In this document: positions 1 through 64,000 of the stretch, one piece after another | Layout: every line of letters starts with the position of its first letter | How positions within the stretch are numbered: position 1 is the first letter of the stretch | Origin: an uncultured Gemmatimonadaceae bacterium | Lineage (GTDB): Bacteria; Gemmatimonadota; Gemmatimonadetes; Gemmatimonadales; Gemmatimonadaceae | NCBI GenBank assembly: GCA_963790305.1 | Contig: CAWBOC010000001.1 | Location: 32,001 to 96,000, forward strand | Length of the DNA: 64,000 nucleotides | Direction: 5' to 3' | Notes under the pieces: generated by a model | What the model was told of the DNA's origin: nothing | Seen by the model: the letters and a program-made list of their open reading frames with translations, nothing else | Databases searched by the model: none | Translations under genes and position numbers: made by a program

Positions 1-48
1 GGCACCGAGAAGCAGGAGCGCGACGGTCACCTTCACGCAGAGTTGCAT
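1..48 (-). CDS. Partial (N-terminus only): probable secreted arylesterase/TesA-like protein divergent from the ybbA-like ABC gene
   Basis: Minus-strand frame MQLCVKVTVALLLLGA runs off the window edge and looks like a signal peptide; tesA is classically divergent from ybbA. Product is inferred from context only. Confidence 0.35.
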   Translation of the reverse strand, partial: MQLCVKVTVALLLLGA

Positions 49-721
49 GCTCGAGGCTCGGGGTCTCACGAAGTCCTACGAAAGTGGCGCGCAGACACTG
101 ACCGTGCTCCGCGATGTGAACTTTACCATCCGCGACGGCGAATTCGTCGCGATCATCGGACCATCGGGGAGCGGCAAGACGACGCTCCTCGGCCTGCTCG
201 CCGGGCTCGACGTGCCAAGCGCTGGGACAGTGATTCTCGACGGGGCTGACCTCGCGGCGCTCGGCGAAGACGCGCGCGCGCGGCTCCGCGGAGAGAAAGT
301 TGGCTTCGTGTTCCAGAGCTTTCAATTGATCCCGACGCTGACCGCACTGGAAAACGTTCAAGTCCCCCTCGAGCTTCGGGGGGACCGTCACGCGGCCGAC
401 CGTGCGCGCGACTTGCTGGCGCGGGTCGGGCTGGCCGCGCGCACACACCACTATCCGGTGCAGCTGTCGGGTGGCGAGCAGCAGCGCGTCGCGATCGCGC
501 GCGCGTTCTCCAATTCGCCGAAGGTGCTCTTTGCGGATGAGCCGACCGGCAATCTCGACGCCTCCACGGGCGGGCGTATCGTCGAGCTGCTCGAGTCGCT
601 CAATCGGGAGGACGGAACGACTCTCGTCCTCGTGACCCACGATCCGGCAATCGCCGGACGGGCACGCCGCGTCGTGCGACTGAGTGACGGCGCCGTGATC
701 TCGGACGCAGCGGCCGCATGA
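47..721 (+). CDS. ABC transporter ATP-binding protein (YbbA/LolD-like)
   Basis: Walker A GPSGSGKT, signature [14 protein letters not shown], Walker B/D-loop [11 protein letters not shown]. Confidence 0.95.
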   Translation: MLEARGLTKSYESGAQTLTVLRDVNFTIRDGEFVAIIGPSGSGKTTLLGLLAGLDVPSAGTVILDGADLAALGEDARARLRGEKVGFVFQSFQLIPTLTALENVQVPLELRGDRHAADRARDLLARVGLAARTHHYPVQLSGGEQQRVAIARAFSNSPKVLFADEPTGNLDASTGGRIVELLESLNREDGTTLVLVTHDPAIAGRARRVVRLSDGAVISDAAAA

Positions 722-3270
722 GCCTCGCCTGGCGACAGCTCGCCGCACTTGCCTGGCGAGACTCGCGCGCCGTTCGACGGCGCCTCGCCCTCTTCATGTC
801 GGCGATCTCGATCGGGGTGGCAGCCCTCGTCGCGATCGACTCGTACGCCGCGAACGTGACGGCCGCGGTGCATGAGCAATCGCGAGCGCTCCTGGGGGGC
901 GACCTGACCGTGCGGTCTCGGTCCGCCTTCACGCCCGCGGTCGACACGGTGCTCGATTCCCTGCGTGGCGCCGGATCGCGCGTCGCACGGATCACCTCGT
1001 TCGCATCGATGGCGGTCGTCCGGGGACGGCCGGGAACGCGACTGGTGCAAGTGCGCGCGGTCGAGCCGGGATTTCCGTTCTACGGAACGATCGACACCCG
1101 GCCGGCCAACCAGTGGGCGACGCTTCACGACCGCGCGAACGTCCTCGTCGATCCATCGCTGCTCATCGCGCTGGACGCGCAGGTCGGCGACTCGCTTCAG
1201 TTGGGCTTCGCGACCTTCACCATCGCCGGAACGCTCGAGAACGTTCCGGGCGACGCCGGGATCGCGTCCGCGTTCGGACCGCGCGTGTTCATTCCCGCGT
1301 CGCAACTCGACGCCACCGGCCTCCTCGTCTTTGGGAGCCGAGCCGAATACGAGGCGATGATCGCCGTGCCCCAGGGGACCGACGTCGACAAGCTCGCCAA
1401 GGACGTGCGCGCCGATCTCGATAGCACGCGCACGCGGGTGCGCACAGCGGCTGACACCGAGCGAAACCTCACCGATGGCGTCACGCAGCTGCATCGCTTT
1501 CTGGGCATCGTCGGCCTGGTCGCTCTACTTCTCGGTGGCATTGGCGTCGCCAGCGCCATCCACGCCTACGTCTCCGAAAAGATCGACACCGTGGCGATTC
1601 TCCGATGCCTTGGCGCGACCACCGCGCAGGTCATCGCGATCTACGCCGCGACCGCCGCCGCCATGGGATTGCTTGGCGCGTTCGGCGGGGTGATCCTCGG
1701 AGTGCTCACACAGTTCGCGTTGCCGGGAGTGCTCGGTGATTTCATGCCGGTCGACGTGCGGCCGACGCTGGCGCCAGGCGCGCTCATCGCCGGCCTCATC
1801 ACCGGCGTGTGGGTCGCATTGATCTTCGCGCTCCGCCCACTGCTCGCTATCCGGCACGTGTCGCCGCTGCAGGCGCTGCGACGTACCGTGAGCGAGCTGC
1901 CGCGCGGCCGGTGGTGGCGTGACGTGCCGCGACTCCTCGCCACGGCGGCGCTCGTGGTCAGCCTCGTCATCATCACCAGGGCTCGCGCGGGCGACTGGGA
2001 GGAGACGCTCGGGATGCTGGCGGCGATCGGCGGTGCCCTGCTCGTGCTGGTCCTCGCCGCCATCGGCCTCACCTGGCTCGCGCGGCGTGTCGTGCGCGAC
2101 GACTGGCCGTTCGTCATTCGCCACGGCATCTCCAGCCTCTACCGGCCCGGAAGTCAGACGCGTCCGATCGTCCTCGCGTTAGGGTTCGGCGCCTTTCTCA
2201 TCAGCACGCTCTACGTCACACAGGCGAATCTCATTCGCCATCTCACCCTCAGCGGCGAGGCGACCCGCGCCAACGTCGCGTTCTTCGATGTCCAGGCCGA
2301 CCAGATCGAGCGGGTGGACTCGATGGTGCGGCAGCAAGGGCATCCGATCCTCCAGCGAGTGCCAATCGTGCCGATGCGCATTGCGCAGATCGGCTCGCGC
2401 AGTGTCGGGGAGCTCATCGCGGACACGACCGATCAGGTATCGGGTTGGGCGGTTCGACGCGAATATCGGTCGAGCTGGCGGGACACGCTGGTGGGCTCCG
2501 AGCGCATCGTCGAGGGGAAGTGGTTCACTCCCGCGGCGCCTGGCGCGCGGGACCTTCCAGAGGTCTCGCTCGAGCGCGAGATCGCGACCGAGCTCGAGGT
2601 CGCCATCGGCGATACGATCGTGTGGGACGTACAGGGGGTGCAGGTGCCGACCCGCCTTACGAGCATCCGCGAAGTCAACTGGGCACGCTTCGAGCCGAAC
2701 TTCTTCGCGGTGTTCGAGCCGGGGGCGCTCGACGGTGCGCCCACGTCCCACGTTGTACTATCGGGCATTAACGACGCGACCGCGCGCGCGCGGCTTCAGC
2801 GCGCGGTAGTGGACGTCTACCCGAACGTCTCGAGTCTGGATCTCGCCACGATTCAGGAGTCGGTCGAGCGCATTCTCGATAAGGTGGCGGTGGCCGTCCG
2901 CTTCATGGCGCTGTTCAGCCTGGCGACGGGCGCGCTGGTGCTCTTCTCGGCCGTCGCCGCGACCCGGCGACGGCGCGTGCGCGAGGCGGTGCTCCTGCGC
3001 ACGTTAGGCGCGACGCGTCAGCAGATCCGGCGCATGATGCTCACCGAGTACGCGGTGCTCGGCGCACTCGGCGCGGCGACGGGAATGCTGTTGTCGATCG
3101 GCGGCGCCTGGGGGATCGTGCACTACATGTTCGAGCTTCCCTTCGCGCTCGCCTCCGGCGCCTCACTCGCGATCGCCGGGGGGATGATGCTCCTGACGAT
3201 CGTGCTGGGCCTCACGAGCGGGCGACGGGTGATGGCCGAGACGCCGATGGCGGCGCTGAGGGAGGCGTGA
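718..3270 (+). CDS. ABC transporter permease, YbbP/FtsX-MacB family (two FtsX domains)
   Basis: 850 aa, duplicated TM/periplasmic halves, 'ILRCLGAT' and 'LLRTLGAT' motifs, ATGA overlap with the ATPase gene. Confidence 0.92.
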   Translation: MSLAWRQLAALAWRDSRAVRRRLALFMSAISIGVAALVAIDSYAANVTAAVHEQSRALLGGDLTVRSRSAFTPAVDTVLDSLRGAGSRVARITSFASMAVVRGRPGTRLVQVRAVEPGFPFYGTIDTRPANQWATLHDRANVLVDPSLLIALDAQVGDSLQLGFATFTIAGTLENVPGDAGIASAFGPRVFIPASQLDATGLLVFGSRAEYEAMIAVPQGTDVDKLAKDVRADLDSTRTRVRTAADTERNLTDGVTQLHRFLGIVGLVALLLGGIGVASAIHAYVSEKIDTVAILRCLGATTAQVIAIYAATAAAMGLLGAFGGVILGVLTQFALPGVLGDFMPVDVRPTLAPGALIAGLITGVWVALIFALRPLLAIRHVSPLQALRRTVSELPRGRWWRDVPRLLATAALVVSLVIITRARAGDWEETLGMLAAIGGALLVLVLAAIGLTWLARRVVRDDWPFVIRHGISSLYRPGSQTRPIVLALGFGAFLISTLYVTQANLIRHLTLSGEATRANVAFFDVQADQIERVDSMVRQQGHPILQRVPIVPMRIAQIGSRSVGELIADTTDQVSGWAVRREYRSSWRDTLVGSERIVEGKWFTPAAPGARDLPEVSLEREIATELEVAIGDTIVWDVQGVQVPTRLTSIREVNWARFEPNFFAVFEPGALDGAPTSHVVLSGINDATARARLQRAVVDVYPNVSSLDLATIQESVERILDKVAVAVRFMALFSLATGALVLFSAVAATRRRRVREAVLLRTLGATRQQIRRMMLTEYAVLGALGAATGMLLSIGGAWGIVHYMFELPFALASGASLAIAGGMMLLTIVLGLTSGRRVMAETPMAALREA

Positions 3271-3273
3271 GGG

Positions 3274-3340
3274 CGAATACGGAAGACGGAATGCGGAAAC
3301 GCGGAAGCGTTTGACATCCGCATTCCGCATTCCGTATTCG
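3274..3340. repeat. Inverted arms of 7-mer tandem repeats (GCGGAAT / ATTCCGC) between convergent genes
   Basis: cgaatacggaagacggaatgcggaaacgcggaa ... tccgcattccgcattccgtattcg. Confidence 0.85.
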
Positions 3341-3342
3341 GA

Positions 3343-4551
3343 TCAGGGCTCCATCTTCCAGAAGTCGATCCCCCCCGCCTGCTGTCCCACGTCCACCGTC
3401 GCGATGGTCTTGAAGGTCGCGAGGTCGATCATCTCCACGGTGCCCGGCTCGGAGCCGATCCCCTCGACGGAAATGAAGACGTAGCGATTGTCGGGCGAGA
3501 TGACCGCGCCGTGCACGACCTTCCGCTTCGTAGGCACGCGCGCGAGCTCTCGACCGCTGGCGATCTCGATGACCGAGACCGACTGCCCTCGTTTGTTCGT
3601 GCCGACGAGAAGGCGCCCGTCGCCCGACACGGCGAGATTGTACACGCCCGGGCCGGCGGGAATCCGGCGCGTCATCTTCCAGGTCACGACGTCGATCTCC
3701 ACGATGTCGCTCGACTTGTTGCAGGCGACGTAGACCTTCGAGCCATCGCTCGACGGCTGCGCCCACGTGGGGGAGCACGCGTCATCCCCTGGTTTCGGGG
3801 GCGTCATACCGTGCCCTGACGCATCGTGCTGCTGATGCGAGCCGGCGGCCATCTCGCGGTGCGGCGGCCCGGCGTCGCCATGCTCCTTTCCCTTGGTGAC
3901 CATGAAGTGTCGAGACGCGCCAAAGGTCCGTGTGTCGATCTCGACGACCATGTCATCCATCATGCAGGCGGAGTACTGCTTCGTCCCCTGCGGGTTGACC
4001 CGCGAGCCGTGCGGCATCACGCACGTCGTCGTGCGCGCGACCTCGACCATCGCTTCGGTGGCGACGATGGACACCGACGACGGCACCGGGTCGCCGTGCA
4101 GATTGAAGTTCACCACGTAGAGGAACTCGCCGTCGGGCGTCGTCTGCATCGTCGCGGGGAAGTTGCCGAGCTCGACGCGGCCCTTCAGCGTGTCCCCGAC
4201 CGTGGTGTACTTCCACACGGTGCCGAAGGGCGTTCCATGGGCGATGGAGACGTAGTAGTAGCGACCGTCGGGGGAGACGGCGACGCCATGCGGACCATCC
4301 ACGTCGGCGGGCATGATGCCCGTCGTCAGTCTATGGTCGACGTTGCCCCCGTTCGGCCCAAACCGCAGCAGCGCGATCTCGTCGGCCGATTCTGCTACGA
4401 CGTATACCAGGTAGCTGCGGTCAGGCATCGCGGGTGCAGCCGAGACCGGCGTGGCCGCGGGGGCCGGGTCGGGTCGCGCGGCCGGAGATTTCGCGCACGC
4501 AGCCAGGGCGGCACACGCGAGCAGCGGGAGATGGATCGGAGAGAAACGCAT
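3343..4551 (-). CDS. YncE/YVTN-type beta-propeller lipoprotein
   Basis: Start chosen at MRFSPIHLPLLACAALAAC (lipobox); repeated 'PHGVAVSPDG', 'YVVN', 'VSVI' blades. Confidence 0.85.
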   Translation of the reverse strand: MRFSPIHLPLLACAALAACAKSPAARPDPAPAATPVSAAPAMPDRSYLVYVVAESADEIALLRFGPNGGNVDHRLTTGIMPADVDGPHGVAVSPDGRYYYVSIAHGTPFGTVWKYTTVGDTLKGRVELGNFPATMQTTPDGEFLYVVNFNLHGDPVPSSVSIVATEAMVEVARTTTCVMPHGSRVNPQGTKQYSACMMDDMVVEIDTRTFGASRHFMVTKGKEHGDAGPPHREMAAGSHQQHDASGHGMTPPKPGDDACSPTWAQPSSDGSKVYVACNKSSDIVEIDVVTWKMTRRIPAGPGVYNLAVSGDGRLLVGTNKRGQSVSVIEIASGRELARVPTKRKVVHGAVISPDNRYVFISVEGIGSEPGTVEMIDLATFKTIATVDVGQQAGGIDFWKMEP

Positions 4552-4872
4552 GAAGACGATCCCCAAAGGACCAACGTCGGGTGGAGTGGAGTAGCTCAAT
4601 CTAGGTTCTTCCGGGATTTCCGAAATTGGCCGACCGAAGCTTCTCTTGCCGGTACCCCGCCCTCCCTCCCCACGGTCCAATCTGGCGTTTCGCGCAATGA
4701 TGTCGGATCGCTACACCGATCGTTGGTGCGACACCACGGTGTCGTTTACACGCCACTCTTGCAGAATCCACCGGGGACTCTCACTATGTGACGCCCATCA
4801 CACTCGAGCACGGCAGAACCGCAGCATCGCGCGAGTCGGGATGCACCACCCCACACCCCCCGGAGGCTCGTG

Positions 4873-4959
4873 ATGCGTCACCTCAATGCGGCGCGAGACT
4901 TTCTCGTTCCACTGGCCGGGATCGCCTTCTTCGTGATGCTGGCCACGCTCGTGGCGTGA
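4873..4959 (+). CDS. Putative 28-aa single-TM small protein (MRHLNAARDFLVPLAGIAFFVMLATLVA)
   Basis: GGAGG at 4862-4866 upstream of ATG, hydrophobic helix, strong hairpin downstream; not in the ORF track because it is too short. Confidence 0.55.
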   Translation: MRHLNAARDFLVPLAGIAFFVMLATLVA

Positions 4960-5006
4960 ACACGAATCGGCGACGCAGCCGAAGTCGGGCAATGCGCAAT
5001 CTGCAG

Positions 5007-5050
5007 TGAGAAACGAGGAGCGAGGCCGGGTGCCCGCTCCTCGTTTCTCA
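5007..5050. terminator. Hairpin terminator, probably bidirectional, between convergent genes
   Basis: Perfect 16-bp stem tgagaaacgaggagcg / cgctcctcgtttctca. Confidence 0.75.
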
Positions 5051-5054
5051 TTGC

Positions 5055-5645
5055 TCACTCGGGCGGCAGATACTGGCGAGGAATTGGATTGCCCGGCCGC
5101 TCGAAATCCCAAAAGATCGTGACGACCCACCACCGCTCGCCGTTGGTCACCAGCTGGATGCTGTTGATCCCGCGACTGAAGGGCGGCGAGTCGGGCCTAT
5201 TCACGCGCGACTCGTACGTCGAAAACACATGCGCCACGTTGCCGTAGCGCTCGACACGATGCGCGATCTCCCGCTCCCAGAAGCCATCCCGCTTCAGGAA
5301 CGGGTCGGCAGAGGACACATACTCCTCGACGGTCATGTTGCGAGACGGGACGCGCCCATCCTGCGACGGGGCGGCTACGATGAGGCGGGCGCCACTCGTG
5401 AACAGCGACCGGAACCGGCTCCAGTCCCGGTCCTGCCCGGCCGGCCCCGAGATCACGTCGTAGAGAGCGGCAATGATCGATTCGACTGAGGCGACATTGG
5501 CGGGGCGCGCGGCGGGCGAATCCATCCGCGGCGTCGTGGGGCTCGCCACGGCGACCTCTGCCTGCGGCTCGACGTTAGGCGCGGGCGCCGTCGCGCACGC
5601 GGCGTGAATGAGTAACATCAGGCCAGGCGCGATGCGCGGCATCAT
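5055..5645 (-). CDS. NTF2/SnoaL-like fold lipoprotein (hypothetical)
   Basis: Lipobox-like LIHAAC; conserved pattern 'IIAALYDVISGPAG..RDWSRFRSLF', 'RGINSIQL', 'WWVVTIFW'; RBS GGAGGAAGG upstream. Confidence 0.75.
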   Translation of the reverse strand: MMPRIAPGLMLLIHAACATAPAPNVEPQAEVAVASPTTPRMDSPAARPANVASVESIIAALYDVISGPAGQDRDWSRFRSLFTSGARLIVAAPSQDGRVPSRNMTVEEYVSSADPFLKRDGFWEREIAHRVERYGNVAHVFSTYESRVNRPDSPPFSRGINSIQLVTNGERWWVVTIFWDFERPGNPIPRQYLPPE

Positions 5646-6532
5646 TGTTCCTTCCTCCGCGGTAACGGTTCTTCGAGCGACTTGAGACGTTCCTCCAAAC
5701 GCGTGATCTCCAGCTGCACACCGAGCTCCCGCGCGAGGTCCAAACCCTGGGTATAGCATCGCTGCGCGATATCCTGCTGGCCGTCACGGCGATTGATGTC
5801 GCCAAGGAGGCGCAAGCACTCGACCCGCCGCCATCGGTTTCCGGCCATGTCGAAGTAGCCAAGTGCGGTGCTCGCGGCCTCGTCTGCCTGCTCGAGCTCG
5901 TCGGCGCATAACATCGTCTCGGCCAGGTTCATCGTCGCCAGTGCAGCCAGGTCGAGATCTTCGATCTCCCGCGCGAGGTCGACCGCGCGCGTGAGCACGC
6001 GCTCGGCGATCTCGAAGTTCTCGCCGTCCATCGCCGCGCGCCCGTAATTGTTGAGCGCGAACGCCTGACCCCACAGGTACTCGGCCGCCTGGAAGCAGCT
6101 GTACGATTCGAGAAACCGGTGCTCGGCCGTCTCGAAATCTCCCCCTTCGGCCGCGATGGCTCCGAGATTCTGCAGGGCGACTCCGCGGATGCGTGGGTCG
6201 GTCGTCATGGCGAGAATCCGCTCCAGCAGCGGTCGCGCCGCGGCAAAATCACCCTTGCTCTGGAAGACGGCCGCTTCCGCGTTGAGCGCTTCGGCGTGCG
6301 CGTCGACGAGCTCATGCCGAACAGCAACCGCAGCGCTCTCGCGCGCGGCCTCCAACGCGCCCTCCCAGTCGCAGCGCGTGCGCAGCACGCTCGCCCGGCG
6401 ACGCCAGGCCGTCGCGACTGTCAGCGGGTCGCCGCCACTCGCGGCGGCCTCGTAATGAGCAAGCGCGCGGTCCAGCATGCCGAATTTCTCGAGGCGAAGC
6501 CCTTCCTCAATGTCGCCGGCGGGATCAGGCAT
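5642..6532 (-). CDS. Tetratricopeptide repeat protein
   Basis: Repeated 'ALNAEA', 'ALQNLGAI', 'ALNNYGRA', 'TMNLAE' helical repeats; start uncertain (GTG 6556/6571 also possible). Confidence 0.8.
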   Translation of the reverse strand: MPDPAGDIEEGLRLEKFGMLDRALAHYEAAASGGDPLTVATAWRRRASVLRTRCDWEGALEAARESAAVAVRHELVDAHAEALNAEAAVFQSKGDFAAARPLLERILAMTTDPRIRGVALQNLGAIAAEGGDFETAEHRFLESYSCFQAAEYLWGQAFALNNYGRAAMDGENFEIAERVLTRAVDLAREIEDLDLAALATMNLAETMLCADELEQADEAASTALGYFDMAGNRWRRVECLRLLGDINRRDGQQDIAQRCYTQGLDLARELGVQLEITRLEERLKSLEEPLPRRKEQ

Positions 6533-6582
6533 GTCGGTTGCTGAGTCCGGCGTCACCCTGCCGCCACGCACGAGAGGCTCTC

Positions 6583-7116
6583 ATGGTTCGATGGACGGTT
6601 GTTCGGCGATTCACGACGGTGGCGCTTGCCGCCGCGCTCACTGCATGTAGTGAGCCCACCACCGCACCCACTTTTGACGAGCCCGCTCCAAGTCTGAGCG
6701 GGACGCAGACAGCCTCCGGCCTCCTCGAGTGTCGGAGAACCTTGTTCGACGTTACGTGGGGACTGGTCGGTCCGCTCGGAGGATTGATCTCCCTCGATGG
6801 CCACAGCATCAGCGTGCCTCCGCTCGCGCTCGACCGCGTGGTGCTCGTCGCCCTGCGCACGCCGTCGACGCGCTTCGTCGAAGTGGAAGCCCGCGTCAAT
6901 GGACGAGACCACTTCGAATTCGGGCAGCCCGTTACCGTCACGCTCGACTACTCACGCTGCCAGCCGTGGCAGATCGGCCCGGAGCCACTGACGGTCTGGC
7001 AAATCGATCCCGATACGAAGGAGTTCATTCGAGACATGGGCGGCGTCGACGACCGGGCCAACCGACGCATCTCGTTCACGACCGATCACTTCTCCGGGTA
7101 CGCGGTCGCGCAGTAG
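6583..7116 (+). CDS. Hypothetical lipoprotein (ZU5-like beta domain)
   Basis: Lipobox LTAC; 'GPLGGLISLDGHSISVPPLAL...F.QPVTVTLDY...TDHFSGYAV' resembles ZU5/GPS-like modules. Confidence 0.65.
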   Translation: MVRWTVVRRFTTVALAAALTACSEPTTAPTFDEPAPSLSGTQTASGLLECRRTLFDVTWGLVGPLGGLISLDGHSISVPPLALDRVVLVALRTPSTRFVEVEARVNGRDHFEFGQPVTVTLDYSRCQPWQIGPEPLTVWQIDPDTKEFIRDMGGVDDRANRRISFTTDHFSGYAVAQ

Positions 7117-7132
7117 CCATCCCTGATGTCAA

Positions 7133-8707
7133 TCACCTGCCACTCGACCGCCCAGTAACATTCTGGCGGTCGAGGATGGCGGTGTCGCCACGCGCAGCCT
7201 CCGTGGTGAAGAGCGAGACGACGATCCCGACCGCGAACGACAGCGGTATCGTGATCAACGCCGGATTCTTGAGTGGGAACCACGCGCCGGGCCTGCCCAG
7301 AACGTCCACCTGAATCGTCGGCGAGAACCAAATGAGTGCGAGTGCGGCAGTGGTCCCGATGACCATGCTCGCCACCGCGCCCGCGGTCGTACACCGTCGC
7401 CAGAAGATCGAAAGCACGAGCGCGGGAAAGTTCGCGCTCGCCGCGATCGCGAAGGCGAGGGATACCATGAAGGCCACGTTCTGTCCCTTGAACGTGATGC
7501 CGAGCAGAATCGCCGCGACACCAAGAACGACGGTCGCGACACGCGCGACGCGAAGCTGCTCCTTCGCGTCGGCGTGGGCGTGGCGCACGACGTTGACCCA
7601 CAGGTCATGCGACAGCGCCGCCGCTCCGGAGAGCGTGAGGCCGGCGACGACGGCGAGGATGGTCGCGAAGGCCACCGCGGCGATGAATCCGAGCAGCGGC
7701 GTACCCCCGAGCATTTCCGCCAGCAACGGCGCCGCCATGTTTCCACCCGGATCCACGGCGCGAATGGTCTCGGGACCCACGAGCACCATCGCGCCGAACC
7801 CGAGCACGAACGTCATGAGATAGAAGAATCCAATGAGTCCCGTCGCATAGAACACCGACTTCCGCGCCGCGCGCGCGTCGGGCACGGTGTAGAATCGCAT
7901 GAGGATGTGCGGCAACCCCGCGGTACCGAACATGAGCGCCATGCCAAGCGAAAAGGCATCGAGCGGATTCGACACCAGCCGTCCCGGCGCCAGTACGGCA
8001 TCGCCATAGCGCTCGGCCGCCGCCGCGAACAGGGCGGCGGGATTCATGTCGAAGCGCCAGAGCACCATCAACGCCAGGAGGAGCGCGCCGCCTAACAGGA
8101 GCCCGGCTTTCACGATCTGCACCCAGGTCGTCGCGATCATCCCGCCAAAGAGCACATAGGCGAGCATGGCCACGCCCACCACGATCACCGCCTGCTCGTA
8201 CGGAATGCCGAACATGAGGCGAATCAGTCCCCCTGCCCCGACCATCTGCGCGATGAGGTACAGGAGGACAGTCGCCAGCGTCCCCAGCGCGGCCGCGATC
8301 CGGACGGGGGTTTGCCGAAGTCGCGCCGCGACGACGTCCGCGAACGTGTATCGGCCGAGGTTGCGCAGCGGCTCCGCGATGAGAAAGAGCACGATGGGCC
8401 AGCCGACCAGCCACCCCGTGGAGTAGATCAGGCCGTCGAACCCGGTCGTCGACACGAGGCCCGCAATGCCGAGGAACGACGCGGCACTCATGTAATCGCC
8501 GGCGAGCGCGAAACCGTTCTGTCCCGCGCTCACGGTGCGGCCAGCGGCGTAGAACTCTTCGGTCGTGCGCGTGCGACGAGCGGCCCAGTACGTGATGCCG
8601 AGCGTCACCGCGATGAAGGCGAAGAAGAACCCCATCGCGATTCGATTGGGCTCGCCGAGCCTCGTGGCGCTCGTCGATGCACCCTGCAGGAGGGCAAGGA
8701 GGATCAC
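7133..8707 (-). CDS. actP: Cation/acetate symporter (SSS family)
   Basis: 'QNGFALAGDYMSAASFLG', 'GTAGLPHILMRFYTV', 'AASANFP'; GTG start overlaps the stop of the DUF485 gene. Confidence 0.93.
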   Translation of the reverse strand: MILLALLQGASTSATRLGEPNRIAMGFFFAFIAVTLGITYWAARRTRTTEEFYAAGRTVSAGQNGFALAGDYMSAASFLGIAGLVSTTGFDGLIYSTGWLVGWPIVLFLIAEPLRNLGRYTFADVVAARLRQTPVRIAAALGTLATVLLYLIAQMVGAGGLIRLMFGIPYEQAVIVVGVAMLAYVLFGGMIATTWVQIVKAGLLLGGALLLALMVLWRFDMNPAALFAAAAERYGDAVLAPGRLVSNPLDAFSLGMALMFGTAGLPHILMRFYTVPDARAARKSVFYATGLIGFFYLMTFVLGFGAMVLVGPETIRAVDPGGNMAAPLLAEMLGGTPLLGFIAAVAFATILAVVAGLTLSGAAALSHDLWVNVVRHAHADAKEQLRVARVATVVLGVAAILLGITFKGQNVAFMVSLAFAIAASANFPALVLSIFWRRCTTAGAVASMVIGTTAALALIWFSPTIQVDVLGRPGAWFPLKNPALITIPLSFAVGIVVSLFTTEAARGDTAILDRQNVTGRSSGR

Positions 8708-8979
8708 TTTCGCAACGCCTCGAGGCGCGCGTCGTAATGCGCGTTGGCCCAGTACACATACACCCAGGTGAGGAGCCACGACGCGACGATGACGCACACC
8801 CCCAGCAGAATGCCGAGTGTGAGCCCGGGTGCGACGCGCGTCGCGAGCAGCGGCTTGTCAAAGGCGATGAGCGCGATGAAACCGAAGTACACGGCGATCA
8901 TGATCACCGTCAACAGGATCGCGATCCTCCAACGCGCACGCGCCAGGGCGCGCACCTGATCGTGTGAGTCGTCCACCAT
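8704..8979 (-). CDS. DUF485 (YjcH-like) membrane protein, ActP partner
   Basis: Two TM helices, 'YFGFIALIAF', 'YVYWAN'; RBS GGAGGA; canonical position upstream of actP. Confidence 0.9.
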   Translation of the reverse strand: MVDDSHDQVRALARARWRIAILLTVIMIAVYFGFIALIAFDKPLLATRVAPGLTLGILLGVCVIVASWLLTWVYVYWANAHYDARLEALRK

Positions 8980-9133
8980 TCCTCCGCAATGCAGGGTCAA
9001 CGGGCGCGTGAAGATACGCGGCGGCGCCGCGGGCGGCTACGGCGCGTTCACGCGCGCCGGTGCGCGTTGCCTCAATGCCGCACGCTTGCCCGGGTCGCTG
9101 CACTGTGCGCGCTCACCCAGTACGGAGATCGTC

Positions 9134-9364
9134 ATGCATTCCATGATCGCCGGGCGCGTGGTCATTGTGGCGGCGGCATTGATCGCTGCCTGCGCCGACC
9201 CCGTGGGCCCGACTCAGCGGGTTGTCGAGGACCCGACCGTCGTCGCTGCGTTCGCGCGGCATCGCCCGGGGCCGGGTTCCGTTCCTGATTCGGTTGGTAT
9301 TCCGGCGCCGCCGATTCCGCCCATTTTCGAAGAGATGCCCGCGGGATCCGACGGGGCGCAGTGA
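9134..9364 (+). CDS. Small hypothetical lipoprotein
   Basis: GGAG RBS, lipobox LIAAC. Confidence 0.5.
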   Translation: MHSMIAGRVVIVAAALIAACADPVGPTQRVVEDPTVVAAFARHRPGPGSVPDSVGIPAPPIPPIFEEMPAGSDGAQ

Positions 9365-9419
9365 CCTGTCTTGCGACGCGCGGGTCACTTATCGTGAAGG
9401 CACTCACACGAGAGAGATC

Positions 9420-9860
9420 ATGCGCGTCGCGCTCGCCGCTGCAGCGTTGTTCACCCTTCTCGGCTGTTCCTCAGCTACCGGGCTCGCGCGTTGCGAGCCG
9501 GGCGCGAGTAACTCGGTCGTGTGCGCACGACTGGGTGAGGAATTCGATCTCCGCCTGAACGAAACGGCGTATATCGCCAACACGCCGCTTTCCATTCAAG
9601 CGCTGGCCGTGCCCGAGGACTCGCGCTGCCCGACAGACGTAGTGTGTGCGTGGGCCGGCAACGCGCGCGTTTCGTTGATGCTGCGCGAAGGTGCAAACGC
9701 CAATGCGGCCGACGTCAACTCGACGCTCGAGCCCCGAGCTGTCTCCCGGTTTGGCTATACCGTGGAGCTCGTCGACGTGCGGCCAGGACGCATTTCCACT
9801 CAGACCGTCCCCCCCGAGGCGTACGTCATCCGGCTGGTGGCCAGGCGGGCGAGCAGCTAG
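9420..9860 (+). CDS. Hypothetical lipoprotein with a DSRCP..VVCAWAG motif
   Basis: Lipobox LLGC; conserved Cys-pair motif 'EDSRCPTDVVCAWAGNA'. Confidence 0.75.
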   Translation: MRVALAAAALFTLLGCSSATGLARCEPGASNSVVCARLGEEFDLRLNETAYIANTPLSIQALAVPEDSRCPTDVVCAWAGNARVSLMLREGANANAADVNSTLEPRAVSRFGYTVELVDVRPGRISTQTVPPEAYVIRLVARRASS

Positions 9861-9928
9861 AGGCCCCGAATCCTGCTGGCTCCGAGATTGCTTCTAGTTT
9901 GGGAAGCCGACTACTTGGGGAGGCAGTC

Positions 9929-10540
9929 ATGGCCGAAGTGTTCACGGAATACGAAGCATCGGTTCGCGACGAAAGCGGTCGCGAGTTCATTGCACGCGCC
10001 TGCGGCCGTGAATGCGCCGATGGACATTGGGAAGGCTGGCTTGAATTCATCCCGCTCGATGGAGGGGACGTCGTTCGCTCCGCGCGCGAGACGACGCAGC
10101 CGAATCGAGTCGACACCGAATATTGGGCGACTGGTCTCACGCCGATCTATCTCGAGGGAGCGCTGCACCGCGCGGTGGAGCCGGTGCAGGTCGTCGAGCG
10201 CGTGGTCGATGTTCAACCCGCATATGATGCACCTGCGCCCGATCGACCGATCGTGTCCGTATCCGGTACGCGCAGCTCGCGAGCGCGCCCGGTGCTCAAT
10301 CCTTTCGAGGTTTACCAGCAAGGCGAGGATATCCTCCGCGGACAGCTCGGCGCACTCGACGGGCCGCGTCTGCGCGACATCATCCGGGGGTATTCGCTGA
10401 CCGCTGGCGACACGGCCGAGCTGTTGCGCGTGAGCGAGGCTGAGCTGACCGACAGGATCATTGCGGCAGTACGGCGGGCCGACGGGCGCGAGCGCGTTAG
10501 CGAGGAGTCCCCGGACTTAGGTGCTCCTAGGAGCGCTTAA
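9929..10540 (+). CDS. Hypothetical protein
   Basis: RBS GGGGAGG; globular-looking N-terminal domain 'WEGWLEF...RETTQP...YWATGLTPIYLEGAL'. Confidence 0.7.
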   Translation: MAEVFTEYEASVRDESGREFIARACGRECADGHWEGWLEFIPLDGGDVVRSARETTQPNRVDTEYWATGLTPIYLEGALHRAVEPVQVVERVVDVQPAYDAPAPDRPIVSVSGTRSSRARPVLNPFEVYQQGEDILRGQLGALDGPRLRDIIRGYSLTAGDTAELLRVSEAELTDRIIAAVRRADGRERVSEESPDLGAPRSA

Positions 10541-10656
10541 GCCTCCGCGCGGACTGACTGGGACGCGTCAGTTTTCGCAGGCACGCGTCCCGGTCGGCCT
10601 GTGTCTGGCAATAGGGGGAGCTTCGGAGCACAAACCCCAGCCCGAGGCATTCCCCA

Positions 10657-11139
10657 ATGGCAATCACCACCGAAATCGACGAGCCCGTCATCGCGCGCAC
10701 CACGCACCATCGCGAGTTGACGCCGGCAGCGCTCGCGGTCCTGCGCATCGGCGCGGGCCTGCTCTTCATGCAACACGGCCTTCAGAAGCTCTTTGGGATG
10801 TTCGGCGGTTTTGGCGGAACGCCGGGCGCCACCGCGCCCCTCGACTCGCTGATGGGCGTCGCCGGCATTCTGGAACTGGTGGGTGGCGCACTGCTCGTGG
10901 CCGGGCTGTTCGTGCGACCGGTAGCGCTGATCCTTCTGGTCGAGATGGTCGCGGCGTATTTCCAGGCACACCTGCCACAGGGTGGAGTGCCCATTCAGAA
11001 CGGTGGCGAGCTGGCGCTCCTGTACGCCCTGGTCTTCGCGTTCCTGGCCGCACGAGGTGCGGGCCCCGCGAGCGTGGACGCACGACGGCTGCACACGCGT
11101 CATGAGATGGCCAGACGGGAGCGCGTCCGCGCTGCCTAA
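10657..11139 (+). CDS. DoxX family membrane protein
   Basis: 'LRIGAGLLFMQHGLQKLFG', 'ELVGG', 'NGGELA'. Confidence 0.9.
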   Translation: MAITTEIDEPVIARTTHHRELTPAALAVLRIGAGLLFMQHGLQKLFGMFGGFGGTPGATAPLDSLMGVAGILELVGGALLVAGLFVRPVALILLVEMVAAYFQAHLPQGGVPIQNGGELALLYALVFAFLAARGAGPASVDARRLHTRHEMARRERVRAA

Positions 11140-11152
11140 CGTGGGAAGAAGA

Positions 11153-11189
11153 AAACACCGGCCGCATCGAATCGATGCGGCCGGTGTTT
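11153..11189 (+). terminator. Intrinsic terminator
   Basis: 17-bp stem aaacaccggccgcatcg / cgatgcggccggtgttt. Confidence 0.8.
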
Positions 11190-11277
11190 GTATGCCCGTG
11201 GTTCTTCTGAATGGAGCACGCATCCCAGGCGGACCACATCGGCCTCGCCATATCGTCGGACTCGTATGGAGATCAAA

Positions 11278-11736
11278 ATGACCCTGAGAGCGCCAATCCT
11301 CGGACTCGTTCTTTTCCTCGGCTGCGCGACCGGCGCCACGACACAGACTTCCACGACAGACCAGGAAATCATTCAGCTTTCGAAAAACAAATGGCAATGG
11401 ATGGCGGACAAGGACGTGGGCAAACTCGAGCCACTGTTCCATGCCAGGTCAAAGTTTGTGCACATGAGTGGAACATGGAAGAAGGACGAGGAGCTCGACA
11501 TCATCAAAACCGGCAGAATCTGGTACAAGCAGGCTGATGTCCACGATGTGGCCGTAGAAGTGTTCGAGCATACTGCCCTTGTCTGGAGTCGCATCACGCT
11601 ACATGCGATAGTCGGCGGCAACGCCGTCGCGACTGAATTCACCGTAACCGAGGTCTACCAGAGACAAGCCACTGATTGGAAACTATTGGATCTGACATTT
11701 AGCAGCGTACGGGACACGCACCAGATTCGGAAATAG
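11278..11736 (+). CDS. NTF2-like/DUF4440 lipoprotein in an AT-richer islet
   Basis: Lipobox FLGC; 'LSKNKWQWMADK..FVHM...TEVY' pattern; codon usage visibly less GC-rich than neighbours. Confidence 0.8.
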   Translation: MTLRAPILGLVLFLGCATGATTQTSTTDQEIIQLSKNKWQWMADKDVGKLEPLFHARSKFVHMSGTWKKDEELDIIKTGRIWYKQADVHDVAVEVFEHTALVWSRITLHAIVGGNAVATEFTVTEVYQRQATDWKLLDLTFSSVRDTHQIRK

Positions 11737-11885
11737 TTGGGATCCACTTGGATCAACGCGAATGCCAAACACAGTTTCCGCGTTCACCGGGCGGCCAACT
11801 ACAGACATCGTCCTCGCTGCTCAACACTCACTCGTCGCTCGCCGCCCGAGGGTGGCACTCTGGGAAGTCGCCATGGGGAGGTCGC

Positions 11886-11908
11886 AAAAAAGCCCGCTGA
11901 CGCGGGCT
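11886..11908 (-). terminator. Intrinsic terminator of tRNA-Ile
   Basis: agcccgc-tgac-gcgggct stem followed on the minus strand by a U-tract. Confidence 0.8.
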
Positions 11909-11917
11909 AAGTTGTTA

Positions 11918-11991
<74 letters not shown>

Positions 11992-12005
11992 CGGTAGAGA
12001 CGGAA

Positions 12006-12034
12006 AAGTTACGCGGTCGCCGAGGGGGAGTCAA
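12006..12034 (-). promoter_or_regulatory. Sigma70-type promoter for tRNA-Ile, embedded in the 3' end of the OsmC-family gene
   Basis: TTGACT - 17 bp - TAACTT on the minus strand, 14 nt upstream of the tRNA. Confidence 0.65.
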
Positions 12035-12491
12035 CGACGGCACCCGCGGCGGAGAGGCGCGTCGTAATTCGAACGCCCGCGTCGAGCGTGCGGTGCACCG
12101 GACATCGCTCGGCGATCTCGGCGAGCTTCACACGTTGGTCGTGGGTGAGTGGGCCGGCTATCTCGAGGGTGCGCTCAATGTGGTCGAGGCGCGCCGGGCG
12201 ATCCTCGCAGTGCTGTTCGTCGACCACGTGCGAGCGCGAGTGGTGCATATGCACGACGACGCCTTCGAGTGGCCACTTCTTGCGATCGGCGTACATCCGC
12301 AGCGTCATGGCCGTGCAAGCGCCTAACGCGGCGAGGACGAGGTCGTAGGGCGTCGCGCCGGCGTCGCTACCACCCATTTCGCTGGGCTCGTCGGAGACGA
12401 GGGCGTGCCCGCTGGCGTCGATCTCGATCCGATAGCCGGAGCGGCCGATTCGGGCAGTGACGGTTCCTTCGTGAGATTCTGACTGGGTCAT
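12009..12491 (-). CDS. OsmC/YhfA family protein
   Basis: 'DEP...GG.D.GATPYDL..AALGACTAMTLRMYA', 'IAERCPVH'. Confidence 0.92.
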   Translation of the reverse strand: MTQSESHEGTVTARIGRSGYRIEIDASGHALVSDEPSEMGGSDAGATPYDLVLAALGACTAMTLRMYADRKKWPLEGVVVHMHHSRSHVVDEQHCEDRPARLDHIERTLEIAGPLTHDQRVKLAEIAERCPVHRTLDAGVRITTRLSAAGAVVDSPSATA

Positions 12492-12532
12492 GGCGTCACA
12501 GATCGCAGGAAGCGTACGAGGTCACCGTCGGG

Positions 12533-15518
12533 CTACCGGGGGCGCGCAAGCGTGGCGAGTCGCGCGCGCGCACTGTCGACGCGCGGCCGAAACTCCGGAT
12601 CGGCGTCCCGCCATAGCTCGATGAATCGAGCATAGTGTCGCGCTGCCTGAGCACGGTTTCGCAGCCGCTCGTGCACCTCGCCTTGCCGAAGATGGGACAG
12701 GGCCTGCAGCGGAACCTCGGTCACGGTGCCGATGCCGACGGACGCGAACCAGGCGAGCGCCTCAGCGTCGCGACCCAGCGCAGCCAGCACTTCTCCGCGG
12801 AGGAAGCGCTCGTTGGCCCGGCTCACGAAGGGTGTCAGGGTGACCTCGCCTTGCCAGTCCCGCGACTCGAGCGCCTCGAGCAAACGGAGCGCCTCCTCCG
12901 GCCGTCCGTGCTCCCATGCCAGCTGGGCGCGCAGTCCGCGATCCAGATCGCGTACGAGGGAGGTCGCGTTGCCAGACGCGGCCAGACGGTGGAGCGTCGC
13001 CGCAGCCGACGCGGCGCCCGCGCTGTCGCGCAGGCGAGCGGCGAGGATGCCTAACGTGTATTGACGCACGGGCTCGGTCTGGATGGGCCTCCCCAGGCCC
13101 AGCTCTCCGACGAACGTGCCGCGCGAGTGCGCCGGAGCAACCGGAGTCGCCGCGGCGCGGCGACGCACATGTATCATCGTCGAATCCGTGTACGGGAGCG
13201 GCAGCGTGGCGACGAACCATTCCGTCACGGCGTCGAACGCAGGACGCCGCAGCGCTGCCGGAGCTGCGCGCTCCGCGTCGACCGCACGCGCTCGCGTCGC
13301 GTTGCTCGCTGCCGCGCGACCGCCCGCCAGATCGAGCATCGACCCGAGCCAGTGGAGGTCCGCGCGCAGGCCCGAGCTCGGGAAGTCGGTGCTCAATTCC
13401 TCGATCACGTCTCGCATGAGCGAAGGTCGAGGACTGAAGGCCGTGAGAAAGGCCGCGACGCGCAACACGGCGTAGGGCTCCCCCCGCCGGACTTCGCGCG
13501 CGAGGGACAGCGCCGCGGCGGTGTCGCCGCGCGCCACTGCCCGCAGGATAGCCAACTCCTCGAGCCGTCGATCGGTGCGGAGCTCCTCGTCGCTGAACCG
13601 CGTCAACAGGGAGTCGATCGCCGCGGTGCGCCCCGTCGCCGACGCGAGGCGCGCGAGGTGCGTGAGCGCAAAGAGGTTCCTGGGCTCGTACGAGAGCACT
13701 GACCGCCACGCCGCTTCCGATTCTTCAAGCGGCCGACCCAGCAGCGGGCCGTGATGGAACTGGATCTCGCCGAGCTGGAACCATGCGTCGACGTCGTCCG
13801 GATATCGCGCGAGGATGGTGCGATACGCACGCTCGGCCTCGGTCGCGTCACCCGCGCGCCAGCGGCCCAGCGCTTCCAGCAACATGCGGTCGCGTGTAGC
13901 CAATCGCGCGCCGTGTCGAGCCGCCGCGTGCGCGGCGTCCTCGATACCAACGAGGGGCGCCCATTCGCGCGCGAGCGAGAGGCGATAGTGGGCGACGGCG
14001 AACGTAGAGTCGAGCTCGATCGCCACGAGATACGCGTCGGCGGCACGCTCGAATCGCCCCGCGCGCATCTCGTCCTCGCCCTGGAGGTACGCCTTGAACG
14101 CGGGGAGCGACGCCGTCGTGAGCGCCGCAGTCCGCGTTAGGCGACCGGCCGCGGGATCGCCAAGCTCGCCGAGCAGGCGAGCGGCGAGCGCGTCCACAAG
14201 CGCGAAGAGGGAGTCCGCTCGTCCGCTCACCACGGCGCTCGTAGTTGGGCGGGCCACGGCACATCCGTCGCCCCTGGCCGCGCGCCGGAACCACCCGCAC
14301 CGCGCCTCTCCATCGTATACCGCAGCCTCAATGTGGATGACGCCCGCCGACTCGACAACGTCGCCGAGCACGAACATCCCAGCCCCGAGGCGCGCGGCCA
14401 TGCGCGCGCCGTGCAGTGGATCGGGAACGACGCCACCACCTTCAGTGACAGCAGCGAACGTCGCGCGCGAGTCTACGGGCCGCAGCGAACCCGCGCCGTC
14501 GAGCGCCGTGGTCAACAGGTTCACGATGCCATCGCCCAGGTATTGCACCGCATCATCGCCACGCACGGAAAACGGAAACACCGCAATCGCCGTCCTGGAA
14601 GGCGCTGGCGAACGCGCAAACGATGTTTCCCGCCTGAACCACACCGCCGAGAGCACGCCGACGAGCACGAGCGCCGCCACGGTGCGACGCCGCGTCCAGC
14701 GCGGCGGTCGAATGGTTTCGTGAGTCGGAGCGGAGGTGGCGCGATCCTGGGGGAGGTCGGAGACCGGCTGCGGCGCGGGGGCCGTCGACATGCGAGGTGT
14801 CGGCAGCCGGGCCGATTCCGATCGCAGACGGTCGACAAGCTCACGCGTTTCGTCCAGCGGCTCGAGTCCGTCCGGCTCGAGCACGCGCGAGTACAGCTCA
14901 TAGTGTCTGATCGCCTCGGCGCGCTCACCCGCATCCGCGAGCGCCTCGATCAGCCGGTGCTGCGCCTCGTCGTCCGCCGGGTCGCGGGCGGCCCATCGCC
15001 TCAGCGGCTTCGATCGCGCCGCGCAGGTCACCAGCCGCGCGCTTCGCCTCGACGAGATCGCGGCACGCCTGGCGGAATGCCCGCGCGAACTGCGCGCGTC
15101 GGCCGTCGACCCAGTTCTCCCACGGCTTGAGGTCGACGAGGTGAACGCCGTCCAGGAACGGACCTCGATACAGGCCCACCGCCAGCTCGGTGTCGCCGCG
15201 CTCGAGCGCATCGGTGAACAGGTTGGCGTCGGCGCGCACGTCGTCGCGCACGACGAGCTCATGGGCGCGTGAGTCGATCCACTCGCGGTCGCCCATGGCC
15301 CGTCGCGAATGATACAGGCTCTGCCGCAGCGCATGGCGCGCGTTCTCGGCGTCGCTCTCGGGCCAGAACATCGCCGCGAGCGACTCACGCGAGACTCGGC
15401 GCTCGACCGCCAGGTAGATGAAGAGGGCCGCGCGCGAGCGCTGTGCCAGCAGGCGCTCCAGCTCTCCCGCGTCGTCGACGACGTGCAGGCCGCCAAAGGT
15501 GACGAGCCGGACGGCCAC
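12533..15518 (-). pseudogene. SARP/BTAD-TM-TolB_N-like-TPR transmembrane regulator, split by a +1 frameshift near 15003
   Basis: N-part (ORF 14925..15587: LVTFGG, 'LAAMFWPESDAENARHALRQ', 'LYRGPFLDG') continues as 'RRWAARDPADDEAQHRLIEAL' in ORF 12533..15496; removing one G from GCT-G-AGG restores EAARRW. Confidence 0.8.
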
Positions 15519-15710
15519 GGATGCGTCTCCGGAAGTGGGCTGGGTGGATGCGGGCGCGTACGAGGTCCAAGGGTAATGTCGCCTCACGGCTGTGGCAAGA
15601 CCATCTCACCGGCCGCAGGTGACGCCCGCGCGACGAGGGGTGACGCCCCCATGCCGTGGCGCGTGACGGGTCGCGTGCAGCTTCCCGGCGACCCATTTGA
15701 GGAGGATTGC

Positions 15711-16706
15711 ATGCTTCGACGTGACGCGCTCACTCGGATCGCACTCGGTGGCATCGCTGGAGTTGCTGCCTGCGGTGACGCCGCGGGGCCTTTCGCCGCA
15801 GGGGAGCCTCTCCTGCGCTTCGCCGGGAGCTCAAACGATCACACTACGCGGAGGGGGGACACCATGAAGCACCACACCATCACCGGCGGAGGAGGCACCC
15901 TCCTCCACCTCGTCGAAACGGGAAACCCGCGGGGCCAGCCCATCCTTTTCATTCATGGCTTCTCGCAATGCTCGCTTGCCTGGGAGCGGCAGCTGGGCTC
16001 CGGGATCCTGCGGCGGTATCGCCTGGTCACGATGGATATGCGAGGACACGGCTCGTCGGAGCGCCCGGTCGAGGGCTACGCCGACTCGCGGCGTTGGGCG
16101 GATGACGTCGAGGCTGCGATACGCGAGCTGTCACTCGACCAGCCGATCCTCTGCGGGTGGTCGTACGGACCGCTCGTCATCCTCGACTACATTCGCCACT
16201 ACGGTGAAGCGCAGATCGGCGGAATTCATATCGTGGGAGGGATCACGAAGCTCGGAAGCACCAATGCGCTTTCACTGCTGACACCGGAGGTCCTCGGCCT
16301 CGTACCCGGCCTTTTTTCTCGTGACGCGGAGCAGTCCGTCGGCAGCCTCGAGGCACTCGTGCGCCTGTTCTTCGTCAACGAGCCGTCGACCGCCGAGCTC
16401 TACACGATGCTCGGTTGGAACGCCTCGGTCCCGCCGTTCGTCCGCGAGGCGCTGTTTTCGCGAATCATCGACAACGATGATGTGCTGCGGTCGATCCGCA
16501 CACCGGTGCTGATCACGCATGGAAGGGAAGATGCGGTCGTGAAGCTGGACGCTGTCGAGCGGCACCGCGCGCAGCTCCCGCACGCGCAAATTCACATCAT
16601 GCCGAACGCGGGGCACGCAGCGTTCTCGGAGGATGCGGACTCGTTCAACCAACGTCTCGCCGAGTTCTGCGCGGCAGCAAGAGCGGAGCTACCCGCGCAG
16701 CGCTGA
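15711..16706 (+). CDS. Alpha/beta hydrolase (non-heme haloperoxidase-like) with a possible Tat-lipoprotein leader; alternative start at 15864
   Basis: 'LFIHGFSQ', nucleophile elbow GWSYG, 'HGREDAVV', 'NAGHA'; RBSs before both ATG 15711 (GAGGAGG) and ATG 15864 (GGAGGGGG). Confidence 0.85.
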   Translation: MLRRDALTRIALGGIAGVAACGDAAGPFAAGEPLLRFAGSSNDHTTRRGDTMKHHTITGGGGTLLHLVETGNPRGQPILFIHGFSQCSLAWERQLGSGILRRYRLVTMDMRGHGSSERPVEGYADSRRWADDVEAAIRELSLDQPILCGWSYGPLVILDYIRHYGEAQIGGIHIVGGITKLGSTNALSLLTPEVLGLVPGLFSRDAEQSVGSLEALVRLFFVNEPSTAELYTMLGWNASVPPFVREALFSRIIDNDDVLRSIRTPVLITHGREDAVVKLDAVERHRAQLPHAQIHIMPNAGHAAFSEDADSFNQRLAEFCAAARAELPAQR

Positions 16707-16724
16707 CGAGGAGGTCACAACACA

Positions 16725-16754
16725 AACGCCCCGTGCTCTCGAGCACGGGGCGTT
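16725..16754. terminator. Terminator hairpin between the 16S rRNA gene and the convergent hydrolase gene
   Basis: Near-perfect inverted repeat aacgccccgtgctc / gagcacggggcgtt. Confidence 0.8.
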
Positions 16755-16844
16755 GCGTTCAATCGTGTGTGAGTCGTGCGCTGGCGCGACATCCGAGACG
16801 CTTTCGTCGAGCGGCCGAAGCAGCTCGTTTACTCGCGATCTCCG

Positions 16845-18379
<1,535 letters not shown>

Positions 18380-18525
18380 TAGAATTTGATAAGCTCTCCA
18401 AACGCGGCATCAGACACGACGTGTCTGACGTCGCATCCGGAATCAATGATCTCGTGACTTGTTCTCTCCCCACCGCGCACGAGCGCGGCGGTTCATCGAG
18501 AGCCATCGCACGATCTCACACTCGA

Positions 18526-18537
18526 TTGTCAAACAGC
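18526..18537 (-). promoter_or_regulatory. rRNA leader boxA-like antiterminator
   Basis: GCTGTTTGACAA versus consensus GCTCTTTAACA, between the promoter and 16S. Confidence 0.6.
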
Positions 18538-18567
18538 GAGTTTTCCCCACGTGTTCGGGGAACCCTG

Positions 18568-18595
18568 ATTATAGTCGAGTCCGGCGCGAGTTCAA
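18568..18595 (-). promoter_or_regulatory. rRNA promoter
   Basis: TTGAAC - 16 bp - TATAAT (the 16-bp spacer is typical of rrn P1). Confidence 0.85.
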
Positions 18596-18607
18596 GGTGG
18601 AAAACCC

Positions 18608-18643
18608 AAGGGCGCTAAGAGCGCTAGGAGCGCTAAGGGCGCT
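18608..18643. repeat. 9-mer tandem repeat (AAGGGCGCT-type) x4, left arm
   Basis: aagggcgct aagagcgct aggagcgct aagggcgct. Confidence 0.85.
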
Positions 18644-18825
18644 TACGGCCTCACCGTATCTCGAACCGTATCGCGTACTGTATCACGAACGGTATCGCGT
18701 ACCGTATCCGTCCCCGTTCGTATCCTCACCGTCGTGTCGCTCCCGCCGTCGCGACGCTCGCAGGCGGCAACAGCCAATACTGAAAACGTAGCGACCACCA
18801 TCGACAGCATGCGCGTGCGACTCAT
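18643..18825 (-). CDS. 60-aa lipoprotein with tandem DTVR repeats
   Basis: RBS GGAGGAG, lipobox VAAC, five DTVR units encoded by synonymously diverged 12-bp repeats. Confidence 0.7.
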   Translation of the reverse strand: MSRTRMLSMVVATFSVLAVAACERRDGGSDTTVRIRTGTDTVRDTVRDTVRDTVRDTVRP

Positions 18826-18853
18826 CGCTCCTCCATGCTCGAGCTGTGATCCT

Positions 18854-18891
18854 CAGCGCCCCTGGCGCCCCTAGCGCCCACAGCGCCCTTA
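18854..18891. repeat. 9-mer tandem repeat (AGCGCCCCT-type) x4, inverted right arm
   Basis: cagcgcccctggcgcccctagcgcccacagcgcccttag; reverse complement of the 18608 array. Confidence 0.8.
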
Positions 18892-19212
18892 GTCATCGTA
18901 CCTCGGCGGATGCCCGGGCTTCGGCCGGTGCTCCTCCTCATCATCGTACTCATCGTCGAGCTCGATGAGATCGTCGTCGAGATCGAGGTCATCGTCGTCG
19001 TCGTCATCGTCGTCGTCGAGATCGTCGTCGTCGAGGTCGTCATCGTCCTCGTCCTCGTCGAGATCGAACTCGTCGTCGAACTCATCATCATCCAGATCGT
19101 CATCGTCCTCCTCGTCGAGATCGTCGTCCTCGTCGAGTGGCTCCTCGTCCAGGTCGTCGTCGCTGCGCCCTGGTGCCCGCGCCGCCGTCAACGACTCGAA
19201 CTCGCCTGACAT
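18889..19212 (-). CDS. Hyper-acidic, intrinsically disordered 107-aa protein
   Basis: RBS GAGG, ATG start, follows typA on the same strand; 61 of the central 77 residues are D/E. Confidence 0.7.
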   Translation of the reverse strand: MSGEFESLTAARAPGRSDDDLDEEPLDEDDDLDEEDDDDLDDDEFDDEFDLDEDEDDDDLDDDDLDDDDDDDDDDLDLDDDLIELDDEYDDEEEHRPKPGHPPRYDD

Positions 19213-19245
19213 AACCTCGATCTCCTTGGAGAATGGTTCCGATGA

Positions 19246-21087
19246 CTAGAGCGACGCGCGCTCCCGCTCGCGCTTCGCCTCGCGACTCAGCTTCTTCCGA
19301 TCATTCGCCTTCAGCATGCGCTTCCGCAGACGAATGGACTGCGGCGTGATCTCGATGAGCTCGTCGTCCTCGATGTACTCCAGGGCGCCTTCCAAAGTCA
19401 ACTCCCGCGGCGGCTCGAGCTGAATGTTCTCGTCGCTCGCCGTGGTGCGCATGTTCGTCAGTTTCTTTTCCTTGGTCGGATTGACGTCCAGATCGCCCGG
19501 CCGCGAGTTCTCCCCGATGATCATCCCCTCGTACACCGGCGTGCCGGGCGCCACGAACATCGTCGAGCGCTCCGACAGGTTGAAGAGGGCGAACGCCACC
19601 GCCACCCCATTCTCCATCGAGACGTACGTCCCGCGCTTGCGCCCCGCAAGCGGACCGGCCCACGGTCCGTAATCCAGAAAGCGATGGTGCAGGATTCCGG
19701 TTCCCCGTGTATCGGTCAGAAATTCGGAGCGGTACCCGAATAACCCGCGGGCGGGAATGCGATACAACAATCGCACCATCCCCTCCCCGGGATTCTTCAT
19801 CTCGATCATCTCAGCCCGGCGGGGCCCGACCTTCTCCATCACGGCGCCGAGGTACTCCTCGGGTAGATCGATCGCCAGCTCTTCGTACGGCTCGAGCAGC
19901 TCGCCCCGGGACCCCTCCCGCGTGATCACGCGCGGACGCGACACCTGAAACTCGTACCCCTCGCGGCGCATCGTCTCCATGAGGATCGACAGATGCAGCT
20001 CGCCCCGCCCCGAGACCTTCCACGTGTCGGTCGACTCGGTGTCCTCGACGCGAAGGGCGACGTTGCGCTCCAGCTCGCGGTAGAGACGCTCACGAACCTG
20101 CCGCGAGGTCACGAACTTCCCTTCCTTGCCGGCGAAGGGTGAGTTGTTGACGATCACGTCGACGGAGATGGTGGGCTCCTCCACGGCGATGCCCTCGAGC
20201 CGATCGGGATGCTCGACGTCCGCGACCGTCAGCCCGATCTCGACGCCCTCGAGGCCGGCCAGGCAGACGATCTCACCGGCGTCGGCCGTCTGCAGCTCGA
20301 CGCGTTCGAGCCCCTCGAATCCGAACAGCCTGGTCACACGAGCCTGCTCGATGGGTCGCGAAGGCTCGAGGGGCAGCAGCGCGACCTGCTCGCCGACGCG
20401 CACCTTGCCGCGCTCGATGCGTCCGATGCCCATGCGCCCGAGGTAAGGCGAGTAGTCGATGGTCGACACCAGCATCTGAAAGGGCTGCGTCGCGTCGCTC
20501 GGCGGCGGCGGCACGTGGTCGATGATCGACTGGAACAGCGGGGTGAGATCGGTCAGCGGTTTGTCGAGATCGAGCGTGGCGGTGCCGTCCCGCGCCGAGG
20601 CATAGACGACGGGCGCGTCGAGCTGCGCATGATCGGCTTCGAGCTCGATGAGGAGATCGAGCACCTCATCGTGGACACGCATCGGGTCGGCGCCCGGCCG
20701 GTCGATCTTGTTGATCACGACGATCGGCCGGCGACCCAGGCCGAGGGCTTTCCCAAGTACGAATCGCGTCTGGGGCATCGGCCCATCGAACGCGTCGACG
20801 ACGAGCAACACACCGTCGACCATGCGAAGGATGCGCTCGACCTCGCCGCCAAAGTCGGCGTGGCCGGGCGTGTCGACAATGTTGATCTTGACGCCCCCCC
20901 ATCTCACGGAGGTATTCTTGGCGAGGATCGTGATGCCCCGCTCGCGCTCCAGCGGGTTAGAATCCATCACGCGCTCCTGCACCACCTGGTTCTCGCGAAA
21001 GGCGCCGGCCTGGCGCAGCATCTTGTCGACGAGGGTGGTCTTGCCGTGATCGACGTGAGCAATGATGGCAATGTTGCGAATCTGCAT
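19246..21087 (-). CDS. typA: Translational GTPase TypA/BipA
   Basis: '[18 protein letters not shown]', '[14 protein letters not shown]', 'GRGELHL', 'KKLTNMR'. Confidence 0.98.
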
Positions 21088-21193
21088 AGACCGATAAAGA
21101 TATCGGGGCTCCTGTCCCGCCTACAAGCGCGACAGGTGAATGGCACGGACGGTGCGGCGTTCGTGCGCGTGTCTCATTCGCTGGAGGTGCGCC

Positions 21194-21850
21194 ATGGAAC
21201 AGCGTGACGAAGCTGGGCGAACGGAGTACCCCCTCGGTCGTGGATATGGTCACGATTACATGCGAGGGGGTGAGGTGCTCGGTGGGTACGGATATGCGGC
21301 ACGTGAGGAGTACGACCGGCCGCGCGGCGCGCGACACGGTGACCACCCGCAAGGCCCCGCCCCCGACGATCCGGCTCAGCTTCCGAACGACAGTCCGGCC
21401 GGCGCCTGGCGAGACCAGCCAGGGATGTTCGAGACGACGCAGTCGATCGACGGAAGCCCCCCCGAACCAGACCCAAGCCAACCCCGAATCCCGCACCTGT
21501 ACGGCGGACAAGGCGTCCTCCGGCACTCGCGCAGCTTCTACGTCACGCAGGCACAGCTTCAGAGCCGCATCTACGGGCCGAACCGGTACGGGCGCGGCCC
21601 GTACGCGCATCGGCTCGAGGCGATTCGCCGCAACGACGACGAGCTCAGGACCGAGGTCGAAGAGGCGCTCTTCTACGACACATGGGTCGATTCCCAGCGC
21701 ATCGCCGTCGAGGTCGCGGACGGCGTGGTGACGCTGAGAGGAAGTCTTCCCAGCCACGAGGAAGTGAGGTTCGCGACAGACGACGCGTGGGAGATTGCTG
21801 GAGTTCGCGGAGTCAGGTCTGAGTTGATCGTGGAGGGAGGTACCTCCTGA
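21194..21850 (+). CDS. BON domain protein with a low-complexity N-terminus
   Basis: RBS GGAGG; C-terminal 'DDELRTEVEEAL...IAVEVADGVVTLRG...GVRGVRSEL'. Confidence 0.8.
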   Translation: MEQRDEAGRTEYPLGRGYGHDYMRGGEVLGGYGYAAREEYDRPRGARHGDHPQGPAPDDPAQLPNDSPAGAWRDQPGMFETTQSIDGSPPEPDPSQPRIPHLYGGQGVLRHSRSFYVTQAQLQSRIYGPNRYGRGPYAHRLEAIRRNDDELRTEVEEALFYDTWVDSQRIAVEVADGVVTLRGSLPSHEEVRFATDDAWEIAGVRGVRSELIVEGGTS

Positions 21851-21851
21851 G

Positions 21852-21980
21852 CGGCAAAGATGTCAGAGGTCAGAATACAGAATTCAGGATTCAGAAACCG
21901 CCACGAGCCGCCATGCGAGGCCGCTCGTGGCGGTTTCTGAATTCTGACATCTGTATTCCGACGGCTGACATCCTTTGCCG
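21852..21980. repeat. 129-bp imperfect palindrome with 7-mer (TCAGAAT-like) arms between convergent genes
   Basis: cggcaaagatgtcagaggtcagaatacagaattcaggattcagaaaccgccacgagc ... gctcgtggcggtttctgaattctgacatctgtattccgacggctgacatcctttgccg. Confidence 0.9.
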
Positions 21981-23564
21981 TTAGCGCTTCGCGGTCGCGG
22001 GCCGAGATGGCGCCTTCTGTGGCTCTGCCTTCGGAGGCGCGGCCGCGGACGGGTCGAGCATCTCCAGCCACGACACGTCGTGGCCGCGCTGCTTCAGCAT
22101 GTTCGCGAACACGATCTTGTCCACCGCCTTGAGGTATGCCTCACGAGGCTCCACCTGCTTCTTGTCGACCAGCTCGATGAGCGCGTCGTTGAGCGTCACC
22201 ATGCCCAGCCGACGCGAGGTTTGCATGATCGACGGGATCTGGAAGGTCTTGCCCTCGCGGATGAGGTTCGAGACGGCGGGAATCGACAGCAGGATCTCGC
22301 GCGCAGCCACGCGGCCCCCGCCGATCTTCTTGCACAGTGTCTGTGAGATCACGCCCTTGAGCGACTCGGAGAGCATCACCCGAATCTGCTCCTGACGGTC
22401 GGGCGGAAACTGATCGATGATGCGGTCGATCGTGCTCGAAGCGGTCGTCGTGTGCAGGGTGCCGAAGACGAGGTGACCCGTCTCCGCCGTCTCGATCGCG
22501 ATGGACATCGTCTCCAGATCGCGGAGCTCGCCGACGAGCACGATGTCGGGATCCTCGCGCAACGCCGCGCGCAAGGCGTGCTTGAATGACGATGTGTGCA
22601 CGCCCACCTGCCGCTGCGTGATGAGGCAGCGCTTGTTCGGGTGCACGAACTCGATCGGGTCCTCGATCGTAATCACGTGATCCGACCGCATGCGGTTGAC
22701 CAGATCGATGAGCGCGCAGAGCGTCGTCGACTTTCCCGACCCGGTCGGTCCTGTCACCAGCACCAGACCCTTCGTCAGGAAACAGAGCTGCTGCACCTCG
22801 GTCGAGAGGCCGAGCTGGTCGGCCGTGACGACCGTGGCAGGAATGACGCGGGCGACGGCGCCCGCGCCCTTGCGATCGCGAAGCGCGTTGCACCGGAACC
22901 GAGCGAGCCCGGCAATCTCGTACGCGAAGTCGGTATCGTTGAGCTCGGTGTACTCGCGCCGATTGCGATCGGGCATGATCGCGAGCAGCATCGACTCGAG
23001 GCGATCGTTGCTGAGTGGCTGCAGACCCTCGATGCGGGTCATCTCGCCGTGCATACGGATGATCGGCGGCTCGCCAACGCGCAGGTGGAGATCCGAGCCG
23101 CTCTTCTCGACGAGCTGGCGCAGCAGCGCATCGATCTCGACGCGTGCCGCTTCGATCGCGGTATCGGTGACGATGGCACTCGTCTCCATCGTGAGCGGGC
23201 GCGCTGCCCCGTTCGAATGCGTGACCGTGGTGGCGTGAAGGGGCGCGGGCGCCGAGGCTCCGTTCTCGTCAGGCACGAGCGTCGCGCTCAGGCGTCCGCC
23301 GGCCAGCGTCGCGTTCACGGCAAAGGTGCCGTCGGCGCAGGAATAGGGGAACATCGCGCCGTGACCGCGGTCGAGAAGCTCGGCGGCTTCCGGGGTCGCG
23401 ATCTCGCGCAGCAGCGCCAGCAGCTGCGCCGACGTGAATGCCTGCTTCGTGACGGGTCGCGGGACGCCGCCGATCTCGAGCCTGGCGACGTCGTCAGTGA
23501 CGAGATGCAGCGCCGTTCCGTGGTTGGTCACCAGCACGGCGAGAAAACGGTCGAGTTGAGCCAT
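21981..23564 (-). CDS. pilT: Type IV pilus retraction ATPase with an extra degenerate N-terminal PilT-N domain
   Basis: 'SDLHL', Walker A GPTGSGKST, 'TIEDPIE', 'ALREDPD', 'AETGHLVFGTLHT', AVSNLIRE. Confidence 0.92.
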   Translation of the reverse strand: MAQLDRFLAVLVTNHGTALHLVTDDVARLEIGGVPRPVTKQAFTSAQLLALLREIATPEAAELLDRGHGAMFPYSCADGTFAVNATLAGGRLSATLVPDENGASAPAPLHATTVTHSNGAARPLTMETSAIVTDTAIEAARVEIDALLRQLVEKSGSDLHLRVGEPPIIRMHGEMTRIEGLQPLSNDRLESMLLAIMPDRNRREYTELNDTDFAYEIAGLARFRCNALRDRKGAGAVARVIPATVVTADQLGLSTEVQQLCFLTKGLVLVTGPTGSGKSTTLCALIDLVNRMRSDHVITIEDPIEFVHPNKRCLITQRQVGVHTSSFKHALRAALREDPDIVLVGELRDLETMSIAIETAETGHLVFGTLHTTTASSTIDRIIDQFPPDRQEQIRVMLSESLKGVISQTLCKKIGGGRVAAREILLSIPAVSNLIREGKTFQIPSIMQTSRRLGMVTLNDALIELVDKKQVEPREAYLKAVDKIVFANMLKQRGHDVSWLEMLDPSAAAPPKAEPQKAPSRPATAKR

Positions 23565-24028
23565 CAGTCTCGAGGAAGAACGCGCTCGATGAGCGCGCGA
23601 TTGACCAGTCGTGTCCCCTCGGTGGCGTAGAGTACCAGAAACCGATCGGACAGACGGTTGAGATAGTCGAGCAAACGTGGCTGACCGGCGGGCAGCTCGA
23701 GCAATACGATCCCCGATCGGACGATTCCACCGCAGAGCACGACGTCGAGGAGCGCAGATCGCGCACTGGCGCGGCGCAATTCGTCATCGTCGGTCGGGAG
23801 CTCGGCGAGCGCTTCGACGACCCGGTCCTTCGCGACGAGGAGTGTCTCGCCTTCAGCGGTCTCGATGGGAAAGAAGCGCTCGGCCGAGTTCAGCACGTCG
23901 CGCGCGCTCTCGCGACGCGGATCGCCTTCTCCGACGTGCTGCACGAACATCGCTCCCGTGATCGTCTCGCCGCTCACGAGCGACAGGCGCACGGCACAGC
24001 GATCTTTCTCGATTCGGAACTCGTGCAT
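23564..24028 (-). CDS. Conserved hypothetical protein with two internal repeats, coupled to pilT
   Basis: Repeated 'DVLN.AERFFPI..LLVAKDRV' / 'DYLN.SDRFLVL..LVNRALI'; stop overlaps the pilT ATG. Confidence 0.7.
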   Translation of the reverse strand: MHEFRIEKDRCAVRLSLVSGETITGAMFVQHVGEGDPRRESARDVLNSAERFFPIETAEGETLLVAKDRVVEALAELPTDDDELRRASARSALLDVVLCGGIVRSGIVLLELPAGQPRLLDYLNRLSDRFLVLYATEGTRLVNRALIERVLPRD

Positions 24029-24068
24029 GCGCGAGGGAGCGAGAGTCCCTCAATGACGCGCCAGCGCG

Positions 24069-25052
24069 CTACGCAGTCACCGTTCCTCGCCCGCGGACAG
24101 TGTGCCCGGTCGCAACGACGGAGGATCGGTCGCTCAGGGATGCAGAATGCAGCTCCCGCTCGTACATCTCGCGCCGCTCGAGCTGCACCGTAACGTGCTG
24201 GATTCCAAAGAGAAGCATCGCATCATGAACATGTTCTAATACATGCTGATGCCGTTCTGGCTCGCGCACGATGGCGTGGACGCTCATGGCGACGACGCCG
24301 GAGGTGACCGTCCAGACGTGGAGGTCATGAACCGATTCGATGCCGGGAATCGCTTCGAGCTGCTTTCGGACCGTTCCAAGCGCAATGTGCGTCGGTGTCG
24401 ATTCGAGCAGCACGTCGATCGACTCCCGGACGAGGCGCCACGCCCCGCGCACGATCAGCAGGGTCATGAGGATGGACGCGATCGGATCGGCGACGACCCA
24501 CCCGGTGTATCGCACGAGGAGTGCGGCAATGACGGTCGCCGCCGAGCCAAGCAGATCGCCGACGACGTGCAGATAGGCGCCGCGCAGGTTGAGGCTCGCC
24601 TCGCTCGCCGGATGCAGGACCAGCGCCGCGGCGATGTTGGCGAGGATTCCCACTATGGCGACCACGAGCATCATCCCGCTTTCGACGGCCTCCGGCTGAC
24701 GCAGCCGCATTACGGCCTCGAGCGCGATCCAGGCCGAAATGAGGAGCAGCGTCGCGCCGTTCAGAAATGCGGCGAGAATCTCCCATCGGAGATACCCGTA
24801 CGTGCGACGCTGGTCGTGCGGCTGCCGGCTGAACCACGCGACGAAGAGCGACAATGCGAGCGCGGCGACGTCGGTGAGCATATGCCCGGCGTCGGCGAGT
24901 AGTGCCAGCGAATTCGACAGGATGCCGCCGGCAACCTCCGCCAGCAGAAAGGTGGCGGTGATGGCAAGCGCGATGCGCAGGCGACGCATTTGATCGCGTG
25001 AGTCGCCGTGGACGTGGGGATGGGCGTGGTCGCCGTGGTGGTGGGCACTCAA
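24069..25052 (-). CDS. Cation diffusion facilitator (CzcD/ZitB-like Zn/Co/Cd efflux)
   Basis: His-rich N-terminus, 'SLALLADAGHMLTD', 'AYLHVVGDLLGS', 'VHDLHVW'; TTG start inferred. Confidence 0.92.
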   Translation of the reverse strand: MSAHHHGDHAHPHVHGDSRDQMRRLRIALAITATFLLAEVAGGILSNSLALLADAGHMLTDVAALALSLFVAWFSRQPHDQRRTYGYLRWEILAAFLNGATLLLISAWIALEAVMRLRQPEAVESGMMLVVAIVGILANIAAALVLHPASEASLNLRGAYLHVVGDLLGSAATVIAALLVRYTGWVVADPIASILMTLLIVRGAWRLVRESIDVLLESTPTHIALGTVRKQLEAIPGIESVHDLHVWTVTSGVVAMSVHAIVREPERHQHVLEHVHDAMLLFGIQHVTVQLERREMYERELHSASLSDRSSVVATGHTVRGRGTVTA

Positions 25053-25059
25053 GAGACTG

Positions 25060-25147
25060 AAGGTGATCGAGGTCGTCGAGGATGTCGAGGTGATCGAGGT
25101 GACTTCGCCTTGATCACCTCGACATCCTCGACGACCTCGATCACCTT
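25060..25147. repeat. Perfect 36-bp inverted repeat built from 9-mers (TCGAGGTCG-type)
   Basis: aaggtgatcgaggtcgtcgaggatgtcgaggtgatc / gatcacctcgacatcctcgacgacctcgatcacctt. Confidence 0.95.
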
Positions 25148-25153
25148 TGTCTC

Positions 25154-26431
25154 GTGATCCTCCGCCTGCTTGCGGCTGTGGTGCTCGTGGCACTCAATGC
25201 GTTTTTCGTCGCCGCCGAGTCGGCGCTGGTGCGCGCGCGACGACCGCGGCTCGAGGCGCGGGCGCGTGGCGGATCGAGCAGCGCACGCTGGGCGTTGCGC
25301 GCGCTCGCCGATCGCACCCGTCTACTCGCCGCGAGCCAGGCCGGCATTACGCTGGCGAGCCTCGGCCTGGGGTGGATCCTTGCCGACGGGATCGCCGACC
25401 TCCCGATGGTCGCGGACCGATCGGCGATGGCCATCGCCGCCGTGGCGATCGTCGTCCTCATCGTCGCATATCTGCACATCATGTTCGGACAGTTCGTTCC
25501 GCGAGTCGTCGCGCTCGCGCAGCCCGAACGCATCGCCACCGCGCTCGCGGCGCCGCTGCTCGCATTTGCGTGGCTGATCTATCCTTTCACGCTCCTGTTG
25601 AATCGCTCGTCGCAGCCGCTCACGCGACGGGTCGGCCACACGGCGGTCGCGGAAGACGCGATGCACTTTCCGGGTGAGATGCGGCAGCTCGTCGAGCGCG
25701 CAGAGGCGGGAGGCGCGATCGACCCCGAGGACGCGGAGCTGCTGGAAGGGGTGTTCGAGTTCTCGGAGAAGAACGCCCGGGATGTCATGACCCCGCGCAC
25801 GGAGATCGTCGCGCTTTCGATCGACGCGTCGTTCGACGAGGTGATCCGCCTCGTCAACGAGAGCGGTCTCTCCCGCATTCCGGTTTACGAGGGGTCGATC
25901 GACAACATCACCGGCATCGTGCTCGCCAAGGCCTTGCTGCCGACGCTTGGTCGCGGCAGCGGGACGGAGCGGACGTTCTCGCTCCGACAGATCCTCCGCG
26001 CGGCGCACTTCATTCCCGGCACGCGCCAGGTGGAGGAGGTGTTGTCGGACTTCAAGCGACTCAAGGAGCACATGGCGATCGTGCTCGACGAGTATGGTGG
26101 AACCGCGGGCGTCGTGACGATGGAGGACCTGCTCGAGGAGATCGTCGGGGAGATTCTCGACGAGCACGACGAGCGTGACGAGCCGGCGCACGCGCGTGGC
26201 GGCGAAGTCCTGGTGGCCGGCGACCTCAACATCGGTGAGCTGAACGAGCGGTTAGGCCTTGCCGTCCCCGAGAACGAGTTCTCGACGATCGGCGGCTACG
26301 TGTTCGGAACCCTGGGCCGCGTGCCGCGCGTGGGCGATCGCATCACGATCGGGGGGGCGACATTCACGGTGAGATCCGTCGAGGGGCGGCGAGCGGAGCA
26401 GATCGCGGTGAAACGGATTGACGTGATCTGA
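25154..26431 (+). CDS. CNNM/hemolysin family protein (DUF21-CBS-CorC)
   Basis: 'LNAFFVAAE', 'QAGITLASLGLG', 'VMTPR', 'SRIPVY', 'DEYGGTAGVVTMEDLLEEIVGEI'. Confidence 0.93.
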   Translation: MILRLLAAVVLVALNAFFVAAESALVRARRPRLEARARGGSSSARWALRALADRTRLLAASQAGITLASLGLGWILADGIADLPMVADRSAMAIAAVAIVVLIVAYLHIMFGQFVPRVVALAQPERIATALAAPLLAFAWLIYPFTLLLNRSSQPLTRRVGHTAVAEDAMHFPGEMRQLVERAEAGGAIDPEDAELLEGVFEFSEKNARDVMTPRTEIVALSIDASFDEVIRLVNESGLSRIPVYEGSIDNITGIVLAKALLPTLGRGSGTERTFSLRQILRAAHFIPGTRQVEEVLSDFKRLKEHMAIVLDEYGGTAGVVTMEDLLEEIVGEILDEHDERDEPAHARGGEVLVAGDLNIGELNERLGLAVPENEFSTIGGYVFGTLGRVPRVGDRITIGGATFTVRSVEGRRAEQIAVKRIDVI

Positions 26432-26541
26432 GGCGCTGAGATGCGCTAGAGGCGCTAAGGGCGCTCGAGGGGTGTTCAGCGCCTCTAGCGCCTCTGCCTT
26501 GCCTCTAGCGCCTCTGGCGCCTCTAGCGCCTCTAGCGCCTC
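26431..26541. repeat. 9-mer tandem repeat arms (AGAGGCGCT / AGCGCCTCT); supplies the pdxA stop codon
   Basis: aggcgctgagatgcgctagaggcgctaagggcgct ... agcgcctctagcgcctct...tagcgcctctagcgcctct. Confidence 0.9.
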
Positions 26542-27419
26542 TGCACTCCCGCTATTCGCGCACACATCAGAATCGCCCGCACCATGCTCGACTGATCGGC
26601 GATTCCCTTGCCCGCGATGTCGAGCGCGGTGCCGTGATCGGGTGAGGTCCGCGGGAATGGCAGGCCCAAGGTCACGTTCACAGCCTCACCGAACGACGCC
26701 ACCTTGATCGCCGTCATCCCGACATCGTGATAGGGGGCGATCACGGCGTCGAATTCGCCACGCAGAGCGCGCACGAAGACCGTATCGGCCGGGTACGGGC
26801 CATGCAGGCCCGCCTCACGAGCGACTGGCGCCAGCAGCGTGTCGTCCTCGTCGCCGAAGCGTCCGCGATCACCCGCGTGCGGGTTGAGCGCACAGAGGGC
26901 AATCCGTGGCGCCGCGACGCCGAACCAGGCCTGAAGGGCATCACTCGTGAGGCGGGCCGCGTCGAGGAGAACAGTGCGCGACAGTGCGCGCGGAACATCG
27001 CGGAGCGCGACATGGGTCGTGGCGAGCACGACACGCAATCGATCGGATGCCAGCATCATCGCCGTCCGGGAGCTCGTCAGGCGCGCGAGCATTTCCGTGT
27101 GGCCCGGATCCGCGTAGCCTCCCTCCAGCAGCGCGTGCTTGTCGATGGGAGCCGTGACGACGCCGTCGACTTTACCCTCGAGCGCGAGCGCGACGGCACG
27201 CTCGATCGCGCGGCCCGCCAGCTGGCCGGCCAGCGCTTCGCCTCCCGACGGCGTCCACACGCCCACCGACTCATCGACCTCGACCCCGGCCGCTTCGGGT
27301 CCAACGAGCACGGGGATGCATGCCGGCTGCACCGCGGAGTCCAGGAGCGCCTTCGCCACGATCTCGGGACCAATGCCTCGCGGATCGCCGAGCGTGATGG
27401 CCAGCCGCGGCCGCCTCAC
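26532..27419 (-). CDS. pdxA: 4-hydroxythreonine-4-phosphate dehydrogenase
   Basis: 'ITLGDPRGIGPEI', 'GHTE', 'LNPHAG', 'YHD', 'RTSPDHGTA'. Confidence 0.93.
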   Translation of the reverse strand: MRRPRLAITLGDPRGIGPEIVAKALLDSAVQPACIPVLVGPEAAGVEVDESVGVWTPSGGEALAGQLAGRAIERAVALALEGKVDGVVTAPIDKHALLEGGYADPGHTEMLARLTSSRTAMMLASDRLRVVLATTHVALRDVPRALSRTVLLDAARLTSDALQAWFGVAAPRIALCALNPHAGDRGRFGDEDDTLLAPVAREAGLHGPYPADTVFVRALRGEFDAVIAPYHDVGMTAIKVASFGEAVNVTLGLPFPRTSPDHGTALDIAGKGIADQSSMVRAILMCARIAGVQRR

Positions 27420-27676
27420 GAGGCCTGCTCGTCGCGAAGGATGCGGTAGAGCGTTTTGGCGTCGGCCCGGCTCACGTTCTTGCCAATGTCGCCGACGAGC
27501 TCCACCTCGAGGGTGCGATGCGCGTAATCCACCCGAATGCGGTCGCCCACGCGTACCTCCTGCGACGCCTTCGCCGGCTTGCCGTTCACCTGCACCGCAC
27601 CAACGTCGCAGGCTTCCTTCCCCTCGCTGCGGCTCTTCACCAGGAGGAGCCGCTTGAGCGCGAGGTCGACGCGCAC
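27416..27676 (-). CDS. S4 RNA-binding protein, RqcP/YabO (Hsp15)-like
   Basis: 86 aa from GTG: 'RVDLALK..LVKSRSEGKEAC..G.VQVNG..AKAS.EV.VGD'. Confidence 0.85.
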   Translation of the reverse strand: MRVDLALKRLLLVKSRSEGKEACDVGAVQVNGKPAKASQEVRVGDRIRVDYAHRTLEVELVGDIGKNVSRADAKTLYRILRDEQAS

Positions 27677-27677
27677 G

Positions 27678-29000
27678 CTAGATGCGAATGGAGACGAACG
27701 TCGCCTCGCGAAGGCTGTCGAACAGGCGGCGCACCGCCTTCTGCTGCGCGAGCTGCTCGCGGATCTGCTGGCGGAACTCGGCCAGCGACGGCTCACGCTC
27801 GGGCTCCGCGCTCGTGAGCTGCAGCACCACGAACTTCGGCACCTGGCGCGCGGCATCCTCGATCTCGAAAGGATCGACGATGTCGTTCGCCTGTCGTCCC
27901 TCGACGGCCTTCTGATAGGGCTCAGGCAGCTGCGTTCGGGGGAAGGGATTGGGAATGCTGCGCTCCTCGATCGGGTCGTGATACTTCGCGACCAGTGAGT
28001 CGAACGACGCACCGGCACGCCACGCCGCGGCCACGGAGTCGGCTCGCAGCCGCGCGGCGGCCACGTCCACCGAATCCAGCGCGGGACGGATGAGGATGTG
28101 ACGCGCCTTCACCTCCGCCGGCTGCACGCGATCGACCTTGGCGATATGGAAGCCGAACGAGGTCTCGAACACCGGGCTCACCTGCCCAGGCCCCATTCGG
28201 AAGATCACGTACTCGAACTCGGGAACGAGCCCTTCGCTGCCACCACCGCGCCGGCGCCATCCGAGGTCGCCACCGGTCTCTCGTGAGGCAGGGTCCATGG
28301 ATTCGCGCTTCGCGATCTGCTCGAAGTCGCCGCCGCGACGGATCTCGACCAGCAACGACTCGGCCTTGATGCGCGCGGCCTCTCGCGCCTTCTCGGACGG
28401 CTTCACTGGCACCACGATCTGGCGGAACGTGACCGTCGCCGGAAGGCGGGGGACCTGGCCCTTGTTCTGGTCGAAGAACTTCTGGACTTCATCCTCGCTG
28501 ACCGGGGCTGGGGGCAGCTTCCCCTCCTGGCGGAGCTTCTGAAGCAGCCGCTCCTGAAGCGCGCTGCGCCGCTGCTCATCCATGAGCCACCGTCGGTACT
28601 CCTCGATGGAGCCGAACCCCGAGCGCCGCAACAGATCGTTGAACTGCTCCTCCGTCTGGAACTGACCGCGCACCTGTCGCATGCGCTGGTCCACCGTGGC
28701 GGTGAGGTCGGCATCCTCGACCAGCACGCTGTCCTGCCGCGCGCGCTGCACGAGGAGCTCCGTCTCGATCAGACGATCGATGATCTCCCGCGCGAGCGTC
28801 ATCTGCGCCGTGGAGTCGTTGGGCAGCTCCCGCCCCTGCGCGCGCATGACGTTGATCTCCTCGAGCACATCGCTCCAGAGAATCACCTCGTTTCCGACGA
28901 CGGCGACGACGCGATCGACAGGAACGGTTTCGGCGTCCTGCGCCCGCGCGGCGCTCGAGCCCAGGAGGGCGAGCGCCGCGAGGAATGCGAATCGTTTCAT
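27678..29000 (-). CDS. surA: SurA-like parvulin PPIase chaperone
   Basis: Signal peptide, 'VDRVVAVVG', 'GGDLGW', 'ETSFGFHIAKV', 'ARHILI'; upstream of pdxA as in the canonical surA-pdxA order. Confidence 0.85.
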   Translation of the reverse strand: MKRFAFLAALALLGSSAARAQDAETVPVDRVVAVVGNEVILWSDVLEEINVMRAQGRELPNDSTAQMTLAREIIDRLIETELLVQRARQDSVLVEDADLTATVDQRMRQVRGQFQTEEQFNDLLRRSGFGSIEEYRRWLMDEQRRSALQERLLQKLRQEGKLPPAPVSEDEVQKFFDQNKGQVPRLPATVTFRQIVVPVKPSEKAREAARIKAESLLVEIRRGGDFEQIAKRESMDPASRETGGDLGWRRRGGGSEGLVPEFEYVIFRMGPGQVSPVFETSFGFHIAKVDRVQPAEVKARHILIRPALDSVDVAAARLRADSVAAAWRAGASFDSLVAKYHDPIEERSIPNPFPRTQLPEPYQKAVEGRQANDIVDPFEIEDAARQVPKFVVLQLTSAEPEREPSLAEFRQQIREQLAQQKAVRRLFDSLREATFVSIRI

Positions 29001-29037
29001 GACGCCTGGTACCCCGTCGGGGACGCCGGGGTTTCCG

Positions 29038-30519
29038 TCATGGCTGTGGCGTCGCCGGGGGCGGCGTCTGCGGCTGTCCCCCCGACGGCTGCTGGCCGCC
29101 CTGCTGTCCCGGGCCAAGCGGCACTTGCGACTGCGGCCGCGAGGCGGCGCGCGTGGAATCGCGCGTCGCGCGAATGCGCCGCGCGCGCTCGAGCGCGCGT
29201 TCGACGCCAGCGTTGGCGATTTTCCAGTCGTACGTCTCACGCAGCAGCTCCGACACCTCGCTGGGCACGGGAACGAACTGCGCCTGATTGGCCAGGAGAC
29301 GATCGATGTACCCTTCAATGCGGGCAGCCGCGACACGCTCGCGCTCCTCCTCGGTCTTCGCGCTGTCCGACAGCTGTGCCGGGGCAACGCCGAGCTGCGT
29401 CCAGGCATTTCCGACAACCTGGGCGAAAGTGCCACGAAGCTGCGCAAGCTGCTGCGGGTCCATCGCGACCTTGGCGCTGTCGGCGGCGTGCAGGATGAGC
29501 TCGTTGCGCACCATGTTCTTGACGAACTGCCCAACGATCGAGTCCGGGGCCTGCGCAATCACCTGCTGCACCTGCTGGCGCTGCGGGAAGATGCGCACCC
29601 ACCGTCCGAACTTCTCGGCGGTGAAGTTGCCGATCCTCGTGGTGGCGAGCACGGTCTTGTCCTCGCGATGCGCATCGAGATCCGCGACCACCGCGCGAGC
29701 AACGGCAGGCGCGTCGTCCTTGAGCTGGACGTTGGCACCCGCCTCGAGGCCGGCAACGAAGGTGCTATCGGCGACCTGGGTGGCGCGGCGCTGCATGGCC
29801 GTGCCGAGCTCGCCACGCACCTCGGAGAACGGTGAGCGTCGGATGATGTGGTAGCCGAACTGCGTTTCGACGACCGGGGAGATCTGTCCCGGCTGCAGGC
29901 CGAGCACCGCCTGGTCGAATTCCTTGACCATCGCCCCACGCGGGAACAGCCCGAGGTTTCCCCCCTGCTGCTTTGCCGTGGGGTCGTCGTTGGTCTGACC
30001 GGCGATCTGGGCGAAGTTCGCGGCCGTCACGCGTGCGCGCGTGGCCTCGGCGCGTCGACGCACCGAATCCTTTTGCGCGGGCGACATGTCCGGCGTGGTG
30101 CGGAAGAGAATGTGGCGCGCCGCGAGGACCTCGCCCTGGACATAGCGCGACTCGTTCGTCGTCGAATCGTACTTCGGACCCTCGGCGAGCATTTTGTCGT
30201 GAAAGGCATTGACGCGTGCTTCGGCGATCATCGGCCAGAGCACTTTGTCCAGGCGCGCCGTGTCCTTGAGCGAATCCCCTGCCGCCGCCGCCTGACCGAG
30301 CAGCTGATAGTCGACCCACAGGCCGGAGAGGGTTCGCGCGAACTCGCTGGAGATCGGGAAGTCGGTGTTTCCGATCATCTCGGCCAGGCGCTCGACCGAG
30401 AGCTCCTGATCTTCGGCGCGCGCGGCGACGTCGACATGTGCGGTGAGCGCTTCCTTGAAGCCTTCACACGCGGCAAGCGTGAGGCCAGCCGCGACGACAG
30501 CGATCAACGAACGATTCAT
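29038..30519 (-). CDS. Parvulin-type PPIase lipoprotein (PrsA/PpiC-like)
   Basis: Lipobox LAAC; 'ARHILF', 'GGNLGLF.RG.MVKEFD', 'VETQFGYHII'. Confidence 0.88.
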   Translation of the reverse strand: MNRSLIAVVAAGLTLAACEGFKEALTAHVDVAARAEDQELSVERLAEMIGNTDFPISSEFARTLSGLWVDYQLLGQAAAAGDSLKDTARLDKVLWPMIAEARVNAFHDKMLAEGPKYDSTTNESRYVQGEVLAARHILFRTTPDMSPAQKDSVRRRAEATRARVTAANFAQIAGQTNDDPTAKQQGGNLGLFPRGAMVKEFDQAVLGLQPGQISPVVETQFGYHIIRRSPFSEVRGELGTAMQRRATQVADSTFVAGLEAGANVQLKDDAPAVARAVVADLDAHREDKTVLATTRIGNFTAEKFGRWVRIFPQRQQVQQVIAQAPDSIVGQFVKNMVRNELILHAADSAKVAMDPQQLAQLRGTFAQVVGNAWTQLGVAPAQLSDSAKTEEERERVAAARIEGYIDRLLANQAQFVPVPSEVSELLRETYDWKIANAGVERALERARRIRATRDSTRAASRPQSQVPLGPGQQGGQQPSGGQPQTPPPATPQP

Positions 30520-33500
30520 TGGCGGATCGAACTCCGGAGATGTGGGGACGACTCGGGACTTCGCGAACGGTCCCGATCCGCGAGGAGACTACCGAGGGCG
30601 CGGACGAGCCCATCGAGAAGCGAGGCGCCGCCCTGTCGCGTGAGCTTCAGCGACAGCGGGTGCGCGCGCCGCACTTCCGCCTGGAACTGGACGTCGTGAA
30701 AGGCCGCGGTGAGCCCTTTGAGGCGCGGCACCGCATCCTCACGAAAGGTAATACGGGCCTCCTCACCGCGCACCAGGATGCCCTCGACCCCCAGACGACC
30801 GCCGAGAATTCGCAGCTTGGCGGCCGCGAGAAAGGCCTGTGCTGGCGGCGGCAGCGGTCCAAACCGGTCGCGCAGCTCCTCGCGCAGCGCGTCGACTTCA
30901 CCGGGCTCGGTGAGGGTCGTCAGGCGGCGATAGACGTCGAGCTTCGCCTCTTGAAGCGGCACGTAATCGTCGGGCAGATAGGTCGGCACGTCCATGGAGA
31001 CGTCGGCTGGCACGAGCCGGGGAGCTCCCTCGCCCCGCATGAGACGTTTGACGGTCTCGTCCAGCATTCGGAGATAGAGATCGAATCCCACCGCCTGCAC
31101 GAATCCCGACTGCTCGGGACCAAGGAGGTTGCCCGCGCCGCGGAGCTCGAGATCCTTGAGCGCGACACGATACCCCGACCCGAGCTCGGTGTGATGCTCC
31201 AGCACCTGCAGCCGACGCTCGGCGTCCTCGTCCACGGCGTCAGGAACGAGCAGGTAGCAATAGGCGCGGCGATGCGAGCGCCCGACGCGCCCCCGCAGCT
31301 GGTAAAGCTGCGCGAGACCGAAGTGATCGGCACGATTGACGAACATCGTGTTCGCGTTCGGAACGTCGAGCCCCGATTCGACGATCATGGTCGAGACGAG
31401 AACATCGACTTCTCCTCCCACGAATTTGCGCATCACCTCTTCCAGATCGCGCTCACGCATTTGCCCGTGACCGACGGCCACGCGCGCGCGCGGCGCGAGA
31501 CGTCGAACGTGATCGGCAATCGCCTCAATGGTGTCGATGCGATTGTGCACGAAAAACACCTGACCGCCGCGGTCGACCTCGCGGGCGATGCCTTCTTCGA
31601 TGAGGCCGTCGTCCCACGGCTCGACGAATGTGAGCACGGGTGAACGATCGCGCGGCGGAGTCTGAATCAGCGTCATGTCGCGCAGCCCGGCGAGCGACAG
31701 GTGCAGCGTGCGCGGGATCGGGGTCGCGGTGAGCGTCAGAACGTCGGTGGCCAGCCGAAGCTGCTTCAGCTTCTCCTTGTGCTTCACCCCAAAGCGGTGC
31801 TCCTCGTCGACGACGATGAGGCCGAGGTCGCCGAAGCCGACATCGTCGCTGAGCAAACGGTGCGTTCCGATCATGATGTCGATCTTCTTCGCCACGAGAT
31901 CGGTGAGCAGTACGGATTGCTCCTTCGGCGTCTGGAAACGCGACAGCGTCTCGACGCGAATGGGAAAGTCCGCCAGCCGCTCGCTGAAGGTTCGTCCATG
32001 CTGTTCGGCGAGAATCGTCGTCGGAACGAGGACGGCAACCTGTTTCCCCGACTGGACGGTCTTGAACGCGGCGCGCACGGCGACCTCGGTCTTGCCGTAT
32101 CCCACATCCCCGACCAACAGGCGATCCATGGGACGCGGGGCTTCCATGTCCCCTTTCACCTGTTCCGTCGCCCGACGCTGATCGGGAGTATCCTCGAAGA
32201 GAAAGGACGACTCGAGCTGGCGCTGCCACGCCGTGTCGGGAAGTGCCGGCATCTTCGTGGCCATCTTGCGGCGCGCATAGAGATCGAGGAGCTCCATCGT
32301 CATCTCCTCGAGCGCGGCCCGTGTCTTGTCACGCTGGGCCGCCCAGCGTCGGCCGCCGAGCTTGTGCAGCCGTGGGGGCGTCGCCTCATCGCCGTCGGTC
32401 GCCGAGCGATAGCGCTCGATCTGGTCGATACGGTAGAGGGGCACATTGAGCCGATCGCCCCCCTCGTACTCGATGACCGCGACCTCGAGCGTGCTCTGCC
32501 CCGCGAAGATGGTGTCGATGCCCCTGTAGATCCCGATGCCGTGCTCGAGGTGGACGACGAAGTCGCCCGCCTTGAGCGCCGTCATCGTTTCGAGCGGGGC
32601 GCCACTCGCATAACGACGGGAACGGCGCAAGCGGCGCTCGCGACGGAAGATCTCGTGGTCCGTCAGGACGCGAAGACCATGTCGGAGTGCGGCCGCCCCA
32701 GGGGGCACCCGCGGATCGCGGATATCGTCGTTTGGAACGACGAACCCGCCCCCGAGTACCCCCACCGCGAGATCTGCTGTGACAGGGCGACGCCCGTCCT
32801 CGCCTAACAACTCATCCAGGCGCTCCGCCTGGCCGACGTTGTCGCACACAATCAGCGTCGACATGCCGTCCGTCAGGATGGCGCGCAGTCGCTTGATGTC
32901 GCGATCGATCGCCTCGGGCCGTCGCAGCGGGAAGGTGACATCGGCGGGCGCGTCCGGGTCGTCATCGCGCTCCCGAAGGGCGAGCGTCGAAAACTCCGCC
33001 ATCGCGCGCAGCGCTTCTTCAGGCGACCGAAAGAGCTCCTCTCGCGGCGGTGCGTCCTCGCCGCGACGCCGTGCCAGCTCGATATGGTGCCGGGCCTCAT
33101 CCCACGTGCGTCGCATCTCCGGCTCCAGATGCGTCCCGCCAGGAAGGAGGATGACGGAGTCGGGAGGAAGCAGCTCGGTCAGCGACCCACGAGGCGTCGC
33201 GTCGTCAGCGTCGTCTTCCGATGCCGGCGTATCGACCGGAAGAATGATGACGTGCTCCACGTCGCGGGTGGAGCGCTGCGTCAGAATATCGAACTGCCGG
33301 AGCGAGGTGATCTCGTCGCCCCAGAACTCGAGCCGCACCGGGCTCGCCATCCCGAACCCGTAAATGTCGACAATGCCGCCTCGTACCGAGAACTGCGCCA
33401 CGTCATCGACGAGAGACACGCGCTCGAACCCGATCGACTCGAGGTGAGAGGTCAGGGCTTCGAGCCGCCGTTGCTCACCGTGCCGGATCTCGAGCCGGCC

Positions 33501-33920
33501 GGTTCGCAGCGCACTTGGGAGCCGCGTGCGCTCGAGAACGGCACGAGCCGTCGTCACCAGGAGCCGTACGCGACCGCGTGCCACCTGCTCCAGCGTTTCG
33601 ACCCGCTCGCCCGCGATCTCGAGGTGCGGCTCGACTTCACCGAACCCTTCGCGCGGCGGATACAACGCGACAGCGTCCGAGTCCTCGGCGAGCGATGCGA
33701 GGTCGGCGAGCCATCGCTCGGCATCAGGGAGCGTTTCGGCGACGATGACGAAGAATCGACGTTCACCAGCGCCGCGCACCAACGTCGCAGCGAGGGCCGC
33801 GTCACTCGACCCCGGGAGTCCCGCGATCGTGAGCCGACGCCCGGGCGGCGGAAAGGTGTTCCTGACGCGTGCGTAGGCCGGAAGCGATTCGAGCGCGTCG
33901 AGGATGCGCGGCAGCGCCAC
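30516..33920 (-). CDS. mfd: Transcription-repair coupling factor
   Basis: UvrB-homology region, 'VVHLEHGIG', 'GDVGYGKTEVA', DEEH, 'TATPIPRT', 'QLRGRVGRS', TRCF C-domain; GTG start inferred. Confidence 0.97.
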   Translation of the reverse strand: MALPRILDALESLPAYARVRNTFPPPGRRLTIAGLPGSSDAALAATLVRGAGERRFFVIVAETLPDAERWLADLASLAEDSDAVALYPPREGFGEVEPHLEIAGERVETLEQVARGRVRLLVTTARAVLERTRLPSALRTGRLEIRHGEQRRLEALTSHLESIGFERVSLVDDVAQFSVRGGIVDIYGFGMASPVRLEFWGDEITSLRQFDILTQRSTRDVEHVIILPVDTPASEDDADDATPRGSLTELLPPDSVILLPGGTHLEPEMRRTWDEARHHIELARRRGEDAPPREELFRSPEEALRAMAEFSTLALRERDDDPDAPADVTFPLRRPEAIDRDIKRLRAILTDGMSTLIVCDNVGQAERLDELLGEDGRRPVTADLAVGVLGGGFVVPNDDIRDPRVPPGAAALRHGLRVLTDHEIFRRERRLRRSRRYASGAPLETMTALKAGDFVVHLEHGIGIYRGIDTIFAGQSTLEVAVIEYEGGDRLNVPLYRIDQIERYRSATDGDEATPPRLHKLGGRRWAAQRDKTRAALEEMTMELLDLYARRKMATKMPALPDTAWQRQLESSFLFEDTPDQRRATEQVKGDMEAPRPMDRLLVGDVGYGKTEVAVRAAFKTVQSGKQVAVLVPTTILAEQHGRTFSERLADFPIRVETLSRFQTPKEQSVLLTDLVAKKIDIMIGTHRLLSDDVGFGDLGLIVVDEEHRFGVKHKEKLKQLRLATDVLTLTATPIPRTLHLSLAGLRDMTLIQTPPRDRSPVLTFVEPWDDGLIEEGIAREVDRGGQVFFVHNRIDTIEAIADHVRRLAPRARVAVGHGQMRERDLEEVMRKFVGGEVDVLVSTMIVESGLDVPNANTMFVNRADHFGLAQLYQLRGRVGRSHRRAYCYLLVPDAVDEDAERRLQVLEHHTELGSGYRVALKDLELRGAGNLLGPEQSGFVQAVGFDLYLRMLDETVKRLMRGEGAPRLVPADVSMDVPTYLPDDYVPLQEAKLDVYRRLTTLTEPGEVDALREELRDRFGPLPPPAQAFLAAAKLRILGGRLGVEGILVRGEEARITFREDAVPRLKGLTAAFHDVQFQAEVRRAHPLSLKLTRQGGASLLDGLVRALGSLLADRDRSRSPESSPHLRSSIRQ

Positions 33921-33921
33921 G

Positions 33922-35754
33922 CTACGAGGCTCTCCGCTGGCCGGCGCCCGCCACGGCCGACTCGAGAACGAGCACCGCGAGGGCGAGCACGAGCACAGGC
34001 ACGAGCAACGAGCGCCGAGGCGAAGAGGAGAACAGCGAGGCCGCCCATTGCCCGCTGTCGGGCAGTACCACCTCACGTGCCCGCACCCGTGCGCCGAGCG
34101 TCGCGCCATCGAGGCGAGCAAGGTTCGACTCGTCAGGCTCGGGATTCACCACCAGCGCGCCGACGCGACGTCCGCCGCGGAGGAAGAACGCGACGCCAGC
34201 ACGATCGGGAGCGACCACCGTGTCGGTGGCGAGCGCGACGCGACGTCCCCCTGGAAGCTCGAGCTGATCCGCACCGGCGGGGTGGGCGACGGGCGCGCCT
34301 GGCGATGTGTAAAGGACAGTCCCTGCGTCGCCGAAGAGGCGCTGTGTGACGACGTCAGTGAGCCACGGAATGAACGCGGCACGCACGGGGAGCGATGTCG
34401 CATCGGGGGTGAGCGGAGACGCGACGAGTACGTAGCCAGGACCGGCAACGATCCACGGCTCCGCGCCTGCCGTCGCGATCGTGTCCGACGCGGCACCCCC
34501 GATGTGGCGAAGGGAGTGGCGCCGAGCAACGGTGACCCCGTCGAGTGGGCGGACCCCTTCTGCCGCGCCACGAGCAGCGATCTCGCCTTGTCGCAGCTCG
34601 CCGAGACGCCAGGGAACGCCGAGTCGCTCCAGGACGCGGTTGGCTGCCCCTGCGCGCACCGGATCGGCAGGAGCGAACAGGAGCGCGGGAAGCCTAACGG
34701 CGACATCGGCGGGAGCAATGCCCACATCGCTTCCAGCCACGACCCGCTCCGTTTGGCGCAAGGCATCGACCGCGCTTTGCGCAAAGGTCGCGATCTCGCG
34801 ATGAACGGCAATTCCGGGCGCTGGGCCGACCCACGCGGCGAAGTGGCGCACATCGTCCCCGCGCAGCTCGTCCGGCTCGAGCTCCACGGTCCCCGCGCTC
34901 CATCCCTGCTCCGGCGGCGCGACGCGCACGATCACCTCTTCATCGCGCGCGGCCGTGCCGCGTGCAAGCGTTCGCCCCTCGAGCGTGAATCGATAGGTCG
35001 CAGTATCGGGCGCGCGAAAGCGAGCGATGACGGCCCCGCGAGGGGTCCATCGGGTCGGTTGGGCGTCGGCGCGCGATACCGCCATGTTCGGCGGCGGATT
35101 TCCAGGAGCGCGATGGAGGACGACGCGGACATCGCCGACGGAAACCGCACGCCGCCAGGTCGAGGCTTGCGCATGGGTGATGATCACGATCTCGCGCTCA
35201 TGCATCCAGCGGGACGAGGGCGGCCCTTCGCGAGCGAGCGCCGCCGCACGTGCGACCGCTCGCTCGAGATCACCAGCACCCGCGAGCGGCTCGACATGAT
35301 CGATCGCATCCAGAACGACGCCCCGCGACCCGCCGCGCGAGACGCCGTCAGCGGTGATGAGAAAGATCCGGTCCTCACCGCTCGCGCGCGACACGACGTC
35401 GCGCGCTCGGGAACGCAGTCCGTCCAGCACCGGCGTTCCGTCCTGAATCGCCGATGCGCTGAGCGAATTGTCGAGCACGATCGCGACGGTAGTTGGTGCA
35501 TGTCCCCCGCCGGCCAGGCGCGCGATAGGCCGCGCCGCCGCGATCGTCAGGATGAGGACGGCCGCCACGCGCAGCAGCATGAGGAGAAGGTTCCGCATGC
35601 GCAGCTTTCGGCTGTGCTCGCGCTCCGCGCGCGCGAGGTAGCGCACCGCGGGAAAGTCGATGCGCGTGCCAATGCGCCGACGCATGAGGTGCAGGAGCAG
35701 GGGCACCGCGATTGCCGCAGCCGCCGCCAGCCAGACAGGCGAGAGGAACTCCAT
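33922..35754 (-). CDS. BatA-domain/vWA membrane protein
   Basis: 'F..P..L......PLLLHL..R.......FP' BatA motif, 'ARP', vWA-like 'VLDNSLS', C-terminal TM. Confidence 0.85.
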   Translation of the reverse strand: MEFLSPVWLAAAAAIAVPLLLHLMRRRIGTRIDFPAVRYLARAEREHSRKLRMRNLLLMLLRVAAVLILTIAAARPIARLAGGGHAPTTVAIVLDNSLSASAIQDGTPVLDGLRSRARDVVSRASGEDRIFLITADGVSRGGSRGVVLDAIDHVEPLAGAGDLERAVARAAALAREGPPSSRWMHEREIVIITHAQASTWRRAVSVGDVRVVLHRAPGNPPPNMAVSRADAQPTRWTPRGAVIARFRAPDTATYRFTLEGRTLARGTAARDEEVIVRVAPPEQGWSAGTVELEPDELRGDDVRHFAAWVGPAPGIAVHREIATFAQSAVDALRQTERVVAGSDVGIAPADVAVRLPALLFAPADPVRAGAANRVLERLGVPWRLGELRQGEIAARGAAEGVRPLDGVTVARRHSLRHIGGAASDTIATAGAEPWIVAGPGYVLVASPLTPDATSLPVRAAFIPWLTDVVTQRLFGDAGTVLYTSPGAPVAHPAGADQLELPGGRRVALATDTVVAPDRAGVAFFLRGGRRVGALVVNPEPDESNLARLDGATLGARVRAREVVLPDSGQWAASLFSSSPRRSLLVPVLVLALAVLVLESAVAGAGQRRAS

Positions 35755-36656
35755 TATGGCAACCGTTGTCGGATCGCGAATGCTCGCCGCAAGGGGATGC
35801 CGAACGGCTCGTTCGTCATCACGACCTCGTACGACGCGCCCACCGCCGAGAGTGCCGCCCGCCACTCCGCAATGGCCGCCACGACGGTCGCCCGATAGGC
35901 GGTGCGCACATCGGCCACCGTCGCCGTGACTTCACTTCCCGATTCCGGGTCGACGAAAATCGCGTCGCTCGCGAACGGCAGCTCGCGCTCCGCCGGATCG
36001 AGTACGTGAAGGACGGTGACATGGTGGCCAGCGCTGCGAAGGGAGCGCACCGCGCGCACCACCTCTTGAGGCTCGAAGAGAAGGTCGGAAATGAGGAGAA
36101 TCATGCCGCGGCGGGGCACCACGCGCGCGGCACGCTCCAACGCCCCCGCGGCGTAGGAGGCCTTTCCGGCGCCGGGATCATCGAGCGCGGCGACGAGCCG
36201 GCGCCATTGTCCCGAACGCATGCGCGGCGGAATCACCGTGCGAACGCGGTCGTCGAAGCGAACCAGGCCCACCGAATCGCGCTGCCGCAGAAGCAAAAGC
36301 GCCACCGCCGCACCGAGGCGCTCGGCGTAGGCGAGCTTCGTGAGGCGCGCCGGGTCGCCAGTCCAGCTCATCGAGGCGCTCACGTCGAGGACGAGCGTGG
36401 CGCGCAGGTTCGTCTCCTCCTCGTACTGCTTCACCACCCACCGGTCGATGCGTGCGGCGATGCGCCAATCCACGTAGCGGAGATCGTCTCCCGGCTGATA
36501 TGGGCGATGCTCCGCGAACTCGACCGAGAATCCTTTGCGGGGCGACCGGTGCAGCCCGGAGATGAACCCATCGACCACCCACCGCGCCACGAGCTCGATG
36601 CGGCCGAGTGCGGCCAGCATCGCGGGGTCAAGGAGGTCGGCGCGCTTGTTGTCCAT
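35754..36656 (-). CDS. DUF58 family protein (MoxR-associated vWA)
   Basis: 'GLHRSPRKGFSVEFAEHRPYQPGDDLRYVDWR', 'VLDVSASM', 'ISD'. Confidence 0.93.
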   Translation of the reverse strand: MDNKRADLLDPAMLAALGRIELVARWVVDGFISGLHRSPRKGFSVEFAEHRPYQPGDDLRYVDWRIAARIDRWVVKQYEEETNLRATLVLDVSASMSWTGDPARLTKLAYAERLGAAVALLLLRQRDSVGLVRFDDRVRTVIPPRMRSGQWRRLVAALDDPGAGKASYAAGALERAARVVPRRGMILLISDLLFEPQEVVRAVRSLRSAGHHVTVLHVLDPAERELPFASDAIFVDPESGSEVTATVADVRTAYRATVVAAIAEWRAALSAVGASYEVVMTNEPFGIPLRRAFAIRQRLP

Positions 36657-36699
36657 CGAGAATGAGAAGGTAGTGACTGGGGCCAAGGAACGGCAAAGA

Positions 36700-36790
36700 A
36701 TCGAGGTCATCGAGGTCGTCGAGGCGGTCCAGGTAATCAGGTGATGTCGTCCTTGATCACTTCGACATCCTCGACTACCTCGACTCCCTG
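36700..36790. repeat. 9-mer inverted-arm element (TCGAGGTCG family)
   Basis: atcgaggtcatcgaggtcgtcgaggcggtccagg ... tgatcacttcgacatcctcgactacctcgac. Confidence 0.85.
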
Positions 36791-36990
36791 CCTTCGGGGT
36801 GTCACCGATGTCCGTGTGTCGGGCGTCTCCCGGATGTGACAGTCTCTGAACGGCAGGACCGTGGAACGCCGTAACAGATTGTCATTTCGCAGGTTAGCAG
36901 TAAGCCTGGCCGGGCATGGCGCGTGCCCATATCCTCCGTGAAGGCGTGCATCTCAAAACGCCCGTCGTTCACTCTTGCAGGATCTCTACG

Positions 36991-38460
36991 ATGAGCTCCT
37001 TCGCCTACGTCCTGGCTTTCGTTGCCGGTCTCGCCTCGGGCGCTTCAGCCCCCGACTCTGCGGGCCGCGCGTCCTTTGTCACGCCGTCCTGGTTCTTCGG
37101 CAACGTGCGGCTCGGCTACGAGGCGCCCGATGTCGAGCTGTGGGTGAGCGGGGACAATCTCTTCCGTCGCGGCGACCGCGCGCGCGTCTACTTCCGAACC
37201 GATGAGGATGCGTACGTCACGATCGTGCGCATCGACACGGACGGACGCGTCGATATTCTCTTCCCCGAGGACCCGTACGACAACGCCGAGGTCCGCGGGG
37301 GGCATACCTACCGCGTGTACGGGCATGGGCACGAGTCGTTCGTGATCAACGACTACCCCGGGCTCGGCTACATCTTCGCCATCTCCTCGTGGGAGCCGTT
37401 CGACTACGAGCGGGTCTCGCAAGGGCGTCACTGGGACTATCGTTATGCGGGTGGCCGCGTCCACCGCGACCCCTACACCGCGGCGCGTGACTTCGCGGAG
37501 CTGCTGCTCGAGGATTCGCGCGCGGCCTACTCATTCGACGTGGCCGAGTATCACGTCGAGCGGCGCGTGAGCTACCCCCGATTCCTCTGCTACGACTGCC
37601 ACTCCTACCGGCCCTACCCGGTGTGGAACCCGTACTCGCACGCCTGCGTGAAGTTCCGGATCGTGGTGTGGGATGACCCGTACTATTATCCGTATCGCCG
37701 GTACGGTGGCCGCCGTGTGGTCTACGTCCGCGACCGCGTGCGCGAACCGCGCTATGAGTTCAAGGAGCTGCCGCGCGGAACGCGTCCATCGGACGCGACG
37801 CTCGTCGAGTACCGCAAGCGCGCGAGCACCACGGATCAGCGTCGCCCGGGCTCACCGCTCGAGGACGCGAACGTCACGAGCCGTCGCCGCGCAGAGGAAG
37901 GTGCATCGCGGACCGGCAGTGGAGCGACGCGTCCCGGCGATGACATCCGCTCGGAGCCATCGACGAGCGGGCGCCGTCGCCCCACGGAGCTGGATCGCGA
38001 CGAAGGAACGAACGCCACCTCGCCGATCCGTTCGCCACGCCGCGATCCACCATCGCGGGACGAGCGTGCGGACGAAGATCTGGGACGTGGAGTGCGCGCT
38101 CCACGCCGCGACGAACCGAACGCCGAGGTCGAACGCAACGATCGCGCAGATGATCGCGTGATCATCGAGGATCGCGGCCGGCGCGAGCCGCGCACCGATG
38201 AGCCACGTGCGGAACCGCGTGCCGAGCCACGGCGCGAGGAACCGCGGCGCGAATCGCAACGTGAGGAACCGCGGAGTGAGCCTCGTGCAGAGCCACGTAG
38301 CGAGCCCCGTCGCGAAGCTCCCGCTCCGCGAGCCGAGCCGAGGCGCGAGGCGCCGCGCTCGGAGCCAAAGGCCGAGCCGCGACGAGAGTCCCCGCCTCAG
38401 CCGAAGAGCGAGCCGCGTCGGTCGACACCGTCGAATAGTGGAGGGCGGCGGACGGAATAG
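36991..38460 (+). CDS. Secreted DUF4384-like protein with a CxxCH motif and a long charged low-complexity tail
   Basis: Signal peptide; 'FRRGDRARVYFRTDEDAYVTIVRIDTDGRVDILFP'; CYDCH; (A/S/R)EPR repeats at the C-terminus. Confidence 0.75.
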   Translation: MSSFAYVLAFVAGLASGASAPDSAGRASFVTPSWFFGNVRLGYEAPDVELWVSGDNLFRRGDRARVYFRTDEDAYVTIVRIDTDGRVDILFPEDPYDNAEVRGGHTYRVYGHGHESFVINDYPGLGYIFAISSWEPFDYERVSQGRHWDYRYAGGRVHRDPYTAARDFAELLLEDSRAAYSFDVAEYHVERRVSYPRFLCYDCHSYRPYPVWNPYSHACVKFRIVVWDDPYYYPYRRYGGRRVVYVRDRVREPRYEFKELPRGTRPSDATLVEYRKRASTTDQRRPGSPLEDANVTSRRRAEEGASRTGSGATRPGDDIRSEPSTSGRRRPTELDRDEGTNATSPIRSPRRDPPSRDERADEDLGRGVRAPRRDEPNAEVERNDRADDRVIIEDRGRREPRTDEPRAEPRAEPRREEPRRESQREEPRSEPRAEPRSEPRREAPAPRAEPRREAPRSEPKAEPRRESPPQPKSEPRRSTPSNSGGRRTE

Positions 38461-38568
38461 GTGATCGAGGTCGTCGAGGTCGTCGAGGCGGTCAAGGACA
38501 ACAACTCCCTGGCCGCCTCGATTGCTTTACCTCCATCACCTGGACCACCTCGACGACGTCGACCACCT
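38459..38568. repeat. 9-mer inverted-arm element (TCGAGGTCG family) upstream of lepA
   Basis: aggtgatcgaggtcgtcgaggtcgtcgaggcggtcaagg ... cctggccgcctcga...acctggaccacctcgacgacgtcgaccacct. Confidence 0.85.
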
Positions 38569-38614
38569 ATATTTCAGGATTCCCGTAGCCGCCTCGCCCA
38601 AGCCCAGAGTCCCG

Positions 38615-40411
38615 TTGAAGCTCGAGCACATCCGCAACTTCTGCATCGTCGCCCACATCGATCACGGGAAGTCCACGCTCGCCGACCGCCTCATCGAGGC
38701 GACCGGAATGGCTGAAGCGCGCGAGATGAAGGAGCAAGTGCTCGATACGCTCGATCTCGAGCGGGAGCGCGGCATCACGATCAAGCTGAACGCCGTCCGA
38801 ATGAGCTACGATGCGCAAGACGGGCGCACGTACGAGCTCAACCTCATCGACACGCCGGGCCACGTCGATTTCACCTACGAGGTCTCGCGCTCGCTGGCCG
38901 CGTGCGAGGGTGCAATTCTCGTCGTCGACGCCTCGCAGGGCATTCAGGCGCAGACGTTGTCCAATCTCTTCCTGGCGCTCGATGCCGGCCTCGAGATCAT
39001 TCCCGTCCTGAACAAGATCGACCTTCCCGGCGCCGCCCCCGACCAGCGCGCCCAGGAGATTCACGATCTGATTGGCACCCCCGTCGATGAGATCCTTCGC
39101 ATCAGCGCCAAGGAAGGGATCGGGATCGATGCTCTCCTCGAGCGGGTCGTCGCGAAGGTTCCGCCTCCCGTCGGCAACCCGGACGGACCGCTGCGCGCAT
39201 TGATCTTCGATTCGTACTACGATCGATACCGGGGCGCCATCCCGAGTATCCGCGTCGTCGACGGGACCATCGCACCGGGGATGAAGATTGCGTTCGGCGC
39301 GAGCGATTCGACGTACGAGGTCATCGAAGTGGGCTATCGGCAGCTGCGCCCAATCGAGACCGATCATCTGGGACCGGGGGAAGTGGGGTACGTCGTCGCA
39401 AACGTGCGCGCCGTGCGGGAGACGCGCGTGGGCGACACGATCTTCGACGCCGACCATCGCGCGGCCGAAGCGCTTCCCGGCTACAAGGACATCAAGTCCA
39501 TGGTGTTCTCGGGCCTCTACCCGACCGACCCCAATCGGTACGAGGACCTTCGCGACGCGCTCGAGCGGCTTCAGCTCAACGACGCCTCGCTGCATTACGA
39601 GCCCGAGACGTCGACCGCACTCGGCTTCGGCTTTCGATGCGGCTTCCTCGGTCTGCTGCACATGGAGATCGTCCAGGAGCGGCTCGAGCGGGAATGGGAT
39701 CTCGACCTCGTCACGACGGTACCGAACGTCGAATATCACGTGTACAAGAACGACGAGACGATGATGCTCCTCGAGAATCCCTCGGCAATGCCGCACGGAT
39801 CGGTCGTCGACCACGTGGAGGAGCCATACGTCAAGGCACGCATCGTCGCGCCAGCCGACTACATCGGGGCGATCATGCAGCTCGGCACCGACCGGCGCGG
39901 CGTGTACAAGAACATGCATTACGTCGACTCCGCCCGCGTCGAGTTCGACTGGGAGTTTCCGCTGGCGGAGATCATCCTGGACTTCTACGACAAGCTGAAG
40001 ACCATCAGCCGCGGATATGCGAGCCTCGACTACGAGATGCTCGACTATCGCCAGAGCGATCTGGTGAAGCTCGACATGCTGATCAACGGCGACCCCGTAG
40101 ATGCGTTCTCCGTCATCATCCACCGCGACAAGGCGTACGAGTGGGGACGGAAGATCGCCGACAAGCTCAAGGAGCTGATTCCGCGTCAGCTGTTCGAGGT
40201 CGTCATCCAGGCGGCCATCGGCACCAAGGTCATCGCGCGCACGACGGTGAAGGCGCTCCGCAAGAACGTGCTCGCCAAGTGCTACGGCGGCGACATCACC
40301 CGGAAGCGCAAGCTCCTCGAAAAGCAGAAGGAAGGAAAGCGCCGCATGAAGCAGGTGGGATCCGTCGAGATCCCGCAGGAAGCCTTCCTCGCGGTGCTCC
40401 AGGTCGATTGA
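38615..40411 (+). CDS. lepA: Elongation factor 4 (LepA)
   Basis: '[20 protein letters not shown]', '[11 protein letters not shown]', '[21 protein letters not shown]'; TTG start inferred. Confidence 0.98.
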
Positions 40412-41514
40412 TGGCGCTGCCCGCGCCCGCCGAGCCCTTGTCCGGCGCGGACCGGGGCGCGCGTCCGCAGGGGCCTTTCACGCAGACTTCGCTCGTCATT
40501 CAGACGGCCTTCATCGGTGACACCATCCTGACGACGCCGCTGATCGCCGAGCTCGCCACACGCGGTCCCGTCGACATCGTCACCACCCCGGTGTCGGCCG
40601 GCCTCCTCCAGAACAACCCTGCGGTGCGTCGCATTTTCGTTTTCGACAAACGAAACGCTCAGCGTGGAATCGGAGGACTCTGGGCGATGGCGCGGACGAT
40701 TCGCCGGCATCGCGCCGAGCGCGATACCGGCGTCGACCGCACGGTCGCGTATCTCGCGCAGGGCTCCCCACGCAGCGCGGCACTGGCGGTGCTCGCTGGG
40801 GTGCATGAGCGGGTTGGCTTCGCGACATCGCCGGCTCGCTCGATGTACACGAAGAAGGTTCCATACCTCGAGAATCAGCATCACGCCGCACGGCTGTGGC
40901 TCCTCGCGTTCCCGAACGAGCAGACGGCCGAGCCGCGGGCGGAGCGACTCCGCCCACGCCTTTTTCCAGGCGCCGCGGAGAAGGACGCAGTGAGCGAGCT
41001 TCTGCACGAGCATGGCGTGTCGGGTCCCTTCGTGGTGCTCGCACCCGGCAGTGTGTGGGCAACCAAGCGATGGCCCTACTATGCGGAGCTCGGCCAGCGA
41101 CTGGCGACGCGATTCCCCGTCGTCGTGATCGGTGGAAAGGATGATCAGCCGCACGCGGAGGCGATCGCGTCCGCGGTGCCGGCCGACCGTTTCGTCAGCG
41201 CGGTTGGTCGTCTCTCACTTCTCGCATCCGCCGAGCTCATCGGACGGGCTCGCGCGTTGGTGAGCAATGACTCGTCGCCGACGCACATGGCATCGGCGAT
41301 GGGAACGCCGACGATCACGATCTATGGTCCGACGGTATCGGACTTCGGCTTTGGTCCTCTGGCGCCGCGGTCGGCAACAATGGGGCACGCGGGCCTCGAG
41401 TGTCGTCCATGCGACCGTCACGGGCCACAGCGGTGCCCGCTCGGGCACTGGCGGTGCATGCGGGAGCTGGGCGTTAATGACGTGGAACGACTACTCGAGA
41501 AAGCGCTGGGATAG
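40411..41514 (+). CDS. Glycosyltransferase family 9 (LPS heptosyltransferase II-like)
   Basis: 'IQTAFIGDTILTTP', 'LAPGSVWATKRWP', 'VSNDSSPTHMASA', 'YGPT'; TGATG coupling to lepA. Confidence 0.9.
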   Translation: MALPAPAEPLSGADRGARPQGPFTQTSLVIQTAFIGDTILTTPLIAELATRGPVDIVTTPVSAGLLQNNPAVRRIFVFDKRNAQRGIGGLWAMARTIRRHRAERDTGVDRTVAYLAQGSPRSAALAVLAGVHERVGFATSPARSMYTKKVPYLENQHHAARLWLLAFPNEQTAEPRAERLRPRLFPGAAEKDAVSELLHEHGVSGPFVVLAPGSVWATKRWPYYAELGQRLATRFPVVVIGGKDDQPHAEAIASAVPADRFVSAVGRLSLLASAELIGRARALVSNDSSPTHMASAMGTPTITIYGPTVSDFGFGPLAPRSATMGHAGLECRPCDRHGPQRCPLGHWRCMRELGVNDVERLLEKALG

Positions 41515-41597
41515 CGCTAGGGGCGCGGGAATAGCGCTACAACTTCGACTGCGCCACCTGGCGCTTCTCCAGCGCTCCTAGCGCTCTTCCAGCGCTT
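41513..41597. repeat. Degenerate AGCGCT-core repeat element
   Basis: agcgctaggggcgcgggaatagcgct ... ggcgcttctccagcgctcctagcgctcttccagcgct. Confidence 0.7.
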
Positions 41598-41652
41598 TAC
41601 AGGGTTCCTAGATTACGTCACCGAACCAACTCACTCACACCAGCCACGCGAA

Positions 41653-42654
41653 ATGGCCCGCACGAAGCGCGAGAAGTTCATCATTGGGGTCGATCTCGGC
41701 GGCACCAACATCGTCGTCGGCGCGATGCCGGTCGATGGGAGTCGCGAGATCAGCATGCGGGCCGAGCCCACGCATTCCGAGCGCGGGCCCGAGGCGGTCG
41801 TCGATCGCATCGTCGCCATGCTCGAGCAGACGATGGCCGAGGCCATGGAACAGTCGAACGCGGCGCGAAAGGATTTTCTCGGCGTCGGCATTGGCGCGCC
41901 GGGACCACTCGATCGCGAGCGCGGCATGGTGATCGTCGCGCCCAACCTGGGCTGGTACGACTTTCCGCTGCGCGATGTCATCGCCGAGCGGGTTCGCCTC
42001 GAGGCGACGCTCGACAATGACGCGAACTGCGCAACGGTGGGCGAGTGGTGGCGGGGCGCCGCACGAGGGGGCCGGAACGTGGTCGGCCTAACGATCGGTA
42101 CCGGCATCGGCGGCGGTCTCATTTTCGATGGTCAGCTCTATCACGGCGCCTCCGACGTGGCCGGAGAGATTGGCCACACGACCATCGACTCGACCGGGCG
42201 CCACTGCAAGTGCGGCAACTACGGGTGCCTCGAGGCGTACGCCTCGGGACCCGCGATCGCGCTGCGCGCTCGCGAGGCGCTCGATCGGGATGAGGTGTCG
42301 ATGCTGCGCAAGATGGTGCACGACAATGTCGATGCGATCACGGCCGCGACGGTGTACGAAGCGGCGAACAAGGGGGACGCGCTGGCACTGGAGGTCGTGC
42401 GCGATACCGCCAAGTTCCTCGGGACGGGCGTCGCCAATCTGCTCAACGTGTTCAATCCCAATGTGGTCGTGATCGCGGGCGGCGTGACGAAGGCGGGCGA
42501 CAAGCTGTTCGAGCCGCTGCGCGCGGAAGTGAAGCGACGCGCCTTCCGGCCGGCGGTGGAAGCGTGCCGCATCGTGCCGGGTATCCTCCCGGGGACCGCC
42601 GGCGTGGTGGGGGCGATCGCGACGTTCAAGGCTCAAAAATTGGGGGAGGTTTGA
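41653..42654 (+). CDS. ROK family sugar kinase (glucokinase-like)
   Basis: 'GVDLGGT', 'DNDANC', 'GTGIGGG', 'GEIGH', 'CKCGNYGCLE'. Confidence 0.95.
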   Translation: MARTKREKFIIGVDLGGTNIVVGAMPVDGSREISMRAEPTHSERGPEAVVDRIVAMLEQTMAEAMEQSNAARKDFLGVGIGAPGPLDRERGMVIVAPNLGWYDFPLRDVIAERVRLEATLDNDANCATVGEWWRGAARGGRNVVGLTIGTGIGGGLIFDGQLYHGASDVAGEIGHTTIDSTGRHCKCGNYGCLEAYASGPAIALRAREALDRDEVSMLRKMVHDNVDAITAATVYEAANKGDALALEVVRDTAKFLGTGVANLLNVFNPNVVVIAGGVTKAGDKLFEPLRAEVKRRAFRPAVEACRIVPGILPGTAGVVGAIATFKAQKLGEV

Positions 42655-42655
42655 C

Positions 42656-42737
42656 GCGAATGCGGAATACGGAAGGCGGAATGGTGAACCAACTGGGAGA
42701 AGAGGCTCCCATTCCGCATTCCGCATCCCGTATTCGC
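42656..42737. repeat. 7-mer (GCGGAAT) inverted-arm element inside the 5' end of the PfkB gene
   Basis: gcgaatgcggaatacggaaggcggaatgg ... ccattccgcattccgcatcccgtattcgc. Confidence 0.85.
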
Positions 42738-43697
42738 CGTTTGGGTGTCATCGGCACCTTCGTTTGGGACACGATTCACGGCCGCGACGCGCGGCAAGTT
42801 CCGGTCGAGGAGTGGGGCGGGATCACGTACGCCCTGAGCGCGCTCAATGCCGCGCTACCGGAACACTGGGAGATCGTGCCCGTCATGAAAGTCGGGCAGG
42901 ATCTCGCCACCCGAGCGCGCGAGTTCATCACGGGGTTGCGGCGCATGGCGCCCGATGCCGCGCTCGTCGAGGTGCCCTACCCCAACAATCGTGTCGAGCT
43001 CCGCTACGAGACGATGGATCGTCGCACGGAGCACCTAACGGGCGGCGTGCCTCCGTGGACCTGGCTCGGGCTCAAGCCACTGATCACGGACCTCGATGCG
43101 CTGTACGTCAACTTCATCAGTGGCTTCGAGCTCGATCTGGAGACGTCGACGCTGCTGCGACAGCACTTTCGCGGACCCATCTATGCGGACCTGCACTCGC
43201 TCATGCTCGCCGTGCAGCCCGATGGTCTCCGAACGCTGCAGCCGCTGCCCGACGTCGCCGCGTGGTGTCGCTGCTTCGACGTCATTCAGGTGAACGAGAA
43301 CGAGATGTCGATGATGGCACCCGACCCAATGGCGCTGGCCGCCACCGCGCTCGCGAACAACGTGCGCTGCCTGAACGTCACGCTGGCGGGAAAGGGCGCC
43401 GTGTTCTTCGCCGCTCCGGGGTTCGAGCGGCTCGCCGACCTCGACGCACGCCCACCGCTCGGCGCCGCCCTCGGCCCGATTCGCACGGCGCTCATTCCGG
43501 CCACCGCCTCACTGTCCGCCGGCGACCCCACCGGGTGCGGCGACGTGTGGGGCGCGACGTATTTCTCGCGGCTGCTCGCCGGTGATAGCTTGACGGTGGC
43601 GATGCGCGCGGCCCACGACGCGGCCGGTCGCAACGTCGAACATCGGGGGGCCACCGGGCTCGCCGGCCATCTGCGCGGAGAGCTCAGCTCACGATGA
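42660..43697 (+). CDS. PfkB/ribokinase-family carbohydrate kinase
   Basis: 'LGVIGTFVWD', 'WGGITY', 'QVNENE', C-terminal 'DPTGCGDVWGA'; start at ATG 42660 or TTG 42651. Confidence 0.85.
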   Translation: MRNTEGGMVNQLGEEAPIPHSASRIRRLGVIGTFVWDTIHGRDARQVPVEEWGGITYALSALNAALPEHWEIVPVMKVGQDLATRAREFITGLRRMAPDAALVEVPYPNNRVELRYETMDRRTEHLTGGVPPWTWLGLKPLITDLDALYVNFISGFELDLETSTLLRQHFRGPIYADLHSLMLAVQPDGLRTLQPLPDVAAWCRCFDVIQVNENEMSMMAPDPMALAATALANNVRCLNVTLAGKGAVFFAAPGFERLADLDARPPLGAALGPIRTALIPATASLSAGDPTGCGDVWGATYFSRLLAGDSLTVAMRAAHDAAGRNVEHRGATGLAGHLRGELSSR

Positions 43698-44578
43698 CGA
43701 CCGTCATCAACATCCCACCGTCATTGGATGACCGCACGTTCGAGTCGGTGCTGCAGCAGCTCGCCCCGCTGCCGCCCGATGAGAAGGTGCTGATCGACAC
43801 CCGGCACACACGGTGGGCATCGCCCTACGGACTCACCGCGCTCCTCGTGCTCGCGCAGACCCGCGCGGAGCGACCGGCGTTGTACGCCCCGGAGGCGGAA
43901 GAGACGGCCTCGTACTGGGCGCGCGCGCAGTTCTTTCGCTACGCCGAAGGGCTGTTCGAGATGCACGGCTCGGTGCCGCGCGCGCGCGGCGCCGGCGAAT
44001 CCGATGTGCTGCTGGAAATCACGCCCGTCGCGAAGAGCGAGGACGTGCACGAGGTCGTGGGCCGCATTCAGACGAAAGCGCAGGCGATTCTGGCGAAGGA
44101 GCTCAATCTCGATCCGCGCGCGACGATGGGCTTCGCGATGACGCTGTCGGAGGCCTGCCAGAACATCGTGGAGCACGCCGGACGCGGCGGATGGGTGGCC
44201 GTCCAGACCTATCGGTGGCAGAAGCGACTCGGGCGACGCGTGGTTCAGATCGCCGTCTGTGATGCCGGCATCGGGTTCCGCCAGTCGCTCGAGAGTGCAC
44301 AAGGTCGTCGAGGTGACCGATGGGATGATGCGATGGCGCTGGAAGATGCAGTCATTCGCTCGGTGTCAAGGTTCCGCGATGCGGGTCGCGGCCAGGGACT
44401 TGCGGGTATCCGTCGCTACGTCGGCCGATGGGACGGGAAGTTGTCGATTCGAAGCGGAACAGCTAGAATCGCGATCGTTCCGAGTTGGGATGAAGACATC
44501 CCGCTCGAGGAACAGCTTCCCCCGTTTCCTGGAGCGCAGGTGCTGATCACGATTCCAGAGCGGACCGCCGCGCGGTGA
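43694..44578 (+). CDS. STAS-like + GHKL (HATPase_c) protein, putative anti-sigma-type Ser kinase
   Basis: N-box 'LSEACQNIVEHA', G1 'VCDAGIGF', G2 'RGQGLAGI'; no HisKA domain; N-terminal 'VLID....RWASPYGL'. Confidence 0.75.
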   Translation: MTTVINIPPSLDDRTFESVLQQLAPLPPDEKVLIDTRHTRWASPYGLTALLVLAQTRAERPALYAPEAEETASYWARAQFFRYAEGLFEMHGSVPRARGAGESDVLLEITPVAKSEDVHEVVGRIQTKAQAILAKELNLDPRATMGFAMTLSEACQNIVEHAGRGGWVAVQTYRWQKRLGRRVVQIAVCDAGIGFRQSLESAQGRRGDRWDDAMALEDAVIRSVSRFRDAGRGQGLAGIRRYVGRWDGKLSIRSGTARIAIVPSWDEDIPLEEQLPPFPGAQVLITIPERTAAR

Positions 44579-45159
44579 TCAACCACATCGACCTCGGCAC
44601 GGTGCTACGCCGCACCGTCTGCGACCTCTACTCCGATCTCGTCACGCGGCCCACCGGCGCCGCCGTCCGCTCCGGCATCGAGCAGCAGCTCGCCGACGCC
44701 AAGGAGCGCACCCTCACCGTCATCGACTTCACTCACGTCGGCCTGCTCGACTACTCATGCGCCAATGAGATCGTCGCCAAGCTTCTCGTCAGCTATTGCG
44801 AACCCGCCGGAGAGCGCGCCAGCGTCGCCCGGCTCGTTGCGCCACGCGACTGCTACTTCCTGTTCAAGGGCGTGAGCGATTCGCACCTCGATGCGATCGA
44901 CGCTGTGCTCACACGTCGTGGCCTCGCGCTCGTGGCGCAGACCGATGACGGACTGCCGCTGCTCATCGGGACCGTGGACGATCGCGAGCGACGCGCCTGG
45001 GAAGCAGTGACGCGATTGGGCCGCGCGCTCCCGGCCGATATCGCGGGTGAGGTGGGCCTCGAGGAGCCGCAAGCCGAATTGCTGCTCAACGGACTGTCCC
45101 GGCGGCGACTCATCATGCGCTTCGACGAGGGCTACGTCGCCGTCGGCACGGGACCGTGA
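44575..45159 (+). CDS. STAS-like (DUF4325-like) + winged-helix protein
   Basis: 'LVTRPTGAAVR..IE', 'VIDFTHVGLLDYSCANEIVAKL'; C-terminal HTH-like 'PADIAGEVGLEEPQAELLLNGLSRRRLI'. Confidence 0.65.
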   Translation: MINHIDLGTVLRRTVCDLYSDLVTRPTGAAVRSGIEQQLADAKERTLTVIDFTHVGLLDYSCANEIVAKLLVSYCEPAGERASVARLVAPRDCYFLFKGVSDSHLDAIDAVLTRRGLALVAQTDDGLPLLIGTVDDRERRAWEAVTRLGRALPADIAGEVGLEEPQAELLLNGLSRRRLIMRFDEGYVAVGTGP

Positions 45160-45467
45160 TGCGGTACGAACGCTACAACCCTCCCCTGTCGGTGGTGGGA
45201 TTCGTGGCGACGCGGGCAACGGATACCGATCGCGGACCGCAAATCAGCATGCGTGGTGAGGACGCGCGCATGCGTCTGCTGCAGGACGGCGAGCTGGTAT
45301 GGCTCTACGGCCCGCGACGACACGAGCTCGTGACGGTTCGTATCGACGATGCCCTTCCCCGTGGCAGCGTCATTCTTCGCGATGTGGCAGGCACCGCTCC
45401 CGCCGACGTGGTACGCGTGGTGAAGGTCGACCCCGACATTCCTCGAGAGATCGGGCATCTCGCATAG
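45159..45467 (+). CDS. Stand-alone molybdopterin-dinucleotide-binding-like (double-psi barrel) protein
   Basis: 'ISMRGEDARMRLLQDGELVWL.GPR....VTVRIDD.LPRGSV' matches the pattern of the molydop_binding C-domain. Confidence 0.65.
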   Translation: MRYERYNPPLSVVGFVATRATDTDRGPQISMRGEDARMRLLQDGELVWLYGPRRHELVTVRIDDALPRGSVILRDVAGTAPADVVRVVKVDPDIPREIGHLA

Positions 45468-45520
45468 GCTATGACAAACCGCGAGCTGCGACCCGCAGCT
45501 TTCCTAACGCCGAAGCCTGC

Positions 45521-46678
45521 ATGACACGCAAGACTCGACCGCAAGGCGTCTCCACCGTTGCCGTCCACGGTGGGCACGACAAACGGGATACCGATACGCC
45601 CATCGTGGCCCCGCTCTACCAGAGCGTGAACTTCGTGCAGGAGATCGGCACCGCCGAAGGGCTGCGCTATCCTCGCTATGGCAACGTACCCAACGCCGAG
45701 ATCGTGGCGCGACGCGTCGCGCTGCTCGAGGGGGCGGAGGCCGGCATCGTGCTGGCGAGCGGTATGGGCGCAACCGCATGCGCGCTGCTGGCGCTGTTGC
45801 GACCGGGCGACCACCTGCTCGCCAGCTCCTGGGTGTACGGAGGGACGCACCGTCTCTTCACCCAGGAGTTCGAGGCGATGGGTATTGGCGTCACGCTCGT
45901 CGATCCCACCGAGTCGCGAGGGTGGCGGCGCCGGCTTCGCAAAGAGACCCGCGCGATCTTCGTCGAGACGCCGGTGAATCCCACCTGTCGCGTGCTCGAT
46001 TTGCGTGGCGCGAGCCACCTGACGAAAGAGAACGGGCTGGCGCTCGTCGTCGATTCGACGTTCGCAAGCCCGGTGAACTTTCGCCCGCTCGAGCATGGGG
46101 CCGACGTCGTCATCCACTCGGGGACTAAGTATCTCAATGGCCATCACGACGTGATGGCGGGCGTGGTGGCCGGCACCGCTCCGTACATCGAGGAGGTGCG
46201 GCAGAAGATGATGGTCTGGGGTCAAGCGCCAGACCCCTTCGCGGTGTGGCTTCTCGACCGCGGGCTGAAGACGCTCGACGTCCGCGTCCGCCGCCAGAAC
46301 GAGAATGCGGCGCGCATCGCGTCGTGGGCGGAGGGTCGGAAAGAGATCCGTCACGTGCATTATGCGGGGCTCCCGGACCATCAGGACCACGAGGTCGCTC
46401 GCACCACGCTCGACGGCTTCGGCGGCATGCTCGCACTCGAGCTGCTCGGCGGAGCGAAGGCAGCGGACCGCTTCGTGAGACGGCTCAAAGTGTGGATACA
46501 TGCCACGAGCCTCGGGGGCGTGGAGTCGCTAGTGAGCGAGCCGCGATTCACTTCTCATGCGCACCTGTCCTCGGAGCAGCGGGCGAAGGTCGGCATCCCG
46601 GACGGGTTCGTCCGGCTGAGCGTCGGTATCGAGGACGCCGAGGATCTTATCGCCGACCTCGAGCAGGCGCTGCGGTGA
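45521..46678 (+). CDS. PLP-dependent trans-sulfuration enzyme (cystathionine gamma-lyase/synthase family)
   Basis: 'YPRYGN.P', 'ASGMGA', 'ETPVNP', 'HSGTKYLNGH', 'SLGGVESL', 'RLSVGIED'. Confidence 0.93.
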   Translation: MTRKTRPQGVSTVAVHGGHDKRDTDTPIVAPLYQSVNFVQEIGTAEGLRYPRYGNVPNAEIVARRVALLEGAEAGIVLASGMGATACALLALLRPGDHLLASSWVYGGTHRLFTQEFEAMGIGVTLVDPTESRGWRRRLRKETRAIFVETPVNPTCRVLDLRGASHLTKENGLALVVDSTFASPVNFRPLEHGADVVIHSGTKYLNGHHDVMAGVVAGTAPYIEEVRQKMMVWGQAPDPFAVWLLDRGLKTLDVRVRRQNENAARIASWAEGRKEIRHVHYAGLPDHQDHEVARTTLDGFGGMLALELLGGAKAADRFVRRLKVWIHATSLGGVESLVSEPRFTSHAHLSSEQRAKVGIPDGFVRLSVGIEDAEDLIADLEQALR

Positions 46679-47838
46679 CGGAGCCGATCGCGGAAGGCCC
46701 CGGCGACCGGCGGCGCGTCGAGCGGCGCATCAGTCAACGCGTCGCGGATCTGACGCTGCCGGAATTCCGCCGGATCATTCTCACGTCGCTGCTGTTCGTG
46801 ATCGTGCTGTCGCTGTTCCTGTGGATGGTGCGTGTCGTCGTCATCGCCGCCATCCTGGCCGTGATCGTCGCGGTGTACGTGCGCCCGCTCTATCTCTGGC
46901 TGCTCGTGCGGCTGAAACGCCCGGTGGCGGCGGCGCTCGTCACGATTCTCATTGTCGTCGTCCCGGTGCTGGCCGCGATCGCGTACAGCTACGCGGAGCT
47001 CAGCAGCGCCGCGGAGTACATCGCCGCGAACGAGGCCGACATCGTGGCGCGCATCGATGCGGCCGTTCGGCGGTTGCCCTTCATGCGGGGTGAGACCTTC
47101 ACCGAGCAGATCCGCGCGTTCGTCGCCAGCACTTCGCTTTACGGCTCGCGAATCGTCGGCGCCCTTCAGGAAACCATCGTCGAGGTGGCGGTCTCCTCCG
47201 CGATCTTCCTCTTTACGCTGGGGTATATCCTCACCGACGCCGAGGCTGTCACCGCCTACATTCGCGGAAAGATTCCGCCCCGGTACTCGGAGCTCTCGAC
47301 GGCGCTGGAGCACAACGTCGAAGGAGTGCTCTACGGGGCGATCTACGCGACCCTGGTGACACAGACGGTCAAGTCGCTCGTCATCCTCGGGATGAACCTG
47401 GTGTTCAACGTGCCGCTCGCGGCGGTGCTGGCTCTGCTCTCGTTCGTCATCGGCTTCTTTCCAATCGTCGGGTCCTGGAGCGTGTACGTCCCGGTCGCGA
47501 TCTGGCTGGCTATCTTCCGCGAGGCCTACGTCTCTTCGGTACTCGTGCTCCTGATCGGGTTCCTCGGGAACACGCTCTTCATGTCGATGTATCTACGACC
47601 AAAGCTCGCGGCAAAGAAATCGCGGGTGCTCAACTTCTACTGGATGTTCATTGGCCTTGTCACCGGTGTGTACACCTTTGGTATCGTCGGCATCCTCCTC
47701 GGCCCGATCGTGATCGGCCTGCTGAAGGCCGTCTTCGACACGGTCACCGCGCAGACGAGCTGGCGTCTTCTCGACACCGAGGAATACCCGGCCGCGGGGA
47801 CGTCGACCGTGCTCCCCGCCGCCAGCGACGCGCGATGA
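46675..47838 (+). CDS. AI-2E family transporter
   Basis: Multi-TM; 'FPIVGS', 'YLRPKL', 'FGIVGILLGP'; GTGA overlap with the upstream stop. Confidence 0.88.
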   Translation: MTEPIAEGPGDRRRVERRISQRVADLTLPEFRRIILTSLLFVIVLSLFLWMVRVVVIAAILAVIVAVYVRPLYLWLLVRLKRPVAAALVTILIVVVPVLAAIAYSYAELSSAAEYIAANEADIVARIDAAVRRLPFMRGETFTEQIRAFVASTSLYGSRIVGALQETIVEVAVSSAIFLFTLGYILTDAEAVTAYIRGKIPPRYSELSTALEHNVEGVLYGAIYATLVTQTVKSLVILGMNLVFNVPLAAVLALLSFVIGFFPIVGSWSVYVPVAIWLAIFREAYVSSVLVLLIGFLGNTLFMSMYLRPKLAAKKSRVLNFYWMFIGLVTGVYTFGIVGILLGPIVIGLLKAVFDTVTAQTSWRLLDTEEYPAAGTSTVLPAASDAR

Positions 47839-48545
47839 TCCGATTCATCCATGTCAGCAAGGAGTACGCACGCGGTGGGCTGGCGCTGGACGACGTATCC
47901 TTTCACATCGCCAAAGGCGAGTTCGCGTTTCTCACCGGCCCGAGCGGCGCGGGGAAGTCGACGATTCTCAAGCTGGTGTACATGGAGGAGCTTCCGACCG
48001 AGGGGGACGTGCGTGTCGCCGGCGTGCATTCGGGATCGGTGCGCCGCACCGAGATCGCGCAGCTCCGCCGAAAGCTCGGGGTGGTCTTTCAGGATTTTCG
48101 ACTGCTCGAGGAGCGCACCGCCGAACAGAACATCGCGTTTGCGCTGGAAGTCACCGATGCTCCCCGCGCCTCCATCGCGACGAAGGTCTCGCGGTTGCTC
48201 ACGCAGGTGGGCCTGAGCTCCAAGGCCAACGCTCTGCCCCGCGAGCTCTCCGGCGGAGAGCAGCAGCGCGTGGCGATCGCCCGCGCACTCGTCAACGACC
48301 CCTTCGTCCTCATCGCCGACGAGCCCACGGGCAATCTCGACGATCGTGCAACGCGCGGCGTGTTTCAGCTGCTGCGGGACATCAACGCCGCCGGAACCGC
48401 CGTGCTGATGGCGACGCACAACCTCGAGCTCGTGAGGCGGTCGGATTATCGCGTGATCGAAATGAATCGTGGCCAGATCGTTTACGACTCCGCGGAAGCC
48501 GCGGCGGCTGATGCCGCCGCGGATGGCCGGTCGACGCCTGCCTGA
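47835..48545 (+). CDS. ftsE: Cell division ATP-binding protein FtsE
   Basis: '[12 protein letters not shown]', '[11 protein letters not shown]', '[14 protein letters not shown]'; precedes ftsX. Confidence 0.93.
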
Positions 48546-49393
48546 TGCGACTCACCCTACGCGAGACGCTGCTGGCATTCCGGCGGGCCCCCCTCCTGAG
48601 TGCCCTGAGCGTGATGACGATCGCTTTCAGCCTCTTCTCCCTGGGGCTGTTCGTGCTCGTGGCCGTGAACATCCGCGACGCCCTTCAGCAAGTCGAAGAG
48701 CGCGTCGAGATTCGCGCCTACATCGCTGACGGCACGCCGATCGAGGCGCTCGCCGCAGCACTGGGTGACATTGGCTCGTTCCCCGAGGTTGCCCGCGCCG
48801 ATGGAATCTCACAGGAGGAGGCGCTGGAGCGCGCCCGGGCGGAGCTTGGCGAGTTCCGCGATGTGTTCGATGCCGCCTTTCTGCCCGCGTCGATCGAAGT
48901 GCGGCTCAAACCGGGGTTCCGCGATCCCGAGACCGTGAGCGCCGTCGCCGCACGTATTCGAACCTATCCGTTCGTGGACGACGTGCGATTCGGCGAGGAG
49001 TGGGTGCGCAAGCTGTACAACATTCGCAACCTCGCCACGGCGGCCGGGATCATTCTCGGGGTCGCCTTCGCGGCGGTCGCAATCATCATCATCGGAGCAA
49101 CGATCCGCATGGCGGTGCTCGCGCGGGGGCGCGAGATCTCGATCATGAGGCTGGTCGGAGCAACCGACGGCTTCATTCGCCGGCCCTTCCTTTTGGAAGG
49201 ATTGGCAAAGGGCATTCTCGGCGGTGTCCTGGCGCTCGCGCTCACGTACTTCGCGCATTCGCTCATCTCGCGCACCCTCGTCGCCACGCGGTTTTTCGAC
49301 GAGCGCATCATCATCGCGGGCATCGCCTTTGGCGCGCTGATCGGCTTTCTCGGAAGCGCCGTGTCCGTCGGGCGGCATCTCCGACGGGTTTAG
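48545..49393 (+). CDS. ftsX: Cell division permease FtsX
   Basis: 'EISIMRLVGATDGFIRRPFLLEG', four TM helices. Confidence 0.93.
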   Translation: MRLTLRETLLAFRRAPLLSALSVMTIAFSLFSLGLFVLVAVNIRDALQQVEERVEIRAYIADGTPIEALAAALGDIGSFPEVARADGISQEEALERARAELGEFRDVFDAAFLPASIEVRLKPGFRDPETVSAVAARIRTYPFVDDVRFGEEWVRKLYNIRNLATAAGIILGVAFAAVAIIIIGATIRMAVLARGREISIMRLVGATDGFIRRPFLLEGLAKGILGGVLALALTYFAHSLISRTLVATRFFDERIIIAGIAFGALIGFLGSAVSVGRHLRRV

Positions 49394-49398
49394 GCAAC

Positions 49399-49487
49399 AT
49401 GGAACCGCAAATGGCCGCAGATGGCCGCAGCAGCTGCAAGCCACAGTTGAACTGGCTGCGGCATTCTGCGGCCATCTGCGGTTCCAT
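49399..49487. repeat. 10-mer (CCGCAGATGG) inverted-arm element at the start of envC
   Basis: atggaaccgcaaatggccgcagatggccgcagc ... gctgcggcattctgcggccatctgcggttccat. Confidence 0.85.
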
Positions 49488-50637
49488 TGTGCTGCTTCTA
49501 GCCGTAAGCGCTACGGCGGGCGCACAACAATCACCCGAAGCACGGCTGCGCGCCGAGCAGGCTCGGCTCGAGCAGCTGCGTCGCGAGCGGGAGCAGCTCG
49601 AGACGCGCATGCGGGAGCTGCGGGGCACGGTGCACGACCTCTCGGCGGAAGTCGCGAACATCGATCGTCAGGCGGACATGACCGCGCGCGCGGTTCGGTC
49701 GCTCGAATCGCAACTCGTGTCCATTGGCGAGGCGGTCGACTCCTCCACCGGCGACCTCGTGCGGGCCGAGGACGAGCTCGTGGTCAAGCGAGCGATGCTG
49801 CGCGGCCGGCTGATCGACATTTACAAGCGCGGGCCGCTCCACGCGGTCGAGGCGCTGTTGGCGGCGCAGTCATTTGGCGAGCTCGTCTCACGCTACAAGT
49901 ATCTGCATCTACTGGCGCTTCGAGACCGCGCGCTCGTGGAACGCGTCGAGCAGCTCCGCAACCGGGTCCGCCGACAGCGCGGCAACCTCGTGCGCTTTCA
50001 GCGGGACATCGAGCGGACGCGGGAAGAGCGGGCGTTCGAGGAGAAGCGGCTGCGCGACCTCGAGCGCGAGCGCGCACGGAGTCTCGCAGCGACGCAGCGC
50101 CGCGCCCGCGACACCGAGGCCCGGCTGCGGCGCATCGCGCGCGACGAACAGCGACTGACGAACGTGATCGCGGAGCTGGAGGCTGCGCGCCGCCGAGCCG
50201 GTGGTGCTGGCGGCCGCGCCAACAGCACGATTCGGACGAGCGACCTCGGCCGTCTCGATTGGCCGGTGGAGGGCGAGATCATCTACAACTTCGGCCGGGT
50301 CGTGAATCCCAACAACACGACGACGCGGTGGAACGGGATCGGCATCGCGGCTTCCGAGGGCACGCCGGTGAAAGCGGTCTCGGCCGGGAGCGTCGTCGTC
50401 TCGGAGACGTTCGGGACCTACGGGCTGACGGTGATCGTCCAGCACGGCGGTGGCGACTACTCGGTGTACGGATCGCTGAGCCGCCTGAGCGTGCAGAAGG
50501 GCTCCGTCGTCAGCAAAGGCCAGGTGCTGGGGTATGTGGGAGCCGCCGATCCCGAGCTCCCACCGCACCTGCATTTCGAGATGCGCCCGCAGGGGCGAGC
50601 GGTGGATCCGCTGGAATGGCTGCGCGGAAGACAGTAG
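49399..50637 (+). CDS. envC: EnvC-like coiled-coil + M23/LytM protein
   Basis: Signal peptide, long coiled coil, 'LDWPVEG', degenerate 'WNGIGI', 'HLHFEMR'; follows ftsEX; exact start uncertain. Confidence 0.85.
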   Translation: MEPQMAADGRSSCKPQLNWLRHSAAICGSIVLLLAVSATAGAQQSPEARLRAEQARLEQLRREREQLETRMRELRGTVHDLSAEVANIDRQADMTARAVRSLESQLVSIGEAVDSSTGDLVRAEDELVVKRAMLRGRLIDIYKRGPLHAVEALLAAQSFGELVSRYKYLHLLALRDRALVERVEQLRNRVRRQRGNLVRFQRDIERTREERAFEEKRLRDLERERARSLAATQRRARDTEARLRRIARDEQRLTNVIAELEAARRRAGGAGGRANSTIRTSDLGRLDWPVEGEIIYNFGRVVNPNNTTTRWNGIGIAASEGTPVKAVSAGSVVVSETFGTYGLTVIVQHGGGDYSVYGSLSRLSVQKGSVVSKGQVLGYVGAADPELPPHLHFEMRPQGRAVDPLEWLRGRQ

Positions 50638-50644
50638 TCGGAAG

Positions 50645-50757
50645 AGGCGCTAAGAAGGCGCTAAGGGCGCTAAGGGCGCTAAGGGCGCTAAGGGCGCTCG
50701 CGGTCGCCCTTCAGCGCCTCTAGCGCCTCTAGCGCCTCTAGCGCCTTTAGCGCCTCT
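50645..50757. repeat. 9-mer inverted-arm element (AAGGGCGCT / AGCGCCTCT, about five units each)
   Basis: aggcgctaagaaggcgctaagggcgctaagggcgctaagggcgctaagggcgct ... agcgcctctagcgcctctagcgcctctagcgcctttagcgcctct. Confidence 0.95.
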
Positions 50758-51607
50758 GCTCCTAGGCGCCCACGTCTCCTCCGCCGGCGGCACGCCTAAC
50801 GCGCCCGGCCGCGCCAAGGCCATCGGGGCGACCGCCATGCAGATGTTCTCGAAGATGGCCAACCGGTGGGCAGAGCGACTCTGTGAAGACGATGAGTGTC
50901 GTGCGTTTACGGCGGCGCTCACCGCCACGGACGTCCGCGCGACGGCGGCGCACGACAGCTACCTCATCAATCTCGCCTCACCTGATCCGGTGCTGCGCGC
51001 GCGGTCGCTCGCGTCATTCGAGTCGGAGCTGCGCCGCTGCGAAGCGCTCGGCCTGGGATACCTCGTATCGCATCCCGGGAATTTCATGGATGATCGCGCG
51101 AGCGGAATCGCGCGGAACGCCGAGGCGATCGGCATCGCGCTCGAGCGAGTCCCGGGGCGGGTCGTCATCCTCATGGAAATGACGGCCGGCAGCGGTACCG
51201 CCATCGGGTCGAGTTTCGAAGAGATGGCATCGCTGATCGACGCTGTGCCGGCACCGCATCGCGATCGCGTCGCGGTTTGCGTGGATACCGCACACGTCTT
51301 CGCTGCCGGCTACGACCTGGTCAACGACTATGAGGGCGTCTGGTCGCGCTTCGCGGACACTCTCGGGATGCATCGGCTGAAGCTCATGCATCTGAACGAC
51401 TCCAAGACACCGCTCGGCTCGAGGCGAGACCGCCACGAGCTCATCGCCGAAGGCGCTCTCGGAGAGCGAGCATTCCGCAGCATCATGACCGATGAGCGAC
51501 TGGTCCACATCCCCAAGGTCATCGAGACGCCCAAGCTCGATGATGCGGAGACGACCGACCGGCGTATGCTCGAGCGGCTTCGGAGTTATGTCGCCTCCAG
51601 CCCGTAG
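50756..51607 (+). CDS. nfo: Endonuclease IV
   Basis: 'GAHVS.AGG', 'HDSYLINLAS', 'HPG', 'CVDTAH', 'HLNDSK', 'DRH', 'ETP'; the conserved N-terminus starts at CTG 50756 (first ATG is 50837). Confidence 0.9.
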   Translation: MLLGAHVSSAGGTPNAPGRAKAIGATAMQMFSKMANRWAERLCEDDECRAFTAALTATDVRATAAHDSYLINLASPDPVLRARSLASFESELRRCEALGLGYLVSHPGNFMDDRASGIARNAEAIGIALERVPGRVVILMEMTAGSGTAIGSSFEEMASLIDAVPAPHRDRVAVCVDTAHVFAAGYDLVNDYEGVWSRFADTLGMHRLKLMHLNDSKTPLGSRRDRHELIAEGALGERAFRSIMTDERLVHIPKVIETPKLDDAETTDRRMLERLRSYVASSP

Positions 51608-51642
51608 CGGCAGGCCTCGCGACGATGTTATTGTCGGTTAGC

Positions 51643-51990
51643 ATGCGAACCCCGCGCTCGCCCCGACTCATCGGCCTCACCGGCACTGTGCGCGCCGCTG
51701 CCGCCCTGGTGACGATGCTGCAGCTGCTCCTCGTCGCCGCCGCGCCGCTCGCGGAGCGACAGGACAGCACAGTTGCCGCAATCCACGTCGAGCAGGCAGG
51801 GACGAGCACGCATCACGCGCACGGCGAGCTGTGCGCAGTATGTGCCGCGTCGCACCTCGTCGCGCCGCCAGCGCGCGCCGCTACGGCACCCGTCGTGGCC
51901 AGCGTGACCACCAGCGCCAGCGACGTCTCTCGCCCTCCCTCGACCGCAGCAGAGAGGCTCGACACCCAGCCGCGCGCACCGCCGGCCTGA
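51643..51990 (+). CDS. DUF2946/CruR-like secreted leader protein with a His cluster, CxxC and C-terminal RAPP arrest motif
   Basis: Hydrophobic signal (AAAALVTMLQLLLVAAAPLA), 'HVE....THHAHGELCAVCAASH', Pro/Ala linker, ends QPRAPPA*; alternative ATG at 51625. Confidence 0.8.
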   Translation: MRTPRSPRLIGLTGTVRAAAALVTMLQLLLVAAAPLAERQDSTVAAIHVEQAGTSTHHAHGELCAVCAASHLVAPPARAATAPVVASVTTSASDVSRPPSTAAERLDTQPRAPPA

Positions 51991-52091
51991 CGCATCGCGC
52001 CTTCCTGGCGCGCTCCTCGTACCATCCGCAGAACCACCGATCGCGCACGGCCCTTCGCGCCGGCGCGGCACTGCACAGGAGCACGATGCGT
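51990..52091 (+). promoter_or_regulatory. Intergenic RNA stem able to sequester the SD and start codon of the downstream gene
   Basis: 51990-52007 acgcatcg-c-gc-ct-tcctg pairs with 52076-52091 cagga-gc-a-cgatgcgt, which contains AGGAG and the ATG at 52086. Confidence 0.7.
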
Positions 52092-53447
52092 ACAATTTTT
52101 TTCAGTGGGCTGCTGATCGCGCACATCAGTGCGACAGCCGGCGCACAGCAACCCGATACGACGGCTCGGCGCGACTCGATCGCGCGCGCGGACAGCATTG
52201 CGCGGGCGGACTCGATCCGCCTGGTGCGCGAGCTCGAGCGCATCCGCGGCGAGGCGCGCCCGCCGCATGTCATGGGCGGCATGGCGCCCGCGCAGCCGCA
52301 GCAGCCCAACAACCCCGGACTCAACCCGAGCATCAGCGTCATGGGCGACATCGTCGTCGACGCGAGCCCCGATGGCAGCACACTCGAATCGGCTCGGCGA
52401 TTCGACATGCGCGAGGTCGAGCTGGCGCTGGGCGCCAACGTCGACCCGTTCTTCCGCGGCGATTTCATTCTGGGGCTCAGCGACGAGGAAGGCATCGCGA
52501 TCGAGGAGGGATACCTCACCACGACGTCGCTGCCATGGCAGCTCCAGGTGCGGGCTGGCCGGTTCCACCTTCCCTTCGGCAAGCAGAATACGACGCACCG
52601 CGCCGAGCTTCACACCATCGAATACCCGTACGTCATCCAGCGCCTGCTCGGCGATCACGGGGGAAAGGGGACCGGCGTCGCGTTGAGCAAGATCTTCTCA
52701 CCGTTTGGCTTCTATCAGGAGATTCAGCTCACGGCGATCGAACGATTCCCGGAGGAGCATCACGAGGAGGACGGCGGTCATCTCGCCGAGCATGGGTTCG
52801 AGGGAACTCCCGCCGAGCCGCCTAACCATTCGCTCGAGGGGCTGGGCTACACCGCTCGCTTCCGGAACTACTGGGACATTGGCGAGGCCACGAACTTCGA
52901 GGTGTCGTTTAGCGCCGGCACGGGCCGCATTGATGAGCCGTTCGGATGCGAGTCAGTGCTGACACCGGGACATTTCGATCCCTGTCCCGGCCCGCGCGGA
53001 GAGACCGCAGTGCTCGCGCGACAATCGCTCCTCGCCGGCGATCTCACCTTTCGGTGGCGACCGCTGCAGCACGGCTTGTATCGCTCGTTCATTCTCCAGG
53101 CGGAGGTGATGCGCCAGCATAACGACGAGCCAGCGCTTCCGGCCGGGCTCCCGGCCGGCGCTTCATATCTCGGTCCGACAGAGGAGACCACGGGCCTGTA
53201 CGTCTTCAGCCGGTGGCAGCTGTCACGGCGCCTGTTCGTTGGGGCCCGGTATGACCGGGTCGAGGCAGCGGCAGACGCGGAGCGAGACTTATCAGCGATT
53301 TCGGGGTACTTACAGTTCTTCCCCAGCGAGTTCTCGAAGATGGTGCTGGGGTATGAAAACCTACGGCCCGACGTCGGCGATCGCGTGAACCGTCTGCTCC
53401 TGCAGATGACGATCGCCATTGGACCGCACCGGCCACACCCGTTTTGA
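52086..53447 (+). CDS. Outer-membrane beta-barrel/porin-like metal uptake protein
   Basis: Signal peptide, 'NPSISV.GD', 'REVELALGANVDPFF', His/Glu loop EEHHEEDGGHLAEH, amphipathic strands, C-terminal GPHRPHPF; no plug/TonB box evident. Confidence 0.75.
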   Translation: MRTIFFSGLLIAHISATAGAQQPDTTARRDSIARADSIARADSIRLVRELERIRGEARPPHVMGGMAPAQPQQPNNPGLNPSISVMGDIVVDASPDGSTLESARRFDMREVELALGANVDPFFRGDFILGLSDEEGIAIEEGYLTTTSLPWQLQVRAGRFHLPFGKQNTTHRAELHTIEYPYVIQRLLGDHGGKGTGVALSKIFSPFGFYQEIQLTAIERFPEEHHEEDGGHLAEHGFEGTPAEPPNHSLEGLGYTARFRNYWDIGEATNFEVSFSAGTGRIDEPFGCESVLTPGHFDPCPGPRGETAVLARQSLLAGDLTFRWRPLQHGLYRSFILQAEVMRQHNDEPALPAGLPAGASYLGPTEETTGLYVFSRWQLSRRLFVGARYDRVEAAADAERDLSAISGYLQFFPSEFSKMVLGYENLRPDVGDRVNRLLLQMTIAIGPHRPHPF

Positions 53448-53459
53448 GCGGATGGACAT

Positions 53460-54362
53460 ATGAAACGCCTCGTCATCATTGGCGCGGCTGTGGCGACGCT
53501 TGGCTCTCCACTGTCCGCGCAGAAGCTTCGAATCGTCACCAGCACCACCGACCTGCACGACATCGCCCATGTCGTGGGCGGCAATCGCGTCGACGCCATG
53601 CACATTGCCGCGGGCTATCAGGACCCGCACTTCGTCGAGGCGAAGCCGAGCTTCGCCCTTCAGCTCGCGAAGGCCGACGTCTTCGCGTACGTGGGGTTGG
53701 ACCTCGAAATCGGCTGGATGCCGTCGCTCCTTGACGCGGCTCGCAACCGCCGGATCAACCGGGGTGGCAGCGGCGACGTGGACGTGTCGCGCGCGATCCC
53801 CGTGCTCGACGTGCAGGCGAACGCCGACCGCTCCATGGGCGATGTGCATCCGCGCGGGAACCCGCACTACTGGCTGCATCCCGAGAACGGCAAGCGCATC
53901 GCGCGCCTTTTCCGCGACAAGTTTTCCGAGCTCGATGCACAAGGCGTGTCGTCGTATCGCGGGAACACCGCGCGCTTCGAGGCCCGCATCGACTCGACCG
54001 TTCGCGCGCTCGCCCCGCAGCTCGCGGCGATTCGCAATCAACCGGTCGTGGCGTACCACACCAGCTGGCGCTACTTCCAGGACTTCACCGGCATGAACAT
54101 CGTCGGGTTCATTGAGCCCAAACCGGGCGTTCCGCCGTCCGCCTCTCACCTCGCCGGGCTCATTCAGCACATGAAGCGCACGAAGGCGAAGGTGATCATC
54201 ATGGAGCCGTTCTACGACCGGAAGATGCCGGACTTCGTCGCGCGCAACACGGGGGCCACGGTGCTCGTGTTGCCCCCGTCGGTAGCAGCGGTGAAGGGCG
54301 TCGACAACTACCTGGAGCTCATCGCCTACGACGTTCGACGCCTCGCCGAGGCGCTGCGTTGA
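53460..54362 (+). CDS. Metal ABC transporter substrate-binding protein (ZnuA/TroA cluster)
   Basis: 'DPHFVEAKP', 'GNPHYWL', 'YHTSW.YF', 'EPKPGVPPS'. Confidence 0.92.
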   Translation: MKRLVIIGAAVATLGSPLSAQKLRIVTSTTDLHDIAHVVGGNRVDAMHIAAGYQDPHFVEAKPSFALQLAKADVFAYVGLDLEIGWMPSLLDAARNRRINRGGSGDVDVSRAIPVLDVQANADRSMGDVHPRGNPHYWLHPENGKRIARLFRDKFSELDAQGVSSYRGNTARFEARIDSTVRALAPQLAAIRNQPVVAYHTSWRYFQDFTGMNIVGFIEPKPGVPPSASHLAGLIQHMKRTKAKVIIMEPFYDRKMPDFVARNTGATVLVLPPSVAAVKGVDNYLELIAYDVRRLAEALR

Positions 54363-55135
54363 GCGCGTTGGTGACGTTCGATCACGCGACGCTCGCATAT
54401 GGGCGTCGCGTGGTGCTTTCGGACCTCACCTTTCAGATTCCCGAAGGAGACTTTCTCGGCCTCGTGGGGCCTAACGGCGCCGGCAAGACGACAATCCTCC
54501 GCGCCATCCTCGGCACGCTCGATCCGACCAGCGGAACCGTAACCCGCCGCCCGGAGCTCAGGTTCGGCTACGTCCCGCAACGGGATCAGGTCGACTACAA
54601 CTTCCCGCTGCGAGTGCTCGACGTCGTCCTGATGGGCCGCTACGACCGCGTCGGCATCGGTCGCCGGCCCAGGCGCGACGATCGTGATCGCGCCCTCGCC
54701 GCACTCGATGCCGTGGGCATTCGGGAGCTGGCGATGGAGCCGTTGACCCGGCTCTCCGGTGGACAGAAGCAGCGCACGCTCATCGCGCGGGCGCTCGTGG
54801 GCGAGCCGAACCTGCTGGTGCTCGATGAGCCGACGACGGGGATGGATCTCGTCTCGACGACGCAGATTCTCGGACTGGTGCGTGAGCTGCACGAGCGGAG
54901 CGGGCTCACGGTGCTGATGGTGAGTCATGCGCTCAACGAGATCGCGAACTACGTCAGGCGAATCGCTCTGGTGCAGGAAGGAAGCTTCCGCATCGGCGCC
55001 GTCGACGAGATCGTGAACGAGCGCACGTTGAGTGAGGTCTATGGCATCCCGGTGGAAGTCGATTCCTTCGCGGGACATCGCATCGTCCTCGCCCGACGTG
55101 GCTCGGCGGTGGTGAAGCCGGGGGAGCGGCGGTGA
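54359..55135 (+). CDS. Metal ABC transporter ATP-binding protein (ZnuC-like)
   Basis: 'GPNGAGKT', 'GYVPQ', 'LSGGQKQR', 'LDEPT', 'VSH'. Confidence 0.92.
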   Translation: MSALVTFDHATLAYGRRVVLSDLTFQIPEGDFLGLVGPNGAGKTTILRAILGTLDPTSGTVTRRPELRFGYVPQRDQVDYNFPLRVLDVVLMGRYDRVGIGRRPRRDDRDRALAALDAVGIRELAMEPLTRLSGGQKQRTLIARALVGEPNLLVLDEPTTGMDLVSTTQILGLVRELHERSGLTVLMVSHALNEIANYVRRIALVQEGSFRIGAVDEIVNERTLSEVYGIPVEVDSFAGHRIVLARRGSAVVKPGERR

Positions 55136-55956
55136 TCGACGCGATTCTCCTCTTTCGCGATGCGCTGTACGGCGCGCTCGTCATCGCGCTCGTCTGCTCG
55201 GCACTCGGTGTCTACGTGGTTCTCCGACGGATCGTCTTCGTGGGCGCGTCGCTGGCGCAGATGTCGACGCTCGGCATCGCGATATCGTTCTGGTTGGCCG
55301 GCATTGGCGTCGCGGGGGTGATCACCAGCAAGCCCGTCATTCTCTCGCTCCTCGCGACGCTCCTCGGCGTCGTGTTCTTTGCGACGGGGATGCGGCGGGC
55401 ACGCATTCCGGCTGACGCCCGCATCGGTGTGGCGTACGTGGTGGCCGGCGCGCTGGCGATTCTCTTCATCGCCAAGGCCGCCGTCGGCGAAGCGCACGAC
55501 ATCTTCCTGCAGGGCAACATCCTCGGCATCACGCGTGGCGATTGGCTCGTCCTCCTTGGCGTGAGCGTCCCGGTGCTTCTCGTGCACGTGCTGTTCTACA
55601 AGGAATTTCTGTTCATCTCCTTCGACCAGGAAACCGCGCGCACGCTCGGGTATCGTGTCGAGCGTTGGACGCTCCTGCTGTATCTGACGATAGGCTTGTC
55701 GATCGCGTTCGCGATGCAGTTCGCGGGGTTGATGCTCGTCTTCGACTTCCTCGTGTTGCCCGCGGTGACCGGTCTGCTGCTGGCCCGTGGAATGGGCGGC
55801 GTGTTCGCGTGGGCGATTGGGGCGGGACTCGCGGCGGCGGTGATTGGCTTTTCGCTCTCCGTTCCGTTCGACCTTCCTACTGGTCCAGCCATCGTCGCGG
55901 TGTCCGGAGTGCTCGTGATCCTCGCATGGCTCATACGCCGACTTCGAGAGCGGTAG
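55132..55956 (+). CDS. Metal ABC transporter permease (ZnuB/ABC-3)
   Basis: 'LGVYVVLRRIVFVG', 'GNIL', 'SFDQETA', 'DLPTGPAIV'. Confidence 0.92.
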   Translation: MIDAILLFRDALYGALVIALVCSALGVYVVLRRIVFVGASLAQMSTLGIAISFWLAGIGVAGVITSKPVILSLLATLLGVVFFATGMRRARIPADARIGVAYVVAGALAILFIAKAAVGEAHDIFLQGNILGITRGDWLVLLGVSVPVLLVHVLFYKEFLFISFDQETARTLGYRVERWTLLLYLTIGLSIAFAMQFAGLMLVFDFLVLPAVTGLLLARGMGGVFAWAIGAGLAAAVIGFSLSVPFDLPTGPAIVAVSGVLVILAWLIRRLRER

Positions 55957-55968
55957 CGCGACGCGCGA

Positions 55969-55997
55969 TTGACGGACACGTTCGAGGCGGGTAAGTT
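55969..55997 (+). promoter_or_regulatory. Putative sigma70 promoter for maeB-pckA
   Basis: TTGACG - 17 bp - TAAGTT. Confidence 0.55.
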
Positions 55998-56017
55998 CAC
56001 GCGTCTCATGGTGTTAC

Positions 56018-56059
56018 AATGAGGAATGGGGACTGCCTCATTCCTCATTTCTCATTTCC
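56018..56059. repeat. Short 7-mer (TCTCATT-type) hairpin element in the maeB leader
   Basis: aatgaggaatggggactgcctcattcctcatttctcatttc. Confidence 0.6.
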
Positions 56060-56071
56060 TACCTCGAATAG

Positions 56072-58357
56072 ATGTCGACAAGCAGAGAGGACGCGCTCGA
56101 GTACCACGCCCGCGAGCGGCCCGGCAAGATCGCGGTCGTCCCGACGAAGCCGCTCACCAATCAGCGCGACCTCTCTCTCGCCTATTCTCCCGGCGTCGCC
56201 GAGCCTTGTCTCGAGATCAAGGCGAATCCGGAGGACGCGTATCGCTACACCGCCAAGGGCAACCTGGTCGCGGTCGTCACCAACGGAACCGCCGTGCTCG
56301 GTCTTGGCAACATCGGAGCATTGGCGGGGAAGCCGGTGATGGAGGGCAAAGGAAACCTCTTCAAGCAATTCGCCGATCTCGATGTCTTCGATCTCGAGGT
56401 GGGCTCGGAGAGTCCCGATGATGTGATTCGCTTCTGTCAGCTCCTCGAGCCGACGGTCGGCGGGATCAACCTCGAGGACATCAAGGCGCCCGACTGCTTC
56501 TACATCGAGGAGACGCTGCGGAAGACGATGAAGATCCCCGTCTTCCACGACGACCAGCACGGCACGGCGATCATCTCGGGGGCAGGGCTCTTGAATGCCG
56601 TCGAGATCGTCGGCAAGAACCTGGACACGATTCGGGTCGTCTTCTCCGGCGCCGGCGCCGCCGCCATCGCAACCGCCGAGCACTATGTACGACTCGGCGT
56701 GCGCCGCGAGCACATCACGCTCTGCGATCGCGAAGGGGTGATCTATCGAGGGCGGCCCGGCCAGCTCGATCCCTACAAGGCGCGGTTCGCTCTCGAGACG
56801 TCTGCCCGAACCATCGGCGATGCGCTCAAGGGTGCGGATGTCTTCGTGGGCCTCTCGGTCGCCGGCGCCGTAACCCGGGAGATGATCGCCGGCATGGCGG
56901 CGAAGCCCATCGTCTTCGCACTCGCCAACCCGGTACCGGAAATCCTGCCTGACGAGGTCCGCGCGGCCCGCACAGACGCGATCGTGGCCACCGGGCGGAG
57001 CGATTACCCGAACCAGGTCAACAACGTCCTCGGATTTCCGTTCATCTTCCGGGGCGCGCTCGATGCCCGCGCCACGGAGATCAACGAGGAGATGAAGATG
57101 GCGGCGACGCGTGCGCTGGCGTCGCTGGCGCGGCAGGACGTGCCGGAAAGCGTCGCGCGACTGTATGGGCTGGAGTCGGTGAGGTTTGGTCCCGACTACA
57201 TCATCCCCTTCCCGTTCGATCCGCGCGTACTGCTGTGGGTGGCGCCAGCGGTCGCCTGGGCCGCTGTCGCCACCGGCGTGGCGCGGGAGTTCATCGAGCT
57301 CGACGAGTATCGCGAGCGCCTCGAGGCGCGGCTGGGCCGTGCGCGAGGCATTCTGCGCGGCGTGATCCTGCGCGCACAGCACGCCCCCAAGCGTGTCGTC
57401 TTTCCCGAAGGGGAAGAGCCGAAAGTCATCCGGGCCGCGCGCATCCTGGTGGACGATGGTATCGCACAGCCGGTGCTGTTAGGCAATCGCGTCATCATCG
57501 AGCACCTCGCGCATGAGCTGGGCCTCTCCCTCGAGGACATTGCGACGGAGGACCCGTACAGCTCTCCGAACCGCGACCGGTACGCCACGGCGCTCTGGGA
57601 TCGGCGCCAGCGAAAGGGGCTCTCACTCGCCGAGGCGAATCAGCGGCTGCTGAATCCGAACTACTTCGGATCGATGATGGTCGCGCTCCAGGACGCCGAT
57701 GCGCTCGTCTCGGGAGTCAACCTGCATTACCCCGAGACCATCAGGCCGGCGCTGGAGGTGATCGGCGCGCACCCGCGGGCCGGTCTCGTCAGCGGCCTGT
57801 ACATGCTGGTCTTCGAGAAGCACGTCGTCTTTTGTGGGGACACGACCGTCAACATCGAGCCCACCTCGGAGCAGCTGGCGCAGATCGGTTACGCGGCGGC
57901 GCGCATCGTGCGCACCTTGGGCATTGAGCCGCGGGTTGCCATGCTGTCATTCTCGAACTTTGGCTCCGTCCGGCACCCCGAAGCCGAGAAGGTGGCACGA
58001 GCGGTTGCGCTGTTACGAGCGCGGGACCCGAGCCTCATCGTCGATGGCGAAATGCAGGCGGACACGGCGCTTGACGAGCACAAGCTCAACAAGACATACC
58101 CGTTCTCGGCACTCAAGGAGGCCGCCAACGTGCTGATCTTCCCGAGCTTGAGCGCCGGCAACATCGCCTACAAGTTGTTGCATCACCTGGGGGGCGCGAC
58201 GGCGATCGGACCCATCCTGGTGGGCATGCGCCGGCCGGTGCACGTTCTCGAGGAAGGGGCCGAGGTCGAGGAGATCGTCAACATGGCCGCGGTCGCGGTC
58301 GTGGACGCACAGGAGCGCGAACATCACACAGGATCCATGCGCGCGGTCGAAGGCTGA
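56072..58357 (+). CDS. maeB: NADP-dependent malic enzyme with a C-terminal phosphotransacetylase-like domain
   Basis: 'SLAYSPGVA', 'NGTAVLGLG', 'KPVMEGK', 'HDDQHGTA', '[11 protein letters not shown]'; PTA domain 'DGEMQAD'. Confidence 0.96.
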
Positions 58358-58381
58358 GTCGCGCACAGGCGAGGACGAGCG

Positions 58382-60010
58382 ATGGCCACACGGATGAAGC
58401 CGCGAGCGGAGCGACCTTCCGCACGAGCGGCGGCGCAGGGGCTGGAGCCTCAAGGCCTCGAGCCGCGCGGCGACGTACACTGGAATTCGATCCCCCCCGA
58501 GCTCGTGCAAGCGGCGATTCGCCGCGGCGAGGGCGAGCTCGCCGACATGGGTCCGTTCGTCGCCGTCACGTCACCGCATACCGGCCGCTCCCCTAACGAC
58601 AAGTTCGTCGTCAAGGAACCGGGCACGGAGAAGGACGTCTGGTGGGGCAAGGTGAACGTCGCGTTCGACGCCGAAAAGTTCGACGTGTTGCTGGCGGACG
58701 TGCAGCGGCACCTCGACGAGCAGACGGAGGTCTTCGTTCAGGATCTATACGCGGGCGCGGATAGCGCGCATCGGGTGCGGGTGCGTTTCGTGACACCGAA
58801 CGCGTGGCACTCGCTCTTCGTGCGCAACATGTTCATCCGCCCCGACCCGATCGATCTTCCGACCTTCGAGGCGGACTTCAGCGTGCTGCATGCGCCGGAG
58901 TTCCATGCCGATCCGACGAAGCATGGGACGCGGACAGGAACCTTCATCATCCTGAACTTCGCGCGGCGGGTGATCCTCATCGGCGGCACCCGCTACGCCG
59001 GCGAGTTGAAGAAGGCGATCTTCACGGTGATGAACTACCTGCTGCCCAAGCGCGGAGTGCTCTCGATGCACTGCTCCGCGAACGTGGGACACGCGGGGGA
59101 TACCGCGCTCTTCTTTGGGCTGTCCGGCACCGGCAAGACGACGCTCTCCGCCGATCCCGACCGGTGGCTCATCGGAGACGATGAGCACGGATGGTCAGCC
59201 GACGGCGTGTTCAACTTCGAGGGCGGGTGCTACGCGAAGGTGATCAACCTCTCGGAGGACGGGGAGCCGGACATCTACCGCACTACGCAGATGTTCGGGA
59301 CGATCCTCGAGAACGTCGTGCTCGAGCCACACACGCGGCGCGTCGACTTCGTCAACCAGTCGATCACCGAGAACACGCGGGCCTCGTATCCACTGCATTA
59401 CATCCGCAACATCGTTCCGACAGGACGAGGCGACCACCCGCGGAATGTCGTGTTTCTCACCGCCGACGCATTCGGGGTCCTGCCGCCGATCGCGCGCCTA
59501 ACGCCCGCGCAGGCACGCTACTACTTCCTGTCCGGCTACACGGCCAAGGTCGCTGGCACCGAGCGCGGCGTGAAGGAGCCGCAGGCGACGTTCAGCTCCT
59601 GCTTCGGGGCCGTGTTCCTCGTGTGGCATCCCTCCGTGTATTCCCGCATGCTCGGCGAGCTCCTGGCGAAGCACAACTCGCGGGTATGGCTGGTGAACAC
59701 CGGGTGGACGGGAGGGCCCTACGGCGTCGGCAACCGGATGAAGCTCGCCTATACGCGCGCAATGGTTCGTGCCGCCCTGGCCGGTGAGCTCGATCGTGTG
59801 CCGACAATGCGCGATTCGGTCTTCGGCCTCGAGGTCCCGAAGAGCGTTCCCGGCGTGTCGTCCGACGTGATGAACCCGCGCGCCACATGGGCCGACCCGG
59901 CAGCGTACGACGCGCAGGCGCACAAGCTGGCGGAGATGTTCGTCAAGAACTTCGAGCAGTTCGCCGATCACGTGGATCCGTCGGTGCGCGACGCGGGACC
60001 GAAGATCTGA
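58382..60010 (+). CDS. pckA: Phosphoenolpyruvate carboxykinase (ATP)
   Basis: 'TGRSPNDK', 'MHCSAN', '[13 protein letters not shown]', 'IGDDEHGW', 'NFEGGCYAK'. Confidence 0.97.
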
Positions 60011-60097
60011 GGTCGTCGAGGTCGTCGAGGGTGTCGAGGTGATCAAGGTGAAGTCGCCTCGATCGCCTCGATTTCCTCCACGACCTCGATCACCTTG
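60009..60097. repeat. 9-mer inverted-arm element (TCGAGGTCG family)
   Basis: gaggtcgtcgaggtcgtcgagggtgtcgaggtgatcaagg ... cctcgatcgcctcgatttcctccacgacctcgatcacctt. Confidence 0.9.
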
Positions 60098-60103
60098 AAG
60101 TCC

Positions 60104-61375
60104 ATGGATGTCATCCGCGATCCCCTCTGGAACAACATCCGCGTCAATGACGTCGCCCTTCGCCTCATCGACACCGCCACGTTCCAACGGCTTCGATATG
60201 TTCGGCAGCTCGGGCTCGCCTACCTCGTCTATCCCGGCGCGACCCACACCAGATTCGAGCACGCCCTTGGCGCCTACCACCTCGCGCGGCGCACGCTCGC
60301 CCTGCTCGCGGAACGCGGAGAGCTCGCGCGGGTCGAGCCCACCGAGGGCGCGATCATTACCGCCGCCGCGCTGCTCCACGACATCGGGCACTACCCTTTT
60401 TCGCACGCGCTGGAGGAGATCGGCGCCCTCGACCACGAAGAGGTCGCCCACGAGCTGATCTTTCGAGGGCCCGTCGCCGAGGTGCTCACCGCGGCACTCG
60501 GTGGCGACGCACCGGGGCGGATTCATGCACTGATTCGGGGCCAAAGCGCCTCTCCCCTGCAGGGCCTCATCTCCGGCTCCCTCGACCTCGACAAGATCGA
60601 GTATCTCAAGCGGGATGCGCTCATGTGTGGGGTGCCGTACGGCGAGATCGATGTCGACCGTCTGCTGCACTCGCTCGCGATCATCGAGGACCCCGCGAGA
60701 GGCGGCCTGTCCATCGCGATTCTCGAGAAAGGTCTGGCGGCTCTCGAGTCACTGCTGTTCGCGAAGTATCAGATGTATCGAAACGTCTATTGGCACCACG
60801 CCGTTCGCAGCGCGACCGCAATGTACAAGCGGCTCGTCGACGACGCCTTACGAGCGAAAGCCCTCATCGAGACCGACCTCGCCTCCCTCACTGACGAAGG
60901 CCTTCTGCATCAGCTGGAAGCGGTCGATGGAAGCGCCCCGCTGCTGCTAGCCCTCCGCGGACGCCGGCTTCACAAGCGCGCGCTCGAAATCCCAACCGTC
61001 GAGCTGCCCCCCGAGAGCGAGTGGATCTCGATGAACCCATCGCTGGTCTATGCCGCCGAGACTGCGCTCGCGCAGGAGCTCGGCATGGCGCCGGGGGAAT
61101 TGCTGCTCGACTTCCCCGCCAAGCCACAGATGCTCGGGCTCGACATTCCAGTCGTGCGGCGCCACGGCCGCGTCGAGCGCCTGACGATGGAAGGAATCGC
61201 CGGCTCGGTCAGTCTCCCGACGCTTTCCGCCGAGCTCTATGGCTCGGCGCGCCGTCTGCGGGTGTTCGTCGCCGGGTCCCGCGAGGTGCCGGTCGATCGG
61301 GTGCTGCGGGTTGTGAAGCGGGATGGAGACGAGATAGCGGAGACTCTGCGGACGGGGAGGGCCCTACTGCAGTAG
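60104..61375 (+). CDS. HD-domain phosphohydrolase (SAMHD1/YwfO-like dNTP triphosphohydrolase family)
   Basis: 'IRDPLW', 'FQRLR.VRQLG', 'YPGATHTRFEH', 'LLHDIGHYPFSH', 'LDLDKIEYL.RD', 'MYRNVYWH'. Confidence 0.88.
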   Translation: MDVIRDPLWNNIRVNDVALRLIDTATFQRLRYVRQLGLAYLVYPGATHTRFEHALGAYHLARRTLALLAERGELARVEPTEGAIITAAALLHDIGHYPFSHALEEIGALDHEEVAHELIFRGPVAEVLTAALGGDAPGRIHALIRGQSASPLQGLISGSLDLDKIEYLKRDALMCGVPYGEIDVDRLLHSLAIIEDPARGGLSIAILEKGLAALESLLFAKYQMYRNVYWHHAVRSATAMYKRLVDDALRAKALIETDLASLTDEGLLHQLEAVDGSAPLLLALRGRRLHKRALEIPTVELPPESEWISMNPSLVYAAETALAQELGMAPGELLLDFPAKPQMLGLDIPVVRRHGRVERLTMEGIAGSVSLPTLSAELYGSARRLRVFVAGSREVPVDRVLRVVKRDGDEIAETLRTGRALLQ

Positions 61376-61410
61376 CGCTTTTCCAGCGCCCTCAGCGCTT
61401 TTCCAGCGCC
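61373..61410. repeat. Single-arm AGCGC-core tandem repeat between convergent genes
   Basis: tagcgcttttccagcgccctcagcgcttttccagcgcc. Confidence 0.65.
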
Positions 61411-61412
61411 AT

Positions 61413-62201
61413 TTATCCCCGCACCGACGGCGTCTCGACCGTCTTCTCCTCGACCCTCGAATCACTCGCCTCCAGCACCTGCACCACGATGGCGGTGATG
61501 TTGTCGAGCCCACCGCGACCGTTCGCTTCCGCGATCAAGGCATCGACCATGCGCGCCGGGGACGCGCGCGAGGAGAGCAGCTGCTGGATGCGGCGGTCGT
61601 CGACCATCCCGGTGAGGCCATCGCTCGCGACGAGGAAGACGTCGCCGGCGCGCACTTCACCGGCGTAGGTGTCGGGCTCCACTTCCCCGCTGGCTCCGAC
61701 GCACCGCGTGATCACGTTGCTATACGGATGGTACCGCGCCTGCTCGGGCGTGAGGTATCCGGCGTCGACCTGCTCCTGCACGTACGAGTGGTCCTTCGTG
61801 ATCTGTCGGAGCGCGCCCTCGCGCAGCATGTACACGCGCGAGTCGCCAACCTGGCCCACGAGGTAGCGCGCGTTCGCCAGCATCAGCACCGAGATGGTCG
61901 TCCCCATTCCCTGCTTGTCGATCTCGGCGATCGTCCGCTGGTAGATCGCCGAGTTGGCCTGCTTCACGGCGCGAGCGACGGTCTGCACCACACCGTCACC
62001 GCGCAGGTCGTGCACGAGCCGGAGCTCGCGCGCGACGATCTCGACCGCCATCTCGCTGGCCACTTCCCCGGCCGCGTGCCCGCCCATGCCGTCGGCCACG
62101 ACGAACAACCCGCGGATAGGGTTCGCATCCGCGAAGAAGCTGTCCTCGTTCCCCGATCGGATCATGCCGGTGTCCGACCGCGCGGCGACGGTAAGCTGCA
62201 C
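61413..62201 (-). CDS. PP2C-family Ser/Thr phosphatase (Stp1/PrpC-like)
   Basis: 'SDTGMIRSGNED', 'VADGMGGH', 'GMGTT', 'VGDSRVY', 'SDGLT', 'GGLDNIT'; GTG start overlaps the FHA gene stop. Confidence 0.95.
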   Translation of the reverse strand: MQLTVAARSDTGMIRSGNEDSFFADANPIRGLFVVADGMGGHAAGEVASEMAVEIVARELRLVHDLRGDGVVQTVARAVKQANSAIYQRTIAEIDKQGMGTTISVLMLANARYLVGQVGDSRVYMLREGALRQITKDHSYVQEQVDAGYLTPEQARYHPYSNVITRCVGASGEVEPDTYAGEVRAGDVFLVASDGLTGMVDDRRIQQLLSSRASPARMVDALIAEANGRGGLDNITAIVVQVLEASDSRVEEKTVETPSVRG

Positions 62202-63589
62202 TAGCGTGTTTGCTCGTAGATGAAGAAAGCGCCGAGGGCCACAAGCATCACGACGGCGAGCCAAAGCCAGAGGGGAAAGCCACGGCCCTTGGCGGGAGCT
62301 TCAGGATCTTCTGCGCCCGGAGCAACAACTGGAGCGGATGGCTTGGTGGGCTGTACGGGCGCCCCTGGAGCAGGGCGAGGCCCACGGGGCATGGAGAAGG
62401 CCCGCGTGCCCTTCACGTCTTCCGCCGCGCCGCTGCCGTCGTCCGCCCGGAACGCCACCTTCACGCCGCCGAAGCGAAGGTCCGGCGCCCCTTCGAGCTT
62501 GTACTCCGTCTCCACCCGTCGCCCGCCCACATACGTTCCGTTGGTCGACCCCATGTCCACTACGTACCAACCCGCTTCTCGTTTCTGCAGCTTGGCGTGG
62601 GCGTCCGACACCGATTCATCGGGAAGAACGACGTCGTTGTGCGCGCCACGCCCGACGTGCGCGAGCGGACTGCGCACCTCGAACCGCTGCCCCTTCAGCA
62701 CGCCAGTCGACAGAACCTCGAGCGTTGCCAGGACAGGGCGTCCCGAGGCGGGAGGCGTCGTGATACTCCGCGGCGCGATGATCGGCGTCGGCGCGCCTGC
62801 TCCACTGGCCGGCGTACCGGGTGAGGGAGCGACCGCTTCCTCTCGCGCTTCTGATCGAACTGCCGCGGCGGCACGGGCCGCCTGCGCGGCAGCCGCGGGC
62901 TCGGCAGGCGTTGGCGTGACGTCGGACGGGGTGGCGTCGACCACGAGATCGGCATAGAAGCGGAAGTCCTCGTTCCCCACACGGACGATGTCCCCACGAC
63001 CGAGGGTTTGCGTCGCCGAAACGCGCTCGCCGTTCACGAACACTCCGTTCGTGCTGGTGTCCTTGAGAACGTAGCCTTCGTTCGACGGGTTGATCTGCGC
63101 GTGCCGGCGGGACACCTCCGCGGTGGGCACGACGACGTCGCATGATGCGTCGCGTCCGATCACCAGTCCTTCGGCGGAAATCGCATATTCGCGCCCGTCG
63201 ACGAGCGAGACGAGCCGGCCGCCCGATGCCTGCGTGCGACGCGGGGTCCGAAGCGGCGCGGCGCCCGACCGCTGGGGAAGGTTCGCGGCGGAGATGTACT
63301 GGGTGCTCCCGGCCATCCGGTCGTCCCCGAAGAACAGCTCCGACTCGCCGACCTCGATCTTGTCACCGTGGATCAACGGCGTCGGCTCGGCGCCGAGCTG
63401 GACGCCGTTGACGCGAACCGCCGACTCGCCGGAGCGTCGGACGCTGGATTGAAGGTCGGGTCCTACGCGAAGGATGGCCGTGGCCTCCCCCGCCCCCGTC
63501 ACTGTCACGCCGGCGTCATGGCCGGAGCCAATCGTGACTTCCCCGATCTCGAGCGTAATGCGTTGTCCGTCGAGTTGGAGATAGGGCAT
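62201..63589 (-). CDS. Membrane-anchored protein with three FHA domains
   Basis: Degenerate FHA1, canonical 'IGR...VSRRHA...STNG' and 'VGR...VSDAHA...STNG'; C-terminal TM; RBS GGAG-like not evident. Confidence 0.88.
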   Translation of the reverse strand: MPYLQLDGQRITLEIGEVTIGSGHDAGVTVTGAGEATAILRVGPDLQSSVRRSGESAVRVNGVQLGAEPTPLIHGDKIEVGESELFFGDDRMAGSTQYISAANLPQRSGAAPLRTPRRTQASGGRLVSLVDGREYAISAEGLVIGRDASCDVVVPTAEVSRRHAQINPSNEGYVLKDTSTNGVFVNGERVSATQTLGRGDIVRVGNEDFRFYADLVVDATPSDVTPTPAEPAAAAQAARAAAAVRSEAREEAVAPSPGTPASGAGAPTPIIAPRSITTPPASGRPVLATLEVLSTGVLKGQRFEVRSPLAHVGRGAHNDVVLPDESVSDAHAKLQKREAGWYVVDMGSTNGTYVGGRRVETEYKLEGAPDLRFGGVKVAFRADDGSGAAEDVKGTRAFSMPRGPRPAPGAPVQPTKPSAPVVAPGAEDPEAPAKGRGFPLWLWLAVVMLVALGAFFIYEQTR

Positions 63590-63703
63590 GGCGTGGAGGT
63601 CGGCGCTGAAACGCGCGAGCGAGCGGGGTGCGAGACGCGACGCATCCCTCGCGTGCGCTTCATTGAGGAAGCTACGACGGCCCCGGGGCCGCTGGCAAGC
63701 ACA

Positions 63704-64000
63704 TTAGCCGGCGCGCGCGGTCTCGCGATCACCAGCCGCCAGCCCGGCCTGAAGCCGAAAGAGCCGTTCATACGAGCCCGCCGCGCGCCAGGAGCTCGCG
63801 ATGCGTCCCGCGCTCGCGAATCGTTCCGTGATGCAACACGAGTATCTCGTCAGCCCCCATTACCGTGCTGAGCCGGTGCGCCACGGCGATCGTCGTCCGG
63901 CCAGCCATGAGCACCGCCAGGGCGCGCTGGATCTCGGCCTCGATCTCGCTGTCCACCGCGCTCGTCGCCTCGTCGAGCAGCAGCAACGCTGGATCGGCCG
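63704..64000 (-). CDS. ABC transporter ATP-binding/permease, C-terminal part (runs off the window); +1 frameshift at about 63773
   Basis: '[11 protein letters not shown]', 'VAHRLST', '[12 protein letters not shown]'; dropping one G gives [11 protein letters not shown]... ending at TAA 63704. Confidence 0.85.

Follow-up and report, generated by a model that had tools for sequence, protein, structure and literature searches.

A predicted ribosome-arrest leader with a putative metal-binding motif at the head of a porin and ZnuABC-type importer operon in Gemmatimonadaceae

What is the role of a short gene, with RAPP codons just before its stop, at the head of an operon for a porin-like channel and a ZnuABC-type importer? 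The question is raised by a locus of an uncultured Gemmatimonadaceae bacterium (GCA_963790305.1), located in the window, i.e. the whole 64,000-nt stretch analysed here (contig CAWBOC010000001.1, positions 32,001-96,000, forward strand). We consider it probable that the 115-codon gene is a regulatory leader without a finished protein product, in which a stall on RAPP opens the porin and ZnuABC operon and a metal tunes the stall. Most likely, the leader would act as an inbuilt switch responsive to metal, a type of device hitherto demonstrated for copper only; arrest, metal, compartment and sign of the response are what we infer. The genes are the following.

51643..51990, + strand: leader gene, 115 codons plus TGA; divergent DUF2946 (CruR/CutF-like) arrest-peptide candidate
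52086..53447, + strand: outer-membrane porin-like channel, 453 aa (AlphaFold2 beta-barrel; Foldseek)
53460..54362, + strand: ZnuA-family (cluster A-I) substrate-binding protein (PF01297, E 1.3e-49)
54359..55135, + strand: ABC ATPase, AztA/ZnuC-like (Pfam/NCBIfam profiles)
55132..55956, + strand: ABC-3 permease, AztB/ZnuB-like (PF00950, E 7.1e-46)

The leader peptide and its conservation

The features of the leader region are given below.

51627..51636, + strand: A+T-rich motif, conserved, of sequence GTTATT[G/C]TCG, 7 nt ahead of the leader start codon
51694..51750, + strand: hydrophobic N-terminal segment, residues 18-36, with 4 Arg before it (hydropathy; AlphaFold2 helix)
51784..51843, + strand: putative metal-binding motif H48-x-E50 ... 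G53-T54 ... H57-H58-x-H60 ... C64-x-x-C67 (conservation in 48 rows; codon test)
51859..51972, + strand: Pro/Ala/Ser/Thr-rich linker, residues 73-110, variable in sequence and fixed in length
51973..51984, + strand: RAPP codons, proposed arrest site (peptide conservation; CruR analogy)

The ORF runs from ATG 51643 to TGA 51988-51990 and encodes 115 residues ending in QPRAPPA; the signal-like segment, the His cluster by CxxC and the Pro/Ala linker described in the earlier note are all present in it. Its start codon is kept in 11/11 aligned relatives, among which an alternative upstream start, ATG 51625, is not conserved. Residues 1-17 include four basic and no acidic ones and precede a hydrophobic run at about 18-36 (Kyte-Doolittle up to 2.27), a predicted export signal or N-in membrane anchor. 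The AlphaFold2 model has a helix at 10-39 (pLDDT up to 95), a short helix at 59-73 and a disordered tail (pLDDT <50 at residues 81-97), i.e. a predicted peptide with one membrane helix, one short helix and no folded domain. The motif HVEQAGTSTHHAHGELCAVC occupies residues 48-67, and RAPP residues 111-114, one codon (Ala) before the stop. Nine of the ten positions of the A+T-rich motif are invariant in 11/11 aligned relatives while its flanks vary, and it contains a -10-like TATTGT (51629-51634); a consensus promoter scan gave no match at 51627-51636. It may be a regulator half-site, or else the promoter of a transcript that is leaderless or nearly so.

A homologue search returned 83 matches, including the window's own product, and 48 rows were aligned (the window's own and 47 from among the remaining 82). 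The records are from Gemmatimonadaceae and metagenomes, which agrees with the Gemmatimonadota-like organism guessed beforehand from the letters alone. In the 48 rows H48, E50, G53, T54, H58, H60 and C64 are invariant and conservation reaches 90% or more at H57, C67, R111, A112, P113 and P114; the His/CxxC motif is seen again in distant leaders, so that the conservation foreseen in the earlier note was borne out. R[A/S]PP is present in 24/24 leaders compared, always 1-9 residues from the stop, and the gap between CxxC and RAPP, 43 residues in the window's leader, is 43-46 in 23 of these 24. Codon comparisons gave 17 amino-acid versus 53 synonymous variants in the sensor, no amino-acid change versus six extra synonymous codons in RAPP (16 close relatives), and 114 versus 77 in the linker (residues 73-106); every invariant His, Glu or Cys column has both synonymous codons in use. 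By these sequence comparisons, selection acts on the leader at the peptide level.

It is hardly credible that mere chance left this frame open in G+C-rich DNA and gave it its RAPP ending. It is true that a crude GC3 filter did not flag it as coding-like and that RAPP stands in the last 12 residues of 61 of the 41,609 stop-to-stop frames of at least 60 aa in this genome (66% G+C), where such an ending alone is therefore not rare. But the leader's RAPP stands above chance because of its conservation: the 83 matches, the motifs kept invariant despite synonymous codon turnover, and the leader position kept in 8/8 loci refute this reading.

Alternatively, the product of the ORF could be a functional small protein that is anchored in the membrane and binds metal (a chaperone, a transporter accessory or a CzcI-like factor), with RAPP serving structure or targeting instead of arrest. 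The conserved sensor motif and the anchor would suit such a protein, and CzcI-type proteins encoded upstream of czcCBA have been discussed as metal-sensing regulators without a proline motif, according to the accessible part of PMC9973294. We hold it to be improbable, given the absence of a folded domain from the model, a linker free in sequence but fixed in length, the retention of RAPP close to the stop, the occurrence of the same leader before three unrelated kinds of transporter, and the fact that the CruR and CutF products are undetectable in cells, as far as described in PMC9426467 and PMC9973294.

As to ancestry, PF11162 (DUF2946) is the only Pfam family matched by the leader. The kinship suspected in the earlier note stood insofar as the match is end to end (profile positions 4-117 of 117, E 0.012), but its 16.8 bits remain under the Pfam cut-off of 23.7 bits, so that the leader falls short of the threshold for membership. 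Of the 48 family members, 35 match PF11162 at E<=0.1, none better than 1.3e-4. DUF2946 has two hallmark motifs, CxxC and RAPP, which are separated by 45 residues in Bp2923, a spacing kept within one or two residues (accessible part of PMC9426467); the invariant extra His cluster of the window's leader is not among these hallmarks. The supplementary member list with taxonomy of the CruR paper (PMC9426467) contains no 'Gemmatimon' row. From sequence comparison, the leader is a divergent relative of the DUF2946 leaders CruR and CutF, and would represent a Gemmatimonadaceae branch of such metal sensors acting as nascent chains.

The spacer RNA and the proposed switch

The gap between the leader stop and the porin ATG (52086) is 95 nt long, and its predicted fold comprises the following elements.

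51990..51996, + strand: 5' arm of a long-range helix, made up of the A of UGA and CGCAUC; predicted partner, the porin start-codon region
51997..52011, + strand: small G+C hairpin between the two arms (100% of cells paired; one pair C-G changed to U-G in 4 sequences)
52012..52017, + strand: anti-Shine-Dalgarno GCUCCU, predicted to pair with AGGAGC 52077-52082
52077..52091, + strand: porin ribosome-binding site, sequestered in the predicted fold, with Shine-Dalgarno (SD) AGGAGC 52077-52082 and start-codon region GAUGCGU 52085-52091

The minimum free energy of the RNA is -48.4 kcal/mol versus -38.1 +/- 3.5 for shuffles (z -2.95; 2/200 shuffles as good). Within the spacer it is the anti-SD and the helix arms that are conserved, whereas the middle varies. 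In 15 sequences 97.0% of 270 cells (96.2% in the 5' arm) are compatible with the predicted pairing; displacing the partner by 1-3 columns lowers this to 23.7-53.0%, though the fold was derived from these same sequences, a bias in its favour over the displaced controls. No compensatory pair was found in the helices of the 15 sequences, and 500/500 shuffles reach the observed covariation values; at the 5' arm this is because the columns are invariant. The SD, the AUG and the bases next to the stop may be conserved for other reasons. Of 399 20-nt windows, the one that pairs best with the porin site (rank 1) starts 12 nt after the P-site codon, immediately downstream of the stop. Across more distant members of the family, only 6/21 loci have the stall-proximal segment as top-ranking partner of the next ribosome-binding site; in the remaining ones it is within the best 2-21%, the downstream start codons in this comparison being our own picks. 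With the footprint of a stalled ribosome (16 nt, counted from the P-site codon) blocked, the mean P(unpaired) of the porin site rises from 0.14 to 0.37, and the anti-SD helix still forms part of the minimum-energy fold. An RNA pairing that sequesters the porin site is thus feasible, and since the predicted partner of the porin SD and start codon is RNA just downstream of the stop, the site should open when a ribosome stalls on RAPP.

The proposed sequence of events is the following. The hydrophobic N-terminal segment would bring the nascent chain to the membrane, and the ribosome would arrest with the two RAPP Pro codons in the P and A sites, i.e. Pro113 (51979-51981) and Pro114 (51982-51984), respectively, by analogy with the CruR arrest and toeprint reported in the accessible part of PMC12992588; structures of RAPP arrest are given in that of PMC10951233. 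Some 44-65 residues would then separate the His/Cys motif from the peptidyl-transferase centre, and it would lie at the tunnel exit or past it; by our estimate it may or may not have reached the periplasm by this time. The stalled ribosome would hide the leader's stop together with the bases that immediately follow, and by freeing the porin SD and AUG it would permit translation of the porin and ZnuABC operon; stall opening of an SD stem was demonstrated experimentally for CutF (accessible parts of PMC9973294 and preprint 10.1101/2025.02.05.636593). Metal bound to the nascent His/Cys motif would alter the duration of the stall and, with the sign homeostasis requires of an importer, metal (most likely Zn2+) would end it and switch uptake off, the logic put forward for CruR with copper.

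After departure of the ribosome, the C-rich, G-poor stretch may add Rho-dependent termination. This could even be the main output: the stalled ribosome would shield a C-rich rut site, its release would lead to termination before the porin gene, and the ribosome-binding-site helix would be secondary or incidental. CruR works via Rho, and the C>G stretch at 51840-52079 (GC skew -0.18 to -0.32) resembles the rut region described for cruR (accessible part of PMC9426467). Furthermore, a 95-nt spacer exceeds the reach of simple translational coupling, and no intrinsic terminator was found in 51200-52300. Termination as the dominant output nevertheless seems rather unlikely to us in view of the unusual stability of the sequestering fold and the coincidence of its arms with conserved spacer parts; moreover, the two outputs are compatible and of the same sign.

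The operon and the nature of the metal

The reading of the downstream genes as an operon for an outer-membrane protein, a binding protein, an ATPase and a permease was confirmed by the profile matches and the barrel model listed above, and the order leader-porin-ZnuA-ATPase(-permease) is kept in 8/8 related genome loci, in one of which a receptor and a lipoprotein gene are inserted after the leader. The porin-like protein, for which no Pfam or NCBIfam family scores over its cut-off, has a signal peptide, an N-terminal DS[IA]ARADS repeat region (low model confidence), a His/Glu-rich loop and a C-terminus ending in HPF. Its AlphaFold2 model is a beta-barrel (pLDDT 68.6) with Foldseek matches to OmpT, OprP, OprO and PorB (E about 1e-8 to 1e-7). 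The best NCBIfam match of the substrate-binding protein is AztC (123 bits, under the AztC cut-off) and, aligned to Synechocystis ZnuA (1pq4/2ov1), it keeps His in all three His columns, so that by sequence it is of the zinc type.

Zinc rather than copper is what the context points to, because of this three-His protein and of the ZnuD-like receptors and Czc-type pumps found behind related leaders. These receptors score 161.5 and 189.9 bits with ZnuD, under its curated cut-off, versus 67.9 and 41.6 with the copper receptor model. The pumps are of the CusA/CzcA family (886-907 bits, over the cut-off in 6/6 tested); D-F-G-x3-D-G-A-x3-V-E-N, which we take to be a divalent-cation signature, occurs in 7/9, and the one adaptor tested is closer to CzcB/NccB (139.8 bits, under the curated cut-off for CzcB) than to CusB (45.6). 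In the window's genome (94% complete) this ZnuA gene is the only one, and the only Fur-family gene scores 82.6 and 75.1 bits with Fur/PerR versus 29.9 with Zur (under its curated cut-off).

CxxC is, however, a classic Cu(I) site, and one related porin-ZnuA operon (L044) contains a PCuAC copper-chaperone gene. The ligand could thus be copper, as in CruR and CutF, with the operon serving the supply of copper (or of mixed metals). In the accessible literature CxxC is the copper motif of DUF2946 (PMC9426467), all experimentally studied relatives respond to copper, and PCuAC genes often neighbour CruR and CutF homologues. We regard copper as a genuine possibility, yet a doubtful one: apart from the binding protein, receptors, pump signature and adaptor, the invariant extra His cluster is foreign to the DUF2946 hallmarks.

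In other genera, members of the leader family precede pumps for heavy-metal efflux, in some cases at the same chromosomal site; 12 efflux operons follow the same sensor motif and spacing, and three unrelated kinds of transporter stand behind the family. The sign of the metal response is therefore not readable from the sensor alone: if a stall means 'on' there too, the 12 efflux operons would need the opposite response, so that 'metal releases the stall' is tentative. In its parts open to sequence analysis, the earlier note's interpretation came out as proposed and is supported; stalling, metal identity and relief of the stall by metal are inferences.

Comparison with known systems

In the accessible parts of the sources, one of the closest systems is CruR of Bordetella pertussis (Bp2923, the DUF2946 prototype; PMC9426467). 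Both leaders are small exported ORFs in first position of an uptake operon, with CxxC, a RAPP at the C-terminus some 45 residues away from it, a lengthy spacer before the next gene and a C>G region, and they share the expected logic, metal ending the stall and turning uptake off. Unlike CruR, the window's leader lies under the PF11162 cut-off, carries the extra invariant H-x-E...HHxH cluster, belongs to Gemmatimonadota instead of Bordetella, and precedes a porin and ZnuABC-type importer instead of a TonB receptor and PepSY_TM. CruR acts via Rho and its signal peptide is dispensable, whereas a fold sequestering the ribosome-binding site is predicted here. In that respect the proposal is nearer to CutF (Rhodobacter capsulatus cutFOG; PMC9973294; 10.1101/2025.02.05.636593), also an exported nascent sensor in which a C-terminal proline stall unfolds an SD-shielding stem. 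But the motifs of CutF are CxxxC and PPP, it requires EF-P, and its stall is brought about by copper to turn on a detoxifying oxidase; the window has RAPP, an importer as cargo and, expectedly, the reverse sign. The R-A-P-P core at the C-terminus, a localisation signal and a small protein upstream of the regulated gene are also common to the RAPP/RGPP arrest peptides ApdA, ApdP, ApcA and SecM (PMC7897499, PMC10951233, PMC10951299, PMC12992588), which monitor Sec/YidC activity without a metal motif.

The 'CutF-like' survey of Ozturk et al. 2023 comprises 29 sequence clusters and 5,334 proteins. As far as its accessible content goes, such leaders stand upstream of efflux genes (OEP, HlyD_D23, ACR_tran) and TonB-like genes as well as PCuAC and HupE/UreJ, and not all are copper-specific, so that the efflux and receptor contexts of the leader's relatives are already covered. 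Its main text does not mention zinc, and the accessible part of its supplements has no match for ZnuA, PF01297, ABC-3, PF00950, Porin or Gemmatimon. A 2025 proteome survey names TonB receptors, YcnI, PCuAC, PepSY, DsbA and thioredoxin as downstream classes, and zinc, ABC transporter, efflux, RND and porin do not occur in its main text. A link between the DUF2946 family and zinc is hinted at in print by Caulobacter crescentus CC2720, a DUF2946 gene directly before the Czc-type Zn/Cd efflux operon czrCBA, included in the Zur-regulon table and affected in the zur mutant; the accessible part of that paper (PMC4176598) proposes no leader or arrest function, and its context is efflux, that of the window import. 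In their accessible parts the published surveys thus give such leaders efflux, TonB and copper neighbours, not ZnuABC, the neighbour found here.

The leader peptide and its conservation

Judged by its sequence, the 115-codon frame in front of the porin gene is a real, conserved RAPP leader of the kind of CruR (Bp2923, a DUF2946 leader of Bordetella pertussis) and CutF (the leader of Rhodobacter capsulatus cutFOG). The earlier note had described this ORF accurately: its signal-like segment consists of four Arg and no acidic residue in positions 1-17 and a hydrophobic stretch at 18-36, the His cluster next to CxxC lies at residues 48-67 (HVEQAGTSTHHAHGELCAVC), and a Pro/Ala/Ser/Thr linker leads to RAPP at 111-114 of 115, after which come a single Ala and TGA. 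The operon said to follow does begin 95 nt 3′ of the leader, with genes for an outer-membrane protein, a binding protein, an ATPase and a permease:

51643-51990 (+), leader ORF
52086-53447 (+), porin-like outer-membrane protein gene
after the porin gene, up to 55956, genes for the ZnuA-family binding protein, the ABC ATPase and the permease

A RAPP near the end of a frame is not rare in the window's genome (61 of 41,609 frames, at 66% G+C), and the case therefore depends on conservation. A protein search with a cut-off of E<=0.01 gave 83 hits, the window's own product among them, and these homologues are confined to Gemmatimonadaceae records or metagenomes. An alignment of 48 rows was made from the window's leader and 47 of the other 82 hits, chosen across the score range. 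The check proposed in the earlier note, whether His, CxxC and RAPP motifs persist in orthologous leaders, came out in its favour in these 48 rows: H48, E50, G53, T54, H58, H60 and C64 are invariant, H57, C67, R111, A112, P113 and P114 are at least 90% conserved, and residues from about 80 to 105 are variable. Amino-acid and synonymous codon variants were then counted in close relatives.

Codon variants in an alignment of 16 close relatives
Segment; amino-acid variants; synonymous variants
Sensor, residues 44-72; 17; 53
RAPP; 0; 6
Linker, residues 73-106; 114; 77

By these counts, sensor and RAPP are under selection as peptide sequence, and a chance ORF is ruled out by the conservation together with the synonymous-codon turnover; in the linker, length alone seems to matter, not sequence. 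The start at ATG 51643 is invariant in 11 out of 11 aligned relatives, whereas the alternative ATG 51625 is unconserved and was dropped. An AlphaFold2 model of the leader (pLDDT 63.2) consists of a long N-terminal helix (10-39), a short helix (59-73) on which H60, C64 and C67 lie, and a tail modelled as disordered. No globular fold appears in it, and the predicted shape is what a leader peptide would have and a folded periplasmic protein would not; hydropathy and the model helix make the N-terminus a predicted export signal or N-in/C-out anchor.

Seven nucleotides 5′ of the leader ATG there is an A+T-rich motif, GTTATT[G/C]TCG (window 51627-51636), with 9 of its 10 positions invariant and a -10-like TATTGT within it. 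In distant leaders a TAnnnT hexamer likewise precedes the probable start, at a distance of about 5-13 nt as judged by eye and with no statistic attached. The A+T-rich motif suggests leaderless or near-leaderless transcripts, driven by a promoter of their own that lies within the endonuclease IV gene nfo or shortly after it; a scan of 51200-52300 for sigma-70 promoters and intrinsic terminators detected neither.

The operon and the genes behind related leaders

The binding protein belongs to the ZnuA family (PF01297, E 1.3e-49), the permease to ABC-3 (PF00950, E 7.1e-46) and the ATPase to PF00005, and by sequence these genes have the make-up of a cluster A-I zinc-type importer (ZnuABC/AztABC), the operon's ABC proteins staying below the NCBIfam equivalog cut-offs for AztC, AztA and AztB. 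The outer-membrane protein (453 aa) matches no family at cut-off by sequence; Porin_O_P is reached at E 0.23 only, and so it is not counted as a member. Its AlphaFold2 model is a beta-barrel (pLDDT 68.6, pTM 0.68) for which Foldseek returned OmpT, OprP, OprO and PorB at E about 1e-8 to 1e-7, including 6ehd (E 3.9e-8) and 2o4v_A (E 6.0e-8, TM 0.48/0.52), so that, as modelled, the protein is a barrel similar to solved porins (OprP/OmpT-like 16-strand barrels). The porin family alignment (A4) ends in an aromatic residue, within a conserved G-x-H-x-x-H-x-F. At the N-terminus there is a tandem DS[IA]ARADS repeat region, modelled with low confidence, and porins of the window's clade have a poorly modelled His/Glu/Asp-rich loop at about residues 225-240, which may be a metal-gathering loop.

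The order nfo, leader, porin, ZnuA, ATPase is found in all eight related genome loci, with the permease wherever the contig reaches it. At one related locus (L006, 6290-9259) two genes lie between leader and porin gene, one for a ZnuD-like TonB-dependent receptor (824 aa) and one a lipoprotein-like ORF of 156 aa, and its leader thus heads a receptor, porin and ZnuABC array. A profile scan of the phylum gave matches in 28 out of 401 genomes, that of the window counted; without it, they fall in 24 of the 93 genomes of the window's family, in 2 out of 166 of one further family and in 1 out of 5 of another, the rest having none. Four weak matches (L037, L038, L039 and L041) were judged on inspection not to be leaders. 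Twenty-four places were fetched with their flanks and the leader is present in 23, the stretch fetched for L064 containing none. Behind these 23 leaders we found a porin-like gene with ZnuA and ABC-3 in 7 cases, OEP/HlyD_D23/ACR_tran efflux genes in 12, TonB-dependent receptors in 3 and a contig edge in 1.

The same chromosomal site, from nfo to the malic-enzyme gene, is occupied in some genera by leader plus porin-ZnuABC and in others by leader plus a CzcCBA-type pump (L042, L046, L053, L058, L060, L062 and window 50837-58357), and it seems that cargo was exchanged there behind a retained leader. Two paralogous leaders occur together in one genome (G214), where L045 (contig C52) precedes porin-ZnuABC and L052 (contig C29) precedes an OEP efflux gene; they are a natural pair for asking what gives the response its sign. 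Importer and efflux leaders do not differ in sensor motif or spacing, and a tree of 30 leaders (the window's, the 23 distant ones and 6 of 15 close ones) leaves 15 of its 27 inner branches open and is compatible with a single origin for each type. Five loci (L044, L046, L055, L057 and L060) represent another, less closely related subtype of importer operon: their porins are 25-28% and their binding proteins 31-40% identical to those of the window, and the window's ATPase had no match in the interval from binding protein to permease. The profile search of the window's genome gave one match and no second leader; two better matches to PF11162 in that genome fall within frames that are open over 457 and 338 aa.

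Candidate metal and RNA switch

In Mn-type binding proteins Glu or Asp takes the place of His. Aligned with Synechocystis ZnuA (1pq4/2ov1), the binding protein of the window keeps His in the three His columns that we take to be the zinc ligands. All 6 pumps tested behind related leaders score above the cut-off for the CusA/CzcA family, the single adaptor compared lies closer to CzcB/NccB than to CusB, and 7 of 9 pumps carry D-F-G-x3-D-G-A-x3-V-E-N, presumably the divalent-cation signature, with variants in the other two. For two receptors behind related leaders (L006 and L059) ZnuD is the highest-scoring model, at 161.5 and 189.9 bits, far under its cut-off of 950; with a copper-receptor model they reach 67.9 and 41.6 bits. 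A single ZnuA gene and a single Fur-family gene (G000:C9:351379-351732, L074) were found in the genome of the window, which is 94% complete. The Fur-family gene looks more like Fur/PerR than like Zur, every score being under its cut-off, and no clear Zur was seen in this genome. We would give zinc roughly an even chance of being the leader's ligand. Copper is a possible but doubtful ligand: it is the specific metal of every characterised relative, and a PCuAC copper-chaperone gene sits in the porin-ZnuA operon of one related locus (L044, 4346-4825, minus strand), the only neighbour pointing to copper that we saw.

The leader is proposed to act by an arrest at RAPP that would open the porin ribosome-binding site, metal changing the duration of the stall. 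Four elements of the spacer are conserved, namely the bases that directly follow the leader's stop, a short G+C hairpin, the GCUCCU sequence and the region of Shine-Dalgarno and AUG; mid-spacer sequence varies. RNAalifold and RNAfold predict pairing of A+CGCAUC (51990-51996) with GAUGCGU (52085-52091) and of GCUCCU (52012-52017) with AGGAGC (52077-52082). The predicted fold has -48.4 kcal/mol, compared with -38.1 +/- 3.5 kcal/mol for shuffled sequences, of which 2 out of 200 are as good, and across 15 sequences 97.0% of the cells pair, against 23.7-53.0% for slid partners. Compensatory changes in the spacer helices amount to 0 pairs in 8 and then in 15 sequences, a metagenome scan having given only 7 more loci; the paired columns are invariant, and the alignment therefore neither proves nor disproves the fold. 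Among 399 windows of 20 nt over leader and spacer, the best partner of the ribosome-binding site starts 12 nt after the P-site codon. When 16 nt from the P-site codon were blocked, an extent modelled on the CruR arrest toeprint in PMC12992588, the mean unpaired probability of the ribosome-binding site rose from 0.14 to 0.37. In the wider family, importer as well as efflux loci include several in which stall codons or stop region pair with the Shine-Dalgarno sequence of the following gene. The stall-proximal segment, however, ranks first as partner in only 6 of 21 loci, and a best-partner rule is therefore not claimed for the family. In addition, C exceeds G over 51840-52079, which leaves room for the Rho route reported for CruR (PMC9426467). 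Opening of the ribosome-binding site and the Rho route would both mean that a stall turns expression on.

The first Pro codon of RAPP is CCA or CCT in 16 of 24 leaders, as against 14.3% of 2,568 Pro codons in neighbouring genes (binomial p = 7e-9, which is overstated since the leaders are related); that of the window is CCG. The preference may help the RNA to pair with the following Shine-Dalgarno sequence, or it may bear on which tRNA-Pro is used.

Relation to CruR, CutF and other arrest peptides

The earlier note had suggested a comparison with PF11162 (DUF2946), and the outcome is mixed: the profile is matched over positions 4-117 of 117 at E 0.012, while the 16.8 bits stay below the gathering cut-off of 23.7. 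It is the leader's sole Pfam match, found at E<=0.1 in 35 of 48 family members (best E 1.3e-4). According to PMC9426467, the DUF2946 family is defined by CxxC and RAPP, 45 residues apart in Bp2923 and constant within 1-2 residues, and an export signal occurs in >95% of its members. The corresponding gap is 43 residues in the window's leader and 43-46, mostly 44, in 23 of 24 leaders of the wider family; the exception, L061, is without CxxC. The C-terminal core is RAPP in 23 and RSPP in 1 of these 24, 1-9 residues before the stop. As expected of the CruR family, this leader is the first gene of a metal-related operon and has a long spacer, of 95 nt. A type monitoring Sec/YidC, like ApdA/ApdP, does not fit, as the downstream gene for protein localisation is missing and porin and ZnuABC stand in its place.

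For neighbours of DUF2946 genes, Roy 2022 (PMC9426467) names TonB receptors, PepSY_TM, ScoC, PCuAC, YcnI, CopC, MbnPH and AhpC_TSA, in Proteobacteria and a few Planctomycetes, Firmicutes and Deinococcus; its supplementary member/taxonomy list has 0 rows with 'Gemmatimon'. The neighbours in Ozturk 2023 (PMC9973294) are OEP, ACR_tran, HlyD_D23, CusF, TonB-like, PCuAC and HupE/UreJ; by its account not every such leader is copper-specific, and its main text does not mention zinc. Classes for zinc, ABC transporters, efflux or porins are absent from the text of the 2025 RAPP survey (PMC12992588) and from the 10 supplementary files searched, and a Caulobacter Zur-regulon table (PMC4176598) places a DUF2946 gene next to czrCBA. 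As far as full-text literature searches reach, a CruR/CutF-like RAPP leader with a porin and a zinc-type ABC importer is undescribed. The context is new: a porin together with an ABC importer of zinc type, in Gemmatimonadaceae, and a leader that differs from the CruR family by its added His cluster.

Metal uptake in bacteria is the textbook case of transcriptional control, by Zur or Fur. If the leader works as proposed, the principle known from CruR and CutF, that a nascent peptide can sense copper during its synthesis (PMC9426467, PMC9973294), would also govern a zinc-type ABC importer and its porin, in a phylum from which this principle is not known to have been described and in a genome where no clear Zur was seen. 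Importer and efflux leaders have motif and spacing in common and, as far as they can be folded, the stall-on wiring too; the same wiring for import and efflux means that homeostasis needs opposite responses to metal, for which CruR and CutF offer a precedent. Tentatively, and with the odds rather against it, we suggest that the Gemmatimonadaceae module (anchor, H-x-E...HHxH...CxxC, 44-residue spacer, RAPP) could be a portable zinc-responsive translational switch that replaces a Zur-type repressor, serving Czc-type efflux as well as zinc import (by porin and ZnuABC or by ZnuD-like receptors), two wirings that occur at the nfo/malic-enzyme site in different genera and together within G214, with the sign set outside the sensor, in the post-RAPP tail, the stall codons or the spacer RNA. 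It would then be the first zinc-sensing arrest peptide.

The predicted stem of the window's spacer, shielding the Shine-Dalgarno sequence and opened by a stalled ribosome, would be the design of CutF. In CruR copper ends the stall and in CutF it causes the stall (PMC9973294), and what decides between the two is the question that lies between the CruR and CutF papers. Nearly the same sensor before efflux pumps in sister genera gives matched natural pairs for it, in which metal would prolong the stall on one side and end it on the other; if the zinc switch is real, they would form a natural pair for separating the 'release' logic of CruR from the 'induce' logic of CutF.

Follow-up and report, generated by a model that had tools for sequence, protein, structure and literature searches.

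To our knowledge, the arrest peptides shown so far to regulate genes by metal sensing are those of two proteobacterial copper systems. CutF of Rhodobacter capsulatus, a member of the DUF2946 family (Ozturk et al., mBio 2023, PMC9973294), is described as a small leader that is exported and carries a Cys metal motif (CxxxC) and a Pro-rich, PPP-type C-terminal stalling sequence, and its arrest is experimentally established (PMC9973294). An intergenic anti-Shine-Dalgarno stem-loop occludes the Shine-Dalgarno sequence (SD) belonging to the next gene, cutO, and is opened by CutF stalling, a melting that was proposed in these reports (PMC9973294; bioRxiv 10.1101/2025.02.05.636593); with copper, CutF turns on a copper-detoxifying oxidase, and in the SLm mutant of this system expression is constitutively high and does not depend on the leader. 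CruR (Bp2923) of Bordetella pertussis, which acts on bfrG, also belongs to DUF2946 (Roy et al., mBio 2022, PMC9426467). It has a signal peptide, a CXXC motif, a fixed spacer of 45 residues and a RAPP motif near the stop codon, and its gene opens a metal-uptake operon, with a long G+C-rich intergenic region of 162 bp behind it. The RAPP arrest is experimentally established (PMC9426467, PMC12992588), with the P and A sites at the two Pro codons (PMC12992588), and RAPP is needed for downstream expression (PMC9426467). The output described for CruR is Rho-dependent termination, and the part of that report available to us mentions no stem masking the ribosome-binding site (RBS).

Other arrest peptides, SecM-secA, MifM-yidC2 and ApdA/ApdP, are likewise exported or membrane-inserted leaders with a C-terminal arrest motif (RAGP or RAPP), and ribosome arrest on them frees the SD of the gene downstream (Sakiyama 2021, PMC7897499; Morici 2024, PMC10951233). 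As described there, they respond to Sec/YidC activity and regulate Sec/YidC genes, and the stem has its 5' arm inside the leader coding region.

Here we analyse a locus of a Gemmatimonadaceae-like soil bacterium, contained in a 64,000-nt stretch of DNA (hereafter the window), in which a leader ending in RAPP precedes metal-transport genes. The original prediction took secM-secA and mifM-yidC2 as models, but CutF-cutO and CruR turned out to be closer analogues. The leader shares the signal peptide, CXXC, spacer (43 residues) and RAPP with CruR, whereas it differs from CutF in having an H..H..CxxC motif and RAPP. Its cargo is neither an oxidase, as with CutF, nor a TonB-dependent transporter, as with CruR, but an uptake-type operon (an outer-membrane protein and ZnuABC-like genes). 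The intergenic region is 95 nt long and is predicted to be strongly structured and to mask the RBS. In comparison with cutO, the predicted structure is a three-helix junction that would mask the AUG as well, and in comparison with SecM, MifM and ApdA/ApdP, the stem begins at the stop codon.

Results

A divergent DUF2946-like leader precedes genes of metal uptake

The features of the locus are listed in Table 1. The leader would have 121 aa if an alternative in-frame ATG at 51625 were used. Judged by eye, it has the features of a signal peptide, namely a basic N-terminus, a hydrophobic stretch and a conserved A-P-L-A-E site, and the protein is conserved 5' of the orthologous gene in 11/12 loci. 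H48, V49, E50, G53, H60, C64 and C67 are invariant in alignment A1; in alignment A3 (84 sequences) one His and one Cys are invariant, and a Glu, another His and the other Cys are conserved in at least 90%. The His/Cys motif is a putative metal-binding site. From the position of arrest in relatives (PMC10951233, PMC12992588), the stall is expected when CCG 51979-51981 occupies the P site and CCG 51982-51984 the A site.

Table 1. Coordinates of the leader, the intergenic RNA elements and the downstream genes in the window
Feature	Position	Strand	Remarks
Leader ORF, 115 aa, ends ...QPRAPPA-TGA	51643-51990	+	From conserved ATG 51643; signal-peptide-like N-terminus
Putative metal-binding motif H-V-E-x2-G-x6-H-x3-C-x2-C (HVEQAGTSTHHAHGELCAVC)	51784-51843	+	Conservation in alignments
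RAPP arrest motif (candidate), CGC GCA CCG CCG	51973-51984	+	R[AGS]PP in 92/92 ORF hits
Leader stop codon TGA	51988-51990	+	Last base is first base of P1 (sequence and fold)
P1 5' arm ACGCAUC	51990-51996	+	+12 to +18 from first base of P-site codon of a RAPP-stalled ribosome
P2 local hairpin GCGCC-uuccu-GGCGC	51997-52011	+	Pair probabilities 0.94-1.0
P3 5' arm, anti-SD GCUCCU	52012-52017	+	Partner 52077-52082, probability 0.98-1.0
Inner intergenic part, variable, C-rich	52018-52076	+	Helices vary among orthologues (their folds)
SD AGGAGC of downstream gene, P3 3' arm	52077-52082	+	P(unpaired) 0.00-0.02 in free RNA
P1 3' arm GAUGCGU	52085-52091	+	Spans start codon ATG 52086-52088 and Arg codon
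Regulated gene (presumed), 453-aa protein with signal peptide	52086-53447	+	Orthologues in 8/8 genomes of the genus
ZnuA-like binding protein	53460-54362	+	Pfam ZnuA 1.3e-49
ABC ATPase	54359-55135	+	Pfam ABC_tran 2.8e-29
ABC-3 permease	55132-55956	+	Pfam ABC-3 7.1e-46

Against the DUF2946 profile (PF11162), the window's leader scored 16.8-17 bits (E 0.011-0.012) over profile positions 4-117 of 117, which is below the Pfam gathering score of 23.7 bits. In a six-frame DUF2946 search of its own genome the leader reached 14.1 bits (E 0.24), which did not exceed the scores of two other places there. The leader family is linked to DUF2946 through its members, because 12/12 relatives in A1 and 61/84 in A3 match the profile at E ≤ 1 (best 2.6e-6). 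By these profile matches, the leader is a divergent DUF2946-like protein in the family of CruR and CutF. A search of its own genome with the leader profile found no second leader copy, the next matches having E 0.37.

Profile matches placed leader relatives in 71/401 genomes of the phylum. The R[A/G/S]PP motif stands 1-14 residues before the stop codon in all 92 ORF hits of the loci examined, and the 85 unique loci comprise 79 with RAPP, 5 with RGPP and 1 with RSPP. The spacing from CxxC to the Arg is 42-46 residues, mostly 44, in the 83 loci with CxxC, while the ~40 residues preceding the motif diverge freely. The first Pro codon of the motif is CCU in 22/72 loci, compared with 160/2464 of the other Pro codons. 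These proteins (~80 relatives in one phylum) are annotated only as hypothetical and are missed by Pfam; the genes downstream of them encode ZnuA/ABC-3, OEP+MFP+RND or TonB-dependent receptors.

No Pfam or NCBIfam family matched the 453-aa protein. Its nearest Atlas clusters carry the automatic names TonB-dependent receptor, zinc-regulated outer-membrane receptor and porin, which serve as a lead only, and the protein is probably an outer-membrane barrel. The best NCBIfam match for the ZnuABC-like genes (53460-55956) was AztC, below its cut-off. These genes are presumed to form one operon with the 453-aa gene.

The intergenic RNA is predicted to fold into a three-helix junction

A stem had been predicted to start exactly at the leader stop codon, and it does. 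RAPP is followed by GCC and then by TGA, and because TGA occupies 51988-51990, pairing begins at A51990, the final base of the stop codon. The complementarity underlying that prediction is also present: ACGCATCGCGCCTTCCTG (51990-52007) pairs antiparallel with CAGGAGCACGATGCGT (52076-52091) in 8 + 2 + 5 = 15 pairs, with one C/A mismatch and a 2-nt bulge, and the second anti-SD GCTCCT (52012-52017) and the local hairpin GCGCC-ttcct-GGCGC (51997-52011) were found as described. As read from the sequence, AGGAG lies at 52077-52081 and the ATG at 52086-52088.

The dominant predicted fold is not a single 15-bp helix, however, but a three-helix junction, in which P1 masks the AUG, P2 is a hairpin and P3 masks the SD. 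All three helices have pair probabilities of 0.91-1.0 in contexts of 151, 186, 501 and 758 nt, so that the stem is not absent from the folding ensemble. The continuous 15-bp helix was rejected as the main fold: with a pair probability of ~0.003 it is a minor conformer, and when enforced it reaches -66.3 kcal/mol compared with -70.9 kcal/mol for the minimum free energy (MFE) fold. Its first 7 pairs are kept as P1. The hairpin that was thought to compete with it forms as P2 beside P1 and P3, and the second anti-SD does the SD masking as P3. Masking of both the SD and the start codon, as originally proposed, holds for the 15-bp helix and the junction alike, AGGAGC and AUG having a predicted P(unpaired) of 0.00-0.02 in the free mRNA.

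The segment 51988-52095 folds at -48.2 kcal/mol, whereas 200 dinucleotide shuffles have a mean of -37.7 kcal/mol (z -3.17; 1/200 as good); for the 151-nt context 51960-52110, z is -1.99 and 4/200 shuffles are as good. An exact complement of the 8-mer 52084-52091 occurs in 43/20000 mononucleotide shuffles of 51966-52083. The stem is confirmed as real and beyond chance. An Rfam search of 51400-52400 at E ≤ 1 returned nothing relevant; a match to Ms_AS-8 was rejected at 18.9 bits against a cut-off of 48 bits, and it is located elsewhere. Neither an intrinsic terminator nor a sigma-70 promoter was found in 51300-52300. The U7 run at 52096-52102, 3' of the stem, is not conserved, and a terminator reading of it was therefore dropped.

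The fold is retained within the genus

The stem is present in orthologues as well, the outer stem and the hairpin being retained in the MFE folds of 8/8 same-genus orthologues and the anti-SD helix in 7/8. A search of metagenome contigs added only 7 loci, and 4/7 metagenome relatives keep these helices in their MFE folds; genome contigs searched with the single leader gave 599 pattern matches with no relative among them. Mean column identity is 0.92 for the 30 non-coding nt after the stop codon, 0.92 for positions 1 and 2 of the leader's last 8 codons, 0.75 for the leader's third positions, 0.75 for the mid intergenic region (52018-52076) and 0.61 for the third positions of the downstream gene.

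Over 15 genus-level sequences, 95.4% of cells pair. The 5' arm of P1 is invariant in 14/15, the sole change (A to G) keeping a G-U pair, and P2 is paired in 100% of cells while its loop is variable. Compensatory covariation, which had been suggested as a check on the stem, was found neither in the 8-sequence alignment (361/500 shuffles as good) nor in the 15 genus-level sequences (0 pairs changed on both sides; 500/500 shuffles as good). Because the arms are invariant within the genus, this result is uninformative rather than negative. The 3' arm is under constraint anyway, as SD, AUG and Arg codon. In the G006-like lineage (loci L128 and L129), an internal copy of GAUGCGU takes the 5' arm in the MFE fold.

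A ribosome at the leader end is predicted to expose the SD

Folding with the leader end forced single-stranded, another suggested check, lowered the predicted cost of opening the 20-nt segment 52072-52091 from 14.0 kcal/mol in the free RNA to 8.1 kcal/mol with the RNA held through 51992-51994, and P(unpaired) of the AGGA core rose from ~0 to 0.85-0.95. The difference (ddG, free minus stalled) is 5.9 kcal/mol, and 0/20 dinucleotide shuffles were as high. The predicted gain depends on the number of nucleotides held, being 5.9 kcal/mol for 15 nt but 2.9 for 11 nt and 2.4 for 9 nt, and exposure of the AGGA core drops to ~0.7 or ~0.5 when coverage extends to 51996 or 51998. In the stalled state, ~8 kcal/mol would still be required to open the whole segment.

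The original interpretation, that a ribosome stalled on RAPP covers the 5' arm and frees the RBS, is partly supported. Holding the RNA does expose the SD core in the model, but the arm would not be covered: when RAP occupies the P site (first Pro codon at 51979), P1 lies at the edge of the footprint, and because its arm spans +12 to +18, only the first 3-5 nt are inside a footprint of +14 to +16. P3, the helix that masks the SD, is wholly outside and in the model opens only indirectly, as P2 extends to 6 bp in the stalled-state folds and takes G52012 from P3. A ribosome at the stop codon, covering the RNA to 52000-52003, gave a P(unpaired) of 0.86-0.97 for the AGGA core; since a terminating ribosome opens the stem too, the modelled switch would depend on dwell time only.

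Predicted coupling of the leader end with the RBS across the family

The same calculation was made for 72 loci of the family with a confident downstream start, with 20 dinucleotide shuffles for each. Mean ddG was 3.8 kcal/mol compared with 0.37 kcal/mol in the shuffles, a difference to be read with the caveats that Pro-Pro codons by their nature can pair with SD-like purine runs and that SD strength was one basis for choosing the downstream starts, so that the family signal may be inflated. It was above the locus's own shuffle mean in 59/72 loci and not above it in 13/72, and at most 1/20 shuffles was as high in 39/72. Because the loci are related, these counts and the Fisher p-value overstate independence; when leaders were clustered at 50% identity, 30/41 clusters had a positive ddG excess and 11/41 had none, and in 20/41 the median was at most 1 in 20 shuffles. 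The free-RNA opening cost was raised modestly (mean 11.0 vs 9.4 in shuffles; at most 1/20 shuffles in 21/72 loci). The leader's end accounts for at least 30% of the RBS pairing in 46/72 loci, and in other lineages the anti-SD is located within the Pro-Pro, tail and stop codons themselves. These data support a family-wide coupling of the leader end to the RBS, well above shuffles.

Discussion

The fold starts at the stop codon of a RAPP-ending leader, which gives it the look of a CruR- or CutF-type switch in a soil bacterium. The fold, its conservation and its coupling to the leader end across the family were established in silico; arrest at RAPP and metal sensing by the leader would follow by analogy with the relatives. 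We consider it fairly likely that the intergenic RNA serves a metal-sensing arrest-peptide leader as its output device, and the switch composed of leader and intergenic RNA is probably functional. In the mechanism we propose, the leader would be exported through its signal peptide and arrest at RAP-P with CCG 51979 in the P site, and the His/Cys motif would then stand just outside the exit tunnel because it lies 43 residues before RAPP. When no ribosome occupies the leader end, the three-way junction would form, P1 masking the AUG and P3 the SD, and the outer-membrane protein gene, probably together with the ZnuABC-like genes, would stay untranslated. A ribosome waiting at RAPP, or for a shorter time one that terminates at UGA, would hold the first P1 bases single-stranded; P1 would fall apart, P2 would gain one pair by taking G52012, P3 would lose, and the SD would stay accessible until the arrest ends. 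How long the ribosome stays arrested would be governed by metal occupancy of the nascent-chain site, and for an uptake operon the logic expected from CruR is that bound metal relieves the arrest and turns the operon off.

Rho-dependent attenuation may instead be the real output, although we regard this as unlikely. The C-rich leader end and intergenic region would then serve as a rut site, an arrested ribosome would block Rho loading, and release of the arrest would lead to termination before the outer-membrane gene, the stem being secondary or merely keeping the downstream gene untranslated for Rho. CruR controls an uptake gene by Rho termination (PMC9426467), and the operon here is also of the uptake type. 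The C/G ratio of 2.0 over 51965-52042 is at the 99th percentile of 78-nt windows on the same strand, C makes up 44% of the intergenic region and G 28%, there is more C than G in 58/72 family intergenic regions, and the lack of an intrinsic terminator in the interval searched also fits. However, nearly all of the C-rich stretch is predicted to be paired, and Rho loading requires unstructured RNA; its C-richness comes partly from the Pro/Ala codons and the anti-SD sequences themselves, and pairing of the RBS with the leader end above shuffles is not required by a pure Rho mechanism. Rho attenuation and RBS masking are not exclusive.

That in the model a terminating ribosome exposes the SD as well as a stalled one, and that the stem has its start at the stop codon and not within the arrest footprint, would also suit plain translational coupling, in which each ribosome terminating at UGA opens the stem, arrest is not regulated, and RAPP is retained on other grounds, for example because of what becomes of the exported peptide. 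We think this quite improbable, as the motif is kept in every ORF hit while the residues before it diverge freely, the CxxC spacing is fixed at 42-46, and RAPP and RGPP, which are described as the two strongest arrest variants (PMC12992588), are those seen here. A functionless chance structure in G+C-rich RNA, its conservation reflecting close kinship only, is very improbable indeed: although neither alignment has covariation, shuffled G+C-rich sequence also folds strongly and z is only -1.99 for the 151-nt context, just 1/200 shuffles is as stable as 51988-52095, the exact 8-mer is rare in shuffles, the non-coding region of the 5' arm is more conserved than synonymous sites, and analogous masking with unrelated sequences occurs in 20-30/41 leader clusters.

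A further reading, which we regard as doubtful, is that the Gemmatimonadaceae-type DUF2946-like branch responds not to copper but to zinc or several divalent metals and serves opposite uptake and efflux logics, as a general, phylum-wide translational metal-stat that is unrecognised by databases. The ligand set would be a conserved motif of the His2-Cys2 type, H-x11-H-x3-C-x2-C, ~44 residues before RAPP; metal would turn ZnuABC/TonB-type uptake off and OEP-MFP-RND efflux on, and for both logics most of the RBS mask would be encoded by the Pro-Pro, tail and stop codons.

The same architecture is found in ~80 relatives in one poorly studied soil phylum, with ZnuABC-like importers, RND efflux pumps and TonB-dependent receptors as cargo. 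Their comparison offers a testable output mechanism, in which the RBS is masked by the leader's last codons or the first bases after the stop, and a natural set of uptake and efflux operons for asking how one arrest motif is relieved or reinforced by metal. For annotation, small ORFs ending in RAPP 5' of metal-transport genes should be called as regulatory leaders.

Predicted fold of the intergenic region

The original prediction was that RNA beginning at the stop codon of the RAPP leader pairs with the Shine-Dalgarno (SD) sequence and start codon of the next gene, and that a ribosome stalled on RAPP frees them. The 18-nt and 16-nt complementary stretches that it named (15 pairs with one mismatch and a 2-nt bulge) are present at 51990-52007 and 52076-52091, as are the second anti-SD GCTCCT and the local hairpin. 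However, these stretches are not predicted to form one long helix. The single 15-pair helix had a pair probability of ~0.003 and was 4.6 kcal/mol worse when enforced, and a three-helix junction is predicted instead, in which P1 masks the AUG, P2 is the hairpin and P3 masks the SD. With ViennaRNA, the minimum free energy (MFE) of 51988-52095 was -48.2 kcal/mol vs -37.7 ± 3.3 in dinucleotide shuffles (z -3.17; 1/200 as good), and z was -1.99 for the 151-nt context. The three helices had pair probabilities of 0.91-1.0 when folded within segments 151 to 758 nt long, and the SD and AUG are predicted to be unpaired in free RNA with a probability of 0.00-0.02. When the 118 nt upstream were shuffled, a perfect 8-mer complement to the start region arose in 43/20000 cases. 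Seven consecutive U (52096-52102) lie 4 nt past the 3' arm of P1, within codons 4-6 of the downstream gene; this stretch was not conserved in orthologues and a terminator scan was negative.

Features of the leader locus and predicted helices (window coordinates)
Feature	Position	Strand	Sequence or basis
Endonuclease-IV-like gene	upstream of leader
Leader ORF	ATG 51643 (or ATG 51625) to TGA 51988-51990	+	C-terminus ...QPRAPPA
Gap, leader to next gene	95 nt, then ATG 52086	+	sequence
P1	51990-96 with 52085-91	+	ACGCAUC with GAUGCGU; covers AUG
P2	51997-52011	+	local hairpin GCGCC-ttcct-GGCGC
P3	52012-17 with 52077-82	+	GCUCCU with AGGAGC; covers SD
SD AGGAG	52077-52081, ahead of ATG 52086	+	sequence
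Gene of 453-aa protein	start ATG 52086	+	signal peptide
ZnuA-like binding protein	53460-54362, after 453-aa gene		Pfam
ABC ATPase, then ABC-3 permease	after ZnuA-like gene		Pfam

Predicted effect of a stalled ribosome

The expected RAPP stall, placed according to PMC10951233 and PMC12992588, has its P-site codon at 51979-81, which puts A51990 at +12. In general, toeprints fall at +16/17, the ribosome footprint ends at about +15 and the helicase site lies at about +11, so the stem would begin right at the limit of the ribosome-bound RNA. The idea that the ribosome covers the 5' arm therefore holds for its first 3-5 nt but not for the rest, and the SD is masked by a partner outside the footprint. 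In the fold model, opening 52072-52091 costs 14.0 kcal/mol in free RNA, where the AGGA core is unpaired with a probability of ~0, and 8.1 kcal/mol with RNA held through 51992 or 51994 (0.85-0.95), 8.3 through 51996 (~0.7) and 8.6 through 51998 (~0.5). In the open-state fold, P2 is lengthened to CGCGCC/GGCGCG, which strips G52012 from P3. The gain depends on the assumed footprint, being 2.4, 2.9, 4.9 and 5.9 kcal/mol for 9, 11, 13 and 15 nt held. In the same model, termination at UGA frees the SD just as well as a stall does, and the switch would thus be kinetic. The stop is UGA followed by C in 15/15 genus-level leaders (window 51988-51991). In E. coli, termination at UGA-C is weak; slow termination of the leader would extend the time the stem stays open.

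Comparison within the genus

The outer stem and hairpin are kept in all eight same-genus intergenic regions and the anti-SD helix in seven; 4/7 further metagenome relatives have the same fold. The metagenome relative L126 pairs its RBS region differently, and in the near-identical loci L128 and L129 the 5' arm is paired with an internal GAUGCGU copy instead. One sub-lineage of the genus (L007, L009, L128 and L129) has such a near-copy of the arm at the start codon, ~30 nt downstream of the 5' arm (GAUGAGU in L007). In the MFE folds of L128 and L129 the 5' arm is taken up by this copy, which could serve as a decoy or give the switch a third state.

For the whole fold in 8 sequences, 88.5% of cells were paired, and for P1-P3 in 15 sequences, 95.4%. 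Neither alignment held two-sided compensatory changes, only wobble-preserving single ones, and shuffles did as well in 361/500 (8 sequences) and 500/500 (15 sequences) cases, so covariation is uninformative either way. Sequence conservation is more informative. The first 30 non-coding nt past the stop have a column identity of 0.92, the same as codon positions 1+2 at the leader's end (0.92), vs 0.75 for the leader-end third positions, 0.75 for the mid-intergenic region and 0.61 for the third positions of the next gene.

A leader family with a conserved arrest motif

All 8 genomes of the genus have an orthologue of the 453-aa gene, and so do four further genera (36/61 relatives match at E <= 0.001). 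The upstream ORF is kept as protein in 11/12 orthologous loci (the exception is L008), ending in RAPP plus 1-3 residues, while the 40 residues before RAPP diverge. The leader profile matched in 71/401 genomes sampled from the phylum, and all 92 ORF hits of an hmmsearch over 100 loci carry R[A/G/S]PP 1-14 residues before the stop. Among 85 unique loci, 79 have RAPP, 5 RGPP and one RSPP. In the 83 loci with a CxxC, the CxxC-to-Arg spacing is 42-46 residues (44 in most), and it is 43 in the window. One of the 85, from the unpublished genome G015, was excluded from all analyses after these motif and spacing counts. The alignments show the conserved residues H-V-E-x2-G-x6-H-x3-C-x2-C.

A signal peptide, CXXC, a fixed spacer and RAPP near the C-terminus, encoded by the first gene of a metal operon, make up the DUF2946 architecture, described in the available text of Roy et al. 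for CruR of Bordetella pertussis (PMC9426467) and in that of Ozturk et al. for CutF of Rhodobacter capsulatus (PMC9973294; bioRxiv 10.1101/2025.02.05.636593). The window's leader aligned over positions 4-117 of the 117 in the DUF2946 Pfam profile with 17 bits, below the 23.7 cut-off, and a six-frame DUF2946 search of its genome did not single it out; 61/84 family members matched at E <= 1 (best 2.6e-6). DUF6153 (PF19650), possibly a further family of similarly built small proteins, was weakly matched by 21/84 leaders (best E 0.0016). Close relatives in public records (93 hits) are 'hypothetical proteins' of Gemmatimonadaceae MAGs without a Pfam domain.

The leader homologues head three operon layouts in the phylum, according to Pfam scans of 51 and 29 downstream proteins: a family-less barrel of ~415-455 aa followed by ZnuA/ABC-3 genes (uptake; the window's type), OEP with a CusB-like membrane-fusion protein and RND pump (efflux), and TonB-dependent receptors (TBDT).

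Predicted RBS masking across the family

We calculated ddG, the difference in the cost of opening a 20-nt RBS window between free RNA and RNA with everything removed to 15 nt past the first P-site base, with the upstream part dinucleotide-shuffled 20 times per locus as the control. The test covered 72/85 unique loci; two lacked downstream sequence, and eleven with a doubtful downstream start or, in one case, an unpublished genome were dropped before counting (L017, L027, L048, L049, L051, L060, L061, L079, L082, L085, L093). The mean ddG was 3.8 kcal/mol vs 0.37 for shuffles, among loci that are related, with Pro-Pro codons that are inherently SD-complementary and starts chosen partly by SD strength. 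It exceeded the locus's own shuffle mean in 59/72 loci (13/72 had no excess), and at most 1/20 shuffles reached the real value in 39/72, where ~7 are expected by chance; the window had 5.9 kcal/mol, with 0/20 shuffles as high. When leaders were clustered at 50% identity, the excess was positive in 30 of the 41 clusters, and in 20 of them the median was no more than 1/20 shuffles as high. The effect is present in all three operon classes (barrel, 39 loci, 4.5 vs 0.4 kcal/mol; OEP, 23 loci, 2.9 vs 0.3; TBDT, 10 loci, 3.0 vs 0.5). The free-RNA opening cost itself was only modestly above shuffles (11.0 vs 9.4).

The leader's end is the pairing partner of 37% of RBS bases on average, and of at least 30% in 46/72 loci. 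In the folds of many lineages the anti-SD is formed by the leader's own codons for Pro-Pro, the tail and the stop, and in these the gain already appears with 9 nt held. CCU is the first Pro codon in 22/72 loci, vs 160/2464 other Pro codons.

Discussion

The observation behind the original prediction is confirmed and its fold corrected; it was imprecise on helix roles and footprint coverage, but an RBS mask coupled to an arrest-peptide leader is, in the folding models, right in essence. A chance structure is unlikely because of the shuffle results, the conserved non-coding arm and the recurrence of masking with unrelated sequences. Simple translational coupling without regulated arrest is also unlikely because RAPP/RGPP and its spacing from CxxC are strictly kept. 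We consider Rho-dependent termination, as in CruR, a possible but less probable output: the C/G ratio of 2.0 over 51965-52042 is at the 99th percentile on the + strand, but this C-rich stretch is predicted to be paired. Rho output and an RBS mask can coexist.

For such a coupled mask, secM-secA and mifM-yidC2, the analogues first proposed, are more distant than CutF-cutO, which resembles it in its stem-loop output, and CruR-bfrG, an uptake operon with the same leader motifs and spacing. Unlike these, the window's system has other cargo, was missed by Pfam and belongs to a phylum with no earlier report in the searched texts. The available text of Roy et al. gives DUF2946 taxa as Proteobacteria and a few Planctomycetes, Firmicutes and Deinococcus (PMC9426467), and the word 'Gemmatimonad' is absent from the texts of PMC9973294 and PMC12992588, whose supplementary tables could list such members.

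Upstream, an A/T-rich GTTATT(G/C)TCG lies 8-9 nt before leader ATG 51643 (window 51626-51645), which has no SD before it, and is kept in 8/8 same-genus loci. It could be the -10 element of an almost leaderless transcript, or else a metal-repressor half-site: TGTTAT is similar to one half of the Caulobacter Zur boxes in the Zur-regulon table of PMC4176598, which also lists a DUF2946 gene ahead of czrCBA.

As for the metal, the 453-aa protein had no family in Pfam or NCBIfam searches, and the automatic names of its nearest Atlas clusters ('zinc-regulated ... receptor') are a lead only; the nearest NCBIfam match of the binding protein is AztC (zinc), with a score below its cut-off. At one locus of the uptake type, the ABC-3 permease is followed by a gene for a PCuAC copper chaperone (L115:2249-2725, minus strand; Pfam 1.2e-25), a hint that at least some 'ZnuABC-like' systems of the leader family handle copper. 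Uptake and efflux operons should need opposite metal responses from one arrest motif.
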